Of a stretch of DNA of 64,000 bases, positions 1 through 64,000 are shown piece after piece (position 1 is the first letter of the stretch; every line of letters begins with the position of its first letter). A program made the translations under genes and the position numbers. This stretch comes from Vicinamibacterales bacterium. Its GTDB lineage: Bacteria; Acidobacteriota; Vicinamibacteria; Vicinamibacterales; 2-12-FULL-66-21. The stretch is taken from contig DATJFQ010000024.1 in assembly GCA_035495555.1 (NCBI GenBank), positions 5,705 through 69,704 on the forward strand, in the 5' to 3' direction. The notes beneath the pieces were generated by a model, which searched no databases, was not told where the DNA came from, and saw nothing but the letters and a program-made list of their open reading frames with translations.

Positions 1-465
1 GTGCTCCCGTTCGAGTTCACGGCGACGGCCCGAACGCTCGGCGGCTACGTCGACGAGCTGGCGAAGCTCGCAAAAGACGACTCGGCGCCGGCCATCGATC
101 TGACGCCGCTCCGAAGCGCCGTGTCGCATCTCGATCGCGCGGCGGCGGCCTACAACACGGCGGCCGCGCCAGACCGGCTCGACCGATTGAGCGGTACACA
201 ACTGGATGACGTGAACCGGCTCCTCTACACCAGCGAGCGCGCGTTCCGCTACGACCCGGGCCTGCCCCGGCGGCCATGGTTCAAGCACCTCGCTTACGCC
301 CCGGGTTTCTACACCGGCTACGGCGTCAAGACGCTGCCCGGCATTCGCGAAGGCATCGAGCAGAAGCAGTGGGATGAGGCCCGCAAGTACGTGCCGATCG
401 TCGCGCAGGCCATCGAGAAGCTCGCCGGGCAAGTGGAGCGGGCCACGCAGATGATCGACAGGTAA
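1..465 (+). CDS. C-terminal part of an M28-family peptidase with transferrin-receptor-like dimerisation domain (glutamate carboxypeptidase II/PSMA-like); 5' end outside window
   Basis: Frame is open to the left edge, stop at 463-465. The tail ...LYTSERAFRYDPGLPRRPWFKHLAYAPGFYTGYGVKTLPGIREGIEQKQWDEA... looks like the helical dimerisation domain that ends this peptidase family (recognised by eye). Confidence 0.55.
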   Translation: MLPFEFTATARTLGGYVDELAKLAKDDSAPAIDLTPLRSAVSHLDRAAAAYNTAAAPDRLDRLSGTQLDDVNRLLYTSERAFRYDPGLPRRPWFKHLAYAPGFYTGYGVKTLPGIREGIEQKQWDEARKYVPIVAQAIEKLAGQVERATQMIDR

Positions 466-554
466 ATCAACGGCACGAGTTCGCAACGACCGAACGACCC
501 AGGGCATCTCTCGATCGGTACGGCACAACGCCGACGGCGCGCTGCGCTGCGGTC

Positions 555-1193
555 GTGATTGCGTCGTTGATCCCGGTCCTTATGATCGAGGCAGGTCTGT
601 TCCTGTTCGAGTCGCGACTCCCGCCAGTGGTTCAGCGCGAACTGTGGGGTCTTTGCGAGACCCTTGCGCACGGACCAGTGCCGATGTACGTGCCAACCGT
701 TCGCGGCGGGCGCAAGATGAGTGTCGGCATGTTGTGCCTCGGCCGGCACTGGAACGCGCAGACATACCGCTACGAGGCGCGTCGGACGGATTTCGACGAC
801 CTTGACGTCCCGCCGCTCCCCGATCGACTCCGTGACATCGCGCGCGATGCCGCACGCGATGCCGGCTTCGAGATGTCGGCGGACCTGTGCATCATGAACT
901 ACTACACCGCAGAAGCGCGGATGGGCGTGCACCAGGACAAGGACGAACGGCCGGAGACGATCGCCCGCGGGATTCCGATTGTCTCGATCTCGCTCGGCGA
1001 CAACGCCCGCTTCGTCGTCGGCGGCCTCACGCGCCGTGAACCGACGCGGCCGCTGGTGCTCCATTCAGGCGACGTGCTCGTGATGGGCGGTCCGTCACGC
1101 CTCCGTTTTCATGGGGTGACGCGGATCCTGCCTGGCACTGCGCCGGCGGGCACTGGCCCGGGGCGCTATAACCTGACGCTGAGAGAGTGGTGA
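555..1193 (+). CDS. alkB: Alpha-ketoglutarate/Fe(II)-dependent dioxygenase AlkB (DNA/RNA alkylation repair)
   Basis: 212-aa ORF with GTG start. AlkB hallmarks are HQDKDE (HxD iron ligands), VSISLG, RLRFHGV and RYNLTLR near the C-terminus, collinear with E. coli AlkB. Confidence 0.85.
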   Translation: MIASLIPVLMIEAGLFLFESRLPPVVQRELWGLCETLAHGPVPMYVPTVRGGRKMSVGMLCLGRHWNAQTYRYEARRTDFDDLDVPPLPDRLRDIARDAARDAGFEMSADLCIMNYYTAEARMGVHQDKDERPETIARGIPIVSISLGDNARFVVGGLTRREPTRPLVLHSGDVLVMGGPSRLRFHGVTRILPGTAPAGTGPGRYNLTLREW

Positions 1194-1323
1194 CCACGAA
1201 AGATCAACTGCGCAACGTCACGACTACCGGGGACGCAAAGGTGTCTCAATCATCCTCGATGAGCCGTTTACGACGAGGCGGCCCTCCGCAACGAAGAGCC
1301 CGAGCGCGCAGCACAGCGGTCGT

Positions 1324-1920
1324 TTAGCAGTCGAATTTGGTGACGAGGCGACGGCTGCGGTGGGCGTCCAGCACGTGCTGACCGAGGCGCTTGCGGAGGA
1401 ACACCTTCGATTCCGCCTCGTCGCCCGGGTGACGCACGAACCGGATCACGTTGAAATTGAGTTGCGCCAGCGCCGCGCGCATCTCATAGAACCGGTTCTT
1501 CGTCTTGACCAGGATTTCGTCGAAACCGTTGGCGAGCGCCCACACTTCCTGCTCTTCGGTCAGCGCCCGGAAATGCCCCTGCCCGCGCCAGTCGCTCCTG
1601 GTGCCGCCAATCCACTGGTAGAGGACACGCCGGCCGCCGAAATCCACGTGGTCGGCGAGCTGCTCGACCAGGTCGGCCAGCTTGGGATCGCTCTCGTCCG
1701 GACGGAGTTCGTGGGCCACCTTGAACGAAACCGGCACGATGGTGCCCGGATCGTCCGGCAGCGGCGCCTCCGCCATCAGGATCTGATGGTCCCGATCGGA
1801 CAGCCGGCGGATGACTTCGCTCGCCGACTTCTTACGCGGGAAGTCCAGGAAGAACTCCTCGATGTACTGGATCTCGAGGGCCCCCTGGTGGAGCGGATAC
1901 TGCTTGATGAGGTAGTCCAC
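1324..1920 (-). CDS. GNAT-family N-acetyltransferase (family-level call only)
   Basis: 198-aa ORF. Acetyl-CoA-binding motif-A-like segment IGGTRSDWRGQGHFRALTEEQEVWALANGFDEILVKT. No closer match recognised. Confidence 0.5.
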   Translation of the reverse strand: MDYLIKQYPLHQGALEIQYIEEFFLDFPRKKSASEVIRRLSDRDHQILMAEAPLPDDPGTIVPVSFKVAHELRPDESDPKLADLVEQLADHVDFGGRRVLYQWIGGTRSDWRGQGHFRALTEEQEVWALANGFDEILVKTKNRFYEMRAALAQLNFNVIRFVRHPGDEAESKVFLRKRLGQHVLDAHRSRRLVTKFDC

Positions 1921-1967
1921 CGAACCTAATCATATCGAATCCGGGAGGGCGCGAATCGAGCGCCGGC

Positions 1968-4403
1968 TTACTCCGCTCTCAGCGCGACGATCGGGTCCAC
2001 TCGGGTGGCGCGCCGCGCCGGAATATAGCTCGCCACCAGCGCGACGGCCGTCAGAATCGCCGCGACGGCGCCAAACGTCACCGGATCCGTCGGGGTGACG
2101 GAAAACAGCATGGTCGAAATCCCACGCGAGACGAGCAGCGCGAGGACCGCACCGATCGCGATGCCCGTCGCCGCAAGGACCATTGCGTGCCCGACGACCA
2201 TCTGCAGCACCGTCCGCTCCTGCGCGCCGAGCGCCATCCGGATGCCGATCTCGCGCGTGCGTTGCGCCACCGCGTACGACAGGACGCCGAAGATGCCGAC
2301 CGACGCGAGCACCAGCGCGACGGCGGCAAAGATAGTGAGCAGCAGCATGTAGAAGCGCGGCTGCGAAATCGAACGAGCCACCACCTCGTCGAGCGGCCGG
2401 ACCTTGGAAACCGGGAGCGCCGGATCGATGGCGCGAACCTGGTCGCGCACCGCGTCGGCGAGCGTCATGGGCGGCGTCGCCGTCCTCATCACGACGGCCA
2501 TGGATTGCACCGGCCATTGCCGGAGCGGCATATAGAGCTGCGGCGCGTTGGCGTCGGCGAGGCCAAGCTCCTTCACGTCCCCGACGATGCCGGCGATTTC
2601 ACCGCCCGCCCGGTAGCGCTGTCCCCTGACCCGCTTTCCCCATCCGAGCCGGATCGTCTTGCCGATTGGATCCTCGTTCGGGAAGTACTGCCGCGCAGCG
2701 GAATCGGTAATGAGCACGACCTGCTTCGATCCGGCGCGATCGTCGTCCGAGAACAGGCGCCCGCGCTTCAGCGGAATACCGATCGTCTGGAAGTACGACG
2801 GGGTCGCCACGCGGATCTGCATCGAGGGCTGATCCTGCGGGGCGACAGGCGGGCGGCCGATGACTTCGAACGAGATATCGAACTGCATGCCGCTCAGCGG
2901 CAGGCCCATGACGGCGCCGACGCTGGTCGCTGCGGGGAGCGCGCGAAGGCGCGGCAGGAGTTCGTCGAAGAACGTGATGATGCGATCTTCGTGGTCATCG
3001 CCGTACTGCGCATCGGGAAACGTCAGCTCGAATGAGAGGGTGTGGTCCGGCCTGAACCCCGGGTCGACCGCCTGCAGCCGCATGAAGCTGCGCATCAGCA
3101 GGCCGGCGCCGACGAGCAGCATGAGCGCGAGCGCCAGTTCCGCGACGACCAGCGCTCCCCGTGTGCGCGCGCCGCCGCGCGCGCCCACCGCACCGCGCCC
3201 GCCGTCCTTCAGCGACGCCGACACGCTGCGGCGGGTGGAGTGCACCGCCGGAACGAGACCGAAAATCACACCGGTTATCAGCGCGACGACGATCGTGAAC
3301 CCAATCACCGCGCCATCGATCCGCACGTCGTCGAGACGCGGGATCCCTTCCGGCTTGAACTGCGCCAGAAACGCGACGCCCCAGACGGCGAGCAGCAGCC
3401 CGATCGCCGCGCCGATGACCGACAGGACGACCGATTCCGTGAGCAATTGCCGAACCAGCCGGCGCCGGCCCGCGCCGAGGGCTGTCCGAACGGCCATTTC
3501 CGTCTCGCGTACCGCCGCCCTCGCAAGCAGCAGGTTCGCGACGTTCGCGCACGCGATGAGGAGCACGAAGGCGACGGCGCCGAGCAGCACCAGCATCGAG
3601 GGCCTGATGTCGCCAACCATCGATTCCAGCAGCGGCACCGCGGTCATGCTGATCGAGCCATCCGCATCCGGATATTGCTTCGCGAGACGCGCGGCGATCG
3701 TCTGGATTTCCGAGGCGGACTGCTCCGGCGTGACACCAGGATTCAGGCGCGCGATGACGTAGAGAAACCAGGCCCCGCGCTGCTTGTTGACGAAATCGTT
3801 GTCGTAGGCAATCGGCATCCATGCCACGCGGTTGTCGGGAAAGTTGAAGCCGGACGGCATGATGCCGACCACTTCCTTGTCGATGCCGTCGATCTGAATG
3901 CGCCGCCCCACGATGCCCGCATCTCCGCCGAAGCGCTGCTGCCAGAGGTTATACGACAGGACGATCAGATTGGTGCGTCCGGGCGTGCTTTCGTCGGGGG
4001 CGAAGGTGCGGCCGATCTGCGCGCGCTGGCGCAGTACGTCGAAGAACGACGCGCTGACCGCGGCCACGTCCAGCCGCACCGGGTCACCCTGGCCCGTGAG
4101 GACGACGCGCTGGGTGTTGATCGCGGCGGCGTTCTCGAGAGATTTCGCGGTGTGCGCGATGTCGATGAAATTCGGCCCCGACATCACCGCGTGCTTGCTG
4201 CCGTCGAACACATGAAACACCGCCACCAGGCGGTTGGATTCAGCAAACGGCAGCGGCTTCAGCAGCACGCCGCGCACTACGCTGAAGATCGCGCTGTTCG
4301 CGCCGATGCCGAGCGCCAGCGTCAACACAGCGACGATGGTGAAGCCGGGCGCCTTCAGCAGGCGGCGAAGCGCGTAAAGAAAATCCTGGCGCAGAACATC
4401 CAT
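1968..4403 (-). CDS. ADOP-family duplicated FtsX/MacB-like permease (ADOP1, no prefix, no adjacent PadR)
   Basis: 811 aa. Starts [22 protein letters not shown]...[10 protein letters not shown]. Two MacB-like periplasmic domains, each followed by a 4-TM FtsX half. Ends [16 protein letters not shown]. Architecture of the acidobacterial duplicated orphan permease family (TIGR03434, from memory). Confidence 0.9.
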
Positions 4404-4581
4404 ATGGTGGGGCCGCTACAGCCAAAAGCGTACCGGCCCCGGTTCACGAGAGATCAAGGCGGCAACTTCGCCTATTCCCACCTCCCGACGGGAGTGCGGG
4501 GTGCACGCAGGACGGCGGCCGGTCGTCCGTTGGTCTCCCGGGTGTCCGTTACCGGAAGCGCCCGTCCCGGAAGCGAACAGC

Positions 4582-5136
4582 TTAGCGGCTGCGCCAGTCA
4601 GGGTTAATCAGCGCGTAGATGGCCTGGTCTCGGGCCTTTCCGAACTTGACGCTGCTGGAACGGAGGATCCCTTCCTGCTGGTAGCCGGCCTTTTCGAGGA
4701 CCCGCATCGACTGCCGGTTGTCGGCAAACGGCAGCGCGTACAGGCGCAGGAGTCCGCACTGCTGAAACGCATACTCGGACACGAGCCGCACCGCTTCGGC
4801 GGTGATGCCGCGTCCCCAGTACTCTTCGCCAATCCAGTATCCGATCTCCGCCGAATAGCGTTCGACGTCCGTCCCGGGTGAGAAACCGATGCCGCCAATC
4901 GGCTCATCGTCTACCGTGATTGCGAACGTGGTGACTGGATGCGCGTGCAGGACGCTTTCGATAAAGGTCCGCGCATCGCCGATCGTGTACGGATGCGGAA
5001 AGCGGTCGCGGAGCTGGCGCGCGACGTTCGCGTTGTTGGCGTGTCGCGCAAGGGGTTTCGCATCGCTGGCGCGCCATGTCCGGACGCGGCATCGGTCACC
5101 GTCGAGGTGCAACGTGCGATCGACTCCCAATCCCAA
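4582..5136 (-). CDS. GNAT-family N-acetyltransferase (RimJ/RimL-like)
   Basis: 184 aa. Contains RTWRASDAKPLARHANNANVARQLRDRFPHPYT, then IGYWIGEEYWGRGITAEAV and a typical Acetyltransf_3 C-terminal half. Confidence 0.75.
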   Translation of the reverse strand: MGLGVDRTLHLDGDRCRVRTWRASDAKPLARHANNANVARQLRDRFPHPYTIGDARTFIESVLHAHPVTTFAITVDDEPIGGIGFSPGTDVERYSAEIGYWIGEEYWGRGITAEAVRLVSEYAFQQCGLLRLYALPFADNRQSMRVLEKAGYQQEGILRSSSVKFGKARDQAIYALINPDWRSR

Positions 5137-5173
5137 CTCCCTGTGTCCAAACGTGCGGTCGAAGCAACCTGGG

Positions 5174-5944
5174 TTAGAAGAGGGTCTGACCGTTCGACTT
5201 CAGCCAGCGCTCCGACTCGCGGAATCCCGGATCCATCGACTCCACGGATTTCCAGAAACGACGCGAGTGGTTCGGATGCTCGAGGTGCGCGAGTTCGTGG
5301 ATCAGAATGTAGCGCCGGACTGACGGAGGCATCTGAATAAGCCGATAGTTGAGCGCGATCGTGCCGGCGCGTGAGCACGATCCCCAACGCGAGCGCTGAT
5401 CACGAACGCTCACGCGTTTCACCGTGAGCTGGTACTGCGCGGCGAGCGCGAGAAGCTGGGGCGGCAGGTCGCGTCCCGCCGTCGCGCGCATCGCGTGTCG
5501 CACCGCGTCTCGAATATCTGCTCCTGCGGAGACGGTGATGGTCAGACCGCCGAGCGTTGCGCGCAATCCATCCATCGCCGAGACGATCGTCAGCCGCTCG
5601 GGCGTGCCGTCGAGGAGGACGAGTGTCCCGTCCGCCCATGGTGACGGCTCGCCCGGCACCTGCAGACGCGCGCGCTGCCTCAGCGCCCACGAGAAGTGAC
5701 GCTCCGCGAACCGAAACGCCTCGGCGCGCGAGCCGCCTCGCGGAATCGTGACCCGCAGCGAGCCGTCAGGCCGCAGGCGCATGACGTAGCGTTTTGCACG
5801 CGGCATCCGCACGAGGTGGACCACAAAGCGCGACGCGCCAGAACCGATCGACAGCTCGCGCGCGGGCGGCGGCGATTCAGTCGCGCCCAATGGCAACCGC
5901 AGTTGTGCTGTGGGCATCTTCCGCACGGCGTTTCTCGCCATCAA
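5174..5944 (-). CDS. YgjP/DUF45-type (M48-like) metal-dependent hydrolase
   Basis: C-terminal block RRYILIHELAHLEHPNHSRRFWKSVE carries the HExxH zinc motif in the YgjP context. The exact start within the 256-aa ORF is uncertain. Confidence 0.7.
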   Translation of the reverse strand: MMARNAVRKMPTAQLRLPLGATESPPPARELSIGSGASRFVVHLVRMPRAKRYVMRLRPDGSLRVTIPRGGSRAEAFRFAERHFSWALRQRARLQVPGEPSPWADGTLVLLDGTPERLTIVSAMDGLRATLGGLTITVSAGADIRDAVRHAMRATAGRDLPPQLLALAAQYQLTVKRVSVRDQRSRWGSCSRAGTIALNYRLIQMPPSVRRYILIHELAHLEHPNHSRRFWKSVESMDPGFRESERWLKSNGQTLF

Positions 5945-5953
5945 CTCCAGCCC

Positions 5954-6385
5954 TCAGAACCGAACCAGCGGGCGGCCGTACGGCAGACCGGGCCACGGTT
6001 GCGATGCGAGGAGCACAAGCAACGAAAGGGCGAGGAACGTTTTCGCGTGGGGCGCTCCGCGATCGCCGCGGATTTTCCCTACGTGCGCCAGCGCGATGGC
6101 GATGATCATGCCGAAGGGATGCTCGACCAGGAAAAAGCGCGTCGCCGGCGTGTGCATGGCTGCCCCGAAATCGTGCATCGCAGCGGTCGTGTTCGGGCTG
6201 ATGAACAGATACAGCGCGAGACCCACGAGCAACTGCACGTCGAGGAGAATCGTGAACCAGAGGCCGGCCTTGCTGCCGGCACCGTGCCGCGGCGTCGCCG
6301 ACACCACCGCGGCGATGCCCGCCAGAATTGCCGCCCAGCGCAGCCATGAGTGGACAATCAGCGTCGCCGAATACATGCGGCGCAT
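5954..6385 (-). CDS. Integral membrane protein of unknown function (4 predicted TM helices)
   Basis: 143-aa ORF with four hydrophobic stretches (LIVHSWLRWAAILAGIAAVV, LWFTILLDVQLLVGLALYLFI, FGMIIAIALAHV, FLALSLLVLLA). Its stop is 10 nt upstream of the YgjP-like start, so it probably shares an operon with it. Confidence 0.5.
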   Translation of the reverse strand: MRRMYSATLIVHSWLRWAAILAGIAAVVSATPRHGAGSKAGLWFTILLDVQLLVGLALYLFISPNTTAAMHDFGAAMHTPATRFFLVEHPFGMIIAIALAHVGKIRGDRGAPHAKTFLALSLLVLLASQPWPGLPYGRPLVRF

Positions 6386-6507
6386 GATATCGCGTTCGGG
6401 CGGCTCGTTATCCGGACTGTCAAGATGAGTGGTCGCCCCCGTCGGGCCGTGCGGCGGCGGCCTTCAGGCCGCGAGCTGCGCCGCCTTGCCAACTCTGTCG
6501 GAATTGG

Positions 6508-6528
6508 ATATAACAACATTCGTTATAT
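6508..6528. promoter_or_regulatory. Perfect inverted repeat ATATAAC-N7-GTTATAT overlapping the PadR1 start codon (candidate PadR operator)
   Basis: Read directly: ATATAAC (6508-6514), AACATTC, GTTATAT (6522-6528); ATG at 6527. AT-only 7-mers stand out in this GC-rich DNA. Confidence 0.5.
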
Positions 6529-6883
6529 GAACCGGCGCGACATCGACCGGCAGCTGCCGCTCCCGCCCGCGTTCCTCCACATCCTCATCGCCATCGGCGA
6601 CGGCGAACGCCACGGCTACGCGATCATGCAGGCCGTCGCGGACCGGACCAGCGGCAAGGTACGTATGAGTCCGGGAACGCTGTACGGATCGATCCGCCGC
6701 CTGCTCGATGACGGCCTCATCGAGGAGGTGATGCGCCGGCCTTCGAGGGGCGATGATGACGAGCGGCGGCGCTATTACCGCGTAACGCCGTTCGGCCGGG
6801 CCGTGGCGACGGCCGAAACCGTGCGGCTGTCGACGCTGGTCCAGGACGCCAGGGCCGCCGGGCTGGTGCTGCGCAAGGGCTGA
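6527..6883 (+). CDS. PadR-family transcriptional regulator (PadR1)
   Basis: Start moved from 6350 to ATG 6527 (MNRRDIDRQLPLPPAFLHILIAIGDGERHGYAIMQAV...MSPGTLYGSIRRLLDDGLIEE...RRYYRVTPFG), a winged-HTH PadR signature. Its stop is 1 nt before the ADOP2 ATG. Confidence 0.85.
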   Translation: MNRRDIDRQLPLPPAFLHILIAIGDGERHGYAIMQAVADRTSGKVRMSPGTLYGSIRRLLDDGLIEEVMRRPSRGDDDERRRYYRVTPFGRAVATAETVRLSTLVQDARAAGLVLRKG

Positions 6884-6884
6884 G

Positions 6885-9467
6885 ATGCGGGTCCGCGATC
6901 GGTTGTTCGCATGGATCGTGCGGATGTACCCGCGCGAGTTCCGCGATCGGTTCGGGCCCGAAATGGCCGCTGCGTACCGCAATGCTCGCGACGATGCGGC
7001 GAGTCGCGGACTCGGGGCGCTGTCTTCGTTCTGGACCTCCGTTGCGACTGATGTCGCGATGCGGGCGCCTGGAGAACACCTCATGCTGACGATCGACGAT
7101 GTTCGATTCGCCCTGCGCAGCCTTCGCGCCGCCCCTGTGTTCGCGATCGTCGCGCTGGTGACGCTGGCGCTTGGCATCGGGGCCAATACCGCCATGTACA
7201 CCGTCGTGGAGGCCGTCGCGCTTCGGCCGCTGCCGTTCCCGGACTCCGGGCGCCTCGTCCGCATCTGGGAGAAGAACGACACGCTGAAAATCGCCCAGTT
7301 CTCGACGTCTGCGCTGAACTATTTGTCCTGGCGCGAGAAGGCGCGCGCGTTCGAGGATCTCGCCGCCTGGCGTTCCGGAAGCGTGACCGTGGCGACGGGC
7401 ACCGAACCCGTTCGCGTGCAGCGGATCGAAGCGACACGGTCGCTGCTGCCTGTTCTGCGCACCGAGCCAGTCGTCGGGCGGAATTTCACCGGCGACGAAG
7501 TCCGCGTCGGAGGACCGCGCGCCGCGCTCCTCCTCGAATCGTTCTGGCGCGATCGGTTCGGCGCCGATCCGTCCGTCATCGGGCGGCAGGTCTCTCTGGA
7601 CGGCGTGGCCCACACGGTCGTCGGGATCGTTCCCGATCGCGGCCTGGTCAGCCAGGTGCAGATTGTTACTCCGCTACTCATCGACCCCGCGAAAGAGTCG
7701 CGCGCCAACCACACGCTCACTACGATTGCACGCCTTCGCCCCGGCGTGACGCTGGCTCAGGCGCAGCAGGACATGGACCGCGTGGCGCGGGAGCTCTCCG
7801 GCGAGTTCGCAGACGATGCTCGATGGGGTACGGTGGTCGCGTCGTTCTACGACTGGCTCGTTCCGCCGGCGGTCCGCACGGCGCTGTACGTCATGCTGGC
7901 GGCGGTCGCCCTCGTTCTGCTCGTCGTCTGCACGAATCTGGCAAATTTGATGCTGGCGCGGGCGTCGGCCCGATCGCGCGAACTCGCGGTGCGCCTGGCG
8001 CTCGGCGCCACCCGGGCGCGAATCATCCGGCAAGTGCTCACCGAGAGCCTGCTGCTCGCGATCGCCGGCGGAGCGGGCGGTGTGCTGCTCGCCTGGCGTC
8101 TGACGCCGGTTGTGCGCCGCCTCGCGACCGGCGTGCTGCCCCCCGGGAGCACGGTCTCGCTGAACGCATCCGTGCTCTTCTTCTCGCTCGCGGTCAGCAT
8201 CGCAGCGGGAGTGCTGTTCGGCGTCCTGCCCGCTGCACTCAGCAGGACGGGTGACGTCGCGATGGTGTTGAATCGCGGAGGGCGGGGCGTCGCGCCGCAG
8301 CAGGGACTCGCCCGGCAGGTGCTCGTCATCTCCGAAGTGGCGCTGGCGACGGTCCTGGTATCAGCCGGCGCGCTTCTGGTGCAAAGCTATCAACGGCTGC
8401 AGCACGCCGACCTCGGATTCAATCCGAATCGGATCACCACCGCGATGATTGGCTTGCCTGCCGAACGATACGCGTCAGCCGAGTCCGCCATTACTTTCTA
8501 TCAGCGGCTGATGGCCGGCATCAGCGCGGCGCCGGGTGTGGAATCCGCGGCGCTCGGCAGCGGGCCGCCGCTGACCGGCGTGAGCACCGGTATGCCGGTT
8601 GGCGCGATCGGGGCCTCCCCGCTGGGAAGTGCGGACATGCAGGCCGACTGGCGCTTCGTCAGCGGCAATTATTTCGCGACACTCGCAGTGCCCGTCGTGC
8701 AGGGCCGCACCTTCGATCAACGCGAGATTGGTGAACATGGCCTTGCCAGCGTCGTGCTGAGCCAGAGCCTTGCGAGGGCGCTCTTCAGCGGCGACCCGCT
8801 GCAACGCCAGGTCCGCCTCGGCAATCGCAGGGTCTACACCGTCATCGGCGTCGTCGGGGACGTGCGCAATCTCTCGCTCGCGACGGCGCCGCGGCCAACC
8901 ATGTACTTCTCGAGCGGCGAATTGCTCTGGCCATCGATGACCATCGTCGTTCGGTCGGCCGGAGACATCCCCGTGGCCCAGACGGTCCGCCGCATCGTCG
9001 CTTCGCTCGATCCGGAGCTGGCGATCTTCAACGTGCAGCGGATGCGGGACGCCCTCGCGAACAACGCCGCGCAGCCCCAGACGACGGCGTGGCTGGTCGG
9101 GAATTTCGCCGCGCTGGCGCTGCTGCTCGCGCTGATCGGTGTGTACGGCGTACTCGCCTATCTGGTGGTGCAGCGAACGCGCGAGATTGGTGTGCGGATG
9201 GCGCTCGGCGCGACACCTCGCGGCATGACGTACGTCGTGCTGCGGTATGCGATGAGGCTGACCGGCATCGGCGTCATCGCCGGAGCCGCAGGGTCGCTGG
9301 TGGTGGGTCCGCTGCTTGCGTCGGAGTTGTATGGTGTGTCGGCGCACGATACGGCAACGATGATTGGGGTCCCGCTGGCGCTGCTTGCCATGTCGATGCT
9401 GGCGGCGTTCGTGCCCGCGTGGCGCGCCACGCGTGTGGATCCGCTCGTCGCGCTGCGCGCGGAGTAG
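6885..9467 (+). CDS. ADOP-family duplicated permease with N-terminal prefix domain (ADOP2)
   Basis: 860 aa. A 70-aa prefix (MRVRDRLFAWIVRMYPREFRDRFGPEMAAAYRNARDD...) precedes the conserved DDVRFALRSLRAAPVF...GIGANTAMYT. Duplicated FtsX halves. Ends WRATRVDPLVALRAE. Confidence 0.9.
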   Translation: MRVRDRLFAWIVRMYPREFRDRFGPEMAAAYRNARDDAASRGLGALSSFWTSVATDVAMRAPGEHLMLTIDDVRFALRSLRAAPVFAIVALVTLALGIGANTAMYTVVEAVALRPLPFPDSGRLVRIWEKNDTLKIAQFSTSALNYLSWREKARAFEDLAAWRSGSVTVATGTEPVRVQRIEATRSLLPVLRTEPVVGRNFTGDEVRVGGPRAALLLESFWRDRFGADPSVIGRQVSLDGVAHTVVGIVPDRGLVSQVQIVTPLLIDPAKESRANHTLTTIARLRPGVTLAQAQQDMDRVARELSGEFADDARWGTVVASFYDWLVPPAVRTALYVMLAAVALVLLVVCTNLANLMLARASARSRELAVRLALGATRARIIRQVLTESLLLAIAGGAGGVLLAWRLTPVVRRLATGVLPPGSTVSLNASVLFFSLAVSIAAGVLFGVLPAALSRTGDVAMVLNRGGRGVAPQQGLARQVLVISEVALATVLVSAGALLVQSYQRLQHADLGFNPNRITTAMIGLPAERYASAESAITFYQRLMAGISAAPGVESAALGSGPPLTGVSTGMPVGAIGASPLGSADMQADWRFVSGNYFATLAVPVVQGRTFDQREIGEHGLASVVLSQSLARALFSGDPLQRQVRLGNRRVYTVIGVVGDVRNLSLATAPRPTMYFSSGELLWPSMTIVVRSAGDIPVAQTVRRIVASLDPELAIFNVQRMRDALANNAAQPQTTAWLVGNFAALALLLALIGVYGVLAYLVVQRTREIGVRMALGATPRGMTYVVLRYAMRLTGIGVIAGAAGSLVVGPLLASELYGVSAHDTATMIGVPLALLAMSMLAAFVPAWRATRVDPLVALRAE

Positions 9468-9487
9468 GTTGTGGATACGATGGATAA

Positions 9488-10138
9488 GTGCTCGTGGTCT
9501 TCGATCTGGATGGGACACTCATCGACTCCCGACGCGATCTCGCGGACGCGGCCAACGCTCTCATCATCGAACTGGGGGGCCAGCCGCTCGCGGTCGACGA
9601 GGTCAGCCGGATGGTGGGCGAGGGTGCGGCCATGCTGGTGAGGCGCGCGCTGACGGCGTCGCAGCTCCCGGGCGTGTCCGTTGCTGCAGCGCTCGAAAGA
9701 TTCCTGGCGCTTTACGATGAACGGCTGCTCGCTCACACCAGGCTTTACGACGGCGTCGCAGACGTGCTCGGCGAGCTGAGTCCGGAACACGCGCTGGGGC
9801 TGCTCACGAACAAGCCGTTGGGCGCGACGCGGCAGATTCTCGAAGGGCTGCAGATCGCGTCGTTTTTCCGGTGGGTCCTCGGCGGCGACGGACCGCACCC
9901 GCGGAAACCCGACCCTGCCGGGCTGCTGCACATCGTCGAGCGCGCGCACGCCGCCATCGACGAGACGACCATGGTCGGCGATTCAGCGATCGATCTCGCG
10001 ACGGCCCGCGCGGCCGGCTGTGCGGCTTGCCTTGCGAAGTACGGATTTGGGTACCGGGACAATCTTCCGCTCCGCGGCGACGAACTGATCGCCAGTACGC
10101 CGCGCGACATCTTGACGTTGCTCGACCGGCGCGCCTGA
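9488..10138 (+). CDS. gph: HAD-superfamily phosphoglycolate phosphatase
   Basis: GTG start. HAD motif I VFDLDGTLIDS, motif II LTNKP, then GGDGPHPRKPDP and MVGDSAIDLATARAAG. Layout is typical of Gph. Confidence 0.75.
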   Translation: MLVVFDLDGTLIDSRRDLADAANALIIELGGQPLAVDEVSRMVGEGAAMLVRRALTASQLPGVSVAAALERFLALYDERLLAHTRLYDGVADVLGELSPEHALGLLTNKPLGATRQILEGLQIASFFRWVLGGDGPHPRKPDPAGLLHIVERAHAAIDETTMVGDSAIDLATARAAGCAACLAKYGFGYRDNLPLRGDELIASTPRDILTLLDRRA

Positions 10139-10332
10139 GCGGGTCGGAGGGCAAGTTCCAACGCTGCTCGTCCCAACCGGCGCGCCTGGCGAAGTGGTGA
10201 GGCGCCGCTACAGCGGGACGAACGCGCGCGTGCGAGTGACCGACACAAAGAGGTTCGGGCGCCGTCACTTTGCGCACGACGGTGCCGTCGTGGTCTCGAT
10301 ACAAACGCGGACAGGGCTTCGGCCCGTCCGCC

Positions 10333-10827
10333 ATGTTGACGCTGCTCGTCGCGCTCGCCCTCGGGACAGCGGGCTCTCCATCTGTGACGCCCCACGTTCG
10401 CGCGGTGTCACGCGTCGTCCAGTCATTGCTCGACGAAGCCGCGGGCCTTCCAACCACTGCGGCGCTCCTCCAGCGGCTCGATGCAAGCGATCAGTTCGTG
10501 TACGTCGAGTTCACCAACTCACCGGTGATCCCGAGCGCGCGAACGACGCTTGTCACCGCGACGTCCGGCGTCAGATTCCTGCGGGTAGCCATCAACGCGC
10601 ACGTCGTGCCGGGCGATCGGCTTCCGCTCCTCGCGCACGAGCTGCAGCACGCGGTGGAGCTGGCGGACGCGCCGGACGTCCGCGACGACGACGGCGTGCG
10701 GCTGCTGTATCGACGACTCGGGCACGCGAGCGGCGTCGACCAGTTCGAGACGGCGGCGGCGATTGTCGCGGAGCGGCAGGTCAGGCGCGAGATGGCCGCG
10801 CGCAACGGCCGGGATCACCGGTCGTAG
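10333..10827 (+). CDS. Small secreted hypothetical protein with HExxH motif
   Basis: Start moved to ATG 10333 (MLTLLVALALGTAG signal-like N-terminus). Contains LLAHELQHAVEL. No family recognised. The 3' end overlaps the guaB stop by 13 nt (convergent). Confidence 0.45.
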   Translation: MLTLLVALALGTAGSPSVTPHVRAVSRVVQSLLDEAAGLPTTAALLQRLDASDQFVYVEFTNSPVIPSARTTLVTATSGVRFLRVAINAHVVPGDRLPLLAHELQHAVELADAPDVRDDDGVRLLYRRLGHASGVDQFETAAAIVAERQVRREMAARNGRDHRS

Positions 10828-12347
10828 GACTCGCGGCGCGCCGACGCGGAGAGCTTGATCAAGTACGCCGACGGCGTGGCCCAGAAGCGCGCGCGCAAGT
10901 CGCGAAGGCTGTCCGCACCGCCGTAACTGATCGACGAGCAGAGGTGCTTCATCATGTCCCGCACGATCGTGCGCGCGGAGCCCCGGGCGGGGACGCTGAT
11001 CTCCATGCCTTCGGCGCCGATCGCTTCGAGCTCGACGCGATCCGCGTCCTCGACGTCGAGTCGGTCGCGAATCGCTTCGAGAGACGCCATGCCGCGCAGG
11101 ACCTTGAAAGGCACCTTGACTGCTTTCTGCTGCTCTGGCAGCAGAACCGACTTGTGAACGATTTCGCCTGGCGCCTCCTCGGTGCCGGCGAACGCGCTCC
11201 CGAGCATGGCAGTGTCGCCTCCGAAAATCAGCGCGAGCGCCAGCGCACCGTGGCGGCGGATGCCCCCGTCTGCGATGAGCGGCACGTCGCTGTCTGCCAC
11301 GACCGTGCGGCACTCGACGAGCGCCTGCGCCTGCGGGACGCCGAAGCTCGTCGTCATGCGCGTGGTGCAGCCGCCGCCGGGGCCGATGCCGACCTTGATT
11401 GCGTCGACCCCGCGGTCGAGCAGGAACTTCGCTCCCTCCGCCGTGCCGATATTTCCGGCGATGAGATCCACGTCGGGGTGGCCCTTTCGGAGTTCGGCGA
11501 TCGCGCGGTCCATCACGACGGAATGGCCGTGCGCGATATCGATGACGAGCACGTCGACGCCCGCCTTGATCAGCTCCGCCGCGCGCTCCAGGTAGTCACC
11601 CGTCGCGCCGATCGCGGCACCGACCATCAGGCGGCCGTGCTCGTCCCGCGTGGCAAACGGCAGCTTCCGCTGACGGACGATATCGCGCGAGGTGATGAGG
11701 CCGAGCAGCCGGCCGTCGTCGTCGACGAGCGGCAGCTTTTTCACGCGCCGCTCCGTCATGATCCGTTGCGCGTCGGCAAGGGAGGCGGGCCCGCGGTGGA
11801 CCACCAGATGGTCGAGCGGTGTCATCCGGTCGCGCACGCGTAAGCGGTCCGGCGTGACGAACCGGATGTCGCGTTCCGTCAACAGGCCAGCCAGCCGTCC
11901 GTTGGCGTCCGTGACCACGAGCGTGCCGACGCGCGACCGCGTCATCAGCGCCTTTGCTTCCGTGAGCGTTGCGTCGACGGTCACGCTGTACGGGTCGCGG
12001 ATGATGCCGTGCTGCGTCCGCTTCACGATCTCGACTTCCCGGACCTGCGGCTGGATGTCGCCGGGCCGGAATCCGCGGTCGATGATCCCGATCCCGCCCT
12101 CCTCCGCCTGAACGATCGCCATCGGCGCACGGGTGACGGTGTCCATGTTCGCGGAGACGATCGGCCGTTTCAGCGAGATGCGGCGCGTCAGGCGGCAGGA
12201 GAGATCGATCGCGCGTGGATCCCGCCGCTCGACGACGCTGAACTGCGGCGCGAGCAGGAAGTCGTCGAACGTGGCGCCGCGAACGAGATCGAGGACGAAG
12301 GCGATCGCGGCCCGATCCAGCGGCCGCGGAAACTCGGGAGGCACCAT
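10815..12347 (-). CDS. guaB: Inosine-5'-monophosphate dehydrogenase
   Basis: Start moved to ATG 12347 (MVPPEF...FDDFLLAPQFSVV). Contains SANMDTVT, a tandem CBS pair and the catalytic loop GIGPGGGCTTR. 510 aa. Confidence 0.92.
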   Translation of the reverse strand: MVPPEFPRPLDRAAIAFVLDLVRGATFDDFLLAPQFSVVERRDPRAIDLSCRLTRRISLKRPIVSANMDTVTRAPMAIVQAEEGGIGIIDRGFRPGDIQPQVREVEIVKRTQHGIIRDPYSVTVDATLTEAKALMTRSRVGTLVVTDANGRLAGLLTERDIRFVTPDRLRVRDRMTPLDHLVVHRGPASLADAQRIMTERRVKKLPLVDDDGRLLGLITSRDIVRQRKLPFATRDEHGRLMVGAAIGATGDYLERAAELIKAGVDVLVIDIAHGHSVVMDRAIAELRKGHPDVDLIAGNIGTAEGAKFLLDRGVDAIKVGIGPGGGCTTRMTTSFGVPQAQALVECRTVVADSDVPLIADGGIRRHGALALALIFGGDTAMLGSAFAGTEEAPGEIVHKSVLLPEQQKAVKVPFKVLRGMASLEAIRDRLDVEDADRVELEAIGAEGMEISVPARGSARTIVRDMMKHLCSSISYGGADSLRDLRARFWATPSAYLIKLSASARRESYDR

Positions 12348-12398
12348 GCGCCCATCGTATCGCGGGGCGCCGCCGGAACAGGCGCATAATAAGCAACG

Positions 12399-13406
12399 AT
12401 GCGATTGCTCGCAGCGGCCCTGGCCCTGGTCGTCACGCTTTATCCGCAGCAGCTTCCGGTCGTTCAGCTTCCGCCGCAACAGACCTTCGGCGAATGGCTG
12501 CTCGCGCTTCGCGCCGAAGCGTCGGCTCAAGGCATCAGCGACTCAACGCTCGATGCGGCGCTCAACGGTCTCGAGCCGGTTCCGGTCGTCATTGAACGTG
12601 ACCGCTCGCAGGCCGAGCTGGTGCTGACCCTCGATCAGTATCTCCAGCGGCGGCTGACGCCGAAGGTGATCAAGACCGCACGCGCGATGGGCAAAGAGCA
12701 CCACGACGTCCTCGCGCGGGTCAGCGCGAAATACGGCGTCCCGCCGGGAATCCTCGTCGCCGTCTGGGGACTCGAATCCAATTTCGGCCGGTTCAGCGGG
12801 GTGCGGCCGACCATCGCGACGCTGGCGACGCTCGCGTACGATCGCCGGCGTGCGACGCTCTTCCGCCAGGAGCTGCTGGCCGCGCTGCACATCCTCGACA
12901 GCGGTGACGTGAGCGTCGACCGGATGCGCGGATCGTGGGCCGGTGCGCTCGGGCAGCCGCAGTTCATGCCGTCGAGCTTCCTCCAGTTCGCGCAGGATTT
13001 CGACGGGGACGGCCGCCGCGACATCTGGACCTCGCTCCCGGATGTGTTCGCGTCGATCGCCAATTACCTGACCGAACACGGGTGGGCGAAAGGACAGATG
13101 TGGGGGCGCGAGGTCAAAGTGCCCGCGGCCGTTCTCCAACGGCTCGATAAACTGGCGCCCCTTCAGACCGAGGGCTGCCTCGCCCAGCGCCAGATGTCCG
13201 TGCCGCTCCCGCTGACGGAGTGGAGGAAGCTCGGCGTCACACAGACGTCCGGCCGGCGGCTTCCGTCGAGCGACCTCACCGCGTCAATGGTCCGCGCCGG
13301 CAGACGGGAGTTCCTGCTCTATCCGAACTACCAGGCCATCCTGGCTTACAACTGCGTCCACGCGTACGGATTGAGCGTCGCACTGCTCTCCGACAAAGTG
13401 CACTAG
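12399..13406 (+). CDS. Lytic murein transglycosylase (MltB/SLT_2 family)
   Basis: Signal-like N-terminus. Contains FGEWLLALRAEASAQGIS, VWGLESNFG (catalytic Glu context), LGQPQFMPSSF and the DFDGDGRRDIW EF-hand-like loop typical of MltB-type enzymes. Confidence 0.85.
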   Translation: MRLLAAALALVVTLYPQQLPVVQLPPQQTFGEWLLALRAEASAQGISDSTLDAALNGLEPVPVVIERDRSQAELVLTLDQYLQRRLTPKVIKTARAMGKEHHDVLARVSAKYGVPPGILVAVWGLESNFGRFSGVRPTIATLATLAYDRRRATLFRQELLAALHILDSGDVSVDRMRGSWAGALGQPQFMPSSFLQFAQDFDGDGRRDIWTSLPDVFASIANYLTEHGWAKGQMWGREVKVPAAVLQRLDKLAPLQTEGCLAQRQMSVPLPLTEWRKLGVTQTSGRRLPSSDLTASMVRAGRREFLLYPNYQAILAYNCVHAYGLSVALLSDKVH

Positions 13407-13442
13407 CACTCGGGAATCGCATTCTCCCGGTAACATTCTCGG

Positions 13443-14096
13443 ATGCACTCCGTAGAGACGATTGAGCCGTTGCTGCGGGAGCGACTCGCTGGCACGCTGC
13501 CCGGCGTCGAGGTACAGCTTCGGTTCGCCTCCGGCTTGCCGCGCAAGGGTTGGAAACCCGGCGTCTATCCAAGTGATGCCAGGGTTGCCGCCGCGCTCCT
13601 GCTTCTCTACCCCGGTCCCGAGGGACTGACGATCCCGCTCACGGTCCGCGCGAGTCACTTACGCCGCCACGCGGGTCAGATCAGCCTGCCTGGGGGGGCC
13701 GCAGAAGCTGGCGAGTCACTCGAGGCGGCTGCGCTGCGCGAAGCGCACGAAGAAATCGGTGTGCCGTCGGAGTCTGTTCGCATTCTGGGATCCCTCACGC
13801 CGGTATACGTGCTCGTCAGCGGCTTCACGCTCAACCCGATCGTGGGCATCACCGACACGCGACCTGACTTTCGCGCAGCCGCGCACGAAGTCGATCAAAT
13901 CCTGGAAGTGTCGCTCGACGACGTGCAGGACGCTTCGCGGATTCGAACGGGCACGCGCATCCGCGAGGGGGTCGCCGTCGAATATCCGTACTTCGATCTG
14001 CACGGCCATCAAGTGTGGGGCGCGACGGCGATGATTCTGGGAGAGTTCATCTCGCTGCTGCAGTCGCGGGGCGGACACAGTGAGATCGCAGATTGA
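13443..14096 (+). CDS. Nudix hydrolase, CoA pyrophosphatase-like
   Basis: Nudix box LPGGAAEAGESLEAAALREAHEEIGV, preceded by LTVRASHLRRHAGQIS as in NudL/PCD1-type CoA pyrophosphatases. Confidence 0.8.
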   Translation: MHSVETIEPLLRERLAGTLPGVEVQLRFASGLPRKGWKPGVYPSDARVAAALLLLYPGPEGLTIPLTVRASHLRRHAGQISLPGGAAEAGESLEAAALREAHEEIGVPSESVRILGSLTPVYVLVSGFTLNPIVGITDTRPDFRAAAHEVDQILEVSLDDVQDASRIRTGTRIREGVAVEYPYFDLHGHQVWGATAMILGEFISLLQSRGGHSEIAD

Positions 14097-14132
14097 TGAT
14101 TGCAGATTGATGATTGCAGATTGCTGATTGCA
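14084..14132. repeat. Heptanucleotide tandem array (GATCGCA GATTGAT GATTGCA GATTGAT GATTGCA GATTGCT GATTGCA)
   Basis: Seven contiguous 7-nt units read directly. The array overlaps the Nudix stop codon (14094-14096) and ends 9 nt before the convergent methyltransferase stop (14142). Confidence 0.95.
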
Positions 14133-14141
14133 CCCGGCGGG

Positions 14142-14573
14142 TCACACCATATAGGGCACGACGCGGCGCGTGCGGCGCATGTAATCGCGATACGCCGGGT
14201 ATCGCACGACGAGCATGCGCTCCTCCAGCAACATCCTGGCGATGGCGCCGACGGTAATCAACGCGCCGCCGGCAATGCTGAACCACGAGAGGTGGTCGAT
14301 GACCGCAGCCCACGTGAAGTAGAGGACGGCCGCATAGATCGGATGCCGCAGAACGGCATACGGCCCCGACGTGACGAGGCCGCCTTCCGTCGGGTTCGCC
14401 GCCGCATGAAAGCTGCGTCGTCCGAAGGTGATGCGCGCGTACAGCATCAGGAGGACGGCTGCGACCTGCACCGCGATTGCGACGGGTTCAGTCGCGAAGA
14501 TAAACCCGCGGTAGATCAGCACAGCCAGGCCGGCGATCATGAGCGCGAAGGCAACGACGGAGCTCACACGCAT
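14142..14573 (-). CDS. Isoprenylcysteine carboxyl methyltransferase (ICMT)-family membrane methyltransferase
   Basis: Start moved to ATG 14573 (MRVSSVVAFALMIAGLAV...). C-terminal signature LVTSGPYAVLRHPIYAAVLYF...EERMLVVRYPAYRDY. Confidence 0.7.
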   Translation of the reverse strand: MRVSSVVAFALMIAGLAVLIYRGFIFATEPVAIAVQVAAVLLMLYARITFGRRSFHAAANPTEGGLVTSGPYAVLRHPIYAAVLYFTWAAVIDHLSWFSIAGGALITVGAIARMLLEERMLVVRYPAYRDYMRRTRRVVPYMV

Positions 14574-14622
14574 GTGCTGCACCTGAACGAACGTCCGCCA
14601 TTGTATCCGGGTGCAGAGTTCG

Positions 14623-17277
14623 TCAGCTCCGCAACGTGCTGACCGGGTCGACCCGAATCGCGCGACGGGTCGGCAGATAGCAGGCCGCTGCGGCCGCGAC
14701 CGCCAGCGCGGCCGCAACCGCGCCAAAGGTGAGGGGATCGACAGGGCTCACGTTGAAGAGCAACGCCCGCATCAGCCGCGTGAGGGCGAACGCCGCCATC
14801 AGCCCGGCTACGAATCCCGCGCACACCGGCCGGAACCCTTCGCGCATTACCATACTGATGATCGACGCCCCCCCGGCGCCGAGCGCCAGCCGCAATCCAA
14901 TCTCCGAGCGACGGCGGCTGACAGAGAACGCCAACGTGCCATAGATCCCGATCGCGGCGAGGACGAGCGAGGTCAGCGCAAACCCGGCAAGTAACAGCGC
15001 GCGGAATTTCGGCGCCGCGACCGCACGCGCCGCCAGTTCCTCGAGCGGCCGGACACGACTGATCGCAATGTTGCGGTCCATCGTGGCGAGCACCTGCCGC
15101 ACGATGGAAACGGTCGCGACGGGATCCCCCGCTGTCCGTACCACCATCGTCATCTCGTCGGATGCGTATTGATCCTGCGGCACGTACACGACCGGTGGAG
15201 GGGCGTCGTCGATCGCTCCGACGTGCACGTCGCCGATTATCCCGACGATTTCGCGCGGTTGAGTCTCGCGCACCCCGAGATTGACACCGATGCGCAAAGA
15301 GCGGCCGATCGGATTCTCACCCGGCCAGTACTTTCGCGCCGCCGTTTCACTGATCAGGGCGACGCCGGCCCCGCCGCGGACGTCGGACCACGCGAACGCG
15401 CGTCCTGCGTGGAGTGGAATGCGCATCGTGTCCAGATAGCCGGGGGTGATGCAGCGCACCTGCATCGATCCCTCCGCCGCGGGACCCGTGCGGTCGGGGA
15501 AAGTTACGGTGCCTCCGAAGCCCGTGGGCGTGAGCGGCGGGAGCAGGACGGCACCGGCCGCGATGACCCCCGGCTGTCCCTGGAGACGCTGCGTGTACTC
15601 GCGGAAGAATGCGGCGTCGCTGTTGAACGTGGGATACGTGCCGCCTGGCAGCTGCACGTTGAACGTCAGCACGTGAGCGGCGTCGAATCCGGGCTGCACC
15701 CGGGTCAACTGATCGAAGCTCCGCAACGCCAGTCCTGCGCCCGCCAGCAGAACGACCGCCAGGGCGACCTGGACGGCGACCATCAGCTGCCGAAGCCCTC
15801 GACGGCTCGTGGTGACGTCCGTGCCCCGGCGTCCGTCCTTCAAGTACTTGCCGAGATCCGTGCGCGAGGCGATGAGCGCGGGAACGACGCCGAAGAGAAG
15901 ACCGGTCGTCAACGACAGGACCAGCGCGAACACCAGGACAAGCGGGTTGAGGCCGAGCCCGTCGACGCGCGGCAGGTCGGCCGGTGCAATCGAGAGCAGG
16001 ACGCGGAGCGCCCAGGATCCGACCAGGAGCCCGGCGATGCCGCCGCCGAACGCGAGCACGAGACTCTCGACACAGAGTTGGCGAAAAATCTGCGCGCGCG
16101 CCGCGCCGAGCGCCGAGCGCAGGGCCATCTCACTGATCCGCGTGGTCGCGCGCGCGAGGAGGAGGTTCGACACGTTCACGCACACGATCAGGAGCAGGCA
16201 CAGGACCGCGGCGAAGAGGACGAGCAGCGGCTGCTTGACGTCGGCGACGAGCTTGTCGAGGAGCGGCGTGACCGCGACGGCATATTCCGCCACCTGACGA
16301 GGATAGAGACGGGCCAGATCCGCTTCGATTGCGGCGATGTCCGCCTGCGCAGCCTGTTGTGATACGCCGTCCCGGAGACGCCCGACCACCGACAGATAAT
16401 GTGCGCCGCGCTGCCGCGGGGACAGCAACTCCGGCGTCAGCACCAGCGGAAGCCAGATCTCCGCGTGCTCGGGAAAGTCGAACCCCGGCGGCATGATGCC
16501 GACGATTTCGTGCGGCTTGCCGTCAACGGTCACCATGCGGCCGACAGCGGACGGATCGCCGCCAAACCGCCGCTGCCACAGCCGGTACGAGATCGCCGCC
16601 ACCGCCGCCGAATGTTCGCGCATGTCGCCGGCGTTCAGCGTCCGGCCGGACGCCGCTGGTACGCCCAGGGCGGCGAATACATCTGCGTCCGCATACACCG
16701 TGTCGACGCGCTCGGGCGTGTCGCCTGCGAGCGTGACGGTCGACGGGTTGTAAGCACCGAGGGACAGGAATGAATGATTGCGCGCACGCCAGTCCTGAAG
16801 ATTGACCGCGGAGACGGCAAACGGTCTGCCGTTGTGGACCTCGTTCACGTCCATCACGCGGCCGGCGTCTGGATAGGGCAACGGGCGAAGCAGCACTTGC
16901 TGGACGACGGTGAACATCGCAGCGCTCGCGCCGATCCCGAGCGCCAGGGTCAGCAGCACGCTCACCGTGAAACCGGGCGATTTCCGCAGCAGGCGGAGCG
17001 CAAACCTCAGATCGTGCAGGAACATGGGATCAACTCCCCTTCGCGCTGACGATTGGACGAGGAACGCCGGACGGTCGATGCGCCGGCATTCGCTCGCCAG
17101 CGCCACGACGCGGACTGCGAACCAGATCTCGATGGCGACCCGGGCCGGGACCGTCGCGCGACGGCAGCGGGCGCGGCGCACGCGCGAGAGATCTGCAACC
17201 GCAGGCTCGAAGCACCGGCGCCTGGCCGCGTCCGGCACGAATCGCGCGGCGAGCGACACGACATCAGGCATGCGCAT
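14623..17277 (-). CDS. ADOP-family duplicated permease with N-terminal extension (ADOP3)
   Basis: Track ORF (to 17421) trimmed to ATG 17277 (or 17271), because upstream codons overlap PadR2. 88 aa precede the conserved DLRFALRLLRKSPGF...GIGASAAMFT. An alternative canonical start is Met at 17025 (MFLHDLRF). Ends TRRAIRVDPVSTLRS. Confidence 0.85.
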   Translation of the reverse strand: MRMPDVVSLAARFVPDAARRRCFEPAVADLSRVRRARCRRATVPARVAIEIWFAVRVVALASECRRIDRPAFLVQSSARRGVDPMFLHDLRFALRLLRKSPGFTVSVLLTLALGIGASAAMFTVVQQVLLRPLPYPDAGRVMDVNEVHNGRPFAVSAVNLQDWRARNHSFLSLGAYNPSTVTLAGDTPERVDTVYADADVFAALGVPAASGRTLNAGDMREHSAAVAAISYRLWQRRFGGDPSAVGRMVTVDGKPHEIVGIMPPGFDFPEHAEIWLPLVLTPELLSPRQRGAHYLSVVGRLRDGVSQQAAQADIAAIEADLARLYPRQVAEYAVAVTPLLDKLVADVKQPLLVLFAAVLCLLLIVCVNVSNLLLARATTRISEMALRSALGAARAQIFRQLCVESLVLAFGGGIAGLLVGSWALRVLLSIAPADLPRVDGLGLNPLVLVFALVLSLTTGLLFGVVPALIASRTDLGKYLKDGRRGTDVTTSRRGLRQLMVAVQVALAVVLLAGAGLALRSFDQLTRVQPGFDAAHVLTFNVQLPGGTYPTFNSDAAFFREYTQRLQGQPGVIAAGAVLLPPLTPTGFGGTVTFPDRTGPAAEGSMQVRCITPGYLDTMRIPLHAGRAFAWSDVRGGAGVALISETAARKYWPGENPIGRSLRIGVNLGVRETQPREIVGIIGDVHVGAIDDAPPPVVYVPQDQYASDEMTMVVRTAGDPVATVSIVRQVLATMDRNIAISRVRPLEELAARAVAAPKFRALLLAGFALTSLVLAAIGIYGTLAFSVSRRRSEIGLRLALGAGGASIISMVMREGFRPVCAGFVAGLMAAFALTRLMRALLFNVSPVDPLTFGAVAAALAVAAAAACYLPTRRAIRVDPVSTLRS

Positions 17278-17599
17278 CGCGGGTGCGGGTGTCGAATTCA
17301 GCGATGGCTTCGGTGTAGAACGCCCGGGTCGACGTCCAGGCCTGCGCGCCCGCGTCGGTGAGCGTGTAGCGGCGTTCCTTGATGATTTGGCCGTCGACGA
17401 TCTTCTGGTCGTAGGCGCCATCCACGAGTCCGGCGTCCTCGAGCCGCGCCATCATCTGATAGAACGCCGGGGCGGAGCGTGCGACCCCTCGCTTCGCGAG
17501 CGCGCGGCGCAGGTAGCGTCCCGGCCGCTCCCCCGCGCGCAGTAATCCCAGCACCAGGAACTGCAGGTGCGTAATCGCTGGAATTCGGCGGCGTGACAT
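17264..17599 (-). CDS. PadR-family transcriptional regulator (PadR2)
   Basis: 111 aa. Sequence THLQFLVLGLLRAGERPGRYL...FYQMMARLEDAGLVDG...RRYTLTDAG has the PadR winged-HTH layout. Its stop overlaps the ADOP3 start by 8-14 nt. Confidence 0.8.
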   Translation of the reverse strand: MSRRRIPAITHLQFLVLGLLRAGERPGRYLRRALAKRGVARSAPAFYQMMARLEDAGLVDGAYDQKIVDGQIIKERRYTLTDAGAQAWTSTRAFYTEAIAEFDTRTRDAHA

Positions 17600-17614
17600 A
17601 ACGCCGCATTATAT
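17597..17614. promoter_or_regulatory. AT-rich imperfect inverted repeat over the PadR2 start (minus-strand reading ATATAAT-N5-GTTATG)
   Basis: Read directly. The half-sites resemble those at PadR1 (ATATAAC ... GTTATATG), and the right half again contains the start codon. Confidence 0.35.
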
Positions 17615-17694
17615 CAATTCACGAGCGCGGACGGCCCATCTTCCGGCGGATCTGGAAATCCGGCGGGAGAACGGAAATCGTCAATGGGAGCTGA

Positions 17695-20367
17695 TCAGGA
17701 CCGGACCAGCGTCCCTGGTTGGATGCGCGCGGCGCGCGCCGCGGGGACGAATGCCGCAAAGAGGGTGACGAACGCCAGCGCCAGAGCGGCGGCGGCCAGC
17801 GACAGCGGATCAGCAGGCGTGACGCCGAAGAGCAGCGCGCCCATCGGACGCGTGGCGATCGGCGTGACCGCCAGCCCGGCTGCGATCCCCGCGCCAGCCA
17901 GCCACGCCGCTTTCCGGAGCACCAGTGCGAGCACCGACGCCTTTTCGGCGCCCAACGCCATCCGGATCGCGATCTCGCGCTGCTGCTGGGCGACCGACCA
18001 TCCCATCAATCCGTAAATGCCGATCACGGCCAGCGTCAGCGCGAGCACGCTGAACCCCGTGACGAGGGCGGACACGAATCGCGGCCGAGCGACGGCATGC
18101 GCGATGTGGTCGTCCATCGTCTTCACGTCGGCGATCGCGAGCGTGGGGTCGAGCTCCGCCACGGCATGCCGGATCGACGGCACCATCTGGTAGGGGTCCC
18201 CCGCCGTCCTGACGACGAATGCCATGAACGGGAACGAGCGCTGGGACGCGGGCTGATAAATCTCGGGGCGCGGCGGAACGGCAGGGCCGAGATGGCGGAT
18301 GTCCGATGTCACGCCGACGACGGTCAACCACGGCTCTTCGGCGCTGATCCGCACGCGCTTGCCGATCGGGCTGTGTGCTGGCCATTGCTGCCGCGCAAGC
18401 GTTTCGTTGACGAGAACGACGCCCTGTGAGTTGCGGGTATCGGTGAGCGCAACGTCGCGGCCTTCGAGGATCCGGATGCCCATCGCCGAGAAGAAACCCG
18501 GCATGACGACCTGATATCCCCCGGCGGGCTCCTGTCCTGGTTCGGGAATCGGCCGGCCGTCCACCTGATAGGTCGTCCCGAAGTCATCGCCGCCAATCGG
18601 CAGGGTCACCGCCGATCCCGCCGCCGTCACGCCGGGAAGCGCGAGCAGCCGTTCCTGCAACGCCGCATAGAAGCGGACCTGTTCCGACTGATACTCGGCG
18701 GTACGACCGGTCAGATTGATCGCGAACGTCAGCAGGTTGCGCGTGTCGATCCCGGTATCGACGTGCGTCAAGGACGCGAAGCTGCGCACGAGCAGCGCGG
18801 CGCCCGCGACGAGCAGCACGGCAATCGCAATCTGGCAGGCGACCAGCCAATCCCGGACGCGGCTGCTGCGCCGCGATCCCGAGGCGCGCGTCGAGCCCTC
18901 GGCCAGCGCCGAGGTCAGGTCGCCCCGTGAGCACTGGAGCGCCGGCGCGATGCCGAACGCAACGCCCGCAAACACGGCGACGGCGGCGGCATAGATGAGC
19001 ACACGCCAGTCGAGCGTCACGCTCAGCGCGGTCACGTCGTCCGGCGCAACGCGCAGCAGCATGCGCACGGACCACCACGCGAAGATGGCGCCGGCGGCCG
19101 CGCCGGCCACGGAGAGGACGAGCGCCTCGGTCAGCAGCTGCCGCGCGATGCGCAGGCGTGTCGCGCCGAGCGCCCGCCGGAGCGCGAGATCCCGCCGTCG
19201 AGCCGCGCCCCGCGCCAGCAGCAGGCTCGCGACGTTCGCGCACGCAATCGCCAGCACGAAGACGACCGCCATCGCAAGCACGATGAGCGGACGTTCGAGT
19301 GTTCCGAAGAACTGCGTGCGCGCATCCACGAGCATGGCGGTTCGGCCGCCGTCCTGCGGGTACTGCACCGACAGGCGTGCGCCGATCGCGCGCACTTCCG
19401 CGTCCGCCTGCCTCTCGGTCACCCCCGGACGCAATCGCGCGACGACCCGGATATAGCCGGCATTGCGGTTGTCGCGGACGTCCCTGTCTTCGTCAATGGC
19501 GACGCGAGGTACGTCTCCGGGGCCCCCTGGCACGAAGAGGTCCGGCCCCGCACCGGCCGTCGGTGTGCCGGTGATGAACGGCCAGAAGAACTCGCGCGGC
19601 ATCACCGCGACGACCGTACGCGCCCGGCGATTCAGCGTGATCGCACGCCCGACAATTGACGGGTCGCCGCCGAAGCGCCGGACCCACAGTCCGTAGGTCA
19701 GGACGACGGCGTTGGGATCCGCGTGACCGCCATGAAAAGTGTCGCCGATCAGCGGACGGACCCCGAGCACATCGAAGAATGTCGACGAGACACTGGCGCC
19801 GGGGAGCGTTTCGGGATCGCCGCGGCCCGTCAAGGTATAGGAGATGTGGCTCAGCGCCGCGAACCCGGAAAAGCTCGTGGACTGCGCGCGGAAATCCATC
19901 ATGCGCCCTGGGCCGAACGGAGTCGGCCGTCCATCGGTGTTGCGGTTCCACAGGAACACCAGCTCGCCCGGATCCGTGAACGACAGCGGCCGCAGTAGCG
20001 CGGCGTTCACAACGCTGAAAATCGCCGTGTTTGCGCCGATACCGATCGCAAGGGTCAGCAGAGCGACGGCCGTGAAGCCCGGCGTCCGCCAGAGCCCGCG
20101 CAGCGCATAGTTGACGTCCTGACGCAAATCTCGCCACATGCTTTGCCGCCCCCGCTCCCGCATGACTTGCTCGTCGATCGTCCGGACCTCGCGCCGGATC
20201 CGCTCGAGGTCGCCGAAGCGCCGCTCCGCCTCGCGGCGCGCCGCGTCGGTGTCGAGCCCCTGCGCGCGCGCGTCGCGGGCCCGCATCTCGAGGTGAAACG
20301 TCAGCTCGTCGTCCACGTCGCGCCCGACGTCGCGCCACGGCCTGCGGTCTTGCCGACCGTCGCTCAT
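17695..20367 (-). CDS. ADOP-family duplicated permease with N-terminal prefix domain (ADOP4)
   Basis: 890 aa. An 83-aa prefix (..DVDDELTFHLEMRARDARAQGLDTDAARREAERRFGDLERIRREV..) precedes DVNYALRGLWRTPGF...GIGANTAIFS. Ends ARAARIQPGTLVRS. Its ATG overlaps the PadR3 stop (ATGA). Confidence 0.9.
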   Translation of the reverse strand: MSDGRQDRRPWRDVGRDVDDELTFHLEMRARDARAQGLDTDAARREAERRFGDLERIRREVRTIDEQVMRERGRQSMWRDLRQDVNYALRGLWRTPGFTAVALLTLAIGIGANTAIFSVVNAALLRPLSFTDPGELVFLWNRNTDGRPTPFGPGRMMDFRAQSTSFSGFAALSHISYTLTGRGDPETLPGASVSSTFFDVLGVRPLIGDTFHGGHADPNAVVLTYGLWVRRFGGDPSIVGRAITLNRRARTVVAVMPREFFWPFITGTPTAGAGPDLFVPGGPGDVPRVAIDEDRDVRDNRNAGYIRVVARLRPGVTERQADAEVRAIGARLSVQYPQDGGRTAMLVDARTQFFGTLERPLIVLAMAVVFVLAIACANVASLLLARGAARRRDLALRRALGATRLRIARQLLTEALVLSVAGAAAGAIFAWWSVRMLLRVAPDDVTALSVTLDWRVLIYAAAVAVFAGVAFGIAPALQCSRGDLTSALAEGSTRASGSRRSSRVRDWLVACQIAIAVLLVAGAALLVRSFASLTHVDTGIDTRNLLTFAINLTGRTAEYQSEQVRFYAALQERLLALPGVTAAGSAVTLPIGGDDFGTTYQVDGRPIPEPGQEPAGGYQVVMPGFFSAMGIRILEGRDVALTDTRNSQGVVLVNETLARQQWPAHSPIGKRVRISAEEPWLTVVGVTSDIRHLGPAVPPRPEIYQPASQRSFPFMAFVVRTAGDPYQMVPSIRHAVAELDPTLAIADVKTMDDHIAHAVARPRFVSALVTGFSVLALTLAVIGIYGLMGWSVAQQQREIAIRMALGAEKASVLALVLRKAAWLAGAGIAAGLAVTPIATRPMGALLFGVTPADPLSLAAAALALAFVTLFAAFVPAARAARIQPGTLVRS

Positions 20368-20714
20368 GTCGTCCGCGTCTTGCGCGCGTCGAACGCGCGG
20401 GTCACGGCCGCCGAAAAGCGGCCCCAGCGTGACAACTCGGCGCGCAGTTGAGCGCGGCCGTCTTCGGTGAGCGTGTACGAGCGGACGCGCCGGTTCGTGT
20501 CCGATTTCGTCCAGTGCGACGTAATCAGGCGTCGCGCCTCGAGGCGATGCAGCGCCGGATACAGGGACCCTTCCTCCACCAGCAGTTCGTCGCCGGTCGC
20601 CTGTTCAATCCAGCGCGCGATGCCGTAGCCGTGCAGCGGTCCCCAGCTGAGCGCTTTCAGGATGAGTGCGGTCAGCGTGCCCTGCAGGAGATCGACGCTC
20701 GTCCGGTCGCTCAT
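20364..20714 (-). CDS. PadR-family transcriptional regulator, acidobacterial type (PadR3)
   Basis: 116 aa. Sequence LLQGTLTALILKALSWGPLHGYGIARWIEQ...EEGSLYPALHRLEARRLITSHW...NRRVRSYTLTEDGR resembles the TIGR03433-type PadR that accompanies ADOPs (from memory). Confidence 0.9.
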   Translation of the reverse strand: MSDRTSVDLLQGTLTALILKALSWGPLHGYGIARWIEQATGDELLVEEGSLYPALHRLEARRLITSHWTKSDTNRRVRSYTLTEDGRAQLRAELSRWGRFSAAVTRAFDARKTRTT

Positions 20715-20721
20715 AGGCCTG

Positions 20722-20741
20722 CCATCATATACCTATGATGG
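20722..20741. promoter_or_regulatory. Perfect 8-4-8 palindrome CCATCATA-TACC-TATGATGG in the divergent PadR3/ADOP5 intergenic region (candidate operator)
   Basis: Read directly. It lies 8 nt upstream of the PadR3 start (20714) and 47 nt upstream of the ADOP5 start (20788). Confidence 0.55.
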
Positions 20742-20787
20742 TATGTGTCAAGTGCCTTCCGGCCCGTCTCGTCGTAGACTTTTCCGC

Positions 20788-23280
20788 ATGAGGACACTCG
20801 GACGCGAGCTCAGATTCGCCGTGCGCGCGCTGCGCAAGCAGCCGGCGTTCTCGGCCATCGTCGTGCTGACGCTCGGCCTCGGTATCGGCGCGAATACCGC
20901 CATCTTTTCGCTCCTCGATCAGGTGCTCCTGCGCCGCCTTCCCGTGCAGGACCCGCAGCAGCTCGTCCTCCTCGACGGCCCCGGCCCGTTCCAGGGCCGC
21001 ACGATGAACGCGCAGACCTTCTCGTACCCGATGTATCGCGACTTCCGCGATCGGACCAAAGTGTTCTCCGGCGTCCTCGGCCGCATGGCCACACCGGTGA
21101 CGCTCACGTTCAACGGCCAGGCCGAACGGGTGAACGCCGAGCTCGTCACCGGCAACTTCTTCGACGTGCTCGGCGTCCGGCCGGCGCTCGGCCGCGTGCT
21201 CAACGCGTCGGACGACGGCGCGCCTGGCGCGAATCCCGTGGTCGTCCTGAGCTACGGATACTGGACGCGCCGGTTTGGCGGGGACCCCACGGTTCTCGAC
21301 CAGACGCTGTCGATCAACGGCCACCCGATGACCATCGTTGGCGTCTCGGCTCGCGGGTTCGAAGGCGTCCAGGTCGGCTCGCCCCCCGATGTAATGGTGC
21401 CGGTGTCGATGAAAGCGCAGATGACGCCGACGTGGGACGACCTCTCGGATCGCCGAAGCCGATGGCTCACCGTGATGGCGAGGCTGGCGCCCGGCGTGAC
21501 GCGCGAGCGCGCAGCGGCGCAGATGAACGTCGTCTACCGCCAGATTCTGGAGGAGGAAGTCGCCACGCTGCCGAAGACGACCTCCCAGTCCTTCCGGCAA
21601 CGATTCGTCGCCAAGCACCTCGACGTGCTGCCCGGCGCGCGCGGGCTGTCGGATCTGCGAAGCGAGTTCAATACGCCGCTCATCGTGCTCATGTGCATGG
21701 TCGGGGTCGTCCTGCTCATCGCCTGCGCGAACATCGCCAACCTGCTGCTCGCGCGCGCCGCATCCCGGCAGCGCGAGGTCTCCATTCGTCTGGCGCTCGG
21801 CGCCGGACGGCGCCGCATCGTGATGCAGCAACTGTCGGAAAGCCTCGTGCTGGCGCTGACTGGGGCCGGCGCGGGATTGCTGTTTGCGACGTGGACCGGA
21901 TCGGCCCTGCTGGCCGCGCTGCCTGGTGACGGCGCCTCCCGCGGGCTGCATGCAGGCCCGGATGCGCGCGTCGTCCTCTTCGCGTTCGCCCTCGCCGTGA
22001 TCACGGCGCTCGTGTTCAGCGTCATGCCGTCCCTGCACGCGACACGGACACCTGTCAGCGGCGCGTTGAAAGAGGAGGCGGGGAACGTGGCGGGCGGCAG
22101 CCGGCAAGCGCGCGTGCGCGGCGCCCTCGTCGTCGCGCAGGTCGCGCTTTCGATGGTGCTGCTCTCGGGCGCGGCGCTGTTTGCGCGGAGCCTGTTCAAT
22201 CTGAAATCCGTCGATCCGGGGTTCACGATCGACCACCTCGTCACCTTTTCGATCGACCCGTCGCTGAGCGGATACGACACTCCGCGCAGCCGTACGCTCT
22301 TTCAGCGGTTGCAGGCGGAGCTGGCGTCGCTCCCAGGCGTGCGTTCGGTGTCGATGGCAGAACTCGGCCCGCTGACCGGCAACAACTGGAGCATGACCGT
22401 CAAGGTCGATGGATACGCAGCCAAGGAGAACGAAGACCTCAACCCGAACGTCGACGGCATCGGCGCCGGGTACTTCTCCACGATGGGCGTCCCGCTCGTC
22501 GCTGGCCGGGAATTCACCGCCGCGGACGATGCCGGCTCGCCGCACGTGGCGGTCGTCAACGAAACCATGGCGCACTACTTCTTCGGCAGCTCGAACCCGA
22601 TCGGCCGCCGCATCTGGTTTGGCCGCGATCGCAACATCGACATCCAGATCGTGGGCGTCGTAAAGGACACACGGTCGCTGAGCCTGAAGAACGACGCTGT
22701 GCGGTTCGTCTACATCCCGTACACTCAGGATCCGAATCTCGGTCCGCTGACTTTCTACGTGCGCGCGGCCGCTGGTCCCGCGACTCCCGCGGCAGCGGTG
22801 CGCGACGCCGTGCATCGCATCGATCCGTCGCTGCCGATGTACGACATGAAGACGATGACGGCGCAGGTCGACGATTCGCTGTTCGTCGATCGAATGGTGG
22901 CAGCGTTGTCCGTCGCGTTCGGCGCCCTGGCGACGCTGCTCGCGGCGCTCGGGCTTTACGGTGTGATCTCTTACGCGGTCGCGCGGCGGACGCGTGAGAT
23001 TGGCATCCGCATGGCGCTTGGCGCCGAGCGGACCCGCGTCCTATGGCTGGTGCTGCGCGAGGCCGCAGTCCTGGCGGGCATCGGCATCGTCGCGGGGCTT
23101 GGTGCCGCGATGCTGCTGGTCCGCTACGTTCAGGCGCAGCTTTACGGCCTTTCGGCCACGGACCCGCGGACGCTCGTCGCGGCTGCCGCCGTTCTGGGGG
23201 TCATCGCACTCCTGGCCGGCTACGTCCCCGCGCGGCGCGCGACGGCGATCGATCCGATGCTGGCGCTCAGGACGGAGTGA
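20788..23280 (+). CDS. ADOP-family duplicated permease (ADOP5, no prefix, divergent from PadR3)
   Basis: Start moved from 20662 to ATG 20788 (MRTLGRELRFAVRALRKQPAF...GIGANTAIFS). The upstream codons of the track ORF overlap PadR3. Ends ARRATAIDPMLALRTE. Confidence 0.9.
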   Translation: MRTLGRELRFAVRALRKQPAFSAIVVLTLGLGIGANTAIFSLLDQVLLRRLPVQDPQQLVLLDGPGPFQGRTMNAQTFSYPMYRDFRDRTKVFSGVLGRMATPVTLTFNGQAERVNAELVTGNFFDVLGVRPALGRVLNASDDGAPGANPVVVLSYGYWTRRFGGDPTVLDQTLSINGHPMTIVGVSARGFEGVQVGSPPDVMVPVSMKAQMTPTWDDLSDRRSRWLTVMARLAPGVTRERAAAQMNVVYRQILEEEVATLPKTTSQSFRQRFVAKHLDVLPGARGLSDLRSEFNTPLIVLMCMVGVVLLIACANIANLLLARAASRQREVSIRLALGAGRRRIVMQQLSESLVLALTGAGAGLLFATWTGSALLAALPGDGASRGLHAGPDARVVLFAFALAVITALVFSVMPSLHATRTPVSGALKEEAGNVAGGSRQARVRGALVVAQVALSMVLLSGAALFARSLFNLKSVDPGFTIDHLVTFSIDPSLSGYDTPRSRTLFQRLQAELASLPGVRSVSMAELGPLTGNNWSMTVKVDGYAAKENEDLNPNVDGIGAGYFSTMGVPLVAGREFTAADDAGSPHVAVVNETMAHYFFGSSNPIGRRIWFGRDRNIDIQIVGVVKDTRSLSLKNDAVRFVYIPYTQDPNLGPLTFYVRAAAGPATPAAAVRDAVHRIDPSLPMYDMKTMTAQVDDSLFVDRMVAALSVAFGALATLLAALGLYGVISYAVARRTREIGIRMALGAERTRVLWLVLREAAVLAGIGIVAGLGAAMLLVRYVQAQLYGLSATDPRTLVAAAAVLGVIALLAGYVPARRATAIDPMLALRTE

Positions 23281-23300
23281 CCGACCCGCCGGCGAATAGA

Positions 23301-26000
23301 ATGAGGAACATGCCTCATCGCACAGGCCTGATCCTCTTTCTTCTTCTCCTCACCGCGCCACTCGGCGCCCAGCGTCCTGCGAAGCCGGCGGCAAAATCGC
23401 CCGCCCCCGATGCCGCGCCACAGGTGGGCGTCAGCATCACGGAGCCGATGCTGAAGGGCGTCGCGGCCCGCGCCATCGGACCGGCAATCATGGGCGGTCG
23501 CATATCAGACATCGCGTACGACCCGTCTGATCCCTGGACGTTCTATGTGGCCACGGCGCACGGCGGCCTCATGAAAACGACGGACAACGGCGGTTCGTTC
23601 ACGGCGCTCACCGAAAAGGACGCGATCGTGTCGACCGGTGCCGTGGCCGTCGCGCCGTCGAACCCGAAGATCGTCTGGTTGGGAACGGGCGAGGCGAACG
23701 ATCGGAACAGCGCCGGCTTTGGAAACGGCGTCTACCGATCCACCGACGGCGGCTCGACGTGGACGCACGCGGGGCTCGACAAGTCTCGAACGGTCGCCCG
23801 CATCGCGGTCCATCCCACAAACCCGGATATCGCCTATGCGGCAGTGCCAGGCGACCTCTGGACGCCAACTCCCGATCGCGGTCTCTATAAGACGACGGAC
23901 GGAGGCAAGACATGGAAGGCCGTCCTGCAGGCGGAGGACCAGAAAGACAAGGTCGGCGCCGGCGACGTCATCGTGGATCCGTCGAATCCGGAAATCGTTT
24001 TCGCCGCGCTGTACGCGCGGCGGCGGACGCCGTGGTCGTTCGCCGCGGGGCCGGAAGCCAGCAACGGCAAGGATCTCGGGGGCATATTCCGCAGCACTGA
24101 CGGCGGCGCTACGTGGAAGAAGCTCTCGAACGGCTTGCCGCCAGCGGCGGGACGCATCGGTCTGACGGTCTATCCCAGAAATCCGAAGATCGTCTACGCC
24201 GTCGTGCAGAGTTTTGCCGGTGGCACGTCGAACATCGACGACGTAACCAGCAAGAGCGGCGGCGTGTTCCGCAGCGACGACGGCGGGGACACGTGGGTCC
24301 GGCGCAGCAACCTCGACCCGCGGCCGTTCTACTTCAGCCAGATTCGCGTCGACCCCCAGGACGATCAGAAGGTCTACGTGCTCGGCTTCATGCTCCACGT
24401 GTCCGAAGATGGGGGGAAGACCTGGCGTGAAGACCGGTTCAAGAACGTCCACTCCGACTGCCACGCGCTCGCCATCGATCCGCGCACGCCCGGACGGCTG
24501 CTCCTGGGCACCGATGGCGGCGTGTATCAGTCTTACGATCGCGGCGCGCAGTGGGCGCACGTGAACACGGTCGCCATCGGCGAGTTCTACCGGATCGCCG
24601 TCGACGACAGCACGCCGTATCGGATCTGCGGCGGCCTGCAGGACAACGCGAACTGGGTCGGCCCGAGCGCCACGCGCACGAAGGACGGCATCGTCAACGA
24701 CGACTGGACGAACATCGAAGGCGGCGATGGCATCTACTGCTTCTTCGACGCAACCGACCACAACGTTGTCTACGCGGAGTCGCAGTCGGGCACCGCGTAT
24801 CGCCTGAACCTGGAGAGCGGCGCGACGAAGGAGTTCATGCCGCAGCCTGCCGAAGGTCAGGCGGCGTTCCGCTTCCACTGGAGCTCGCCGTTCATCCGCA
24901 GCGTGCACGATCCGAAGCGCTTTTATCTTGCCGGCAACCGCGTGTTCATGTTCAGGGAACGCGGCGACGAATGGCAGGCGATCAGCCCCGACCTGTCGAC
25001 GAACAATCCCGAGCGCACCACGGCGACCGGCAGCGGTGCCGAAACGTACGGCGTCGTGTTCACGCTGGCGGAGTCGCCGCTGAAAGACGGAATGCTATGG
25101 GCCGGAACCGACGACGGCAAGTTGTGGGTGACGGAGGACAACGGCGCGCACTGGAGCGATCTCACGTCAACGCTTCCAGGCGACGCGAAAGGACAATGGA
25201 TCGCGCGGGTCGAGGCCGGGCATGCCGATGCGAACGTCGCATATCTGGTCGTCAGCAGCTATCAATCCGGCAATTATGCGCCGCTGGTGTACCGCACCGG
25301 GGACAAGGGACGCACGTGGCAGAGCATCGCCGCGAATCTCTCGAAGGACTGGCCGGCACGCGTCGTCCGCGAGGATCCGTCGAACCCGAGTCTCCTCTTT
25401 GCCGGGACCGAGACGGGACTGTTCGTCAGCTTCGATCGCGGCGGGTCGTGGCAGCCGCTCGGGGCTCTGCCGACGGTGCCCGTCGACGACATCCTCGTCA
25501 ATCCGCGCACGCACGATCTCGTCATCGCGACGCACGGGCGCAGCCTGTACATCATCGACAACATCTCGGCGTTGGAGCAGTTGACGGCCGAGAACGCGGC
25601 GACGCCTGCGCACCTGTTTCCGATCGCGCCCGCCGTCGCCTTCGAGCCGTTGCCGGGGTGGGTCGATTCGAATGGTTCGACGGGCATTTACCGCGGCGCA
25701 AACCCGCCGGTGGCGGCGTCCATCGACGTCTACGTCCACGCGTTCACAGGCGATTCGATCTCGATCGCTGTCAAAGGGCCTGACGGGAAGCCCGTCGCCA
25801 ATCTGTCCGCGCCCGGGACACCGGGTTTCAACCGCATCACGTGGGACCTGTACCCGTCGTCGGAACTTCTGACCGCGTATGGTGGCGAGGGGCGGAAGTT
25901 CGTCAAGCCTGGTGAGTACGAGGTGACGATGACGTACGGCGAGACGACCGAGACACAGAAGGTGACCGTCTCCGCGCTGCCAGATATCGAGACGCGATAA
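23301..26000 (+). CDS. Secreted BNR/Asp-box repeat beta-propeller protein (sortilin/VPS10- or GH74-like)
   Basis: Start moved to ATG 23301 (MRNMPHRTGLILFLLLLTAPLGAQ signal peptide). Repeated S/T-x-D-x-G-x-T/S-W boxes: STDGGSTWTH, TTDGGKTWKA, STDGGATWKK, SDDGGDTWVR, SEDGGKTWRE, TEDNGAHWSD, TGDKGRTWQS, SFDRGGSWQP. Confidence 0.8.
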   Translation: MRNMPHRTGLILFLLLLTAPLGAQRPAKPAAKSPAPDAAPQVGVSITEPMLKGVAARAIGPAIMGGRISDIAYDPSDPWTFYVATAHGGLMKTTDNGGSFTALTEKDAIVSTGAVAVAPSNPKIVWLGTGEANDRNSAGFGNGVYRSTDGGSTWTHAGLDKSRTVARIAVHPTNPDIAYAAVPGDLWTPTPDRGLYKTTDGGKTWKAVLQAEDQKDKVGAGDVIVDPSNPEIVFAALYARRRTPWSFAAGPEASNGKDLGGIFRSTDGGATWKKLSNGLPPAAGRIGLTVYPRNPKIVYAVVQSFAGGTSNIDDVTSKSGGVFRSDDGGDTWVRRSNLDPRPFYFSQIRVDPQDDQKVYVLGFMLHVSEDGGKTWREDRFKNVHSDCHALAIDPRTPGRLLLGTDGGVYQSYDRGAQWAHVNTVAIGEFYRIAVDDSTPYRICGGLQDNANWVGPSATRTKDGIVNDDWTNIEGGDGIYCFFDATDHNVVYAESQSGTAYRLNLESGATKEFMPQPAEGQAAFRFHWSSPFIRSVHDPKRFYLAGNRVFMFRERGDEWQAISPDLSTNNPERTTATGSGAETYGVVFTLAESPLKDGMLWAGTDDGKLWVTEDNGAHWSDLTSTLPGDAKGQWIARVEAGHADANVAYLVVSSYQSGNYAPLVYRTGDKGRTWQSIAANLSKDWPARVVREDPSNPSLLFAGTETGLFVSFDRGGSWQPLGALPTVPVDDILVNPRTHDLVIATHGRSLYIIDNISALEQLTAENAATPAHLFPIAPAVAFEPLPGWVDSNGSTGIYRGANPPVAASIDVYVHAFTGDSISIAVKGPDGKPVANLSAPGTPGFNRITWDLYPSSELLTAYGGEGRKFVKPGEYEVTMTYGETTETQKVTVSALPDIETR

Positions 26001-26005
26001 AGAGC

Positions 26006-26129
26006 AAAAAAAGGGGACAACCGCCATTTTTCGACAAAAATGGGGACAGCCAGCTATTGTCCTCTCGAGTCCCAAGTTGTCTGGCTGTCCCCATTTTTCG
26101 CAAATAATGGCGGTTGTCCCCTTTTTTTT
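26006..26129. repeat. Nested palindromic element, copy A (A7-GGGGACAACCGCCATT...AAAAATGGGGACAGCCAG / 27-nt loop / CTGGCTGTCCCCATTTTT...AATGGCGGTTGTCCCC-T8); probable bidirectional intrinsic terminator or MITE-like element
   Basis: Read directly. Left arm 26006-26053 and right arm 26081-26129 are reverse complements apart from a short central mismatch patch. Starts 6 nt after the BNR gene stop. A second copy lies at 42513-42616. Confidence 0.9.
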
Positions 26130-26175
26130 GGCTATGACGCTGAAACGGTGATTCGGCGTACGAAACCGTAGTCTG

Positions 26176-26226
26176 GCGCGCACCCGCACACCTGTGTGCG
26201 CACCCGCAAGCTCTTTGTGCGCACCA
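26176..26226. promoter_or_regulatory. Three direct repeats of a self-complementary GC box, (G/T)GCGCACC(C/A)G(C)A, spaced 20-21 bp, upstream of the HAF-repeat gene
   Basis: GCGCGCACCCGCA (26176-26188), GTGCGCACCCGCA (26196-26208), GTGCGCACCAGA (26217-26228), plus a degenerate GGTGCACACC (26232-26241). The core GTGCGCAC is its own reverse complement. Confidence 0.4.
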
Positions 26227-26288
26227 GATGAGGTGCACACCTCTGCAGGGCATTGCCGTTGCTCGATCTGCTCCGGAGGTCAACGACA

Positions 26289-27668
26289 ATGCGTCGCTTG
26301 CTGTTTACGGGCGCGGTGTGCGCGGTGCTGCTGTGCCCCGCCAGTCGATCGGTCCTGGCGGAGGGGCCCGGCTACACCATCACCAATCTGGGGACGTTTT
26401 CAGGAGTCGTCCCGTTCATCACCGGCATCAACGCCAGCGGTGCCGTCTCGGGATGGGTCCATACCGGCCTCGGCGATCGCGCGCTGCGCTATACCGATTC
26501 GGGCGGCTGGGCGCTCATCCCGGGCCTCGAATCAATCACGAGTTACGCATTCGGCATCAACGATCACGGCGACGTGGTCGGGACCGCTCTGCTTGCAAAC
26601 GGCGACATACGGGCGTTCCGCTACACCGATGGCGGCAGCGTTGAATTCGTCGCGCCGTTGGACGGCGGCAGGTCTACCCAGGGTTATGGGATCAGCAACA
26701 CCGGCGAGATGACCGGTTACGGCGACAAGTCGAATTTCACAACAGTTGCGTTCCGCCAGATGCCAGGCCTGCTCGCGCAGCCGATCGACGCATTCGGCAG
26801 CTCCTACTCAGCCGGGTGCGGCATCAACGACAGCGGCCAGGTCGCCGGGAGCTTCATGACGCCCGACAATCTGCTGCACGGATTCCGCGCGAACGTCGAT
26901 GGTACGGTCGCGGAGATTTCGGGATTGAACGGGCCTGAGAGCCAGAACTTCCCATGCGCGATCGACGGCGACGGTAATGTCACGGGGCAGGCCGAAACGG
27001 CCACTGGCGCCCTCCACGCCTTCCTGTTCAGCAGCGTCAATCCGCTGGACCTGGACTCGTTCGGATCCACCGGCAGCGCCGGCATTGCGATCTCGAACGG
27101 CGTGGTGGTCGGCACCTACACGCTCCCGGACAACGTGTCGACGCATGCGTTCAGGTACGATCGGACGACCGGCACGGTCGATCTGAATACACTGCTGCCT
27201 TCCGCGAGCGGCTGGGTGCTGACCGACGGCGGGGCGGTGAACGCCAAGGGCGTGATGGCCGGGCAAGGAACGCTGAATGGAGCGTCAGCCGCGTGGAAAT
27301 TGTCACCGCCTTCGGATACGACGCCCCCCACGATCGCTGCGCTGTCGGTGTCGCCGTCAGCGTTGAAGCCGGATCACAAGATGACGCCGGTCGTCGTCTC
27401 CGTCTCCGCGACAGACGACGTGGACCCGCATCCGTCCTGTTCCATTACCGCGATCGACGCGACCGACGGGGATCCGGGCGACGCCGCCATCACGGGTCCG
27501 CTCACCGCGTCTGTGCTGTCGGCGAAGGATGCCCGCGGGAACACCCGCGTCTACACGCTCACGGTGACGTGCAGCGACGCGTCACGGAATGCGTCGACGG
27601 GAACGGTAACGGTGCAGGTGGCGGGCAACGGTGCGTCGAAGGCCCTGACCAGGATCAAGGGAGACTGA
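26289..27668 (+). CDS. Secreted HAF-family extracellular repeat protein with C-terminal Ig-like domain
   Basis: Start moved to ATG 26289 (MRRLLFTGAVCAVLLCPASRSVLA signal peptide). Recurrent ...G.N..G.V.G......HAF/RAF motifs (IRAFRYTD, LHGFRAN, GALHAFLF, STHAFRYD), as in the HAF extracellular repeat family (TIGR03803, from memory). Confidence 0.75.
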   Translation: MRRLLFTGAVCAVLLCPASRSVLAEGPGYTITNLGTFSGVVPFITGINASGAVSGWVHTGLGDRALRYTDSGGWALIPGLESITSYAFGINDHGDVVGTALLANGDIRAFRYTDGGSVEFVAPLDGGRSTQGYGISNTGEMTGYGDKSNFTTVAFRQMPGLLAQPIDAFGSSYSAGCGINDSGQVAGSFMTPDNLLHGFRANVDGTVAEISGLNGPESQNFPCAIDGDGNVTGQAETATGALHAFLFSSVNPLDLDSFGSTGSAGIAISNGVVVGTYTLPDNVSTHAFRYDRTTGTVDLNTLLPSASGWVLTDGGAVNAKGVMAGQGTLNGASAAWKLSPPSDTTPPTIAALSVSPSALKPDHKMTPVVVSVSATDDVDPHPSCSITAIDATDGDPGDAAITGPLTASVLSAKDARGNTRVYTLTVTCSDASRNASTGTVTVQVAGNGASKALTRIKGD

Positions 27669-27689
27669 CCGGGCGCGGCGAGAACGCCT

Positions 27690-29648
27690 TCAGGAACGCT
27701 CCCGCGGCTCTTCGAGGTACGTGTACCCGTGCAGGCCGTCTTCGTAGAACTCGAGGAGACGGCCTGACTCTTCGAACGTCATGCGGCCCTCTCGAACGGC
27801 CAGCTCCACGTCCTGGCGCAACTTGCGCACCAGCGTCTCGGCATCGAACTCCACGTAGTCGAGCACCTCGCGGACCGTGTCCCCTTTGATGACCGCGTCG
27901 AGGACGACGCTCCCCGCGTCGTCCAGGCTGACGTGAACGGCGTGCGTATCGCCGAACAGGTTGTGGAGATCCCCCAGAATTTCCTGGTAAGCGCCGACGA
28001 GGAACACGCCGAGGTAGTACGGCTCGCCGTTGACGGTGTGCAGCGGCAGCGTCCGCTTGACGTCGCGGCGATCGATGAACGAGTCGATCTTCCCGTCCGA
28101 GTCGCAGGTGATGTCGCCGAGCACCGCATGATGGCTGGGCGGCTGATTCAGGAAGTGAATCGGCATCACCGGGAACAGCTGCTTGATCGCCCAGCTGTCG
28201 GGAATCGACTGGAACAGCGAAAAATTGCAGAAATACGTGTCGGCCATCGCGTCGTCGAGGCCCTGCAGGTCCTCGGGGACGTCTTCCATCTGCGCGACGA
28301 TCTTCTTGAGCTTGGCGAGAATCGCCCAATAGAGGTTCTCGGCCTGGCAGCGCTGGTCGAGCGGCAGATACCCGCCCGTAAACAGATTCAGCGCCATGTC
28401 GAGCGCCTGCTGGGCGTCGTGGTAGCTCTCGAGCGCGTTGCGGACCGACAGGTGTTGATACGTCTCGAGGAGGTCGATGACGGGCTGCTCCGCCTCGTCC
28501 GGCGAAATCGAATCGGGGATCTTTTCCTCGCCGAACGCCGACACCCCCAGCACGTTGAAGATGAGAACGCTGTGGTAGGCGACGATGGCGCGCCCGCTCT
28601 CGGACACGATCGTCGGGTGCTTCACGCCCGCATCGTCGCAGACGGTCTGAATGTGGTAGACGACGTCGTTCGCGTATTCCTCGAGGGTGTAATTCACGCT
28701 CGACTCGAAGTTGGTCTGGGAGCCGTCGTAATCGACGCCGAGGCCGCCACCGACGTCGAGGTACTCGAGACCGGCGCCGGCTTTGACCAGTTCCGCGTAG
28801 ATCCGCGCGGCTTCGTTCAACGCGCCCTTGACGATGCGGATGTTCGGGATCTGGCTGCCGAGATGAAAGTGCAGGAGCTTGAAGCAGTCCTGCATGTCGC
28901 GCGCCTTCAGCTCGGTCAGGCCGCGCAGCACTTCGGCAACCGTGAGGCCGAATTTGGAGCGGTAGCCGCCTGACCCCTGCCAGCGCCCACCGCCGCGCGA
29001 CGCCAGCTTGACGCGCATGCCGATCTGCGGCCTGACGCCGACCTTCTCCGCATACTTCAGGATGAGGCCCAGCTCCGTGTACTTCTCGACGACGGGGATG
29101 ATGTTGCGCCCGATCTTCTGGGCGAGCATCGCCGCTTCGATGTACTCGGCGTCTTTGAAGCCGTTGCAGATGATGGGCGTGTCGTTGGTCGCCTGCGCCA
29201 TCACGGCCAGCAGTTCGGGTTTCGAACCGGCCTCGAGGCCGAAGCCGTATTCCCGGCCGAAGTCGTGGACCTCTTCGACGACCTGCCGCTGCTGGTTCAC
29301 CTTGATTGGATAGACGCAGATGTAGCGCCCGTCGTAGTTGTGCTGATTGATCGCGGTCTGAAAGGCGTTGTGGATGTCGCCGATGCGATGGCGCAGGATA
29401 TCGGTGAAGCGAATCAGCACCGGGAGCCCGATGCCGCGGAGCATCAAGTGGTCCGTGAGCTGCTTCAGATCGATGCTGCGCGACGGATCCTTCGTCGGGT
29501 GGACGAGGACGTGGCCGTCTCTCGAAATCGAGAAGTACCCTTTTCCCCACCGATCGACTTCGTACAGTTCAGTCGCGTCGCTGACGGTGAAGATCTCTCC
29601 CGCCTGCCACGTGCGGTTCCTCGTTGTGGGGGTGCTCACTCGGTTCAT
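27690..29648 (-). CDS. speA: Biosynthetic arginine decarboxylase
   Basis: ATG 29648 preferred over GTG 29657. Full-length SpeA-like sequence: YEVDRWGKGYFSI, VYPIKVNQQRQVVEEV, HFHLGSQI, EYLDVGGGLGVDYDGS, LGDITCDSDGKI. Confidence 0.92.
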   Translation of the reverse strand: MNRVSTPTTRNRTWQAGEIFTVSDATELYEVDRWGKGYFSISRDGHVLVHPTKDPSRSIDLKQLTDHLMLRGIGLPVLIRFTDILRHRIGDIHNAFQTAINQHNYDGRYICVYPIKVNQQRQVVEEVHDFGREYGFGLEAGSKPELLAVMAQATNDTPIICNGFKDAEYIEAAMLAQKIGRNIIPVVEKYTELGLILKYAEKVGVRPQIGMRVKLASRGGGRWQGSGGYRSKFGLTVAEVLRGLTELKARDMQDCFKLLHFHLGSQIPNIRIVKGALNEAARIYAELVKAGAGLEYLDVGGGLGVDYDGSQTNFESSVNYTLEEYANDVVYHIQTVCDDAGVKHPTIVSESGRAIVAYHSVLIFNVLGVSAFGEEKIPDSISPDEAEQPVIDLLETYQHLSVRNALESYHDAQQALDMALNLFTGGYLPLDQRCQAENLYWAILAKLKKIVAQMEDVPEDLQGLDDAMADTYFCNFSLFQSIPDSWAIKQLFPVMPIHFLNQPPSHHAVLGDITCDSDGKIDSFIDRRDVKRTLPLHTVNGEPYYLGVFLVGAYQEILGDLHNLFGDTHAVHVSLDDAGSVVLDAVIKGDTVREVLDYVEFDAETLVRKLRQDVELAVREGRMTFEESGRLLEFYEDGLHGYTYLEEPRERS

Positions 29649-29706
29649 GATACACACGTTTTCCGGGAGCGTACCCCCCGAACGCGAGGAGAAATTCGCG
29701 GGACGG

Positions 29707-31887
29707 TCAGCGCGACGACGAACTGGAGAGATCGAGTGAGGGCCGAAGCTCGATGATGTGCGCGCGGGTGCCTTCCGCGGCGTCGATCCGGATCCCGTTC
29801 GCCGTCAGATCCGCGCCGCTCGTAGGCTCGAACCCGCCCCCGTCGACCGGGAGGATCTCGTACCTGGTTTCCGGGCGCAGCCCCTGCGGACGCACAGTGA
29901 TGTGGTCGCTGCCGCCCGCGTTCTGATACGCGAATATCAGCGACGTCCCCGACGCGAAGTCCGTCTCCTGGAGCACGTCCCATCGGCCCTGGTCGTCGTC
30001 GCCGACCTGAGGCGTGAGCAGTGTGGCGCTCGCGCCGCTGAGCGTGTCGCGAATGTCTTTGTAGATATCGATCTCGCGGCGGATGCCGGCCCGATCGTTC
30101 TCCGACAGGTCGGCGCCGCGCCAGGTCGTGCCCAGCATGCCGGGCATCCGGCTTCTGAAGGATGTCGTGAGATCGGTGGCGCCTTCAGGATCCTGCCATT
30201 CGCCATCGAAGACGAAGGACAGCAGCACCGGCGGCGGCATCACCACGCTGAGCCCTTCGAGGTTGTGGCGGACGTGGGGTGACGTGAACGTGCGGTCGTC
30301 CATCCACGCCGAGTCCGTCGAAGCGAGCATCCCGGGTTCGAGGCGGTTGCCGCCGCCGGAGCAATTCTCGATCAGCAGATCGGGATAGCGCTGCCGCAGT
30401 TCCGCGAGAATATCCAGCAACGCGCGATTGTGGGCGAAGTTGCCGTCGCCGGCTCCGTGGCCGTGGCCGCTGCGATCGCAGTTCACCCACGTGTTGTTGT
30501 CCCATTTCAGGTAGTCCGGATTGACATCGTCGATGAGGCGCGTGAGCCGCTCGAGGATCCAGTCGCGCGCCTCCGGGGACGCGAGGCAGATTTGCGCGGC
30601 TGGTGCCGTTTTGTTGGTGGACCCGGGACTGTACCGGCCATTGGACATCGCCAGCCAGCGCTCGCGCGCGAGACCCGGCTTCCCGACCGTATGCATGTCG
30701 ACGCGTTCCGGCTCCACCCAGAGACCGAACTTCATCCCGCGCTCGTGCGCGAAGTCGCTCAGCGCGCGGAGCCCGGACGGGAATCGATCCGTGTCCTCCT
30801 CCCAGACGCCGATGCCGGTCGTGAAGTCGGACGGGTCGCTTCCGCTCACATACCACCCCGCGTCGACCACGAACAGTTCGATGCCGAGGTCAGCCGCCGA
30901 GTCAATCTCCGAGCGCATCGACGCTTCGTCGATCGCCGTGCCGTACGCGAACCACGTGTTATAGGTCACCAGCGGCTGGTAGGGGCGCCCCTGGCGGACG
31001 GCGGCCATGACGAACGCCCGCATCGCTTCCGATGCGCGGCGGGTCGTCGCATCCGACAGCCCGATGTAAGCGTGGGGTGTCTCGAGCGGCGCCGCTGCCG
31101 AGGTGCTGAACGCGGGCAGGCCGACTGACGCGGCCAGCGAGTCGCCGTGGCGTGTAAGCGCGATCTGCCAGGATCCCGGCCAGAGAAGACCGCCGAAGAC
31201 GGCCGCCTTCTGCCGAATCACCTGAAACCAGGGCACCGCCTGTTCGGTCGCGCGTCCAGTCGCACCGATGTTCACGGAGGCGCCATCGTCCAGCGCGGTC
31301 GATTGCAGCGTGAAGCTGCCGCCGGCGTCGTCTGCAGTCTGCAGACCCGTGAGCCAGTGGATTCGGCCGTTGGCCATCGTCAGGTCGAGCCTGGGAAGCT
31401 GATCGATGTCAATCGCCCGCGAATCGGTCGGCGCGAGCGTCGTCCAGGACTCGATAACCGGCGCGCCCGCGTAACAGACGTAGTGGCGCTCGACCGAGAC
31501 GTGGAGATCCGCGGCTCGATACCGGGCGACCAGTTCGACGCCGGAACCGTACTGCGCGGTCGTAACGCCCTCGAAGGTGAATCCCTGCGTACTGAGGGTG
31601 CGGGTGGTTCCCGCCAGGGAAACGGTTGGTGGCGCGCCACTCGATGCAAGCCACTCCTCATCCGAACCAGGCGCGGTGAGACTGACCGGCATCAACGTGC
31701 GGTCGCGAGTCAACGTCAGTGTGAACGCAATACCCGGATTACCGATCGTGAAACTGCCGTCGTCTGCGCGATCGACATAGGCGTCGCCGTTATCGACCAG
31801 TCGCGTGTCGTCGCTGCGCACCGCCGTCGCCAGCAGCACGAGTGCCAAGGCGGTGACAGCCGTCCTGCGAAGTGGACTTCGGTGCAT
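29707..31887 (-). CDS. Secreted GH36-family alpha-galactosidase
   Basis: Start moved from 32490 to ATG 31887 (MHRSPLRRTAVTALALVLLATAV signal peptide). The upstream 200 codons of the track ORF translate heptamer repeats. GH36-type blocks: FVVDAGWY, DYLKWDNN, ENCSGGGNR. Confidence 0.8.
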   Translation of the reverse strand: MHRSPLRRTAVTALALVLLATAVRSDDTRLVDNGDAYVDRADDGSFTIGNPGIAFTLTLTRDRTLMPVSLTAPGSDEEWLASSGAPPTVSLAGTTRTLSTQGFTFEGVTTAQYGSGVELVARYRAADLHVSVERHYVCYAGAPVIESWTTLAPTDSRAIDIDQLPRLDLTMANGRIHWLTGLQTADDAGGSFTLQSTALDDGASVNIGATGRATEQAVPWFQVIRQKAAVFGGLLWPGSWQIALTRHGDSLAASVGLPAFSTSAAAPLETPHAYIGLSDATTRRASEAMRAFVMAAVRQGRPYQPLVTYNTWFAYGTAIDEASMRSEIDSAADLGIELFVVDAGWYVSGSDPSDFTTGIGVWEEDTDRFPSGLRALSDFAHERGMKFGLWVEPERVDMHTVGKPGLARERWLAMSNGRYSPGSTNKTAPAAQICLASPEARDWILERLTRLIDDVNPDYLKWDNNTWVNCDRSGHGHGAGDGNFAHNRALLDILAELRQRYPDLLIENCSGGGNRLEPGMLASTDSAWMDDRTFTSPHVRHNLEGLSVVMPPPVLLSFVFDGEWQDPEGATDLTTSFRSRMPGMLGTTWRGADLSENDRAGIRREIDIYKDIRDTLSGASATLLTPQVGDDDQGRWDVLQETDFASGTSLIFAYQNAGGSDHITVRPQGLRPETRYEILPVDGGGFEPTSGADLTANGIRIDAAEGTRAHIIELRPSLDLSSSSSR

Positions 31888-31973
31888 AGTTCTGTGGACG
31901 TACCAACGCGTGCAGCGGCCGGTTCGAACAGTTCGGACCGGCGCTGTGCGAAACGAGTACCACTCGTGCGGAA

Positions 31974-32530
31974 GGCGCGCGCACCTCGCGCCTCGCGCCT
32001 CCCGTCTCACGCCGCGCGCCGATCCGCCTTGTCTTGCGATGGGTCCCCGCTCGGACAACTCCGCCTCCGCGCAGGCAGAGACTCCGCCTGCGCTCCGGCG
32101 GGATCTCGCCGAAGCCGCTTCGCGGCGGAGGCGGACCCGCTTCGTGGTCGGCGGCGGGAAAGACTTCGACGAGGAGCCGCCTCCGCGCGACGCGCGCGCC
32201 CGTCCTCGCCCCCATCGCTGGTGAGGCGATCGGGCTCGCGCGCCTCTCGCCTCCCGCCTCGCGCCGCGCGCCTCGCACCGCGCGCCTCCCGCCTGACGCC
32301 GCGCGCCGATCCGCCTTGTCTTGCGATGGGGCCCCCGCTCGGACAGCCCGCTTCGTGCTCGGCGGCCGGAAAGATTGTCGACGAGGAGCCGCCTCCGCGC
32401 GAAGCGGGCGCCCGTCCTCGCGCCCATCGCTGGTGAGGCGATCGGGCCCGCGCGTCTCTCTCGCCCCACCTCCCGCCTCGCGCCTCGCACCTCGCACCTC
32501 GCGCCTCGCGCCTCGCGCCTCGCGCCTCGC
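31974..32530. repeat. Composite repeat region: heptamer arrays (GCGCCTC-type; 31974-32022, 32240-32302, 32466-32530) alternating with two copies of a hairpin-forming element (32009-32239 and 32296-32465; period 287 bp)
   Basis: Read directly. ACGCCGCGCGCCGATCCGCCTTGTCTTGCGATGGG...CCCATCGCTGGTGAGGCGATCGGG occurs twice. Copy 1 carries an extra ~80-nt internal hairpin. The last array abuts the TonB-dependent receptor stop (32531). Confidence 0.9.
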
Positions 32531-35380
32531 TTAGAAGTTGAAACGCACGCCGAACCTCGCGATGCGCGGATTCATGATTTCCGTCACCGCGTTGAACGTG
32601 TCGGCGTTTACGTTGTACTTCCGTCCGAGCACCGTGCCGCTGTTGAGCAGGTTGAACACATCGACATCGAACGACAGGTGCCGCGCGCCGAAGGAGAACT
32701 GCTTTTCGAAGCGGGCGTCGAGCGTCGACACGTTCGGCAGGCGGTACTTGCCCACATTGCTGCCGACCACCAGCACGTCCTTGAGGCCGTACACCGTTTC
32801 GTTCACCGACGTGTTGTCGGCAAAGAACATTTCCGAATATCCCTGACGAAGTGTCCAGTTCGCGCCAAGATTGACGCCCCACGGCCCCTGGTAGTACCCG
32901 TTCGCGATGAACTGATACTTCGGCAGGGTGAGATAGATCTGCGACTTGCCGCTGCCGGCGGTCGGGACGGTGACGGTCGCGCGGTTGACGAGCGGGTCGG
33001 ACGTGAGCGGGGTCGGATCCACGATGGAACGCGACGGATCGTCGAAATACTCCTTCTCCGAGTTCCAGGAGAACCCGAACCGCCCCATCCAGCGGTTCGC
33101 CAGACGCTTGGTCGCGGAGACTTCCACGCCGTTGAACGCCCGGTGATACCCCTCGCGGTTGGCCGTCAGCGTGCCGTTGCCGAGCGGCGTGGCCGCCTCG
33201 CTCAGCGCGTAGTACGGCTGGTGGACCGCCGTGCCGTCGGGCAGCGTCGCGTCGATATAGCCGTCGATCGCGTAGTCGGCGGTCGTGGCGCCAATGGGGG
33301 GAGCGACGTTCCAGAGCTGGTGCACGAAACGGCGCCACGTATAAGTGGCCGAGACGCCGAAGTTGGCCATCAGCTCGTGGTCGAGGCCAATCGCAATCTC
33401 GTGGGTGCGCGGCGCGCGGTAATTCGGGTCAATCTGATTGACTGGTCGTGTGGGGTCGGACGCGATGATGTTGCGCGACCCGAGGAACCGCCCGAGTTCG
33501 TCGGGCTCGATCTCGAAGTTCTGATTGCGGTCCACCGCGAGGTAGTACGAGTACGCATAGCTCGCCGCGGAAATGTTGCCCGCGACCGCCGCGTTCAGCT
33601 GTCCCGCGAACGACGAATAGCTCGCCCGGGCGATCGTCCTGCGCCCTTCGCCGATCGCGTACGTCAGCCCTGCGCGCGGCGACCACGTATTCCAGATGAC
33701 CGCATTCTTGACGGCCGGCGCGTCCACCGCCGGCAGGTCCTCCGGGACGACGGGATGAGCGTCGAGATGAATCGCGTCGGTCGAGGACGTCGCCCGATCG
33801 AAGCGCAGCGCCGCGCTGATCGTGAGCCGGTCCAGCGAGATCGTGTCGCCCGCGAACAATGAGGTGTACAGCGCGTGATTCACCTGATGGAAGGGCCGGA
33901 TGGCGATCGCTTCCGTGAGGTGTGTCTCGGGATCCAGCTCGAAATCCTCGAAGTCGCCGCCGTAACGCACCGTCGTGTCGTCCGTGTAACGGCGCGCGGA
34001 ACCGCCGAACTTCAGCTCGTGACGGCCGCGGAACCAGCTGCCGTCTCCGTTGAACACGACCTGCGGACGGTCGGTGTTTTCGTACAGGCTCGTGTTGTGC
34101 TGGACGCTGTTCGCGTCGATGAACACCTGCTTGTCGAGACCGCCTTTCGGCGTGAGCGAGAACGGCCCGTTGACGTGCGCGCCGCGCACGGTCAGAAACA
34201 GCGTGCTGGAGGCGACGTAATCGGCCTCCCCCTTGTACAGCTTCGACGGCCCGTTCTGAATCCACGTGGTCTCCGGTGGATTGTCCGGACCTGCGCCGCG
34301 CCCATCCTTCTTCTTGTTGCCGCTGAAGAACGTGAAGTTGCCGCGGAGCGCCTGCGTCAGGGCTGCGCTTGCCTTCGCGCCGATGTTCTCGAGCGTGGTC
34401 TTGTCGGGATAGCCGTCGAGCGTCTGAATGTTCACGTCCGTGCGCGCGAGCGATCCCCATCCCCAGAGGCGATCCTTGACGAGCGGGCCGCCGAGCTCAC
34501 CGCCGTAATCGGCGTACTTCGTGAGGCGATTGCCCTTCCCGCTCACGCCGCCGAGCGCGTCCACGAGATCCGCCGGCACGTTCGACGACTGGAGGTCTTT
34601 GTTCTCGTAATAGGTACGCGCGGAACCGTGCGCCGTATTCGTGCCGGACTTCAGCACGAAATTCATCTGCACACCCGCCGTGGCCTGCTGCGCGTCGGCT
34701 CCCCCTGTGGTGACCTGCATCTCCTGGAACATGTCGAAGTCGTAGTAACTGGGCGACGAACCGAGCGCGCTCATGTCGGTGATCGGAATCCCGTCCATGT
34801 ACCAGGTGTTATCGCCGGTCGAGGCGCCTTTCGCAATGTAGTTCGACTGCTGGCCGGATTCGGAGCCGCCAACGTTGACGCGGTCCACGATGACGCCCGG
34901 CACGGTCTGCAGCACGACCCACGGGTCCCGCGCCGATGGAATGTTTTGCAGCTCCTGGTTCGTGATGTTCGTGGAGATCGTCTGACGCTTGGGTTCGAGG
35001 ACCGGCACCTCCGCCGCGACCTGCACCTGCTCGGTGACCCCTCCGATGCCCATCGTGACGCGCAGCGGCACGACGCCGCCGGCGGTGACGGGGACGTTTC
35101 GGTTCAGGTAATCCGCGAAGCCGGACAGCGCGGCTCTCACCTGATACGTGCCGGCGGGGAGGTTCAGAAAATGCGCTTGCCCCTGCGCGTCGGTCGTGGC
35201 GCTCTGGTTCTGTGGTCCCGAAAGATCGACGGTCACGCCCGGGAGCACCGCGCCGGATTGATCCTGAGTCGTGACATCGATGCGGCCGGTGAATACCTGC
35301 GCGCCTGCCGGCGCCGCGGCACACACCATCGCCGCGCACGCCCACGCGAGCACGCGCTCGCGATGCAATGGATTGAACAT
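32531..35380 (-). CDS. TonB-dependent receptor with N-terminal CarboxypepD_reg-like domain
   Basis: Start moved to ATG 35380, preceded by a GGAGGG Shine-Dalgarno sequence. Has a signal peptide, the domain GRIDVTTQDQSGAVLPGVTVDLSG...GTYQVRAALSGF and the plug-like SARDPWVVLQTVPGV. The 949-aa protein ends ...ARFGVRFNF (terminal aromatic residue, typical of OM barrels). Confidence 0.85.
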   Translation of the reverse strand: MFNPLHRERVLAWACAAMVCAAAPAGAQVFTGRIDVTTQDQSGAVLPGVTVDLSGPQNQSATTDAQGQAHFLNLPAGTYQVRAALSGFADYLNRNVPVTAGGVVPLRVTMGIGGVTEQVQVAAEVPVLEPKRQTISTNITNQELQNIPSARDPWVVLQTVPGVIVDRVNVGGSESGQQSNYIAKGASTGDNTWYMDGIPITDMSALGSSPSYYDFDMFQEMQVTTGGADAQQATAGVQMNFVLKSGTNTAHGSARTYYENKDLQSSNVPADLVDALGGVSGKGNRLTKYADYGGELGGPLVKDRLWGWGSLARTDVNIQTLDGYPDKTTLENIGAKASAALTQALRGNFTFFSGNKKKDGRGAGPDNPPETTWIQNGPSKLYKGEADYVASSTLFLTVRGAHVNGPFSLTPKGGLDKQVFIDANSVQHNTSLYENTDRPQVVFNGDGSWFRGRHELKFGGSARRYTDDTTVRYGGDFEDFELDPETHLTEAIAIRPFHQVNHALYTSLFAGDTISLDRLTISAALRFDRATSSTDAIHLDAHPVVPEDLPAVDAPAVKNAVIWNTWSPRAGLTYAIGEGRRTIARASYSSFAGQLNAAVAGNISAASYAYSYYLAVDRNQNFEIEPDELGRFLGSRNIIASDPTRPVNQIDPNYRAPRTHEIAIGLDHELMANFGVSATYTWRRFVHQLWNVAPPIGATTADYAIDGYIDATLPDGTAVHQPYYALSEAATPLGNGTLTANREGYHRAFNGVEVSATKRLANRWMGRFGFSWNSEKEYFDDPSRSIVDPTPLTSDPLVNRATVTVPTAGSGKSQIYLTLPKYQFIANGYYQGPWGVNLGANWTLRQGYSEMFFADNTSVNETVYGLKDVLVVGSNVGKYRLPNVSTLDARFEKQFSFGARHLSFDVDVFNLLNSGTVLGRKYNVNADTFNAVTEIMNPRIARFGVRFNF

Positions 35381-35787
35381 GTTGTGGCCCTCCAAATGAG
35401 GGGTGCCGCTAGGCAATCGCAGTGCCCGCGTTCGTCGAACCGAAGCCGCAAGCCGCATTCTTGCAATCACTTGTGACGAGCGGCGCGTGCACGATGGCGT
35501 GACCCCCTCCAGTGGTGACCAATGCTGTCCGCGGTCGGCTCGCGGCGCGTCACGCGATGCGGGTTGCATCGCCGCGAGATTCAAGCGTCCGAAGATCGAC
35601 CGGGAAAAAATCGGAGATTCTGGATCGACAGGATGTCGAGAAGCTGTTCGCTCGGGCCCAAACCACTCCGGCGCGGGACATGACGAGTTCGTGATTTGGT
35701 GTCAGGACTGTAATCGTCGGCGCCGGCGATCACGCGAAAACGGCTGTTTTTCGCAGGTACTCCGCTTGCGAGTCGCAGACCTCATCC

Positions 35788-36162
35788 ATGCAGCCGATGG
35801 CCGTCAGGCGACTCGCGATTACGGTGCCGGGGTGGGCGTCGGTCGAACCGAAGGCATCCGTCCTGATCGTGTGTGCCGACCTGGAATTCAGCGGCGTTGC
35901 CGCTCGAGTGCTTCGTCGCGCGTGGTATGCCGCAGAAACGGCCCCGCACGGGGGCCACGCGTTTCTGGCGTGCATGCGTCAGCGATTTGACTTGATTCTG
36001 ATCGATACCCGCTCGATCGGCGGCAGCGAACAGTTCGTGGGCGGGCTGCTTCGCCACTGCCCTGGCGCGCGCGTGGCGCCGCTCGGCACCCGGCCGCGCG
36101 ACGCCGAGGAGTTGCTCGAGCAGATCGAAGCGCTACTTCCCGTTCCCCAGGCGAAACTCTGA
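35788..36162 (+). CDS. Single-domain receiver-like (CheY-fold) protein, probably a pseudo-receiver
   Basis: 124 aa. VLIVCADLEF...FDLILIDTRS...CPGARVAPLG follows the beta1/beta3/beta4 pattern of REC domains. The N-terminal acidic pair is replaced (CAD). Weak call. The 3' end overlaps the convergent LolA-like gene by 30 nt. Confidence 0.4.
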   Translation: MQPMAVRRLAITVPGWASVEPKASVLIVCADLEFSGVAARVLRRAWYAAETAPHGGHAFLACMRQRFDLILIDTRSIGGSEQFVGGLLRHCPGARVAPLGTRPRDAEELLEQIEALLPVPQAKL

Positions 36163-36885
36163 CGCGTCGAGCGGGACGTTCAGTTCGACGGTCGACACCC
36201 GCAAGTCAGCAACGACCTGCCCGTTGAGCGCCTGCTTCAACGAGAACGGCATCTTGACCCCGTCGACGTCGCGATAATCGGACATCGAAACCGATAGCGA
36301 CCCGCGGACGCCGTTCTGCATGATCGCAGCATCCACGCGGAACTCGAGGTACGAGTCGGTGTCGAGGTAATAGTCCCGTGTCGCGCCGTCGCTCGTCGTG
36401 ACCTTCAGATGGTAGGCGGGCCGGCCGCCGATATCTTCCTTCCCCGCAAACGAGACCTTCACGCCCTTCGCCTGGTAATCGAGCAGCGGGCTGTCGAATT
36501 CCGCGTCGCGTTTCATCGACGCCGTCTGCGGCGCTGGCATCTGAATCGGCTGCTCGCCGACTGCCGGGTTGAGCAGCCACGCGTTCGTGCCGTCGAACGC
36601 CTGCACGATCTTCTGTCCGTTGAGCGTGATTTCCTGGCGTCGGAGATTGGGACGCTTCAACTCGATGACCATCGGCGTGATCGTGCCCTGCACCGTCGCC
36701 GCCGCGGTGATGCGGACGGTGTTGACCGCCTTGAGCTTCTCCGCTCCGCCTTTAGCGGCGATGTTCTTCGACACGATCTCGTCGGCGGTGAGCGTGGGAT
36801 TCGGCGCCTGCGCCAGAACGGCAGACGAATACCCAACCCAGACGGTGAGTGCAGCCGAGATGAGCGAAAGGGGGACGCGCCGCAT
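36133..36885 (-). CDS. Outer-membrane lipoprotein-sorting (LolA-like fold) protein
   Basis: Start moved to ATG 36885 (GGAGG 5 nt upstream; MRRVPLSLISAALTVWV signal). LTADEIVSKNIAAKGGAEKLKAVNTVRI is the typical N-terminus of acidobacterial 'lipoprotein-sorting' proteins (from memory). Confidence 0.65.
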   Translation of the reverse strand: MRRVPLSLISAALTVWVGYSSAVLAQAPNPTLTADEIVSKNIAAKGGAEKLKAVNTVRITAAATVQGTITPMVIELKRPNLRRQEITLNGQKIVQAFDGTNAWLLNPAVGEQPIQMPAPQTASMKRDAEFDSPLLDYQAKGVKVSFAGKEDIGGRPAYHLKVTTSDGATRDYYLDTDSYLEFRVDAAIMQNGVRGSLSVSMSDYRDVDGVKMPFSLKQALNGQVVADLRVSTVELNVPLDASEFRLGNGK

Positions 36886-36962
36886 CGGGCCTCCTGAGGT
36901 CATCCAGTGTAACGTGCCGATGCGGAAAGAGTGGAAGCGGCCGGCGAACCGGCCGCCGTCTT

Positions 36963-37214
36963 TCAGACTCGCCGCCTCGCGACCAGTCTATAGATGACGA
37001 GCAGGACGATCGCGCCGACGATGGACATGAGCCAGCCGGCCGACTGGTTGGGGCCGTAGAAACCCATTGCGCGGCCGATGAACCCGCCAAGCAGCGCGCC
37101 CGCGATACCGAGCAGGATCGTGATAATGAACCCGCCAGGATCACGACCCGGCATCAACAACTTCGCGATGATGCCGACGACCAAGCCGAACAGAATCCAC
37201 GCCAAGATACCCAT
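36963..37214 (-). CDS. GlsB/YeaQ/YmgE-family (transglycosylase-associated) small stress membrane protein
   Basis: 83 aa. MGILAWILFGLVVGIIAKLLMPGRDPGGFIITILLGIAGALLGGFIG... is an unmistakable family signature. Confidence 0.85.
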   Translation of the reverse strand: MGILAWILFGLVVGIIAKLLMPGRDPGGFIITILLGIAGALLGGFIGRAMGFYGPNQSAGWLMSIVGAIVLLVIYRLVARRRV

Positions 37215-37357
37215 CGAGCCTCCTTGCCCGACGGAAGCGTTGCAATCTGCTCACCAGCACGGACGGTCAGCTCGGCTGCAGGCGTATGGCGGGCTGCCAC
37301 CGACAACGGATCTCAGACGTCGCGCCTCCGCCTTATGGCGACCCGAAGCGCGGAGGA

Positions 37358-38077
37358 CTAGTGCCGGCCCGCCGGCTGTTCTGATCGTGCGGACCGGCGG
37401 CCGCGCGCGCGCCGGACATGACGCGGCTCGGTTTCCGCGCGGCGCACCGCAGATTCCACCGGCGCTGCAGCCTGGGCCGGAATCGCTCGCGGTTGCGCCA
37501 TTTCCGGTGCCGGCTGCGCCTGCGCCAGCAGCGCCATCATCGGCGTCGTGCCCGTGAGCAGGAGGCCCAATGCGTGATACGCCGCGATGGCAATCACCGG
37601 CCAGAGCAGGCGAGAACCGGCAGCGGCAAAGCCAAACCCGATTGCGCCGGCCACGAGCAGATCGAGTGCGACCGCCTGGATCCGCGGTCCCACCCCCGGC
37701 GCAGGCGCGCGAACGGAAGAGACCGTGCCGGCCGTCGGACGAGGGGCGGCCGGCTGAGCGTCGGATTGCCGGCGTTCTGGCGGTTCTGCGGCTTTGGGCG
37801 GCGAGCCGCCGGCCGGTGCCGGTTCGGCGGGCTCGGACGGATGCTCTTCCTCTACGCGCCGGACGGCGAGCTCAGGGTCGAGCCCGATGGCTGACGCGTA
37901 CGAGCGCACGAAGGCACGGCGAAAAATGCCGCCGGGCCACCGCGACAGGTCGTCGGCTTCGAGCCCCTGGAGCAGAGGCACCGACACCTTCGTCTCTTCC
38001 GAAATTTTCGCGAGGGTCACGCCGCGGCGTTCACGTTCACGTCGCAGCCAGCTTCCGAGCGTCGTGGGTTCGGACAT
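37358..38077 (-). CDS. RodZ-like HTH (HTH_25) protein with low-complexity linker and C-terminal membrane segment (paralog 1)
   Basis: N-terminus LGSWLRRERERRGVTLAKISEETKVSVPLLQGLEADDLSRWPGGIFRRAFVRSYASAIGLDPE. C-terminal hydrophobic helices LDLLVAGAIGFGFAAAG / WPVIAIAAYHALGLLLTG. A paralog lies at 48665-49294. Confidence 0.7.
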   Translation of the reverse strand: MSEPTTLGSWLRRERERRGVTLAKISEETKVSVPLLQGLEADDLSRWPGGIFRRAFVRSYASAIGLDPELAVRRVEEEHPSEPAEPAPAGGSPPKAAEPPERRQSDAQPAAPRPTAGTVSSVRAPAPGVGPRIQAVALDLLVAGAIGFGFAAAGSRLLWPVIAIAAYHALGLLLTGTTPMMALLAQAQPAPEMAQPRAIPAQAAAPVESAVRRAETEPRHVRRARGRRSARSEQPAGRH

Positions 38078-38153
38078 CAGCTCCGGGGAACCAGAGGCAC
38101 GTTCACAGGGATTGGCTGAGTATGCGACGTCTGGGGATCTGAGGCAAGCTCAA

Positions 38154-38209
38154 CTTCGTGCCTGGTGCTCGGTGCGGGGCGCTCGGTGCGGGGTGCTTGG
38201 TGCTCGGTG
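38154..38209. repeat. Heptanucleotide tandem array (CTTCGTG CCTGGTG CTCGGTG CGGGGCG CTCGGTG CGGGGTG CTTGGTG CTCGGTG)
   Basis: Eight contiguous 7-nt units with a 14-nt higher-order period. Ends 5 nt from the stop of the hypothetical gene (38215). Lies 77 nt upstream of the HTH gene start (38077). Confidence 0.9.
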
Positions 38210-38214
38210 CGGCT

Positions 38215-38616
38215 TCAGTGCTGTCGTACGTCGCAGAACGCGCGCGTGCCGATTCGGACCGCGCTCAGTAGCAGCCAGACGATCAGCGGCGCGACGACGG
38301 TGGTGGCGACTCCCAGTTGCGCGGCCAGCGATGCGGTGAGCGCCGTGACGGCCAGTGCTGCACCGCGCGAGCACAGGTCGTCCCATTCCGCTCGCAGGTC
38401 GGCATAGCGGGCAGACTCGGTGCACACGAAGTCGGTGAACTCGGTCAGGACGAGGCTCCAGATGCCGGCGCCCGCGGCTGCCGCCGCTGCATGACCGGCA
38501 AGCGCCGCACCCACCATGTCCCACGATGCGTCGGGCCCGAGCCGGCGCACGACCGCTTCGCTCGAGGGATCCAGCAGCGCAGCGACGGCGTCTTCGCTGA
38601 ATGGCAGCGCAGGCAT
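38215..38616 (-). CDS. Hypothetical protein (Ala-rich, one or two hydrophobic helices)
   Basis: 133-aa ORF that fills the gap between neighbouring genes. No family recognised. Coding status uncertain in GC-rich DNA. Confidence 0.35.
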   Translation of the reverse strand: MPALPFSEDAVAALLDPSSEAVVRRLGPDASWDMVGAALAGHAAAAAAGAGIWSLVLTEFTDFVCTESARYADLRAEWDDLCSRGAALAVTALTASLAAQLGVATTVVAPLIVWLLLSAVRIGTRAFCDVRQH

Positions 38617-38703
38617 GTATGTGTTCTACGCTCCGCGGCTGACGCAGGTTCGCGGTGATAATTGCGCCACCGCCAACGACACGATGGAGCTCGGATTCGT
38701 CCT

Positions 38704-39561
38704 ATGGATCAAGACACCTACCGGCGTTTCTATGCGGAAGAACTGCAGGCCGTCTGCCGGCTGCGGTCGCACACGCTCGTCGATGCCTTCGCGAACGTCC
38801 CTCGGGAACGCTTTCTTGGCCCCGGACCGTGGCAGATCCGGACGATGGACCTGATGAACCCGGGCGCGGGCGGCTACTACGCGACCGAAGACGACGACCC
38901 CCGGCGGATTTATCACAACATCGCGGTCGCGATTGACGCTTCGCGCGACCTGAACAACGGCCACCCCGGCACGCTCGCCACCTGGATCGACTCCCTCCGC
39001 ATACGTCCGGGCGACCGCGTCGTCCACATCGGCGCGGGAACCGGATACTACACGGCCATCCTCGCGGAGACGTGCGGAGCGTCGGGAAGCGTGCTCGGGT
39101 TCGAGGCGGACGCGCGACTCGCGGAACGTGCCGCGGAGAACCTCCGCCCGTGGACGAACGTGCTGGTCTCACATGGGGACGGGACCGAGCTGGCCGGCCC
39201 CGCAGACGTGATCTTCGTCAACGCGGGCGTCACGTATGCGCATGGCGCCTGGTTGGAGGGACTCGCGGAAGCCGGCGGCCGCCTGCTGCTGCCTGTCACG
39301 GCGGCGTTCGGGCACGTCGGCAAGGGTTTCGTCGCGCAGATCGAGCGGACAGGCGACCGTTTCAGCGCACGCGGCAGCTCGCTGGTGATGATCTACAACT
39401 GCACCGTCGCGCGCGACGAGTCGCTGGCAGCGTCGATCGGCAAAGCCCTGATGAGCGGCGGAGTGATGAAGCTGCGATCGCTCAGGCGCGATCCGCACGA
39501 CGAAGATCCGACGTGCGTGATCCACCGGCAGGGAGCGTGTCTATCGGCAGCCGAGGCGTGA
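38704..39561 (+). CDS. SAM-dependent methyltransferase, protein-L-isoaspartate O-methyltransferase (PCMT)-like
   Basis: Start moved to ATG 38704 (MDQDTYRRFYAEEL...). Contains VPRERFLGPGPW, the SAM-binding loop VVHIGAGTGYYTAILAE and DVIFVNAGV, following the PCMT-family layout. Confidence 0.7.
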   Translation: MDQDTYRRFYAEELQAVCRLRSHTLVDAFANVPRERFLGPGPWQIRTMDLMNPGAGGYYATEDDDPRRIYHNIAVAIDASRDLNNGHPGTLATWIDSLRIRPGDRVVHIGAGTGYYTAILAETCGASGSVLGFEADARLAERAAENLRPWTNVLVSHGDGTELAGPADVIFVNAGVTYAHGAWLEGLAEAGGRLLLPVTAAFGHVGKGFVAQIERTGDRFSARGSSLVMIYNCTVARDESLAASIGKALMSGGVMKLRSLRRDPHDEDPTCVIHRQGACLSAAEA

Positions 39562-39582
39562 GAGTGGCAGTTATCGTCTCGA

Positions 39583-39641
39583 GCAGTTGTGTAGTTGGTA
39601 GTTGGTAGTTGGTAGTTGCGTAGTTGCGTAGCTCGCAGTTG
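39583..39641. repeat. Heptanucleotide tandem array (GTAGTTG-type: GCAGTTG TGTAGTTG GTAGTTG x3 CGTAGTTG ...)
   Basis: Read directly. Lies between convergent stops (methyltransferase 39559-39561, ogt 39657-39659). Confidence 0.9.
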
Positions 39642-39656
39642 CGGCGCGCCCCCGCG

Positions 39657-40163
39657 TCAGAACAAGCGCCGGTCCACCACCCCTTCATGAGACAGCAGCC
39701 ACTGCTTGCGCTCGAGGCCGCCGCCGTACCCGGTCAGGGTGCCGTCCGACCCGATCACGCGGTGGCATGGCACGACAATCGCGACTGGATTAGCACCGTT
39801 CGCGGCGCCGACGGCGCGAACCGCGGTGCGCTGCCCGATGCGTGTGGCCAGCGTCGCGTATGACACGGTCGACCCCGCAGGGATGCGCCGCAGGGCGTTC
39901 CAGACGTCCTTCTGAAACGGCGTTCCATTCAGTTCGACGGCCACATCGTCGATGGCGTGAATATCGCCAGCGAAGTAACGCGCGAGTGCGGCTGCCGCAG
40001 CCGGGACCGGCCGGCGCTCGCGCGGTTCGCGCCGATACCATCGATCGAACATCGTGAGCACGTCGTCGTCCAGGGACCCGAAGTGCAGGAGACACAGCCG
40101 GCCGGCGCGCTCCGCAATCGTGAGCGGACCGATCGGCGACGCGATCTCATCGAACCGGATCAT
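39657..40163 (-). CDS. ogt: Methylated-DNA--protein-cysteine methyltransferase
   Basis: Start moved to ATG 40163 (MIRFDEIASPIGPLTI...). Active-site motif VPCHRVIGSDGTLTGYGGG. The start lies 2 nt after the pbpC stop. Confidence 0.88.
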   Translation of the reverse strand: MIRFDEIASPIGPLTIAERAGRLCLLHFGSLDDDVLTMFDRWYRREPRERRPVPAAAAALARYFAGDIHAIDDVAVELNGTPFQKDVWNALRRIPAGSTVSYATLATRIGQRTAVRAVGAANGANPVAIVVPCHRVIGSDGTLTGYGGGLERKQWLLSHEGVVDRRLF

Positions 40164-40165
40164 CG

Positions 40166-42622
40166 TTACTTCACCAGGACAGATGCTTGCGCGGATCGTC
40201 CGTCGGCGTCCCGCACTTCGATCGCATGCGCGCCGACGACCAGCGGCCATGAGAGTGCCCGCTCCGACGAACTCGTGCCGAGGCGCTGTCCATCGATATA
40301 CCACGTCAGCGTGGTCGGTCGCACCGCGACCGCGCGAAGCGGCAGAGCCTGGAAGTCGCGCCGCAGCGTCGGATCGACACTGTACGTCGCGCCCGACGCC
40401 GGACTGACGACCTTCAGCACCGGCCCGTGCGACTGAACGTACGCAGCGCGTTCTGCCCGACGGCCGGACTGAAGTGGCGTGCTCGATTCCGCCGGGCCGC
40501 GCAACTGAAGATGCGCGCTATGTTCCCCACGCGCCTGCGCCTGCCACGCGCGGAACTCTGGCGGGTAGATGGTCAGCAGCCCCTCGTCGCTTCGATGGTG
40601 CCATGAGCACGGAAGCGCGACATCGCTCGTCCGCACCCACTCCTGCCGCTGATTCGGGCATGCATCGGTTGCGCGCATTCCCGACAGCGCACAAATCGAG
40701 GCGCGCTGCACGCCCTCGGGTATCGGCACGATCGGCTCGCCTTCCCGTGCATCCCCTCCGGTCCGCTGGACGGCGGCGAGCATGACGGCGTGGAACAGCG
40801 GCCCGGCTCCAGTGACACCGGAGGAATCGCGGAGCGGCGTTCGATCGAAGTTGCCGACCCATACGCCAACCGTCACGTCCCGCGTGTACCCGATCGTCCA
40901 GTTGTCGTGATACGCCTGCGATGTGCCGGTTTTCACGGCGACCGGAAATGGAAATTCCAGATTGCCCCCGCGGCCGAAGATGAATGCGCGCGCCTCGGGG
41001 TCGCTCAAAACGTCCGTCACCAGAAAGGCTGTTACGGGACTGACCATCGTGCGTGACGGCCGAGGCGATGAGGTGGCAACGGCGGTCGGAGAAACGTATA
41101 CCCCACCGCGCGCGAACGCGGCGTACGCCGCGACGAGTTCGTCGAGCCTGACCTCGGCGTTGCCCAGCGTCAGGCCGAGGCCGTAATACGCGGCGTTCTT
41201 GTCGAACGTCGAAATGCCGGCGCGGGTCAGAAACCGCAGCAGGGTGCTGACGCCGACGTCTGACGCGAGCGCCACCGCCGGCACGTTTTCGGAGCCGGCG
41301 AGCGCGCTCCTCGCGAGGAGCGGTCCGCGGTACTTCCCGTCATAGTTGCGCGGCGTATAGAGAATCCCGGTCTCCGCCGTCGGAAATGACGATGGGATGT
41401 CGGGCAGCATCGTCGCGGGCCCGCGTCCCTGCTCGAAGGCGAGCGCATAGGTGAACGGCTTCAACGCCGATCCCGGCTGCCGCGGCACACGCGGACCGTT
41501 GATGGTGCCGCCGTGGGCCGCATCGAAATAGTCGCCGGACCCCTCCCACGCCAGCCATTCCGACGTCCGATTGTCGAGCACGACGACGGCGACGTTGTGA
41601 GCGCCGTGGGCATCGAGCGCATCGCGCTGGGACGAAATGATTCCTTCGATGTCGCGCTGCAGGTCGAGGTCGATGGTCGTCTGGATGCGGGGCGGCCGCG
41701 GCGCGGGCACGTCGGCGAGGACCATCTCCGCGAAATGCGGCGCGAGAAAGGGCGCGTGGCTCCGCTCGAGCGAGAGCCGCTCGCTGAGGGCCGCCGTCAA
41801 CTGCTCCGGCGTCAGGGCGCCAGCCGCCCGCATGCGGCGGAGGACGTCGTGCTGGCGCGACGTCGCCGCACGGCTGCTCTTCCACGGATTGAACGCGGAG
41901 GGTCGCTGCGGGAGGCCCGCAAGGAATGCGGCCTGAGCCGGCGTCAGCATCGAGGGGGGCACGCCGAAGTACAGCAGGCTCGCCCGCGCCGCGCCGCTGA
42001 CCTGGTTGCCGTAGGACGCCAGGTTGAGATACATGGCGAGCATTTCCGGCTTGGAATACCGGTGCTCGAGCCGGAGGGCGAGAAGGATTTCGCGGGCCTT
42101 CCAGGCGATGCTGTGACGTGCCGCAGGCCCGCGTCGCTGGAGCAGCAATTTCGCGACCTGCTGACTGATCGTCGAACCGCCTTCGACGATCCGGCGCTCT
42201 TCGATGTCGTGCCAGAGCGCGCGCGCCCAGCCGAGCGGATCGACGCCTGGATGGGACCAGAAGCGGCGATCCTCCGCCGCAACCGTGGCAGCAACGAGCG
42301 TCGCGGGCAGCGCCGCGGGATCGATCTGCTGCAGCCGCGCTCCGTTTGCGGACAGCGCTTCGTACAACGGGCGCCCGTCCCGGTCGACGATGATCGTCGA
42401 AGGCGCGGCCGCGTCCTTCAACAAATCCGCCGGAACCGGGCCGCAGCGGATCCAAATCCCCAGGACACCCGCGAGCCCTGCGGCCGCCGCGCCCCGCCAG
42501 AGATGCCACCACAAAAAAAGGGGACAACCGCCATTTCTTTGCAAAAAAGGGGACAGCCAGGTAGGGGGCCCGGCTGTCCCCTTTTTTTGCGAAAAATGGC
42601 GGTCGTCCCCTTTTTTCGTCAC
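40166..42622 (-). CDS. pbpC: Penicillin-binding protein 1C (bifunctional GT51 transglycosylase/transpeptidase)
   Basis: GT51 motifs EDRRFWSHPGVD and GGSTISQQVAKLL. SxxK motif at PGSALKPF. PBP1C C-terminal domain. The start is ambiguous: GTG 42622 (GAGG 6 nt upstream, overlaps the A2M stop as GTGA) would translate palindromic element B; TTG 42514 would start just after it. The track ORF beyond 42622 overlaps A2M and is rejected. Confidence 0.85.
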   Translation of the reverse strand: MTKKGDDRHFSQKKGTAGPPTWLSPFLQRNGGCPLFLWWHLWRGAAAAGLAGVLGIWIRCGPVPADLLKDAAAPSTIIVDRDGRPLYEALSANGARLQQIDPAALPATLVAATVAAEDRRFWSHPGVDPLGWARALWHDIEERRIVEGGSTISQQVAKLLLQRRGPAARHSIAWKAREILLALRLEHRYSKPEMLAMYLNLASYGNQVSGAARASLLYFGVPPSMLTPAQAAFLAGLPQRPSAFNPWKSSRAATSRQHDVLRRMRAAGALTPEQLTAALSERLSLERSHAPFLAPHFAEMVLADVPAPRPPRIQTTIDLDLQRDIEGIISSQRDALDAHGAHNVAVVVLDNRTSEWLAWEGSGDYFDAAHGGTINGPRVPRQPGSALKPFTYALAFEQGRGPATMLPDIPSSFPTAETGILYTPRNYDGKYRGPLLARSALAGSENVPAVALASDVGVSTLLRFLTRAGISTFDKNAAYYGLGLTLGNAEVRLDELVAAYAAFARGGVYVSPTAVATSSPRPSRTMVSPVTAFLVTDVLSDPEARAFIFGRGGNLEFPFPVAVKTGTSQAYHDNWTIGYTRDVTVGVWVGNFDRTPLRDSSGVTGAGPLFHAVMLAAVQRTGGDAREGEPIVPIPEGVQRASICALSGMRATDACPNQRQEWVRTSDVALPCSWHHRSDEGLLTIYPPEFRAWQAQARGEHSAHLQLRGPAESSTPLQSGRRAERAAYVQSHGPVLKVVSPASGATYSVDPTLRRDFQALPLRAVAVRPTTLTWYIDGQRLGTSSSERALSWPLVVGAHAIEVRDADGRSAQASVLVK
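42513..42616. repeat. Nested palindromic element, copy B (A7-GGGGACAACCGCCATTT...AAAAAAGGGGACAGCCAG / 10-nt loop / CGGCTGTCCCCTTTTTTT...AATGGCGGTCGTCCCC-T6)
   Basis: Read directly. The first 24 nt (AAAAAAAGGGGACAACCGCCATTT) are identical to copy A. The element fills the A2M-stop/pbpC junction. Confidence 0.9.
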
Positions 42623-45600
42623 TGGCGGACCTCGATCACCGCGGTCGCGGTGCGGCCGAACACCTCGGGCTCGTACATCTCTTCGGCGCGGGCCGGCGCC
42701 GTCCGGAACGTTCCCGCAGTTGTGGCCCGGACGATATACGAGAAGGTGTGACGGCCTTCGGACAGTCGCGTCGCGAACAGCTCGACGCGATCGTCGTGGC
42801 GTTCGACGCGGTCGAAGCCGCCGCGCTGCCACCACGCGGTCCAGTCGCTGGCGTCGCCCTGGTCGTCCTGCGACTTCGCGAGGGACGCAGCCGACGAGGC
42901 GAACCACGACTCGACGGGCTCGAGGCCGGCTGGCACCGGATCCGTCACCGCGACGAACCGGCGTTCCTTCGTGAGCTGCAGCGTGAGCGTGACCCGGATG
43001 AGATCTCCGGCGTTGAACCTCGTCGCGGCCGGACGCGAGCCGTTTTCAACGTACGGTGCATATGCGCGTTCGAGGCGGATGCCCTGATCCAGTCCGTCCT
43101 GGAACAACTGATCGACGGCGTACCGGAACCGCGCCGAGTAGAACAGCGTGCCCTCTCCGCTCTTTGAGAACGTCAATGACTGTTCGGCACCGGGTGTCCC
43201 TTCCGACGCGAGCCGGGCCATCGGCACCTCCGCCGTGACGGCATCGGTAGTCCGTCCGGCAAAGGTGTGCGTCAACAGGCCCTTGCCACCGAGCGATGCG
43301 GTCGCCGTGAAATTCGGGACGACGGCTTCGTACTTGCGGTAATACGCGACGAGGGCTTCGAGCGCGAGCGCGTTCTCCTGCGTATTGCGCCAGCGTCCTT
43401 TTTCCCGCACCTGCAGCAGCCAGGTAACGAACTGCCGGTACCGATCGTCCGGTTGGCCGCTCTTGACGAGCGAGTTGAGCACGATGGCCGTGGATCGGAC
43501 ATTCGAGTTCCAGAACCAGAGCAGATAGGGATCGCTCAGTTCCTCGACGTGCGCCGTCGTTGCCTCCGGCAGGATCGAGTTGCCGATGCGGCGCCGCAAC
43601 TCGGCTTCGCGAACGCCAGACGACTCCCCTTTCGCAAGCAGCGCGTCGTGCAGATACGCGAGCGCGAACACCGGCATGCGGTCGCGGTAGCCATACAGGC
43701 GCGTGATGTTCGAATCTTCGTTGCGTCCGCCCTCGACGAGGACCTTCACCGCAAACGCCTGCCACGCCGTGTACATCGGCCACCACCCTTCGTTGGTTGG
43801 CGGCGCCTGCGCGAGCGACTCGTGAAGATACCTGTAGGCGCGCTCGCGCATCTGGGGGTCAACGTCGTATTTCAGATCGGATGCGACCTGGAACACGTGC
43901 AGCAGATACGCCGTGAGGTACGGCGACGTCGTGTAGCAGGCGCCGGGCCAGTACGCGAATCCGCCACTGGGGCACTGGAATTTCTCGAGTTCCTTGAGCG
44001 CCGACTGCGCCGTGGGCCGCAGCTTGGCCGCGTCGATCCCCGGCAGCCTGAAGGCTCCGCCGAGATCGGCAGCAAGGAGCATCGCCAGCGCGCGCGATCC
44101 GCGTTGTTCGGCGCAGCCGTAGGGATATTCGACCAGGTATCTCGCGCCTTCTCCGAGGTTGACGAGCGCGGTCGACGCGATCTCCACGTGCAGGCCGCCA
44201 AGCCCGGGGACAACGCCGCTCGGGATCGTCAGCCGCTCCGATGCGGAGCCGGTCGACTGTCCGACGGCCGCAACGGTTTCCGGCGACGCCAGCACTTCGA
44301 CCGGAATCGAATCTTCGAAAGCGTCCGACTCGCCGTTGAGCGACACGGTCACCTTGACGCGCGCGCGTCCGATCGCACGGCCGGCCGCATCGAACCGCAC
44401 TTCGACCGATCCGCCCGCAGGGACGTCCACGGTGCGCGGTGCCGTGTCGGAGAAGATCATCACGTCGGGATCAAGGCTTTCCACCGTGACCTTCGCCGAT
44501 CCCGCAGATGCAAGCTGACTGGTGACGACGGCGCCAAACGTCGCCTTGTCACCGACCGCAAGGAACCGCGGGAACGCGGCTTTCAATGTGACCGGTTTGT
44601 TGATCCGGATCTCTGCGTCGGCAGACCCGAACCGCGACGCCTTGTCGGCAGCGACGGCCATGATCCGGTACGTCGTCAACGACTCGGGCAGCTTCACGGC
44701 GACCGACGCGTGGCCGCGCGCGTCTGTCGTCACCGAACCGAGCCAGAACGCCAGCACGCGGAAGTCACGGCGGATCGTGCCTGCGCCGCTGTCCGCGCCG
44801 CCGCCGCCGCCGTCCGTCTCACCCTTCGGCGTCAGCACGCGCCTGGAGATGATGCGCTGCCGAGTATCTTCGGTGAGCACCGCCAGCGACTTCTGCACGT
44901 AAACCGAATCGAGGACATCCGGCGTCTTGTACGCCGTCAACGAGAGGACGCCGTAATCCACGGCCCAGAGAGTGACCTCGCTCTGGCTCGGGACGCCCTG
45001 AGGGTCCTTCACGTCGACCGTCACGCTCGCGCTGTTCGCTGGCCGGTACTCCTCTTTGTTGGCATGCACCGCAACCGTCAGCCGCTTGGATACGTCCTCG
45101 ACGCCAAGCCGTACGTACCCGACGCGGAACGCGGGCTTGCCGGGATCACTCGGATCGTCCCTGGCATTGGCAGGCTGCGCCGTCCGCCCTTTGATGAGGA
45201 CGACCGACACGAAGAGATCCGGAATCGCATCCTCCGTGATGGGCACGTCGACCGACTGCTGCGTGGACGTCAGTTCGAATTGGCGATGCGTGCGAATACC
45301 TTCTCGCTCGACCGTGAGGAGGGCCGTCGCGCGCTCCCACGGCGACTGGATCATGATGCGTGCGGTCTCGCCGGGCCGGTATGTTTGCTTTTCCGCGACG
45401 AGATCGATTCGGTTGTGATCGTAGCGTTCCCACGCGGTGTAGCCGCTACCGAGCGAATAGAAGCTTTCGCGCGTCACCGTGTAGCGGCCGTTGTCCGCAT
45501 CGGCGCGCGCCTCGAGCACGAAGTAGCCGCCGGCGGGCAGCGGGATGTCGATCGGCACGGGCGAGGCAGCTGAGGTCACTGTCCACGAACCGGCGGGGAC

Positions 45601-48492
45601 TTCCTTGCGTTCCGTGTCCCAGGTGTAGAACCCGTTCCCTTCCGCGCGGCGGACGCTGTTCCACTGAATCTGCGTCAACGTCACGTGCACGGGGATCTCG
45701 GGCACTGCCGTTCCATCCAGTGCTGCCGCCACGATCTCCGTGTGAATGCCCTTCGACTGCTCGTTGAAATATGGAATCCGCCTCACACCGATGTACCACG
45801 GCGCCGGATGCACGACAATGGACGCGCGATTCGCAATGTGCTGGCGCGAGACGTCCTCGACGTCGCCTTCCAGTGTGTATGTGTAAGGAGCGCCGGCAGC
45901 GGCGGCAGTCTTCAACGTGAGCGGAAGATTACCGGTCGCCGTCAATTGCGCGTCCTTCCCGGCCACCTCCGGCTTGAGCGGCATCGAGTCATCGCTTTCG
46001 CCGACGAATACCCAGCGGTCCGGCGGGAATGCCTCCGTAATCTTCTCGGGTGCGCTGTAGGCTCTCGTGCGCGTGAAGCTCCAGTGGGTCGGCCGCTTCA
46101 CCATCGGCGCGCCGAAGAGATAGCGTGCCTTGATCACGCCCGTCAGGCTGTCACCGGCGATTGGCGCTCCCGCTCCTCCGAGTGTCACGTCGACCCGGAA
46201 GTCCGGCCGGCGATAGGCCGCGACGAGGAAATTACCGCGGACGGTGCGGTACGACAGCCGGTAATCGAATTCGCGTCCCTCCTCCTCGCCGGGCGTGCGC
46301 GGACGCTGCCGGCGCTCGTCTGCCGCCTTCTGATCCGAAGCAAGGACCGCGGCAATCGAATAATCGCCGAGCGACCCATCCTCCGGCACCGCCATGGTCC
46401 AGTCCGCCGCGCTCCACCCGTTCACCTTGACGGTCCGCTGATCGACGATGCGATCGCGCGAATCGCGAACGGTGATCGACACCGGCGTGCCTTCCGCGAG
46501 CAGCGAAACTCCGGACGGCGCGTTCTGACGCAGGATGGCTTTGAGATGGACTTCTTCGCCGAGCCGGTAGACGCCGCGATCGGTGAAGACGGTCCCGCGC
46601 AGCAGGGGATCCGCGTCTTCGAGATCGAATCGCAGACCGAATTCCCACGGGCTCAGACCTTCGTTCCAATCGCTGCCGACGTATGCGAAGTCGCCGTCCT
46701 TTTCAGCGGTGACGAGGAACGCGAAGCGGTACCACTGGCGCGAGTCGCGAACCCGCGTGTTGGGCGCGACCACTGTTCCGTCGGCCCCTGTCGTTCCGGA
46801 CCAGAGCGTCGATCCATCCAGCTTCACGATCGAGACAGCCGCTCCCGGGACAGGCGCGCCGCTATCGAGGCGCGTCACGAACACGAGTGTGTTCAGCGGG
46901 CTGTCCTTGACCGTGATGCCGAGGGTGGTGACCTGGACGATGGTCGAGCGAATCGTGGGGGACCCATCCGGTTGCATCCACGCGCGAGCATGCTCGATCG
47001 GATCGCCCTCCTCCACCGCCGCCCAGACGAGCCCGGTGCCGTTGGACTTCAGCACCCGGGACATATCGAGGCCGTGCGAGTTGATCTTGTCGGGCGTGCC
47101 GCCGAGTCGCCGGTCCACCGGCTCACCATCGGGCGCCTGATGGAAGTTGTTCTGCTGCTGCGCAATGACCGTCGCCATCAGATCGGATGGGTCGAGCGCT
47201 GCCGCCCACTGCTTCACGTTGCGGAAGTTGCGTGCATAGAACGGGAGCTGCGCGCCACCGCCGGTTTCCCACACGCCGTGGCCGTCGCCAAAACTGGTGA
47301 ACGCGCGCTGGTGCCAGTTCTCGACCGCGCCCATCCACGTGTAGCCGAGCGTCTGGCCGTCGGCGGCCTGCAGCGTTGGCGGGAGTGTCAGCAGCCATTT
47401 GGTAGCCGGCGGCTGTGCCTTGAAGCCGCCATCCTCGACGGTCAGGTGCTCTTCCTCGTTCGCCTCGTCCCTGTTGCGCTGCCGCGGCGGCTCCTTTTTC
47501 TCCGGGACCGCTCGCCCGGGATCGGTGATGTCGTCGGCTTTCAATGCGGCGGCAAAGGCAGACGCCTTGACGGCCGCGCGGAAATCAACGGTATTGCCGG
47601 CGTCCGGATCGCATGTCGCCGTGCAGTGCACGCCGTCGACGAAGAAGGCGTGCTCCACCTCGACGACGTAGTCCTGAATCGCGCGGGACACCGCGCTTCC
47701 GGCAGGTGACGGAACGGCGCCGTCGGTCTGAATCCTGACGAAACTCTCTGGCGGAATCGGCGTCGTCAACTCGATGACCACAAGGTCTTTCGACGGCGTG
47801 AACCGCTTCTTGTCCCACGTCGCCGCCAGCCGGAGCTGAATGGGTCCCGACGCCTGCGCCGCAGCACCGGCGGTCGCGATTTTCTGCGCGAGCGCCTGCG
47901 CCGCGCCCGGATCGACCTGCGCGAGGCGCTGTTGGACGTCGGAGGCAATCGAAGGCGTGGTGAACGAGTGGGGCTGAAACGCCGCCGAGAGGTGTGAGAC
48001 GACGTCCTGCGGGTTGACCGGCTGATTGAAATTGAGCGCGACGAGCGCCGGCGCATCGTAGCGGCCACCGGGGCGATACCAGTTCGTCCGGAGGAGGCGC
48101 GCCGTTGGAGTCGTGAATTTGAAGGTGTACGCCTGCGCCAGCCGCCGTCCGCTGTCGGCGGCTGCCGTTTCGTCGATGGTGATCGTGTATTCCGTCGCCA
48201 GCGGCAGCCGTTTCGCGGGCGTGAAGACGAGGATCGTCGTCCCCGACCAGCGGAACGTGCCGGTCACGGCCGGGGTGATGTGAAAGAAGGCCGGCGGCAA
48301 TTGTGCTGGCACACGGCCCATCGTGACCATCGGTTCCGAAAAGACGACGCGGATCTCGCTGGCTTCGGCGGCCGACGCCGTTTCTCCTTTTGGTCCTGCG
48401 CTGACGACGCGCAGCGGCGGCGGCGTTTGCGGATATGCAGAAAGGGCGGAAACAAGAAGGCAGAAACAGACGAACACGGATCGGCGTGTCAT
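42619..48492 (-). CDS. Bacterial alpha-2-macroglobulin (thioester-containing, YfhM/ECAM-like)
   Basis: Start moved to ATG 48492 (MTRRSVFVCFCLLVSALSAYPQ signal peptide). The upstream codons of the track ORF translate the heptamer array. 1957 aa. Thioester motif in YPYGCAEQRGS. Followed by pbpC, as in the known A2M-PBP1C pairing. Confidence 0.9.
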   Translation of the reverse strand: MTRRSVFVCFCLLVSALSAYPQTPPPLRVVSAGPKGETASAAEASEIRVVFSEPMVTMGRVPAQLPPAFFHITPAVTGTFRWSGTTILVFTPAKRLPLATEYTITIDETAAADSGRRLAQAYTFKFTTPTARLLRTNWYRPGGRYDAPALVALNFNQPVNPQDVVSHLSAAFQPHSFTTPSIASDVQQRLAQVDPGAAQALAQKIATAGAAAQASGPIQLRLAATWDKKRFTPSKDLVVIELTTPIPPESFVRIQTDGAVPSPAGSAVSRAIQDYVVEVEHAFFVDGVHCTATCDPDAGNTVDFRAAVKASAFAAALKADDITDPGRAVPEKKEPPRQRNRDEANEEEHLTVEDGGFKAQPPATKWLLTLPPTLQAADGQTLGYTWMGAVENWHQRAFTSFGDGHGVWETGGGAQLPFYARNFRNVKQWAAALDPSDLMATVIAQQQNNFHQAPDGEPVDRRLGGTPDKINSHGLDMSRVLKSNGTGLVWAAVEEGDPIEHARAWMQPDGSPTIRSTIVQVTTLGITVKDSPLNTLVFVTRLDSGAPVPGAAVSIVKLDGSTLWSGTTGADGTVVAPNTRVRDSRQWYRFAFLVTAEKDGDFAYVGSDWNEGLSPWEFGLRFDLEDADPLLRGTVFTDRGVYRLGEEVHLKAILRQNAPSGVSLLAEGTPVSITVRDSRDRIVDQRTVKVNGWSAADWTMAVPEDGSLGDYSIAAVLASDQKAADERRQRPRTPGEEEGREFDYRLSYRTVRGNFLVAAYRRPDFRVDVTLGGAGAPIAGDSLTGVIKARYLFGAPMVKRPTHWSFTRTRAYSAPEKITEAFPPDRWVFVGESDDSMPLKPEVAGKDAQLTATGNLPLTLKTAAAAGAPYTYTLEGDVEDVSRQHIANRASIVVHPAPWYIGVRRIPYFNEQSKGIHTEIVAAALDGTAVPEIPVHVTLTQIQWNSVRRAEGNGFYTWDTERKEVPAGSWTVTSAASPVPIDIPLPAGGYFVLEARADADNGRYTVTRESFYSLGSGYTAWERYDHNRIDLVAEKQTYRPGETARIMIQSPWERATALLTVEREGIRTHRQFELTSTQQSVDVPITEDAIPDLFVSVVLIKGRTAQPANARDDPSDPGKPAFRVGYVRLGVEDVSKRLTVAVHANKEEYRPANSASVTVDVKDPQGVPSQSEVTLWAVDYGVLSLTAYKTPDVLDSVYVQKSLAVLTEDTRQRIISRRVLTPKGETDGGGGGADSGAGTIRRDFRVLAFWLGSVTTDARGHASVAVKLPESLTTYRIMAVAADKASRFGSADAEIRINKPVTLKAAFPRFLAVGDKATFGAVVTSQLASAGSAKVTVESLDPDVMIFSDTAPRTVDVPAGGSVEVRFDAAGRAIGRARVKVTVSLNGESDAFEDSIPVEVLASPETVAAVGQSTGSASERLTIPSGVVPGLGGLHVEIASTALVNLGEGARYLVEYPYGCAEQRGSRALAMLLAADLGGAFRLPGIDAAKLRPTAQSALKELEKFQCPSGGFAYWPGACYTTSPYLTAYLLHVFQVASDLKYDVDPQMRERAYRYLHESLAQAPPTNEGWWPMYTAWQAFAVKVLVEGGRNEDSNITRLYGYRDRMPVFALAYLHDALLAKGESSGVREAELRRRIGNSILPEATTAHVEELSDPYLLWFWNSNVRSTAIVLNSLVKSGQPDDRYRQFVTWLLQVREKGRWRNTQENALALEALVAYYRKYEAVVPNFTATASLGGKGLLTHTFAGRTTDAVTAEVPMARLASEGTPGAEQSLTFSKSGEGTLFYSARFRYAVDQLFQDGLDQGIRLERAYAPYVENGSRPAATRFNAGDLIRVTLTLQLTKERRFVAVTDPVPAGLEPVESWFASSAASLAKSQDDQGDASDWTAWWQRGGFDRVERHDDRVELFATRLSEGRHTFSYIVRATTAGTFRTAPARAEEMYEPEVFGRTATAVIEVRQ

Positions 48493-48558
48493 AGCGCGAC
48501 TCTGATCCCGTTTGACACCGCCCGCGCGAGTCTCGCTGGGCAGCGGCGGACTGATTTT

Positions 48559-48663
48559 CGACTGGAAACTGGCGACTGGCAACTGGCGACTGGTAACTGA
48601 AGACTGGTAACTGGAAACTGGCAACTGGCAACTGGCAACTGAAGACTGGTAACTGGCGACTAT
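48559..48663. repeat. Heptanucleotide tandem array, 15 units of NNACTGG (minus-strand CCAGTTG-type) with a 42-nt higher-order period
   Basis: Units verified one by one: CGACTGG AAACTGG CGACTGG CAACTGG CGACTGG TAACTGA AGACTGG TAACTGG AAACTGG CAACTGG CAACTGG CAACTGA AGACTGG TAACTGG CGACTAT. Lies 1 nt from the HTH gene stop (48665) and 67 nt upstream of the A2M start. Confidence 0.95.
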
Positions 48664-48664
48664 C

Positions 48665-49294
48665 TTACGCGTGCGCGCGGCGATCCTGAACGAACAGCGT
48701 CGGAATCCGCTGGCGCAGCAGGTCCGTGGCGCGTGACCCCGGCGACCTGCCGGTCAGCAGCGTGCCCGCGGTGTAGTAGACGAGTGCAGCGATCGCCATC
48801 GACGCGCCGAAACCAACGGGCGCCGCGAGTGAAAGAACGGACCCGGCGGTGAGCACCGCGGCCGTGTCGAGAATCGCGGCGAATGTGCGCGGCACGAAAT
48901 ATCCCTGTGCGGCGGCCTTCTGGATTGCCGAAGGAGCGGACGCGCGGCGCTCCACGCCACCGGGGATGAGCGCCGTCTCGTCCTGGTATTCGGGGGCTTG
49001 CCCGATGAGTTGCGCCTGGGCGCGTATCACGCGGGCCGCGCGGCGATCTCCGATCGGAAACAGGCGGCAGAACTCGTCGACGACTTCATCGGAATCCACT
49101 CCGACCGCGCGCGCGTAATCGCGGACGAACGCGCGGGCGAAGATGCCCGTCGGCCAGCGCGAGAAGTCGTTGCGTTCCAGCCCCTGCCACAGCTCGACCC
49201 CGACGTTGGTCACGCTGGCAATGGTTTCGAGCGAAATGCCCCGGCGTTCCCGTTCGCTCCTCAGCCGCGGGCCGAAAGTATCCTTGTCCGACAT
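48665..49294 (-). CDS. RodZ-like HTH (HTH_25) protein with C-terminal membrane segment (paralog 2)
   Basis: Start moved to ATG 49294 (MSDKDTFGPRLRSERERRGISLETIASVTNVGVELWQGLERNDFSRWPTGIFARAFVRDYARAVGVDSDE). Closely parallels 37358-38077. C-terminal helices AAILDTAAVLTAGSVLSLAAPVGFG / MAIAALVYYTAGTLLTG. Confidence 0.7.
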   Translation of the reverse strand: MSDKDTFGPRLRSERERRGISLETIASVTNVGVELWQGLERNDFSRWPTGIFARAFVRDYARAVGVDSDEVVDEFCRLFPIGDRRAARVIRAQAQLIGQAPEYQDETALIPGGVERRASAPSAIQKAAAQGYFVPRTFAAILDTAAVLTAGSVLSLAAPVGFGASMAIAALVYYTAGTLLTGRSPGSRATDLLRQRIPTLFVQDRRAHA

Positions 49295-49471
49295 GGCGGG
49301 TACAGCGGTCGAGCAATTGTCACGCCGCGGGAACGCGTCGGATTCGTCGGACGTTCGGAAGACAGGACGGCGGCGGTTTGCGATTTTTGTAATCGTCGAC
49401 ACGAATCCGGGCGTCGCGATGCGGACCCGCACCGCCGGCGCATATGATCGACGGGTCGGATCCGCGATTCC

Positions 49472-50482
49472 ATGTCGTCCCGCTGCCTCAGTTTCCACGC
49501 CGGCTATCGATGCCGGCATTCCGGCGTCTGCTGTCGGGCCGGATGGGACATCCCGTTCGAAGGGCAGGAGCGTGAAGCCGTGGAGCGTCTCCATCTCGTC
49601 CCACTCGGCGCGTTCAGAGATGGCGCCGACGTGTCGTTCGCGGCGCGCCGCGCCGACGGGGCCTGCGTCTTCCTCGAAGCCGGGAATGAACGGGTGCTCT
49701 GTGGAATTCATCGCGCCGCGGGTCAGCAGACGCTGCCGGCCGCCTGCCGGATGTTCCCGCGGGTCGCGCTTCGGGACTCGCGCGGATGGACGGTCACGCT
49801 GTCGCACTTCTGCCCGACGGCCGCATCGCTCCTCTTCGAGGACGACGAGGACGTGCAGATTGTCGACGCGCCGGCTTCACTCATCGATGTGGGACCGCTG
49901 GAAGGTCTCGATGCCGCCGACGCCATTCCCCCGCTGCTGCGCGACGGCGTGCTCATGGATCTGGAGAGCTTTTCGGAGTGGGAGTCGCACGCCATTAGGG
50001 TCCTGACTGCACGCGGCTGCACACCCGAAGCGTCGGTCTCGCGGCTGGAAGAGCTGACTGACGAGCTCGCGGGCTGGTCGCCTGGCGAGGGGGAGCTGAT
50101 CGATCGCGTTCGGACGGTTTTCATGAGCGAGCGCCCACCATGCGGTGGGGGCCTCCAGGCCTGTTCTGCTGATGCCGCCGCGGCCGGGTCGCGCGCGGCT
50201 CAGCGATGGCTCGCCGGGCATCTGTTCGGCAACTGGATCGCGTATCAAGGGCGCGGCCTGCGCACGATCGTGCGATACGTGCGCGCGTGCCTCGACGTCT
50301 TTCGCATCGAACTCGCCCGCGATGGCGACGCGCTGGAGGCGATCCGGCGCAGCGACTATCTCATCGTGCATGAATCGGATTCGCAGCAGCTCGCGGCGTC
50401 GATCGATGGACTCGCGAGGCGCGAGGCGCGAGGCGCGAGGCGCGAGGCGGGAGGCGGGAGGCGGGAGGCGGGATTTGACTAA
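49472..50482 (+). CDS. Cysteine-cluster protein, YkgJ/FliB (flagellin lysine-N-methylase)-like family
   Basis: N-terminal FHAGYRCRHSGVCCRAGWDIPFE plus ACVFLE...LCGIHR and FCPT resemble the CxxCxxCC-type zinc/iron-chelating domain. The last ~23 residues (ARREARGARREAGGGRREAGFD) are encoded by a heptamer array. Confidence 0.5.
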   Translation: MSSRCLSFHAGYRCRHSGVCCRAGWDIPFEGQEREAVERLHLVPLGAFRDGADVSFAARRADGACVFLEAGNERVLCGIHRAAGQQTLPAACRMFPRVALRDSRGWTVTLSHFCPTAASLLFEDDEDVQIVDAPASLIDVGPLEGLDAADAIPPLLRDGVLMDLESFSEWESHAIRVLTARGCTPEASVSRLEELTDELAGWSPGEGELIDRVRTVFMSERPPCGGGLQACSADAAAAGSRAAQRWLAGHLFGNWIAYQGRGLRTIVRYVRACLDVFRIELARDGDALEAIRRSDYLIVHESDSQQLAASIDGLARREARGARREAGGGRREAGFD

Positions 50483-50516
50483 TTGGTAATTGCGTAGTTG
50501 GGTAGTTGGGTAGTTG
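50413..50516. repeat. Two adjacent heptanucleotide arrays: CGCGAGG x5 + CGGGAGG x3 + CGGGATT (50413-50475), and TAATTGG TAATTGC GTAGTTG GGTAGTTG GGTAGTTG (50480-50516)
   Basis: Units verified one by one. The first array forms the 3' end of the upstream CDS, whose stop (50480-50482) opens the second array. pepT starts at 50541. Confidence 0.95.
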
Positions 50517-50540
50517 TGTTATTTGTCTCCTCTCATCACC

Positions 50541-51767
50541 ATGAACGTCCTTGATCGATTTCTTCATTACGTCACCATCGATACGCGGGCGGACGACAGC
50601 TCGCAGACCTGCCCGACCACACCGGGACAACTCGAGTTGATGCACGTGCTCGACGCCGATCTGCGCGCGGTTGGACTTACCGACGTCTCGATCGACGAGA
50701 ACGGATATCTGATGGCGACCATCCCGTCATCGGTGACGCAGCCGGTGCCGACGATCGGCTTCATTGCGCACGTCGATACGTCGCCCGAGATGCCTGGCAA
50801 CGGCGTCGAACCGATCGTTCATCGTGCGTGGGACGGCTCCGACATCGTGCTGCCCGACGACCGGACGGCTGTGCTGCGGGTCGCCGACAACCCCGATCTA
50901 GCCGCGCAGGTCGGCAACGACATCGTCACTGCCTCGGGCACGACGCTCCTTGGCGCGGACGACAAGGCCGGCGTGGCGGCTATCGTGGCCGCGGCGGAAT
51001 ACCTGATGAAGCATCCGGAAGTGCCGCACGGCACGATCCGGATTGGATTCACGCCGGACGAGGAGATCGGGCGCGGCGCGAACCGCTTCGATGTGGAGCG
51101 ATTCGGCGCGACGTACGCGTACACGCTCGACGGCGGGTCGGCGGGAGAGCTGGAGTACGAGAGCTTTTCAGCCGACGTCGTCCGTGTCACGTTCGTCGGC
51201 TTCAATACGCATCCCGGGTTTGCGACCGGCAGGATGATCAATTCGATCAAAGCCGCTGCGCGATTCATCGATAGTCTGCCCGCCGGTGTGCTCTCGCCCG
51301 AGACGACGTCAGGATATGAAGGGTTCGTGCACCCCTATCATCTCGACGCGGCCGTCGATCGAACGACCGTTCGAGTGCTGCTGAGGGACTTCGTCACCGC
51401 GACGCTGTCTGACAAAGCCGAACTCATCGAGCGGGCTGCGCGCGATGCGGCGAGGGCGTTCGGTGCCACGGTGGAGATCGAGCGGCAGGAACAGTATCGC
51501 AACATGCGCGAGGTGCTCGATCACCATCTGGAAGTCGTCGACCGCGCCCGCAGCGCGATCATGCGGCTCGGACTGACGCCGATCGAGCGGCCGATCCGCG
51601 GAGGGACGGACGGCTCACGGCTGTCGTTCATGGGGCTGCCGACGCCCAACCTGTTTGCAGGCGAGCACAACTTCCACTCACGGCTGGAGTGGACGTCGCG
51701 TCAGGAACTCGAGCTCGCTGCGCGCGCAATCGTGGAAATCGCGCGAGAGTCAAACATGAATCCCTAA
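50541..51767 (+). CDS. pepT: Peptidase T (tripeptide aminopeptidase, M20B)
   Basis: Start moved to ATG 50541 (MNVLDRFLHYVTIDTRADDSS...). Contains HVDTSPE, GADDKAG, FTPDEEIG and full-length PepT-like order. Confidence 0.9.
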   Translation: MNVLDRFLHYVTIDTRADDSSQTCPTTPGQLELMHVLDADLRAVGLTDVSIDENGYLMATIPSSVTQPVPTIGFIAHVDTSPEMPGNGVEPIVHRAWDGSDIVLPDDRTAVLRVADNPDLAAQVGNDIVTASGTTLLGADDKAGVAAIVAAAEYLMKHPEVPHGTIRIGFTPDEEIGRGANRFDVERFGATYAYTLDGGSAGELEYESFSADVVRVTFVGFNTHPGFATGRMINSIKAAARFIDSLPAGVLSPETTSGYEGFVHPYHLDAAVDRTTVRVLLRDFVTATLSDKAELIERAARDAARAFGATVEIERQEQYRNMREVLDHHLEVVDRARSAIMRLGLTPIERPIRGGTDGSRLSFMGLPTPNLFAGEHNFHSRLEWTSRQELELAARAIVEIARESNMNP

Positions 51768-51924
51768 TCCCTAATCGCCAATCGTCGAATCCCTGATCCG
51801 TGAATCCTGAATCCCGAATCCCCGAATCCCCGAATCGTGATTGCTTAGCCGATATCCAGATGAGTAAGTAACTCAGCGCGCCGCACGCCGCATGCCGCAC
51901 GCCGCACGACGCGTGCCGCACGCC
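51758..51924. repeat. Two heptanucleotide arrays between convergent genes: GAATCCC-type (51758-51845, ~12 units) and GCACGCC-type (51876-51924, 7 units)
   Basis: Read directly. The first array begins inside the last codons of pepT (stop 51765-51767). The second ends at the base before the VWA gene stop (51925-51927). Confidence 0.95.
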
Positions 51925-53724
51925 TCACCTGACACGAAACGGCACAAGTGCTTGCGCGTGGGCGCTGCCGGACGCCGCGCGGAACTCGACGAGATATTCA
52001 CCCCTCGCCAGGGACGCGATGGGCAACGACGTCTCGTACTGACCGTCAGGGCGGCGCGTCAGCGGGAGATCGGCCAGGGCGACGGCTCCCTTGTTGAGGA
52101 GACGCGCCGTCGGCGCGGACGATGGCGCCAGGGTTCCGGCGAGGCCGACACGAATCACGACCCGGTCGGACCGCTCGAAGTCGTGGCCGGCGAACGGCAC
52201 CGCGGCGTCGTTCGATTCGATGTCGCGCAACTCGATTCCCGTGCGTGCACGAAAGACACGCGGCGACGCAAAGGCGATCGGCACGCGGCCGTAGTCTGGC
52301 ACCGTGACCGAGGTGGTCCGCGCGCCGAGCGAAGCGCCGCCGGTATCGGTCAGCGTCTGGCGGATATCGACCTCGCCGGGCGAGACGTCGAAGGTCGCGC
52401 TCCCGTTCACCGTGCGATCGAAAAAGAGACGACCGTCGGGTGACACGGCGCGGACCCGGATGCTGACGTCCGTCCGTGCCGATGACGGCAGCCACGCCAC
52501 CGTCATCGTGGGGTGACCTCCACCGGGTTGGGTGCCGACCCAGAGATCGCCGTCGGCCTCCTCGGGGCTCACGACGAGGGTGGAGAGCGCATGCGTGACC
52601 TCCGGCGGCACTTCTGCTGTGCTCGCCGATGCGCGTGCCGACGCGATCGCTGCCAGCGTCGGTGCGAAATAGCCGCGTCGAGCGTGGACCTCGAGGCCGG
52701 GCCGGCTCACATGCACATCGATCTTATGGAACTTGCCGTCGGCGGGATTCCTGGACGAGCTGTACCCAAGCAGGTAAAAGGCGCTGTTCTCGGTCACCAT
52801 CTGCAGGAGGCGCTTTGCCGGCGCGTTGCTGCGCACGCTTTCCGCACCCGTGTCCGCGGACACCGACATCAGGACGCCGCTCATCAGCCCGAGGCTGCGG
52901 GGATCGAAGGTATAGACGGCCGTGTTGTTCTGATTGGCCTGCCGGATGAAATCCCGCAGCCAGTCCGCCTGGTCCGCCGGTCCGCCCATGGGACCAAAAT
53001 CCTCGGTCACGAGGAGCACGGCCTTGCGCCCTTCCTTGATCGTGCCGAGAAAGCCCACCGTCGCCTCGAGCGCGGACCGCGACACCTGTGAGCGCAGTCC
53101 CTCGACGTTCCCCGCCCGATAGAGCTGCGCTTCCTCCATTGCGCTGCGCGGCGGCAGGTATACGCCTCGCCGTCCTTTGAGCTTCGCCACCGTTTCGGCC
53201 AGCGCCCTGCGATCGCGCGTGAACTCGATCGCGTCCGACGGCGTGAGCTGATCGGTGATGGCCACGAGGTCCGTCGGCCCGAACGCGTTGAGCACGAGAT
53301 CGGTCAACGCTGCACGACCGCGGATGGCGGGCTCGAACTGGTCGATGTGGTACTCGTCCCAGAAGACGACGAACACGCGGACGTCGTCGCGCGCGGCTTC
53401 CGCGTAAGCGTGCTCGCGCGAACGGATCGGCAGCGACAGGTCGTCGGTCGGTTGCCCGTCAGTCTCGAGAAACCGGAACGCTTCGATCGTTTGCGGTATG
53501 CCGTCTTCGCTGACCGCGAAGTCGTCGCGTGTGAGATCCGTGAGCGGCTTGCCGTGTTTGTCGAGGACCGTGACGTCGACGCGGACCAGGTTTGTCGCCG
53601 CGCGAAACGTCGGCTGCTGCTGAGCCGCCGGCGGCGGCGCCTGTGCGCCGAGCAGCGCCGACGCAATCAACGCCGCAGCGCCGGCCGCCAACACCGCGCG
53701 GGGAAACCACATGGGAAGTTCCAT
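51925..53724 (-). CDS. VWA-domain protein with VWFA-related acidobacterial N-terminal domain
   Basis: Signal peptide, then PTFRAATNLVRVDVTVLDKHGKPLTDLTRDDFAVSEDGIPQTIEAFRF, which is characteristic of the TIGR03436-type family (from memory), followed by a VWA-like fold. The start is at 53724 or Met 53712. Confidence 0.8.
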   Translation of the reverse strand: MELPMWFPRAVLAAGAAALIASALLGAQAPPPAAQQQPTFRAATNLVRVDVTVLDKHGKPLTDLTRDDFAVSEDGIPQTIEAFRFLETDGQPTDDLSLPIRSREHAYAEAARDDVRVFVVFWDEYHIDQFEPAIRGRAALTDLVLNAFGPTDLVAITDQLTPSDAIEFTRDRRALAETVAKLKGRRGVYLPPRSAMEEAQLYRAGNVEGLRSQVSRSALEATVGFLGTIKEGRKAVLLVTEDFGPMGGPADQADWLRDFIRQANQNNTAVYTFDPRSLGLMSGVLMSVSADTGAESVRSNAPAKRLLQMVTENSAFYLLGYSSSRNPADGKFHKIDVHVSRPGLEVHARRGYFAPTLAAIASARASASTAEVPPEVTHALSTLVVSPEEADGDLWVGTQPGGGHPTMTVAWLPSSARTDVSIRVRAVSPDGRLFFDRTVNGSATFDVSPGEVDIRQTLTDTGGASLGARTTSVTVPDYGRVPIAFASPRVFRARTGIELRDIESNDAAVPFAGHDFERSDRVVIRVGLAGTLAPSSAPTARLLNKGAVALADLPLTRRPDGQYETSLPIASLARGEYLVEFRAASGSAHAQALVPFRVR

Positions 53725-53749
53725 CGGCAGAATAGCGCGTATTGCAAGA

Positions 53750-53961
53750 GCGTTGAATCCCCAATCCCTAATCGCCGATCCTCGGATCCCTGATCCTCAA
53801 ATGCCTGATCCTCGAATCCCTGACCCCGAATCCCCGAACCCCTGATCGCGAATCCGCGCATCCCGAATCGCGGATCCGGCGATGCTGGATGCGGGATTCG
53901 GGATGCGGGATGTGGGATCGGGGATTCGGGGATCGGCGATAAGGGATAAGGGATTCAACGC
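53750..53961. repeat. 212-nt inverted heptamer-array hairpin (C-rich GAATCCC-type arm and complementary G-rich GGGATTC-type arm) closed by a perfect 12-bp clamp
   Basis: GCGTTGAATCCC (53750-53761) and GGGATTCAACGC (53950-53961) are exact reverse complements. The interior units are largely complementary. The right clamp overlaps the xthA stop (53955-53957). Confidence 0.9.
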
Positions 53962-54710
53962 TTTTCCTCGAAGGTCGCAACGACCGGCGCATGGTCGCTG
54001 GTTCCGACATCGCGCTGGACGACGCATGAGCGTACGCGATCGAAGATCGACTGGCTCGCGATGACGTAGTCCAGGCGCCAGCCGATATTGCGCTGCCGCA
54101 TGTTCCGCCACGGCGCCCACCACGTGAACAGGCCGTCATTGTCGGGTTCGAGCGCGCGTCCTGTGTCGACCAGCCCGTGCGACAGCAGTTGCTCGAGGAG
54201 TGCGCGCTCCTCCGGCAACTGTCCGATCGCGCGCGGCTTGCGTTCCTTCGGATGTACGTCCAGGTCCGTTCGCGCGATGTTGATGTCGCCGCAGATGACG
54301 GCCGGGCGGCCCATCTGCTGGAGGTCCGCAGCGAACTGGTCGAAGGCCTCCAGAAACCGCATCTTCGCTGGAAAGTCCTTGCCCCCGTTCGGCACGTATA
54401 CGGATGCGAACGTCGTTCCATCGACGACGGCCGTGACGATGCGGCTTTCGTAATCGAACGACGGGTGCTCGAATGCTGGGCGCTCGGGCGAGAAGCGGCG
54501 GCTGATGTGCAGCGCGACGCCCGAGTACCCCTTGCCGCCGTGCCAGTAGCACCAATAGTCCTGAAGCTCGCAGAGCCACACGGGAAGCTGATCGAGCGCC
54601 GCTTTGGTTTCCTGCAGGCAGATGACGTCAGGCTGTTCGCGGTCGATCCATTCCTGCACCTGCGCCTGCCGAGCGCGAATGCCGTTCACGTTCCACGTGG
54701 CGATCTTCAT
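53955..54710 (-). CDS. xthA: Exodeoxyribonuclease III
   Basis: Start moved to ATG 54710 (MKIATWNVNGIRARQ...PDVICLQETKA). C-terminal DVGTSDHAPVV. ExoIII/APE1-family layout. Confidence 0.9.
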   Translation of the reverse strand: MKIATWNVNGIRARQAQVQEWIDREQPDVICLQETKAALDQLPVWLCELQDYWCYWHGGKGYSGVALHISRRFSPERPAFEHPSFDYESRIVTAVVDGTTFASVYVPNGGKDFPAKMRFLEAFDQFAADLQQMGRPAVICGDINIARTDLDVHPKERKPRAIGQLPEERALLEQLLSHGLVDTGRALEPDNDGLFTWWAPWRNMRQRNIGWRLDYVIASQSIFDRVRSCVVQRDVGTSDHAPVVATFEEKR

Positions 54711-54772
54711 CCATGTCGATCTTACCGCTCCGGATGCCTCGTTGAGTTCGGCAGCCTGAAGCCGCGCAGCGG

Positions 54773-57418
54773 TCAATCATGGCGCAGCGCGAGCGCGGGA
54801 TCGATGCGCAGCGCGCGAATGGCAGGAATGACGTGTGCCGCGACCGCGACCGCAACGAGCGTCAACGCGGCCCCGCCGAACGCTAGAGGATCGAGCGGGC
54901 TGACGCCGAACACGAGCGACCCGAGCAGCCGCGTCGTCAGCACCGCGCCTGCGACGCCGGCAGCGAGCCCCGCCGCGAGCAGCGTAACGCCTTTTGACAG
55001 GAGGAGGCGCAGCACCTCACGTGACGTCGCCCCGAGCGCGAGCCGGAGACCGACCTCGCGCGTGCGCTGTGAGACGCCGTACGCGACGAGCCCGTAAAGG
55101 CCAACCGCCGCCAGCAGCAGGCCGACCGCGGCAAAGCCGGCGAGCAGCCGCATTACGAACAGTCGTTCGCCGATCGCGCCGTTCACCAGCGCCGCGACCG
55201 ACGCGGCCCCGTACACGGGCACCGAGGGGTCGAGCTGACGCACGGCGGCAATTGCCGATGGCGCAAGCGCCGCCGCATCCGACGACGACTTGACGAGCGC
55301 GACAAGAAACGAATCGGTCGATTGCGATTCGGGCATGTAGACGGCCGGAATCGGCGGGGCGGCAAGGTCTTCGTGGCGAACGTCGCCGACGACGCCGACA
55401 ATCGTGCACCAGGGCCCACGGACGGCGCTCCCGATGCGAACGACCGATCCAATCGGATCGGCAGTTCCCCAGACCAGCCGCGCGGTTGATTCCGAAACGA
55501 CCGCAACGGGCTGTGAGGTCTCACCGTCTTCGGCTGTGAAGAACCGCCCGCGTTTCAGCGGAATACTCATGACCGAGAGGTAGGCCGGCGTGGTCCCGTA
55601 GCGCTGGATGCACGGATCGTCCACCGCATTCGGCTTCATGCGACCCTGGACATGGAAACCGCGGCAGTCGAAATCGCCGCCAAATGGAATCTGGTCGGCG
55701 AGCGCCACCGCTGCGACGCCTGGGAGCGCCCGCAGGTGCTCGATCGCCTGCGTCTGATACGCGCGAACCGCCGGATCCTCCGCGTATGTGCGTCCGCCGA
55801 GGATGATTCGCATCGACAGGATCCGGTTGGGGTCGAAGCCTGGATTGACGCGCGCGAGCGACGTGACGGACCGCAGCATGACGGCGGCGCCCGCAAGAAG
55901 CGTCAGCGCGATCGCGAGGTCGGCGACAACGAGGAGCGCGCGCACCCGTCCGGCTCCCGCGGCCGTCGTGCGCGAATCGACGGCGAGTTGGCCGCGGAGG
56001 TCGTCCCGCGATGCCTGGCGTATAGGTGCCAGGGCGACGAGCGCAGCCGCGACGATCACGACTACGCACGCGAAGAGCGCGACGCGCAGGTCGATTCCGA
56101 CCTCGCCGAGCCGCGGCAGCGTCTGCGGCGCCACGGCCGATACCCCACGCATCGCAATCGCCGCGAGCAGCAGCCCGCACGCCCCGCCGATCGCACTGAG
56201 CAGCGCGGTTTCGGTCAATAGCTGCGCCGCGATTCGCCGCCGGCCGGCACCGAGGACGACCCTCAACGCCAACTCGCGCCGCCGCAGCTCCGAGCGTGCA
56301 AGCAGGAGGTTGGCGACGTTCGCGCACGCAATCACGAGGACGCACGCGACCGCGCCCAGCAACAGGAGCAGTTGCGGGCGGGCGCCGGCGGTAATCGCGT
56401 CGCCCAGCGGCACGACGGCAACCGACCCCGGTTCGTACTGTGTCGGATACTGTGCGCGAAGCTGTTCGTGAACCGAGGTCATCTCGGCGGCGGCCGCAGC
56501 CGCCGACACACCGGGACGCAGCCGTCCGAATGCGCGCAGGTGACGGCAATCGCGGCAGCTGTCGCCCACGCCGACCGCGTATCCGAGCGGCGCCCAAATC
56601 TCGGCAGCCGTGTAGTACTTCGCAGAAATCAACGGCGGGAACGATGCCGGCATGACGCCGACCACGCGATACGGCAGGTCGTTCATCACGACCGTGCGCC
56701 CGACAATCGTCGGATCGCCGCCAAACCGCCGCCGCCACAGGCCGTCGCTCAGGACCACCTCGTGCCACGCGTCCGGGCGATCTTCCTCCTGCGTGAACGT
56801 GCGACCGAGAGCGGGGCGGACGCCGAGCATCTCGAAGTACGACCAGGTCACACGTACGCCCGCCAGCCGCTCCGCTTCGCCGTTGACCACGAGGGTTGGC
56901 TGAAAGGACCGCATCACGGCCAGCGATTCAAACGACCGGCTGCGCGCCTCCCAGTCGATGAACGTGGCGTAACCCACGCGTTCCGGATCGCCTGCCCTGG
57001 TCCGTTCGCCCAGCGAGACGAGCCGATCAGGGTCCGCATACGGGAGGGGCCGCAGCAGGACCGCGTCGACAACGGAGAAGATCGCGGTGTTCGCGCCGAT
57101 GCCGATCGCGAGCGTCAGGACCGCGGCGGCCGTGAACCCCGGCGCGCGGCGGAGCATGCGGAGTCCGTAGCGCAGGTCCTGCCGCAGCGCGTCGACAAAC
57201 GGCAGCGATCGCTGATCCCGAACGGCCTCGAGCGCCTGCACTTCGCCTCCCAGCTCGAAGCGCACCGCGCGGCGCGCCTCCTCAGCCGTCAGGCCCCGCC
57301 GCAGATGAAACGCTTCGAGTTCATCGCGATGAGCGGCCAGATCCGCGGCAATTTCCCGGTCCGAACGTCCACGGCCCAGCGCCCCCGCGATTCGCGACGC
57401 CAATTCACGGAGGTTCAT
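54773..57418 (-). CDS. ADOP-family duplicated permease with N-terminal prefix domain (ADOP6)
   Basis: 881 aa. An 80-aa prefix (MNLRELASRIAGALGRGRSDREIAADLAAHRDELEAFHLRRGLTAEEARRAVRFELGGEVQALEAV...) precedes DLRYGLRMLRRAPGF...GIGANTAIFS. Its ATG overlaps the PadR4 stop (ATGA). Confidence 0.9.
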   Translation of the reverse strand: MNLRELASRIAGALGRGRSDREIAADLAAHRDELEAFHLRRGLTAEEARRAVRFELGGEVQALEAVRDQRSLPFVDALRQDLRYGLRMLRRAPGFTAAAVLTLAIGIGANTAIFSVVDAVLLRPLPYADPDRLVSLGERTRAGDPERVGYATFIDWEARSRSFESLAVMRSFQPTLVVNGEAERLAGVRVTWSYFEMLGVRPALGRTFTQEEDRPDAWHEVVLSDGLWRRRFGGDPTIVGRTVVMNDLPYRVVGVMPASFPPLISAKYYTAAEIWAPLGYAVGVGDSCRDCRHLRAFGRLRPGVSAAAAAAEMTSVHEQLRAQYPTQYEPGSVAVVPLGDAITAGARPQLLLLLGAVACVLVIACANVANLLLARSELRRRELALRVVLGAGRRRIAAQLLTETALLSAIGGACGLLLAAIAMRGVSAVAPQTLPRLGEVGIDLRVALFACVVVIVAAALVALAPIRQASRDDLRGQLAVDSRTTAAGAGRVRALLVVADLAIALTLLAGAAVMLRSVTSLARVNPGFDPNRILSMRIILGGRTYAEDPAVRAYQTQAIEHLRALPGVAAVALADQIPFGGDFDCRGFHVQGRMKPNAVDDPCIQRYGTTPAYLSVMSIPLKRGRFFTAEDGETSQPVAVVSESTARLVWGTADPIGSVVRIGSAVRGPWCTIVGVVGDVRHEDLAAPPIPAVYMPESQSTDSFLVALVKSSSDAAALAPSAIAAVRQLDPSVPVYGAASVAALVNGAIGERLFVMRLLAGFAAVGLLLAAVGLYGLVAYGVSQRTREVGLRLALGATSREVLRLLLSKGVTLLAAGLAAGVAGAVLTTRLLGSLVFGVSPLDPLAFGGAALTLVAVAVAAHVIPAIRALRIDPALALRHD

Positions 57419-57765
57419 TGTGCCGGCTCCTCTCCGCGCCCGAGCAGGCGGGCCATGATGGATGCGGTGCGCTGCCAGTCGGCTTCCTCGAGGGCCAGTT
57501 GCTTACGCCCCGCGCGGGTCAGCGAATAGAACCGGGCGCGCCGGTTGTTCTCGGAGGTGCCCCAGGCCGACGCAATCCACCCGCGTTGCTCCAACCGCAA
57601 CAGTGCGGGGTAGAGGGTGCCCTGATTCACGTACAGCGCGTCGTCCGAAACCTGCTGCAGGCGCTGTGCAATCCCATACCCGTGGAGGCTGCCGATCGTC
57701 TCCAGCGTCTTGAGCACCATCAGGTCGAGGGTGCCCTGCATGATGTCCCGTTTCGAGTGAGCCAC
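57415..57765 (-). CDS. PadR-family transcriptional regulator, acidobacterial type (PadR4)
   Basis: GTG start at 57765. IMQGTLDLMVLKTLETIGSLHGYGIAQRLQQ...NQGTLYPALLRLEQRGWIASAWGTSENNRRARFYSLTRAGR is a close paralog of PadR3. Confidence 0.9.
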   Translation of the reverse strand: MAHSKRDIMQGTLDLMVLKTLETIGSLHGYGIAQRLQQVSDDALYVNQGTLYPALLRLEQRGWIASAWGTSENNRRARFYSLTRAGRKQLALEEADWQRTASIMARLLGRGEEPAQ

Positions 57766-57770
57766 ACATA

Positions 57771-57812
57771 CTCCTGTTGAAAAACAAAAGGAGCGTAGCG
57801 GATCTCCTGTTG
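57771..57812. promoter_or_regulatory. CTCCTGTTG boxes in the PadR4/ADOP7 divergent region: CTCCTGTTG-AAAAA-CAAAAGGAG imperfect palindrome plus a second direct CTCCTGTTG copy
   Basis: CTCCTGTTG at 57771-57779 and 57804-57812. Near-complement CAAAAGGAG at 57785-57793. Low-GC patch immediately upstream of PadR4. Confidence 0.4.
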
Positions 57813-57901
57813 GATGTCAAAAGGAATCGCCCGACGGAGGCGGCAGGATATGATCGAACGTCTGCTCGTTCCGTGACGTATCTGTACTGATCGAGGTTCG
57901 A

Positions 57902-60370
57902 ATGGAACGATTCGTCCAGGATTTGAGGTTTGCGGTCCGCGTCCTCCTGAAAGAACGCGGCTTCACGGCCACCGCCCTTCTCACCCTCGCCATCTGCATC
58001 GGCGCCAACGCCGCCATTTTTGCCATCGTCAACGCCGTCCTGCTCGAACCGCTGCCGGTGCCTCATCCTGAGCAGCTCGTTTACATGTACAACTCGTATC
58101 CGGGCGCTGGTGTCGGCGATCGCGGGTCGACCGGCGTCCCGGATTACTACGACCGCCTGCGCGAAACGTCCGTGTTCCAGGAGCAGGCGCTCTACAACAC
58201 CACCGGTGTGACGCTCGGACAGGAGGGCAACCCGCAGCGGGTGACCGCGATGGCCGCGACGCCGTCGATGCTGCGCCTGCTGCAGGTGCAGCCAATCCGC
58301 GGGCGCAGTTTCACCGATCAGGAGGGCGAACTCGGCAACACGAAGAAGGTGATCCTCACGTACGGCACGTGGCAGCAGTCGTTCGGCGGACGCGACGACG
58401 CAATCGGACAGTCATTGCGAGTCAGCGGAGAGCCGTACACGATCGTCGGGGTCCTCCCTCGAGACTTCTCGTTCCTCGACCCCGACATCAGGTTCTGGAT
58501 GCCCCTGGCGTTCACGGCCGAGCAGAAATCGGACGAGGCCCGGCACAGCAACAACTGGTCGTACCTGGGGCGCCTGAAAGCGGGCGCCACCATCGAGCAG
58601 GCACGCCAGCAGATCGACGCGCTCAACGCGCGTAACCTCGATCGCTTCCCGCAGTTGAAACAGATCCTCATCAACGCCGGCTTTCACACCGTCGTCGTCC
58701 CGCTGCAGGCGTATCTCGTGCGGCAGCTTCGCGGCACGTTGTATCTGCTCTGGGGCGGCGTGGCGTTCGTGCTCCTGATCGGCGTCGTCAACATCGCCAA
58801 CCTGACGCTCGTTCGATCCACGGCTCGCATGAAGGAGCTCGCGACGCGCCATGCGCTCGGCGCCGGGCTCGGCCGGCTGGCGCGACAGCTCTTCACCGAA
58901 ACGGTACTGCTGACGCTCGTTGGCGGCGGGGCCGGGCTGCTGCTCGGGTTCGCGGGCGTCCGGGCGCTCGCGCGTTACGGGCTGGCGGAGACCCCGCAGG
59001 GCACCACTGTGGCAATCGACGCACGCGTCATGCTGTTCACTTTCCTGCTCGCGCTGCTCGTCGGCGTCGCGATCGGCCTTGTGCCGGTCTTCGGAGTACG
59101 ACAGACGAACCTGAGTCAGGCATTCCGGGAGGAAGGGCGCAGCGGCACGGCTTCGCGGGGCGCGCGCGTCATGCGCCGCGTGCTCGTGACCGTGCAGGTC
59201 GCCTTTGCTTTCATGCTCCTCATCGGTGCCGGTCTGCTGCTGGCGAGCTTCCGGCAGATTCTCGCGGTCAACCCGGGGTTCCATCCCGATCACGTCTTGA
59301 CGGCTCGCGTGAGCCCACCCGCCACGCGCTACAAGGACGACCCGGCGCTCCGGGCGTTTGCCGATCGGCTGCTCGAGCGTGTCCGCGCGCTGCCCGGTGT
59401 CGAAGCGGCCGCCATCACGAGCAATCTGCCGCTGGGGGACGATCACAGCGACAGCGTGATCCTCGCCGAGGGCTACACCATGAAGCCGGGGGAGTCGCTG
59501 ATTTCGCCATTCCGAACGCGGGTCACGCCGGGATACTTCGCGGCCATGGGTATTCCGGTGAAGGTTGGACGTCCGTTTACCGCCTCCGATACGGACAAAT
59601 CACCGCGCGTCATCATCATCGATGAAAAACTCGCCGCGAAGTTTTTCGGTACGGAAGATCCCGTCGGTCGGCGAATGTGGCAGCCAGACAAACCGGAGGA
59701 ACTGTCCAAAGGGCCGGGACCGAAATCGGACTTCTACACCATCGTCGGGGTCGTCGGCAGTGTCCGCATGCTGGGACTCACCGAGAAGGGGGACGTCGGC
59801 GCGTACTATTTCCCGAACTCTCAGAATACGATGCGCGGGATGACGCTCGTCGTCCGCAGTTCCGTTGAGCCAGATTCGCTCGCCTCATCGATCCGGCGCC
59901 AGGTCTCGTCGCTCGATCCCGAACTGCCGTTGTTCGCCGTTCAATCCATGACGGCGCGGATCGACGAGTCGCTGCTGAACCGCCGCACGCCCATGCTGCT
60001 CGCTGTGCTGTTCGCCGCCATTGCGCTGTTCCTGGCGTCAGTCGGGATTTACGGTGTGCTCGCGTATCAGGTATCGCAGCGCCGCCGCGAGATTGGCATC
60101 CGGCTCGCGCTCGGCAGCGATGGCACGCGAATCTTCCGCCTGGTCGTTCGTGAAGGGCTGGTGCTGCTGGGCGCTGGCGTCGCCGGGGGGCTGGTCGGTG
60201 CGTTCGTCATCCGGCGCGCAGTCGAGTCGCAGTTGTACGGCATCACGGCGCTGGATCCGCGCGTGCTGGTGTCCGTCGCCGTCGTACTCGGGGTCGTCGC
60301 GTTCGTCGCGTGTGCCGTACCGGCACGCCGGGCGGCGCGCATCGATCCGGTCATCGCCCTGACCGAATGA
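57902..60370 (+). CDS. ADOP-family duplicated permease (ADOP7, no prefix, divergent from PadR4)
   Basis: 822 aa. Starts MERFVQDLRFAVRVLLKERGFT...IGANAAIFA. Duplicated FtsX halves. Ends ARRAARIDPVIALTE. Confidence 0.9.
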   Translation: MERFVQDLRFAVRVLLKERGFTATALLTLAICIGANAAIFAIVNAVLLEPLPVPHPEQLVYMYNSYPGAGVGDRGSTGVPDYYDRLRETSVFQEQALYNTTGVTLGQEGNPQRVTAMAATPSMLRLLQVQPIRGRSFTDQEGELGNTKKVILTYGTWQQSFGGRDDAIGQSLRVSGEPYTIVGVLPRDFSFLDPDIRFWMPLAFTAEQKSDEARHSNNWSYLGRLKAGATIEQARQQIDALNARNLDRFPQLKQILINAGFHTVVVPLQAYLVRQLRGTLYLLWGGVAFVLLIGVVNIANLTLVRSTARMKELATRHALGAGLGRLARQLFTETVLLTLVGGGAGLLLGFAGVRALARYGLAETPQGTTVAIDARVMLFTFLLALLVGVAIGLVPVFGVRQTNLSQAFREEGRSGTASRGARVMRRVLVTVQVAFAFMLLIGAGLLLASFRQILAVNPGFHPDHVLTARVSPPATRYKDDPALRAFADRLLERVRALPGVEAAAITSNLPLGDDHSDSVILAEGYTMKPGESLISPFRTRVTPGYFAAMGIPVKVGRPFTASDTDKSPRVIIIDEKLAAKFFGTEDPVGRRMWQPDKPEELSKGPGPKSDFYTIVGVVGSVRMLGLTEKGDVGAYYFPNSQNTMRGMTLVVRSSVEPDSLASSIRRQVSSLDPELPLFAVQSMTARIDESLLNRRTPMLLAVLFAAIALFLASVGIYGVLAYQVSQRRREIGIRLALGSDGTRIFRLVVREGLVLLGAGVAGGLVGAFVIRRAVESQLYGITALDPRVLVSVAVVLGVVAFVACAVPARRAARIDPVIALTE

Positions 60371-60374
60371 CGGC

Positions 60375-60405
60375 AAACAACCGCGTACAGCCCGCGTTGT
60401 TGTTT
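60375..60405 (+). terminator. Candidate intrinsic terminator after ADOP7
   Basis: AAACAACCGCG-tacagcc-CGCGTTGTTGTTT, followed by AATAAA, starting 5 nt after the stop. The stem is imperfect (one bulge) and was folded by eye only. Confidence 0.4.
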
Positions 60406-60416
60406 AATAAAGGCTG

Positions 60417-61115
60417 GTGCTCAGGACGGTTTTCCTCGATGCGGGCGGTGTACTTCTCTACCCCAACTGGTGGCGCGTGGCCGAGGCGCTCGCGCGGGAA
60501 CAAGTCGCGGTTGCACCCGAGGCTCTCGCCGCAGCGGATCCTTATGCGCGGCGCGAACTGGACGACCGCCGCACGATCGGCACGACGACCGACGCCAGCC
60601 GGGGGTGGCTGTTCTTCGATTTGATCCTCGAGCACGCCGGCATCTCCCGGTCCGAGGCGACGGCGGCGGCGCTCGCCGAGCTGCATGCGTACCATACGGC
60701 GAGCAATCTGTGGGAATACGTGCCGAACGACGTGGTGCCGGCGCTCGAAGCGCTCCGCGCGCGCGGGCTTCAGCTCGTTGTCGTGTCCAACGCGAACGGC
60801 ACGCTCCGCGCGCACATGGATCGGCTGAAGCTCACGCCGCTGTTCGACACCATTCTCGACTCGTCGGACGAGGGCGTGGAGAAACCTGACCCGCGCTTCT
60901 TCCGGATCGCGCTCGAGCGCAGCGGTGCGTCACGCGAGTCGACGATCCATGTCGGCGACCTGTATTACGTCGACGTGGTGGGGGCGCGAAACGCCGGTCT
61001 GCGCGGCGTATTGCTCGATGAAGCGAACCTGCGGCCGGACGCGGATTGCCCGCGCGTGCGAAGTCTGGATGATCTCGTGCGGCGGATCTCCGATGGAGAG
61101 TTCGATGCGGACTGA
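60417..61115 (+). CDS. HAD-superfamily hydrolase (subfamily IA-like)
   Basis: GTG start. Motif I variant VFLDAGGVLL, then VVSNANG and HVGDLYYVDVVGARNAG. Substrate not inferable. Confidence 0.7.
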   Translation: MLRTVFLDAGGVLLYPNWWRVAEALAREQVAVAPEALAAADPYARRELDDRRTIGTTTDASRGWLFFDLILEHAGISRSEATAAALAELHAYHTASNLWEYVPNDVVPALEALRARGLQLVVVSNANGTLRAHMDRLKLTPLFDTILDSSDEGVEKPDPRFFRIALERSGASRESTIHVGDLYYVDVVGARNAGLRGVLLDEANLRPDADCPRVRSLDDLVRRISDGEFDAD

Positions 61116-61136
61116 CGTCAGACGCCAAGACCTCCG

Positions 61137-62834
61137 CTACGGTGTCTGCCCCGCCCGCTCGATCTTTGCCCACGAATCCTTCAAGGTCACGGTGCGGTTG
61201 AACACCGGGTGCTCGGGGGTGGAGTCGAGGTCCACGCAGAAATATCCGAGCCGCTCGAACTGAAAGCGGGTGCCGTGCGGCGCTGCCGCTGCTGACGGTT
61301 CTACCTTCGCGTCGCGAATCACCTCGAGCGAGTTCGGGTTGAGATCCGCGCGGTAATCGCCGTCGGCCCCGGGCTGCTCCGTGTTGAACAGCCTGTCGTA
61401 CAGTCTCACTTCCGCCTCGACGGCGTGCGCCGCCGAGACCCAGTGCAGCGTCGCCTTGACCTTCCGTCCATCGGGTGCGTCACCGCCCCGAGTGGCCGGA
61501 TCGCAGCGGCAGTACAACTCGATGACCTCCCCCGTTCGTTCGTCCTTGATCACGCGCGTACACGTGATGAAGTACGCGCAGCGGAGCCGCACCTCCCGTC
61601 CGGGCGCGAGACGGAAGAACTTCTTCGGCGGATCCTCGCGAAAGTCGTCGCGATCGATATAAAGGACGCGCGAGAACCGCACCTTTCGCGTGCCGGCTGA
61701 GGGGTCTTCCGGGTTGTTGACGACGTCGAGTTCTTCGCTTTGCGCTTCCGGATAATTCTCGATGACGACGCGAAGCGGACGAAGGACGGCCATCACCCGC
61801 GGCGCATGCCGGTTCAAGTCCTCGCGCACTGCGTGCTCCAGCAGCGCGACGTCGATCACGTTCTCACGCTTGGCGACGCCGATGCGGTCGCAGAAGGCGC
61901 GGATCGCTTCCGCGGTGTACCCGCGACGCCGCATGCCGACGATCGTCGGCATCCGAGGATCGTCCCAGCCGCTGACAAGGTTGTCTTCGACCAGCTCGAG
62001 CAGCCGCCGCTTGCTCATGACGGTGTAGGTGAGGTTCAACCGCGCGAACTCGATCTGCCGCGGGCGCGACGGCACCGGCAGGTGGTCGATCACCCAGTCG
62101 TACAGCGGCCGGTGGTCTTCGTACTCGAGCGTGCAGAGCGAGTGCGTGACCTGCTCGAGCGCGTCCGACGGAGGATGCGCGAAATCGTACATGGGATAGA
62201 TGCACCATGCATCGCCGGTCCGGTGGTGATGCGCGTGGCGGATGCGATACAGCACCGGGTCGCGCATGTTGATGTTCGGCGACGCCATGTCGATCTTTGC
62301 GCGCAGGACGTGCGCACCGTCCTCGAACTCCCCCGAGCGCATCCGCGCGAACAGATCGAGGTTCTCGTCGACGCTGCGGCGTCGATGCGGGCTCTCGACG
62401 CCTGGCGACGTCAGCGTCCCGCGATTGACGCGTATCTCGTCGGCGGACTGGCTGTCCACGTACGCCAGACCGCTGCGGATGAGATGGACCGCATACGCGT
62501 AGAGCTGTTCGAAGTAGTCCGACGCGAAATGGATCTGCTTCCACTCGAATCCGAGCCAGCGGACGTCGTCTTCGATGGCGTCGACATACTCGACGTCCTC
62601 CTTCGTCGGATTGGTATCGTCGAACCGCAGATTGCAGGTCCCGCCAAATTCCCGTGCGACGCCGAAATCGAGGCAGATGGCTTTGGCGTGACCGATGTGC
62701 AGATACCCGTTCGGCTCCGGCGGAAAGCGGGTGACCACGCGCCCGTCGTTCCGCCCGGCGGCGACGTCCTCGGCGACGATGGCTCGGATGAAGTCGACGG
62801 CCTCGCGATCGGTTCCTGTCGGCGTTGAATCCAT
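61137..62834 (-). CDS. glnS: Glutamine--tRNA ligase
   Basis: Class I HIGH motif ([13 protein letters not shown]), [10 protein letters not shown] (KMSKS-type), full-length GlnRS order including the C-terminal anticodon-binding beta-barrels. Confidence 0.93.
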
Positions 62835-62836
62835 GG

Positions 62837-63412
62837 CTAGGCCCTTCCCGCGAACTCGCGCGTCTCGGTGTGCACCTTCACCTTCTCCCCTTCTTTGATG
62901 AAGAGCGGAACGCGGATCTCGAGGCCTGTTTCGAGCGTCGCGGATTTCGTGACGCCGCCGCTCGCCGTATCGCCGCGGACGCCCGGCTCCGTCGACGCGA
63001 CGGTCAGCTCCACGTGCGGCGGCAACTGCATGCCGATCGGGTTCCCGTTGAACTTCTGGATCTGCACCGGCACGTTGTCAACCAGCAGCAGCCGGTCGTC
63101 GCCGAGGACATCACCGCGGATGGTCAACGTCTCGAACGTCTCCTGGTCCATGAAGTGGTGGCCGTCGCCGTCGCTGTAGAGGAACGTCGCCGCGACGACC
63201 GTCAAATCGGGCTCTTTGAACTTGTCGGACGCTTTGAAGGTCTTGTCGAATACTGCGCGGGTGAGCAGGTTCCGCATCTTCAGGCGGACGAGCGTCTGGC
63301 CCCCTCGGGCGGTCGGCTTCGAAATCTCGACGTCCAGGCAGTGGTACGGCGCCCCTTCGTATTCGAAATACATCTTGCGCTTGACGGACATCGCTTCGAT
63401 CAGAGAGGCCAT
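62837..63412 (-). CDS. Elongation factor P family protein with EfpL/YeiP-like loop (KPTARGG)
   Basis: 191 aa with three EF-P domains. The tip of the beta3-beta4 loop reads [18 protein letters not shown] (compare E. coli YeiP/EfpL SPTARGAATLYKMR and canonical EF-P KPGKGQAF, sequences recalled from memory). Ends ...EFAGRA. Its stop lies 2 nt before the glnS start. Confidence 0.8.
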
Positions 63413-63423
63413 CGCTCTATTGT

Positions 63424-63451
63424 AGCGAGGCGGGAGGCGCGAGGTGCGGGG
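63424..63451. repeat. Short heptanucleotide array (AGCGAGG CGGGAGG CGCGAGG TGCGGGG)
   Basis: Four units read directly. Ends at the base before the OMP gene stop (63452) and lies 12 nt upstream of the EF-P-like start (63412). Confidence 0.8.
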
Positions 63452-64000
63452 CTATTTCATCGGACTGGCGTGGCTGCGGAAGACGAGGCCGATGGACGCG
63501 ACCATGTAGCGCAGATGGACCGGTCCGATTGCGGCGCCGCGGGGCGCGGAACTGTGCACGTTGCTGTAGTAGCGCAGCTCGAAGCGGACCCCGGTGTGCT
63601 GCGTCAGAAAGCCAACGGCCCCGCCCCCGATGTCGAAGCCGAGGCGCGTGCCCGTTGCCGTCTGGCCCAGACCGACGGCATCGGTCACCGATGCCCGTAC
63701 GACGCCGAGGCCGGCGGAGACGAACGGGCGCAGGAAGTACTCGGTGTACCGTCGCGGCGCGGCCACGACCACGTTCCCCATCGTCGCAAACGCGTAGCTG
63801 CTCTTGACCAGGCCCGCCGTCGACAGCGGGTCGCCGTCGCGCCCCTTGGGCCGATCCACGTGGAAGAACCCAGGCGTGAACGATACGACGCCTTCCGCGC
63901 CGAAAATCCCCTGCGACAGCACGGTGACCGCGCCTCCGAATTCCTTGTGCGTGGCGCCCGTCGCGTTCTGAATATCCACGAGCGATGTGTTGCCGCGGAA
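63452..64000 (-). CDS. Outer-membrane beta-barrel protein (OmpA-like/porin-type barrel); 5' end probably outside window
   Basis: Alternating amphipathic strands (GVRFELRYYSNV, VHLRYMVASIGLVF, LGFDIGGGAVGFL). The frame remains open upstream of the GTG at 63979 to the window edge. Confidence 0.55.
   Translation of the reverse strand, partial: FRGNTSLVDIQNATGATHKEFGGAVTVLSQGIFGAEGVVSFTPGFFHVDRPKGRDGDPLSTAGLVKSSYAFATMGNVVVAAPRRYTEYFLRPFVSAGLGVVRASVTDAVGLGQTATGTRLGFDIGGGAVGFLTQHTGVRFELRYYSNVHSSAPRGAAIGPVHLRYMVASIGLVFRSHASPMK

Follow-up and report, generated by a model that had tools for sequence, protein, structure and literature searches.

Several kinds of described repeat come close to the spacer analysed here. 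The bacterial MITEs that we used for comparison, ERIC/IRU of enterobacteria, Correia/NEMIS of Neisseria and RUP of Streptococcus pneumoniae, are whole-length imperfect palindromes. The REP, BIME and REPIN elements of E. coli and Pseudomonas reportedly go together with RAYT transposases. In rice, the eukaryotic MITE Micron targets microsatellites and inserts into (TA)n arrays. Heptameric simple-sequence repeats (SSRs) of the GGGNATC type have been described in Xanthomonas and Nostoc, and a quadruplex rationale has been put forward for them (Rehm et al. 2015, PMC4692102). Nothing specific to Vicinamibacter repeats was found in the literature.

We analysed a 64,000-nt stretch of contig C24 (hereafter the window; a window position is the contig coordinate minus 5704) and focused on the 643-nt (~640 bp) intergenic spacer at 31888-32530, which separates the stop of a TonB-dependent receptor gene (32531) from the start of a GH36 gene (31887), both on the minus strand. 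Our reading, to which we give a probability of roughly 0.7, is that members of a MITE/REPIN-like hairpin repeat family and simple-sequence arrays together make up this spacer, behind the receptor and at the edge of the GH36 gene. The receptor gene (32531..35584, minus strand) carries the Pfam domains CarboxypepD_reg, Plug and beta-barrel, and its start codon is uncertain. The GH36 (Melibiase, Pfam) alpha-galactosidase gene occupies 29707..31887 on the minus strand with its ATG at 31887, and is followed by the arginine decarboxylase gene speA (27690..29639, minus strand), the ancestral downstream neighbour of the receptor.

Read along the plus strand, the spacer runs from a unique leader through array 1, element copy 1 with a nested palindrome, array 2 and element copy 2 to array 3. 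This order emerges from the sequence, TRF and HMM searches alike, and bears out the alternation of arrays with two hairpin copies described in the first-pass annotation. The leader (31888..31973, minus strand) is 86 nt of non-repetitive sequence directly upstream of the GH36 start codon, in which BLAST and nhmmer find no member of the hairpin repeat family and which does not align to the ancestral spacer of the congener (genome G001). A small palindrome, CCGGTCCGAACTGTTCGAACCGG, lies within the leader at 31915-31937, ~30-50 nt upstream of the GH36 start, and could be an operator or a small hairpin. Array 1 (31980..32020, plus strand), with 5.9 units of CGCGCCT type by TRF, is continuous with the left arm of copy 1. 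Copy 1 (32010..32247, plus strand) is a long variant of subfamily A, interrupted by a nested palindromic module of ~75 nt (32061..32135, plus strand; TCCGCCTCCGCG...CGCGGCGGAGGCGGA) that corresponds to the extra hairpin noticed earlier in this copy. The left arm (32010-32060) and right part (32136-32247) give the nhmmer matches C24:37714-37764 and C24:37840-37951. Array 2 (32237..32307, plus strand) has 9.9 TRF units and a 21-nt higher-order period. Copy 2 (32297..32458, plus strand; nhmmer match C24:38001-38162) is a short variant of subfamily A, with its conserved hairpin core at ~32317-32435. Array 3 (32469..32530, plus strand; 8.9 TRF units, 94% matches) adjoins the receptor stop codon TAA at 32531-32533.

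Several details of the first-pass annotation could be checked directly against this layout. The start and end strings that it quoted are found in both copies. The internal pair CCCGCTTCG...CGAAGCGGG, which it also assigned to both, is intact in copy 2 only, while copy 1 retains CCCGCTTCG (32136-32144) and has CGACGCGCG as the right-arm partner. As for the gene borders, the receptor stop does abut array 3, but the GH36 ATG is at 31887 rather than 31888. The long ORFs across the region, taken there for artefacts, are indeed over-extensions, and a gene caller based on codon usage cuts the GH36 ORF back so that it no longer reaches into the repeats.

The same element is dispersed through the genome. 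Copy 2 has 67 BLAST matches in its own assembly (4.43 Mb, 123 contigs), with E values of 1e-40 to 1e-70 against other genomic copies, and by these matches the repeat pattern of the spacer is far above chance. A genome-wide BLASTN search had been proposed beforehand, with a core unique to this locus as the outcome that would speak against the element; the core is multi-copy. An nhmmer profile built from 27 full-length copies yielded 107 matches, which represent ~95 copies with lengths of 110-240 nt. Small, non-coding, multi-copy and dispersed, the family has these traits in common with MITEs. Subfamily A, which includes both window copies, is ~160 nt long with 89-97% identity among copies, and subfamily B consists of the ~110-nt core alone with 75-90% identity among copies. 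The long variant with the ~75-nt nested module accounts for ~16 genomic copies across both subfamilies.

We then examined where the copies lie. All 107 nhmmer matches are intergenic, though 88% of the genome is coding (3439 genes from a codon-usage model). Where both neighbours are known, 43 matches fall in spacers between tandem genes, 29 between convergent and 3 between divergent ones, whereas spacer-length shares predict ~45, 11.5 and 18, respectively, which indicates that copies gather at gene 3' ends and avoid promoter-only spacers. In tandem contexts, 17 copies have the same orientation as transcription and 26 the opposite one, and there is thus no strand preference. Copy 2 is most similar to a copy on contig C62 (95.7%), with the neighbouring copy 1 in only 15th place (90.2%); on these ranks we reject a tandem duplication as the origin of the window copies. 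At the loci on C117, C43 and C82, adjacent copies are each other's nearest relatives.

Heptamer arrays are likewise a genome-wide feature. By TRF, period 7 is over-represented, with 1033 rows versus 313 for period 6 and 400 for period 8, and period-7 repeats amount to ~0.9% of all genome bases. The GCGCCTC/CCGCCTC family comprises 107 array loci, only 32 of which contain an element. The median distance from the start of such an array to a stop codon is ~8 nt, and neither orientation is preferred with respect to the mRNA. All 57 arrays within 40 nt of an element share the strand of that element. Within 60 nt of a heptamer array we found 50 of the 57 subfamily A matches, in sharp contrast to 7 of the 50 subfamily B matches, which is the 13% intergenic baseline; the association with arrays is therefore a property of subfamily A and not of the core. 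The phases of the array-element junctions are fixed per subfamily, the left array being in phase with the left arm in nearly all copies and the phase of the right junction tracking the right-end variant that a copy carries. The units at the spacer are GAGGCGC, GAGGCGG and GAGGTGC, none of which has the run of three or more G per unit that marks a G-quadruplex heptamer SSR. Further heptamer arrays lie elsewhere in the window at 48559-48661, 51757-53956, 50413-50470, 14084-14132, 38164-38211 and 39585-39643, and their units (ACTGGCA, GAATCCC, CGCGAGG, GATTGCA, GGTGCTC and AGTTGCG) are unrelated.

To characterise the hairpin we combined structure prediction with covariation analysis. Each window copy is predicted to fold into a single long imperfect hairpin, at -96 kcal/mol for copy 2 and -136 kcal/mol for copy 1. 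The single-sequence z-scores of these folds are modest (-2.1 to -2.6) because any such GC-rich sequence folds well, so the proof of the hairpin rests on covariation. Alignment A1, from which covariance model R1 was derived, holds 46 distinct copies from the window genome, copy 2 among them. In it, 94% of cells are paired versus 41-55% in slid controls, 13 pairs show changes on both sides, and none of 500 shuffles reaches the observed values. Alignment A2, made of 19 copies from other genomes, has compensatory changes at 30 of 37 pairs and 92% of cells paired versus 39-48% in slid controls, a margin that is still large given that A2 was fitted to R1, which favours structure. The hairpin is thus maintained through compensatory changes. 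A lack of such changes had been named in advance as evidence against the element, and the covariation analysis contradicts it.

Additional features of the core stand out in these alignments. Four unpaired motifs, CAGCCCCA, GTGCTCGGCG, CTCCGCGC and GGGGCGCCCCGT, are conserved, and one U·G pair is kept in 44 of the 46 copies of A1 and 14 of the 19 copies of A2. This pair would be superfluous for a purely double-stranded palindrome and would count against a plain-repeat reading. Setting it aside, mismatches of the G·U and A·C types are balanced, which singles out neither strand. The core ends are GCGATGGGG...CCCCATCGC in the window genome and GCGGGTCC...CCACCCGC in relatives.

We next surveyed the relatives. 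Of 151 genomes drawn from the whole order, 19, belonging to several families, gave full-length matches to R1, and the other 132 searched gave no match. An exact-motif scan of one genome per species (185,579 species) returned at least 119 loci, and among the matches listed nearly all are Vicinamibacterales/Acidobacteriota MAGs. The hairpin family is thus distributed order-wide in soil acidobacteria. The listed motif matches also include two in Micromonospora (L118, L171), with the longest allowed spacing and in apparently coding sequence, which are probably due to chance, the DNA being GC-rich; a few others, from non-acidobacterial MAGs, are on contigs of 2-3 kb that appear to have been mis-binned. 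In the congener G001, BLAST finds no match to the element. R1 detects four core copies there in tandem, repeating every ~177 nt with ~55 nt between them and free of heptamers; this cluster (locus L071, G001:C116:28000-28649) is located at the end of a contig, next to where a minus-strand gene starts. Separately, the ~75-nt nested module recurs at 87-90% identity and in at least 8 copies within a different composite repeat of another genus (genome G003, loci L211-L214), and that repeat has TAAGAG...ACTTAAGAG-like ends on its flanks. This recurrence shows the order's repeats to be modular mosaics.

The termini of the element differ from genome to genome. In relatives, the cores are enclosed by extra complementary outer arms that are constant within a genome and different between genomes. 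The types seen across relatives are AGAGTGCGTTGCAAAATTAGCTC, ACAGGCGGTTTCATAACCT, GGCTGAATCAG and GATGTAAAGCGC. None of the relatives' outer-arm motifs occurs beside the copies of the window genome, where subfamily A has its own arms. As in MITEs, inverted repeats define the ends: the arms are complementary over the whole length, and the relatives add their distinct outer repeats. The terminal inverted repeat AGAGTGCGTTGCAAAATTAGCTC is present in at least 80 copies in one ~10-Mb MAG (G169). Of the 12 copies of this type that could be read there, 9 have identical four-base direct repeats just outside the two ends, TAAG/TAAG or TTAG/TTAG, which suggests a probable TWA(G) target duplication. In the window genome a duplication cannot be read, as arrays mask it for subfamily A and intergenic divergence from the congener masks it for subfamily B.

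Insertion polymorphism, another trait of MITEs, was evident in comparison with the congener. We compared five orthologous sites, C62 and C66 for subfamily A and C77, C95 and C22 for subfamily B, and all five are empty in G001, with neither element nor array. Both flanking genes are conserved at each of these loci, and the spacer measures 10-53 nt in G001 versus 163-281 nt in the window genome; the intergenic DNA of these filled and empty pairs is too diverged for exact insertion boundaries. The spacer downstream of the congener's receptor is element-free as well.

That receptor spacer also records the history of the locus. The orthologous receptors of G001 and of G010, a member of another genus, share the RFNF* ending of the window receptor, and speA comes immediately after them. 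The window speA (27690-29639) is 96% identical to that of G001, and the last ~65 nt before it, in the GH36-speA spacer, still align with the ancestral G001 spacer. At E<=1e-20, 15 genomes of the same family, the congener included, yielded no GH36 homolog, and the sole match, 40% identical, is in another family. Given the conserved neighbours and the residual alignment, GH36 and the repeat spacer replaced the first ~225 nt of the ancestral spacer. GH36 is therefore a lineage-specific insertion between receptor and speA. The recombination hotspot proposed in the first-pass annotation draws some support from the spacer's coincidence with this insertion junction, although as a single case the coincidence is circumstantial. 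With respect to genome plasticity, a gene was gained here at a repeat-filled junction, which is relevant to the role of the repeats there.

We also searched for a partner that could mobilise the element. Neither the window genome nor the MAG that carries at least 80 copies yielded a transposase with matching ends, and that MAG has no pair of terminal repeats at insertion-sequence spacing. The genes that lie between inverted element copies are ordinary host genes. A related autonomous insertion sequence (IS) with the same ends, as MITEs have, was thus not found in these fragmented assemblies, a result that does not prove its absence. The only transposase found within an element copy belongs to a single-copy IS110-family IS outside the window (C55:19952-21463), which interrupts a subfamily A element near profile position 112 and encodes a 418-aa ORF with DEDD_Tnp_IS110 and Transposase_20 domains. 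IS110 relatives are known to target REP-like palindromes, and the present instance is a single one. As an autonomous partner this IS was rejected, given that its ends are unrelated and it is itself inserted into an element copy. The genome further contains two RAYT-like Y1_Tnp genes, at C68:60875-61207 (L038) and C90:19953-20267 (L039), and neither of these contigs has an nhmmer match to the element. Both genes have another short repeat at their flanks, which translates as KKGDN/KKRGQP; genes and repeat may constitute a separate REP/RAYT system in the same genome.

These data allowed us to weigh other explanations of the spacer. The core might be a host-selected element, acting as a U-tract-independent terminator, an mRNA 3'-end stabiliser or a site for a nucleoid or topology protein, which was carried by or co-opted from mobile repeats and whose order-wide conservation would reflect function. 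REP and ERIC elements are known to have such roles. This proposal would account for the conserved unpaired motifs and U·G pair, for a core whose sequence and structure are kept across several families while the outer arms are swapped, and for the strong bias towards gene 3' ends. Yet 132 of the 151 order genomes searched show no match to the core, it is missing from all five orthologous sites of the congener, its copy number varies from a few to at least 80, its orientation is indifferent to transcription, and the sporadic G·U and A·C mismatches are balanced, favouring neither strand. Moreover, the spacer contains no detected U-tract terminator, and on balance we regard a host-selected core as rather unlikely. 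Substantially less probable is a REPIN population moved by RAYT, the REP-associated Y1 tyrosine transposase, with the hairpin representing two inverted REP units. Two RAYT-type genes are present, and ~100-nt extragenic hairpins in about a hundred copies that persist with compensatory changes are REPIN-like. The two genes are flanked by another repeat instead of the element, the GTAG/CGTC terminal tag of the REP superfamilies is absent from the core ends, and a relative's element has terminal inverted repeats with probable TWAG duplications, features that Y1 transposition does not yield. Nor do we see the alternating REP units with defined linkers of a BIME, as the copies within clusters are co-oriented with heptamer arrays between them.

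Two further possibilities had been raised in the first-pass annotation. One was a structured RNA or processing site specific to this locus, set between the receptor and GH36 cistrons of a single transcript. The two genes are co-oriented, the predicted hairpins are very stable, and our scans, limited to canonical signals, recognised no sigma-70-type promoter in the spacer and no U-tract-type terminator in 31700-32700. The element nevertheless stands beside ~95 unrelated gene pairs in both orientations, Rfam 15 has no covariance-model match at E<=1 on either strand of 31000-33500, and GH36 is a recent insertion, with an ordinary spacer lying behind the congener's receptor. Such a dedicated site is accordingly very improbable. 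The other, named there as a refuting outcome, was the remnant of a degraded coding sequence, a notion to which only the long ORFs spanning the region lend anything. These ORFs are heptamer arrays translated into low-complexity repeats and fail codon-usage scoring, and the sequence itself is a multi-copy palindrome found between genes only, which leaves a coding remnant with practically no credibility. The MITE-like insertion that had also been suggested fares far better: the element is dispersed and polymorphic, and terminal inverted repeats along with probable target duplications are seen in relatives. Its supposed duplication together with an array did not hold for the window copies, which are no simple duplication.

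Returning to the reading of the spacer as mobile hairpin repeats and arrays, we infer the mode of copying as follows. The hairpin repeat (~110-nt core; ~160 nt in subfamily A) would be copied, now or until recently, to new intergenic sites, and copies would survive mainly just 3' of genes because the element must not disrupt genes or promoters. The GCGCCTC-type arrays would expand by slippage up to neighbouring stop codons. Subfamily A may integrate into heptamer arrays in a sequence- and orientation-specific manner. Alternatively, a founder in one array might have spread to others through recombination or gene conversion, with array sequence on either side supplying the homology. Copying of the latter kind would preserve orientation and junctions automatically, without calling for a target duplication. 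Groups of two or three copies would stem from tandem multiplication by unequal exchange, and the window spacer would have received two insertions in an array, one of the long and one of the short variant.

The core itself deserves a separate comment. That the termini differ between genomes while the core is kept across families is the reverse of the typical MITE pattern and hints at selection on the core. This leaves some room, albeit on the unlikely side, for a selected hairpin function or for a mobilisation system that recognises hairpins. With equal reserve, one could picture the ~110-nt core as a functional structured nucleic acid (ssDNA or RNA) whose hairpin, instead of the termini, is read by an enzyme, with subfamily A propagating by way of arrays. 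Hairpin recognition and array spread, if true, would link the two repeat classes of the lineage mechanistically. If transcribed, the hairpins would be expected to form stable 3' structures behind the receptor message.

These findings have consequences for annotation and beyond. As the same repeats occur genome-wide, the spacer is not a control element made for this locus and should not be read as an operon-specific regulatory RNA; the ORFs crossing it are to be treated as artefacts. About 22 contig ends fall in element copies, where the repeat family breaks the assembly. For a soil order that is large and almost uncultured, the analysis describes a family of hairpin repeats whose structured core is conserved and whose outer arms are interchangeable. 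The confinement of subfamily A to the arrays of one heptamer, in constant orientation, is an unusual case in bacteria, and array-directed spread, should it prove true, would tie the heptamer arrays of the lineage to its hairpin repeats.

Set against the described systems, the element resembles ERIC, Correia and RUP in its general build. Like them, it is non-coding, 100-230 nt long and present in tens to hundreds of copies, with arms complementary over most of the length, an extragenic location with a 3'-end bias, and long and short variants set apart by an internal module. Its presence or absence likewise varies among close relatives, and terminal inverted repeats with a short probable target duplication are seen in relatives of this genome. 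In contrast, there is no sequence relation, the host belongs to a different phylum (Acidobacteriota, Vicinamibacterales), and no partner insertion sequence was found here. The usual pattern is moreover reversed, with the core kept across the order and the termini swapped between genomes, and one subfamily lives only inside heptamer arrays, in one orientation.

With REP, BIME and REPIN elements, the family shares extragenic hairpin repeats of ~100 copies, several per spacer, long-term persistence with compensatory evolution, and the presence of RAYT-like genes in the genome. It departs from them in that these genes are not flanked by the element, that the copies of a cluster are co-oriented whereas BIME units alternate, and that the GTAG/CGTC tag is lacking. 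The heptamer SSRs of Xanthomonas and Nostoc are matched here in the over-representation of period 7 and the intergenic position of the arrays. The arrays of this genome differ in hosting a hairpin element, and the quadruplex rationale is not obviously applicable to GAGGCGC/GAGGCGG units without GGG runs. Finally, Micron is eukaryotic and bound to (TA)n, and copying in the present case may be driven by homology instead of targeted transposition; it nonetheless offers a close parallel to subfamily A, as a small non-autonomous element confined to arrays of one simple repeat.

Follow-up and report, generated by a model that had tools for sequence, protein, structure and literature searches.

The spacer between xthA and a VWFA-domain gene in a Vicinamibacterales genome is probably a gene-less copy of a dispersed palindromic heptamer-repeat element

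Introduction

Between xthA and an acidobacterial VWFA-domain gene, in a 64-kb window (the whole stretch of DNA analysed here) from a Vicinamibacterales bacterium metagenome-assembled genome (MAG), short C-rich repeats face an array of their G-rich complements. The window lies on contig C24 (DATJFQ010000024.1) of assembly GCA_035495555.1, a 4.43 Mb genome of 66% G+C in 123 contigs, with an estimated completeness of 99.3%. The locus raises a simple question. Did this structure evolve in place as a regulatory signal for its two neighbours, or is it a copy of something that occurs elsewhere in the genome? A first-pass annotation, made from the sequence alone, favoured the former: the array was read as a hairpin that could act as an xthA terminator or stabiliser and as a 5' element of the VWFA gene, with G-quadruplex (G4) folds competing with the duplex. 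Here, we compare the locus with its counterparts in relatives, with the other repeat arrays of the genome and with repeat systems described in other bacteria.

Results

The spacer folds as one long palindrome

The flanking genes were correctly named in the first-pass annotation: matches to TIGR00195/TIGR00633 and TIGR03436 identify exodeoxyribonuclease III and an acidobacterial VWFA protein (Table 1). Their spacer had been described as a single hairpin-forming inverted heptamer array, and both the palindrome and a folding energy beyond that of shuffled controls agree with this. The 12-nt clamp reported at its base, GCGTTGAATCCC (53750-53761), is indeed the exact reverse complement of GGGATTCAACGC (53950-53961). 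The perfect match actually reaches 13 nt (AGCGTTGAATCCC), and the imperfect palindrome spans 53746-53796 and 53915-53965, with 51-nt arms that are 86% complementary. The earlier count of about 18 C-rich heptamers facing about 10 G-rich heptamers in unequal arms is right by unit spacing. The C-rich arm (~130 nt) has 14 clear ATC-cored units and 3-4 degenerate ones, the G-rich arm (~76 nt) has 11 units spaced by 7-8 nt, and TRF reports repeats of period 7, 14 and 21 across 53755-53954.

Minus-strand (sense) RNA of the element has a predicted folding energy of -135.8 kcal/mol; dinucleotide shuffles give -90.7 +/- 5.1 (z -8.9), and none of the 200 matched the element. The plus-strand DNA folds at -79.8 against -43.6 +/- 3.8 (z -9.5; no shuffle as good). 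A comparison of this kind had been proposed with the original observation, and its outcome is far better than the controls for both RNA and DNA. Searched against Rfam, the element gave no rRNA match; the matches that did appear, to miRNA hairpins of plants and animals, were below threshold and reflect just the length of the stem. As the first-pass annotation had placed them, the right end covers the xthA stop codon (53955-53957, minus strand) and the left end lies 25 nt from the listed VWFA start at 53724. Comparison of the VWFA N-terminus with that of relative L001 suggests that translation really begins at the second ATG (53712).

Table 1. Features of the xthA-VWFA locus and of a related half element in the window
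Feature	Position	Strand	Evidence or remarks
xthA, exodeoxyribonuclease III, upstream gene	53955..54776	-	PF03372; TIGR00195/TIGR00633
Acidobacterial VWFA-domain gene, downstream	51925..53724	-	TIGR03436 acidobact_VWFA, 154 bits
Last two sense codons and stop of xthA (AAG CGT TGA), within the element terminus	53955..53963	-	Ends ATFEEKR-stop, against ATF[DN]V-stop or similar in six syntenic relatives
Whole palindromic heptamer-array element, gene-less ("solo"), GAATCCC>GGGATTC family	53746..53965	.	Inverted repeat; fold z; matches at at least 12 other loci
Left terminal inverted repeat (family head), AAGAGCGT-TGAATCCC CAATCCC TAATCGC CGATCCT CGGATCCC TGATCC	53746..53800	+	Aligns with 19 other arm termini
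Right terminal inverted repeat (family head, minus-strand reading), AAAAGCGT-TGAATCCC TTATCCC TTATCGC CGATCCC CGAATCCC	53911..53965	-	Head-pattern match C24:59631-59660 = window 53927-53956
C-rich arm, ~17-18 units of 7-8 nt, core ATCC	53755..53880	+	TRF; unit spacing
G-rich arm, 11 units of 7-8 nt, core GGAT; holds the G4 motif run 53893-53931	53881..53957	+	TRF; unit spacing
Half element, solo left arm with GAATCCC head; supplies the last codons and TAA stop (51765-51767) of an M20 peptidase gene	51757..51837	+	Head match C24:57462-57491

Repeats are hard to assemble, and in a MAG of 123 contigs a palindromic repeat could have been collapsed or mis-joined at this site. Such an artefact is scarcely credible here. 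The element sits 53 kb into a 78-kb contig, between coherent genes whose order recurs in six relatives. The xthA frame enters it cleanly and stops inside, and similar elements recur at a dozen unique loci as well as across many independent assemblies.

Syntenic relatives have hairpin-free spacers

The relatives of the xthA protein all come from Vicinamibacterales (Acidobacteriota) metagenome bins. Six contigs with 68-72% identical xthA (L056, L059, L057, L063, L064 and L079) bear the labels of Betaproteobacteria, Bifidobacterium breve, Gemmatimonadota or Acidimicrobiia MAGs, and these are probably mis-binned acidobacterial contigs.

The xthA-VWFA gene order is kept in 6 of the 78 relatives' xthA loci. 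The six spacers are 24-143 nt long, contain no hairpin and fold no better than their shuffles (z -0.2 to +1.8). Two of them are short (~27-35 nt), and one of these two (in L009) contains a Shine-Dalgarno sequence, an arrangement that implies co-transcription of xthA and VWFA. Because all six spacers are so short and hairpin-free, the VWFA gene is probably read through from xthA. If VWFA depends on read-through, a strong terminator at this site would silence it.

The end of the xthA protein differs as well. It reads ATFEEKR-stop here and ATF[DN]V-stop in relatives, and the codons concerned lie inside the terminal repeat of the element. Thus, the element has replaced the last codons of xthA and supplies its TGA stop. 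The exact insertion point is placed by this C-terminus only; the relatives, including the nearest (L001), have at most 88% protein identity, and their non-coding DNA cannot be aligned. Other short-period arrays, with many unit types, are found just downstream of xthA in 23 of the 78 loci, so gene 3' ends in the order Vicinamibacterales have been occupied repeatedly by different families.

A conserved head unites dispersed copies

BLAST searches and inspection place the GAATCCC>GGGATTC family at 12 or more loci in the genome, 12 being a lower bound. Alignment of 20 arm termini (mean column identity 77%) defines a non-periodic head of ~55 nt, GAATCCC TnATCCC TnATCGC CrATCCT CGAATCCC TnATCCG (c)GAATCCC. 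The head resembles a degenerate heptamer array, but the order of unit variants within it is fixed in all copies: a CGC unit stands third and is followed by a CCT unit and then by an 8-mer. Slippage acting independently at each site cannot yield such an order, and the copies are therefore homologous. The clamp recognised in the first-pass annotation is the tip of this head, which in a subfamily is extended by AGAGCGT, and between the heads the family members consist of (C)GAATCCC units, in variable number, that face mirroring GGGATTC units.

A 30-nt head pattern has 20 matches in this genome (G000) and 0 in a genome of the same genus (G001), so the family has multiplied in this lineage. The same pattern has just three marginal matches, with 2 mismatches, in 19 other relatives; a reversed control pattern has 0. 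Given these copies and the hairpin-free relatives, the xthA-VWFA region is probably one gene-less copy of a palindromic repeat element dispersed through the genome, rather than a regulatory structure with its origin at the locus.

Within the GAATCCC family, arms that belong to the same element resemble each other more closely (86.4%) than arms from separate elements do (82.3%; permutation p 0.001); 20 variants are common to both arms and 53 occur on one arm only. The flanks of eight complete family copies contain no target-site duplication. The half element 2 kb from the xthA-VWFA element (Table 1) has no partner arm and shows no folding of its own (z -1.4). An array of (CGCCGCA)x7 at 51879-51928, on the other strand, overlaps the 3' end of the VWFA gene, so the convergent spacer 51768-51924 holds two unrelated heptamer arrays. 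At C65:4302-4485 of G000 there is a GGGATC...GATCCC pair in reversed order (G-rich first), placed in a coding region by the simple gene calls used here; it is the sole reversed case seen.

Heptamer hairpins are a genome-wide class at gene 3' ends

Over the whole genome, TRF returned 2,480 rows, of which period 7 is the commonest (638), followed by 14 and 21. Merging gave ~1,028 array loci, equal to 1.2% of the genome. Gene context was taken from a simple codon-usage ORF caller (2,928 genes, 83% of the genome), by which 573 array clusters are non-coding. Ninety-eight of these clusters fold as one long hairpin, and by folding energy the xthA-VWFA element ranks about 14th among them. Measured from the base of these hairpins, the median distance is 1 nt to the stop codon upstream (IQR -7 to +9) and 24 nt to the following start. 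Among intergenic regions, the hairpins occupy 6.7% of those between convergent genes, 3.8% of those between tandem genes and 1.7% of those between divergent genes. With this geometry, a clamp that covers the stop codon, a gap of 25 nt before the downstream start and a filled spacer are normal for the class.

The hairpins fall into families that include YTCCCAA>TTGGGAR, CCAGT>ACTGG, ATTGCAG>CTGCAAT, GAATCCC>GGGATTC, CGATG>CATCG and an octamer family. The order of the arms is constant within a family in 65 of 65 classifiable solo hairpins, and the ends are sharp and conserved; the ATTGCAG family, for instance, always starts with GAATTGCAG and ends with CTGCAATTC. The other hairpin families also have patchy distributions across relatives. 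The most abundant, AAYTCCC>GGGARTT, has 245 pattern matches in G000 and 145 in its congener G001. The window itself contains scattered heptamer or octamer arrays of other families (CGCGAGG, GGTAGTTG, ACTGGCA, CGCGCCT/CCTCGCG, GATTGCA, GGTGCTC and AGTTGCGT), at 50413-50516, 48559-48661, 32237-32530, 14084-14132, 38164-38211 and 39585-43.

The idea of an "all-frame stop", in which a stop-containing 7-mer closes all three reading frames, was rejected. Only 15 of 196 element ends have one within 35 nt; this is enriched over random sequence (0.16%), though it is not general.

A terminator evolved in place is unlikely

A pattern scan of 53500-54200 found no terminator-like or promoter-like site, and on the sense strand no U-tract follows the stem, the tail being CUCUUGCAAUACG. 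A strong terminator is thus unlikely on the sequence. The earlier proposal of a locus-specific xthA terminator or VWFA 5' element does not survive this result, taken with the dispersed copies and the hairpin-free relatives.

A broader version of the proposal would make the element a home-grown stem-loop at the 3' end of xthA, with arms enlarged in place by replication slippage and kept by selection as a transcript end. The unequal numbers of units in the two arms do show slippage in place, hairpins of the class are over-represented at the 3' ends of genes (convergent over tandem over divergent), and varied short-period arrays follow xthA in the 23 relatives' loci described above. We nevertheless consider this origin improbable. 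The non-periodic head, 55 nt of which are common to 19 other termini at unrelated loci, is beyond what independent slippage can explain, and neither a U-tract nor a terminator-like site marks a transcript end. Furthermore, the stem is just 25-37 nt from the VWFA start with no promoter-like site, and syntenic spacers of 24-35 nt with a Shine-Dalgarno sequence imply co-transcription. A copy of a dispersed element remains our reading of the site.

G-quadruplex motifs appear incidental

The eight tracts of three to four G reported for 53893-53952 are present. Canonical G4 motifs lie at 53893-53931 (plus strand) and 53818-53842 (minus strand), and the G4Hunter scoring proposed in the first-pass annotation gives a mean of 1.45 for the G-rich arm. 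The arms of this element are thus G4-prone, as claimed, but this is not a property of the class, in which a motif occurs in only 29 of 98 hairpins. Because the other 69 have none and whole families are without G tracts, G4 potential seems incidental to the element family.

These motifs, on both strands, would be the raw material for a G-quadruplex or i-motif switch in which the G-rich arm, as DNA or RNA, alternates with the duplex and regulates xthA or VWFA. The related GGGNATC repeats form G4 in vitro (PMC4692102), and in the minimum-energy fold the longer arm leaves ~50 nt of G-rich RNA unpaired. We regard such a switch as very unlikely, since the 69 motif-free hairpins have the same geometry and the ATTGCAG, CCAGT, CGATG and AAAGATC families lack G3 tracts altogether. 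In addition, the C-rich arm would be made first on either strand, so that the G-rich arm would meet a waiting partner, and the predicted duplex is very stable.

PF05635 genes lie between inverted arrays of the same kind

A sister copy at C109:22527-23308 has GAATCCC-family arms with the same head, set ~550 nt apart, and these enclose an ORF of 153-159 aa. The predicted protein belongs to PF05635 (E 7e-19) / TIGR02436, the "23S rRNA intervening-sequence protein", a four-helix bundle. The only gene-bearing copy of the GAATCCC family thus carries a PF05635 gene, not a transposase gene. We know of no catalytic activity for the PF05635 / S23p protein, which to our knowledge is a widespread family of unknown function.

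The genome encodes nine PF05635 genes, and 8 of the 9 have inverted arrays of 6-8-nt units on both sides; the ninth (on C61) is cut by the contig end and has a left array only. No two of the nine have arms of the same family, and the CCAGT, ATTGCAG, CGATG, octamer and GTGCT families among them also have solo hairpins. Had the genes inserted at random into hairpins already present, the chance of nine of them landing in nine different families would be ~2 in 10,000, based on approximate family sizes. The order of the arms is that of the solo copies at C109, C25, C77, C37, C68 and C13, and at C77 the end sequences are too. We take the link between solo hairpins and PF05635 cassettes to be real.

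The association extends to relatives. Of 40 PF05635 genes sampled from 17 related genomes, 37 have an inverted-arm score above that of every shuffle (22 of 40 pass a strict cut), and a further set of PF05635 genes from relatives is armed in 8 cases out of 8. Proteins that resemble each other tend to have similar arms (Mantel r 0.15, p 0.0002). One genome contains a pair of paralogs, 87% identical, that have the same arms in different contexts. L088, L091, L097, L098 and L100 have a PF05635 gene at the same position (shared flanks, 47-59% protein identity), with arm units GCGGGA, TGGGGC, CGGAGG, GGCGAG and TGCGGG; the arms differ and yet are complementary within each genome, so both must have changed together. 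Comparison of paralogs and orthologs therefore indicates that arms turn over while the two sides stay matched.

Three of the nine genes in this genome look decayed (C37:37198-37314, C13:34819-35037 and C77:104628-104906), being two short fragments and one weak match, and their arrays are intact. They fit a series from full cassette to solo hairpin, as do the loops at C111 (160 nt) and C42 (80 nt).

The xthA-VWFA element has no ORF, and neither blastn nor tblastn detected a PF05635 remnant in solo copies, so it is the shared ends that speak for descent from a cassette. No PF05635-bearing AAYTCCC copy was found among the genes examined in G000, G001, G006 and G011. We also found no transposase gene that shares the ends of the elements, and no reverse transcriptase in the 99.3% complete assembly. 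The genome has two Y1 transposase (PF01797) genes, both without flanking arrays. A link to RAYT/IS200 elements was rejected, as neither gene adjoins an array.

Tentatively, each PF05635 gene could be the "master" of a private hairpin family. The protein would recognise its own arms, as a DNA cruciform or an RNA stem, and promote their copying or maintenance, and the hundreds of gene-less hairpins, the xthA-VWFA element among them, would be the non-autonomous offspring. This scheme would also account for how rRNA intervening sequences arose, and we put it forward as a possibility of rather low probability.

Discussion

Origin and likely effect of the element

We read the xthA-VWFA element as similar to intervening sequences (IVS-like) and as probably once mobile. 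We infer that it reached its site by a copy-and-insert process and that slippage later changed the number of units in each arm, which would be the reason why the arms are now unequal (130 vs 76 nt). Pairing between the arms would have been maintained in the meantime, the arms of one element sharing private variants.

In an xthA-VWFA co-transcript, the element would form a long imperfect RNA duplex. A duplex of such length is a classic RNase III substrate, and RNase III is encoded in the genome. Most likely, the duplex would be processed by RNase III or would stop 3' exonucleases, and the two messages could thereby be separated or stabilised; termination would be less likely than processing or protection. 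Equally, the element could be selfish DNA, close to neutral, whose presence directly behind a stop codon is tolerated. Our best guess is thus that the xthA message is processed at the element or has its 3' end protected by it, or that the element has no function.

The hairpins of this soil acidobacterium go beyond simple-sequence repeats, being copies of discrete families with conserved ends. Such a copy can take the place of the final codons and the stop of a housekeeping gene and do no harm. If the tie to PF05635 is causal, the elements would be a mobile or self-maintaining class without a recognisable transposase, and they would offer a concrete test of the role of an S23p/Avd-like protein outside diversity-generating retroelements.

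Comparison with known systems

Intrinsic (Rho-independent) terminators consist of a short GC-rich stem-loop followed by a U-tract, and the element has neither a terminator-like site nor a U-tract. Like MITEs such as Correia, ERIC and Nezha, it is short and non-autonomous, shares terminal inverted repeats with its family, has been amplified in one lineage and is present or absent among relatives. Unlike MITEs, it shows no target-site duplication and has no transposase-bearing parent with the same ends, and its body is a tandem array that changes in length.

REPs are palindromes of 20-40 nt with GTAG or CGTC heads, and their associated gene encodes a Y1 transposase (RAYT). Like REP/BIME-RAYT systems (REPtrons), the hairpins described here are multi-copy extragenic palindromes just after genes, with co-existing families and one flanked "own" gene per family. 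Their arms are private in the REP/BIME style, each PF05635 gene having its own. They differ in the head, (AGAGCGT)GAATCCC..., in arms of 76-130 nt, in Y1 genes that are unflanked and in an associated protein without known catalysis. If the master-gene scheme were true, this would be a REP/RAYT-like system built on a protein without a known catalytic fold.

Heptanucleotide repeats are familiar from Cyanobacteria, where STRR sequences form tandem arrays, mostly direct, that are abundant in the intergenic DNA of particular lineages. We know of no report of a conserved terminal head in cyanobacterial STRR, and our search found no literature on heptanucleotide repeats in Acidobacteria.

ORF-bearing intervening sequences with an S23p/PF05635 gene occur in the 23S rRNA genes of Coxiella burnetii and Leptospira (PMC4990558). 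That of C. burnetii has an S23p ORF, a 28-bp terminal stem and variable-copy heptamers beside the ORF, and is excised by RNase III (Warrier et al. 2016, PMC4990558). Terminal inverted repeats, a long stem and heptamers are all found in the elements described here, and the sister copy on C109, and only that copy, has the four-helix-bundle ORF in the loop. Unlike an rRNA intervening sequence, the xthA-VWFA element lies between protein-coding genes, has no ORF and has arms made of 76-130 nt of repeats.

A further parallel is with GGGNATC heptamer repeats, known as GGGAATC in Xanthomonas and GGGGAYT in Nostoc (Rehm et al. 2015, PMC4692102). These are over-represented in non-coding DNA near stop codons and rare between divergent genes, and each Xanthomonas genome has 70-75 inverted pairs, potential stem-loops that compete with G4 (PMC4692102). 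The elements described here are likewise 7-nt tandem arrays in facing pairs, with a tract of three to four G and an AT-containing spacer in each unit, and they too are non-coding, near stops and rare between divergent genes by our simple gene calls. They differ in phylum (Acidobacteriota) and in unit, which is mainly GGGATTC, GGGATGC or GGGATAA, only two GGGGATC units fitting the GGGNATC consensus. They differ further in the long non-periodic terminal inverted repeat, by which the copies are known to be homologous, and in the many co-resident families without G tracts. The link to PF05635 is not described in the GGGNATC paper (PMC4692102).

Inverted intergenic heptamer arrays with stem-loops that compete with G4 are therefore already in print for another phylum (Xanthomonas, Nostoc). 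What is new here is the conserved head of a family that was not found in a congener, the comparison of filled and empty xthA-VWFA sites, with the altered end of xthA, and the matching of individual PF05635 genes to particular families of solo hairpins.
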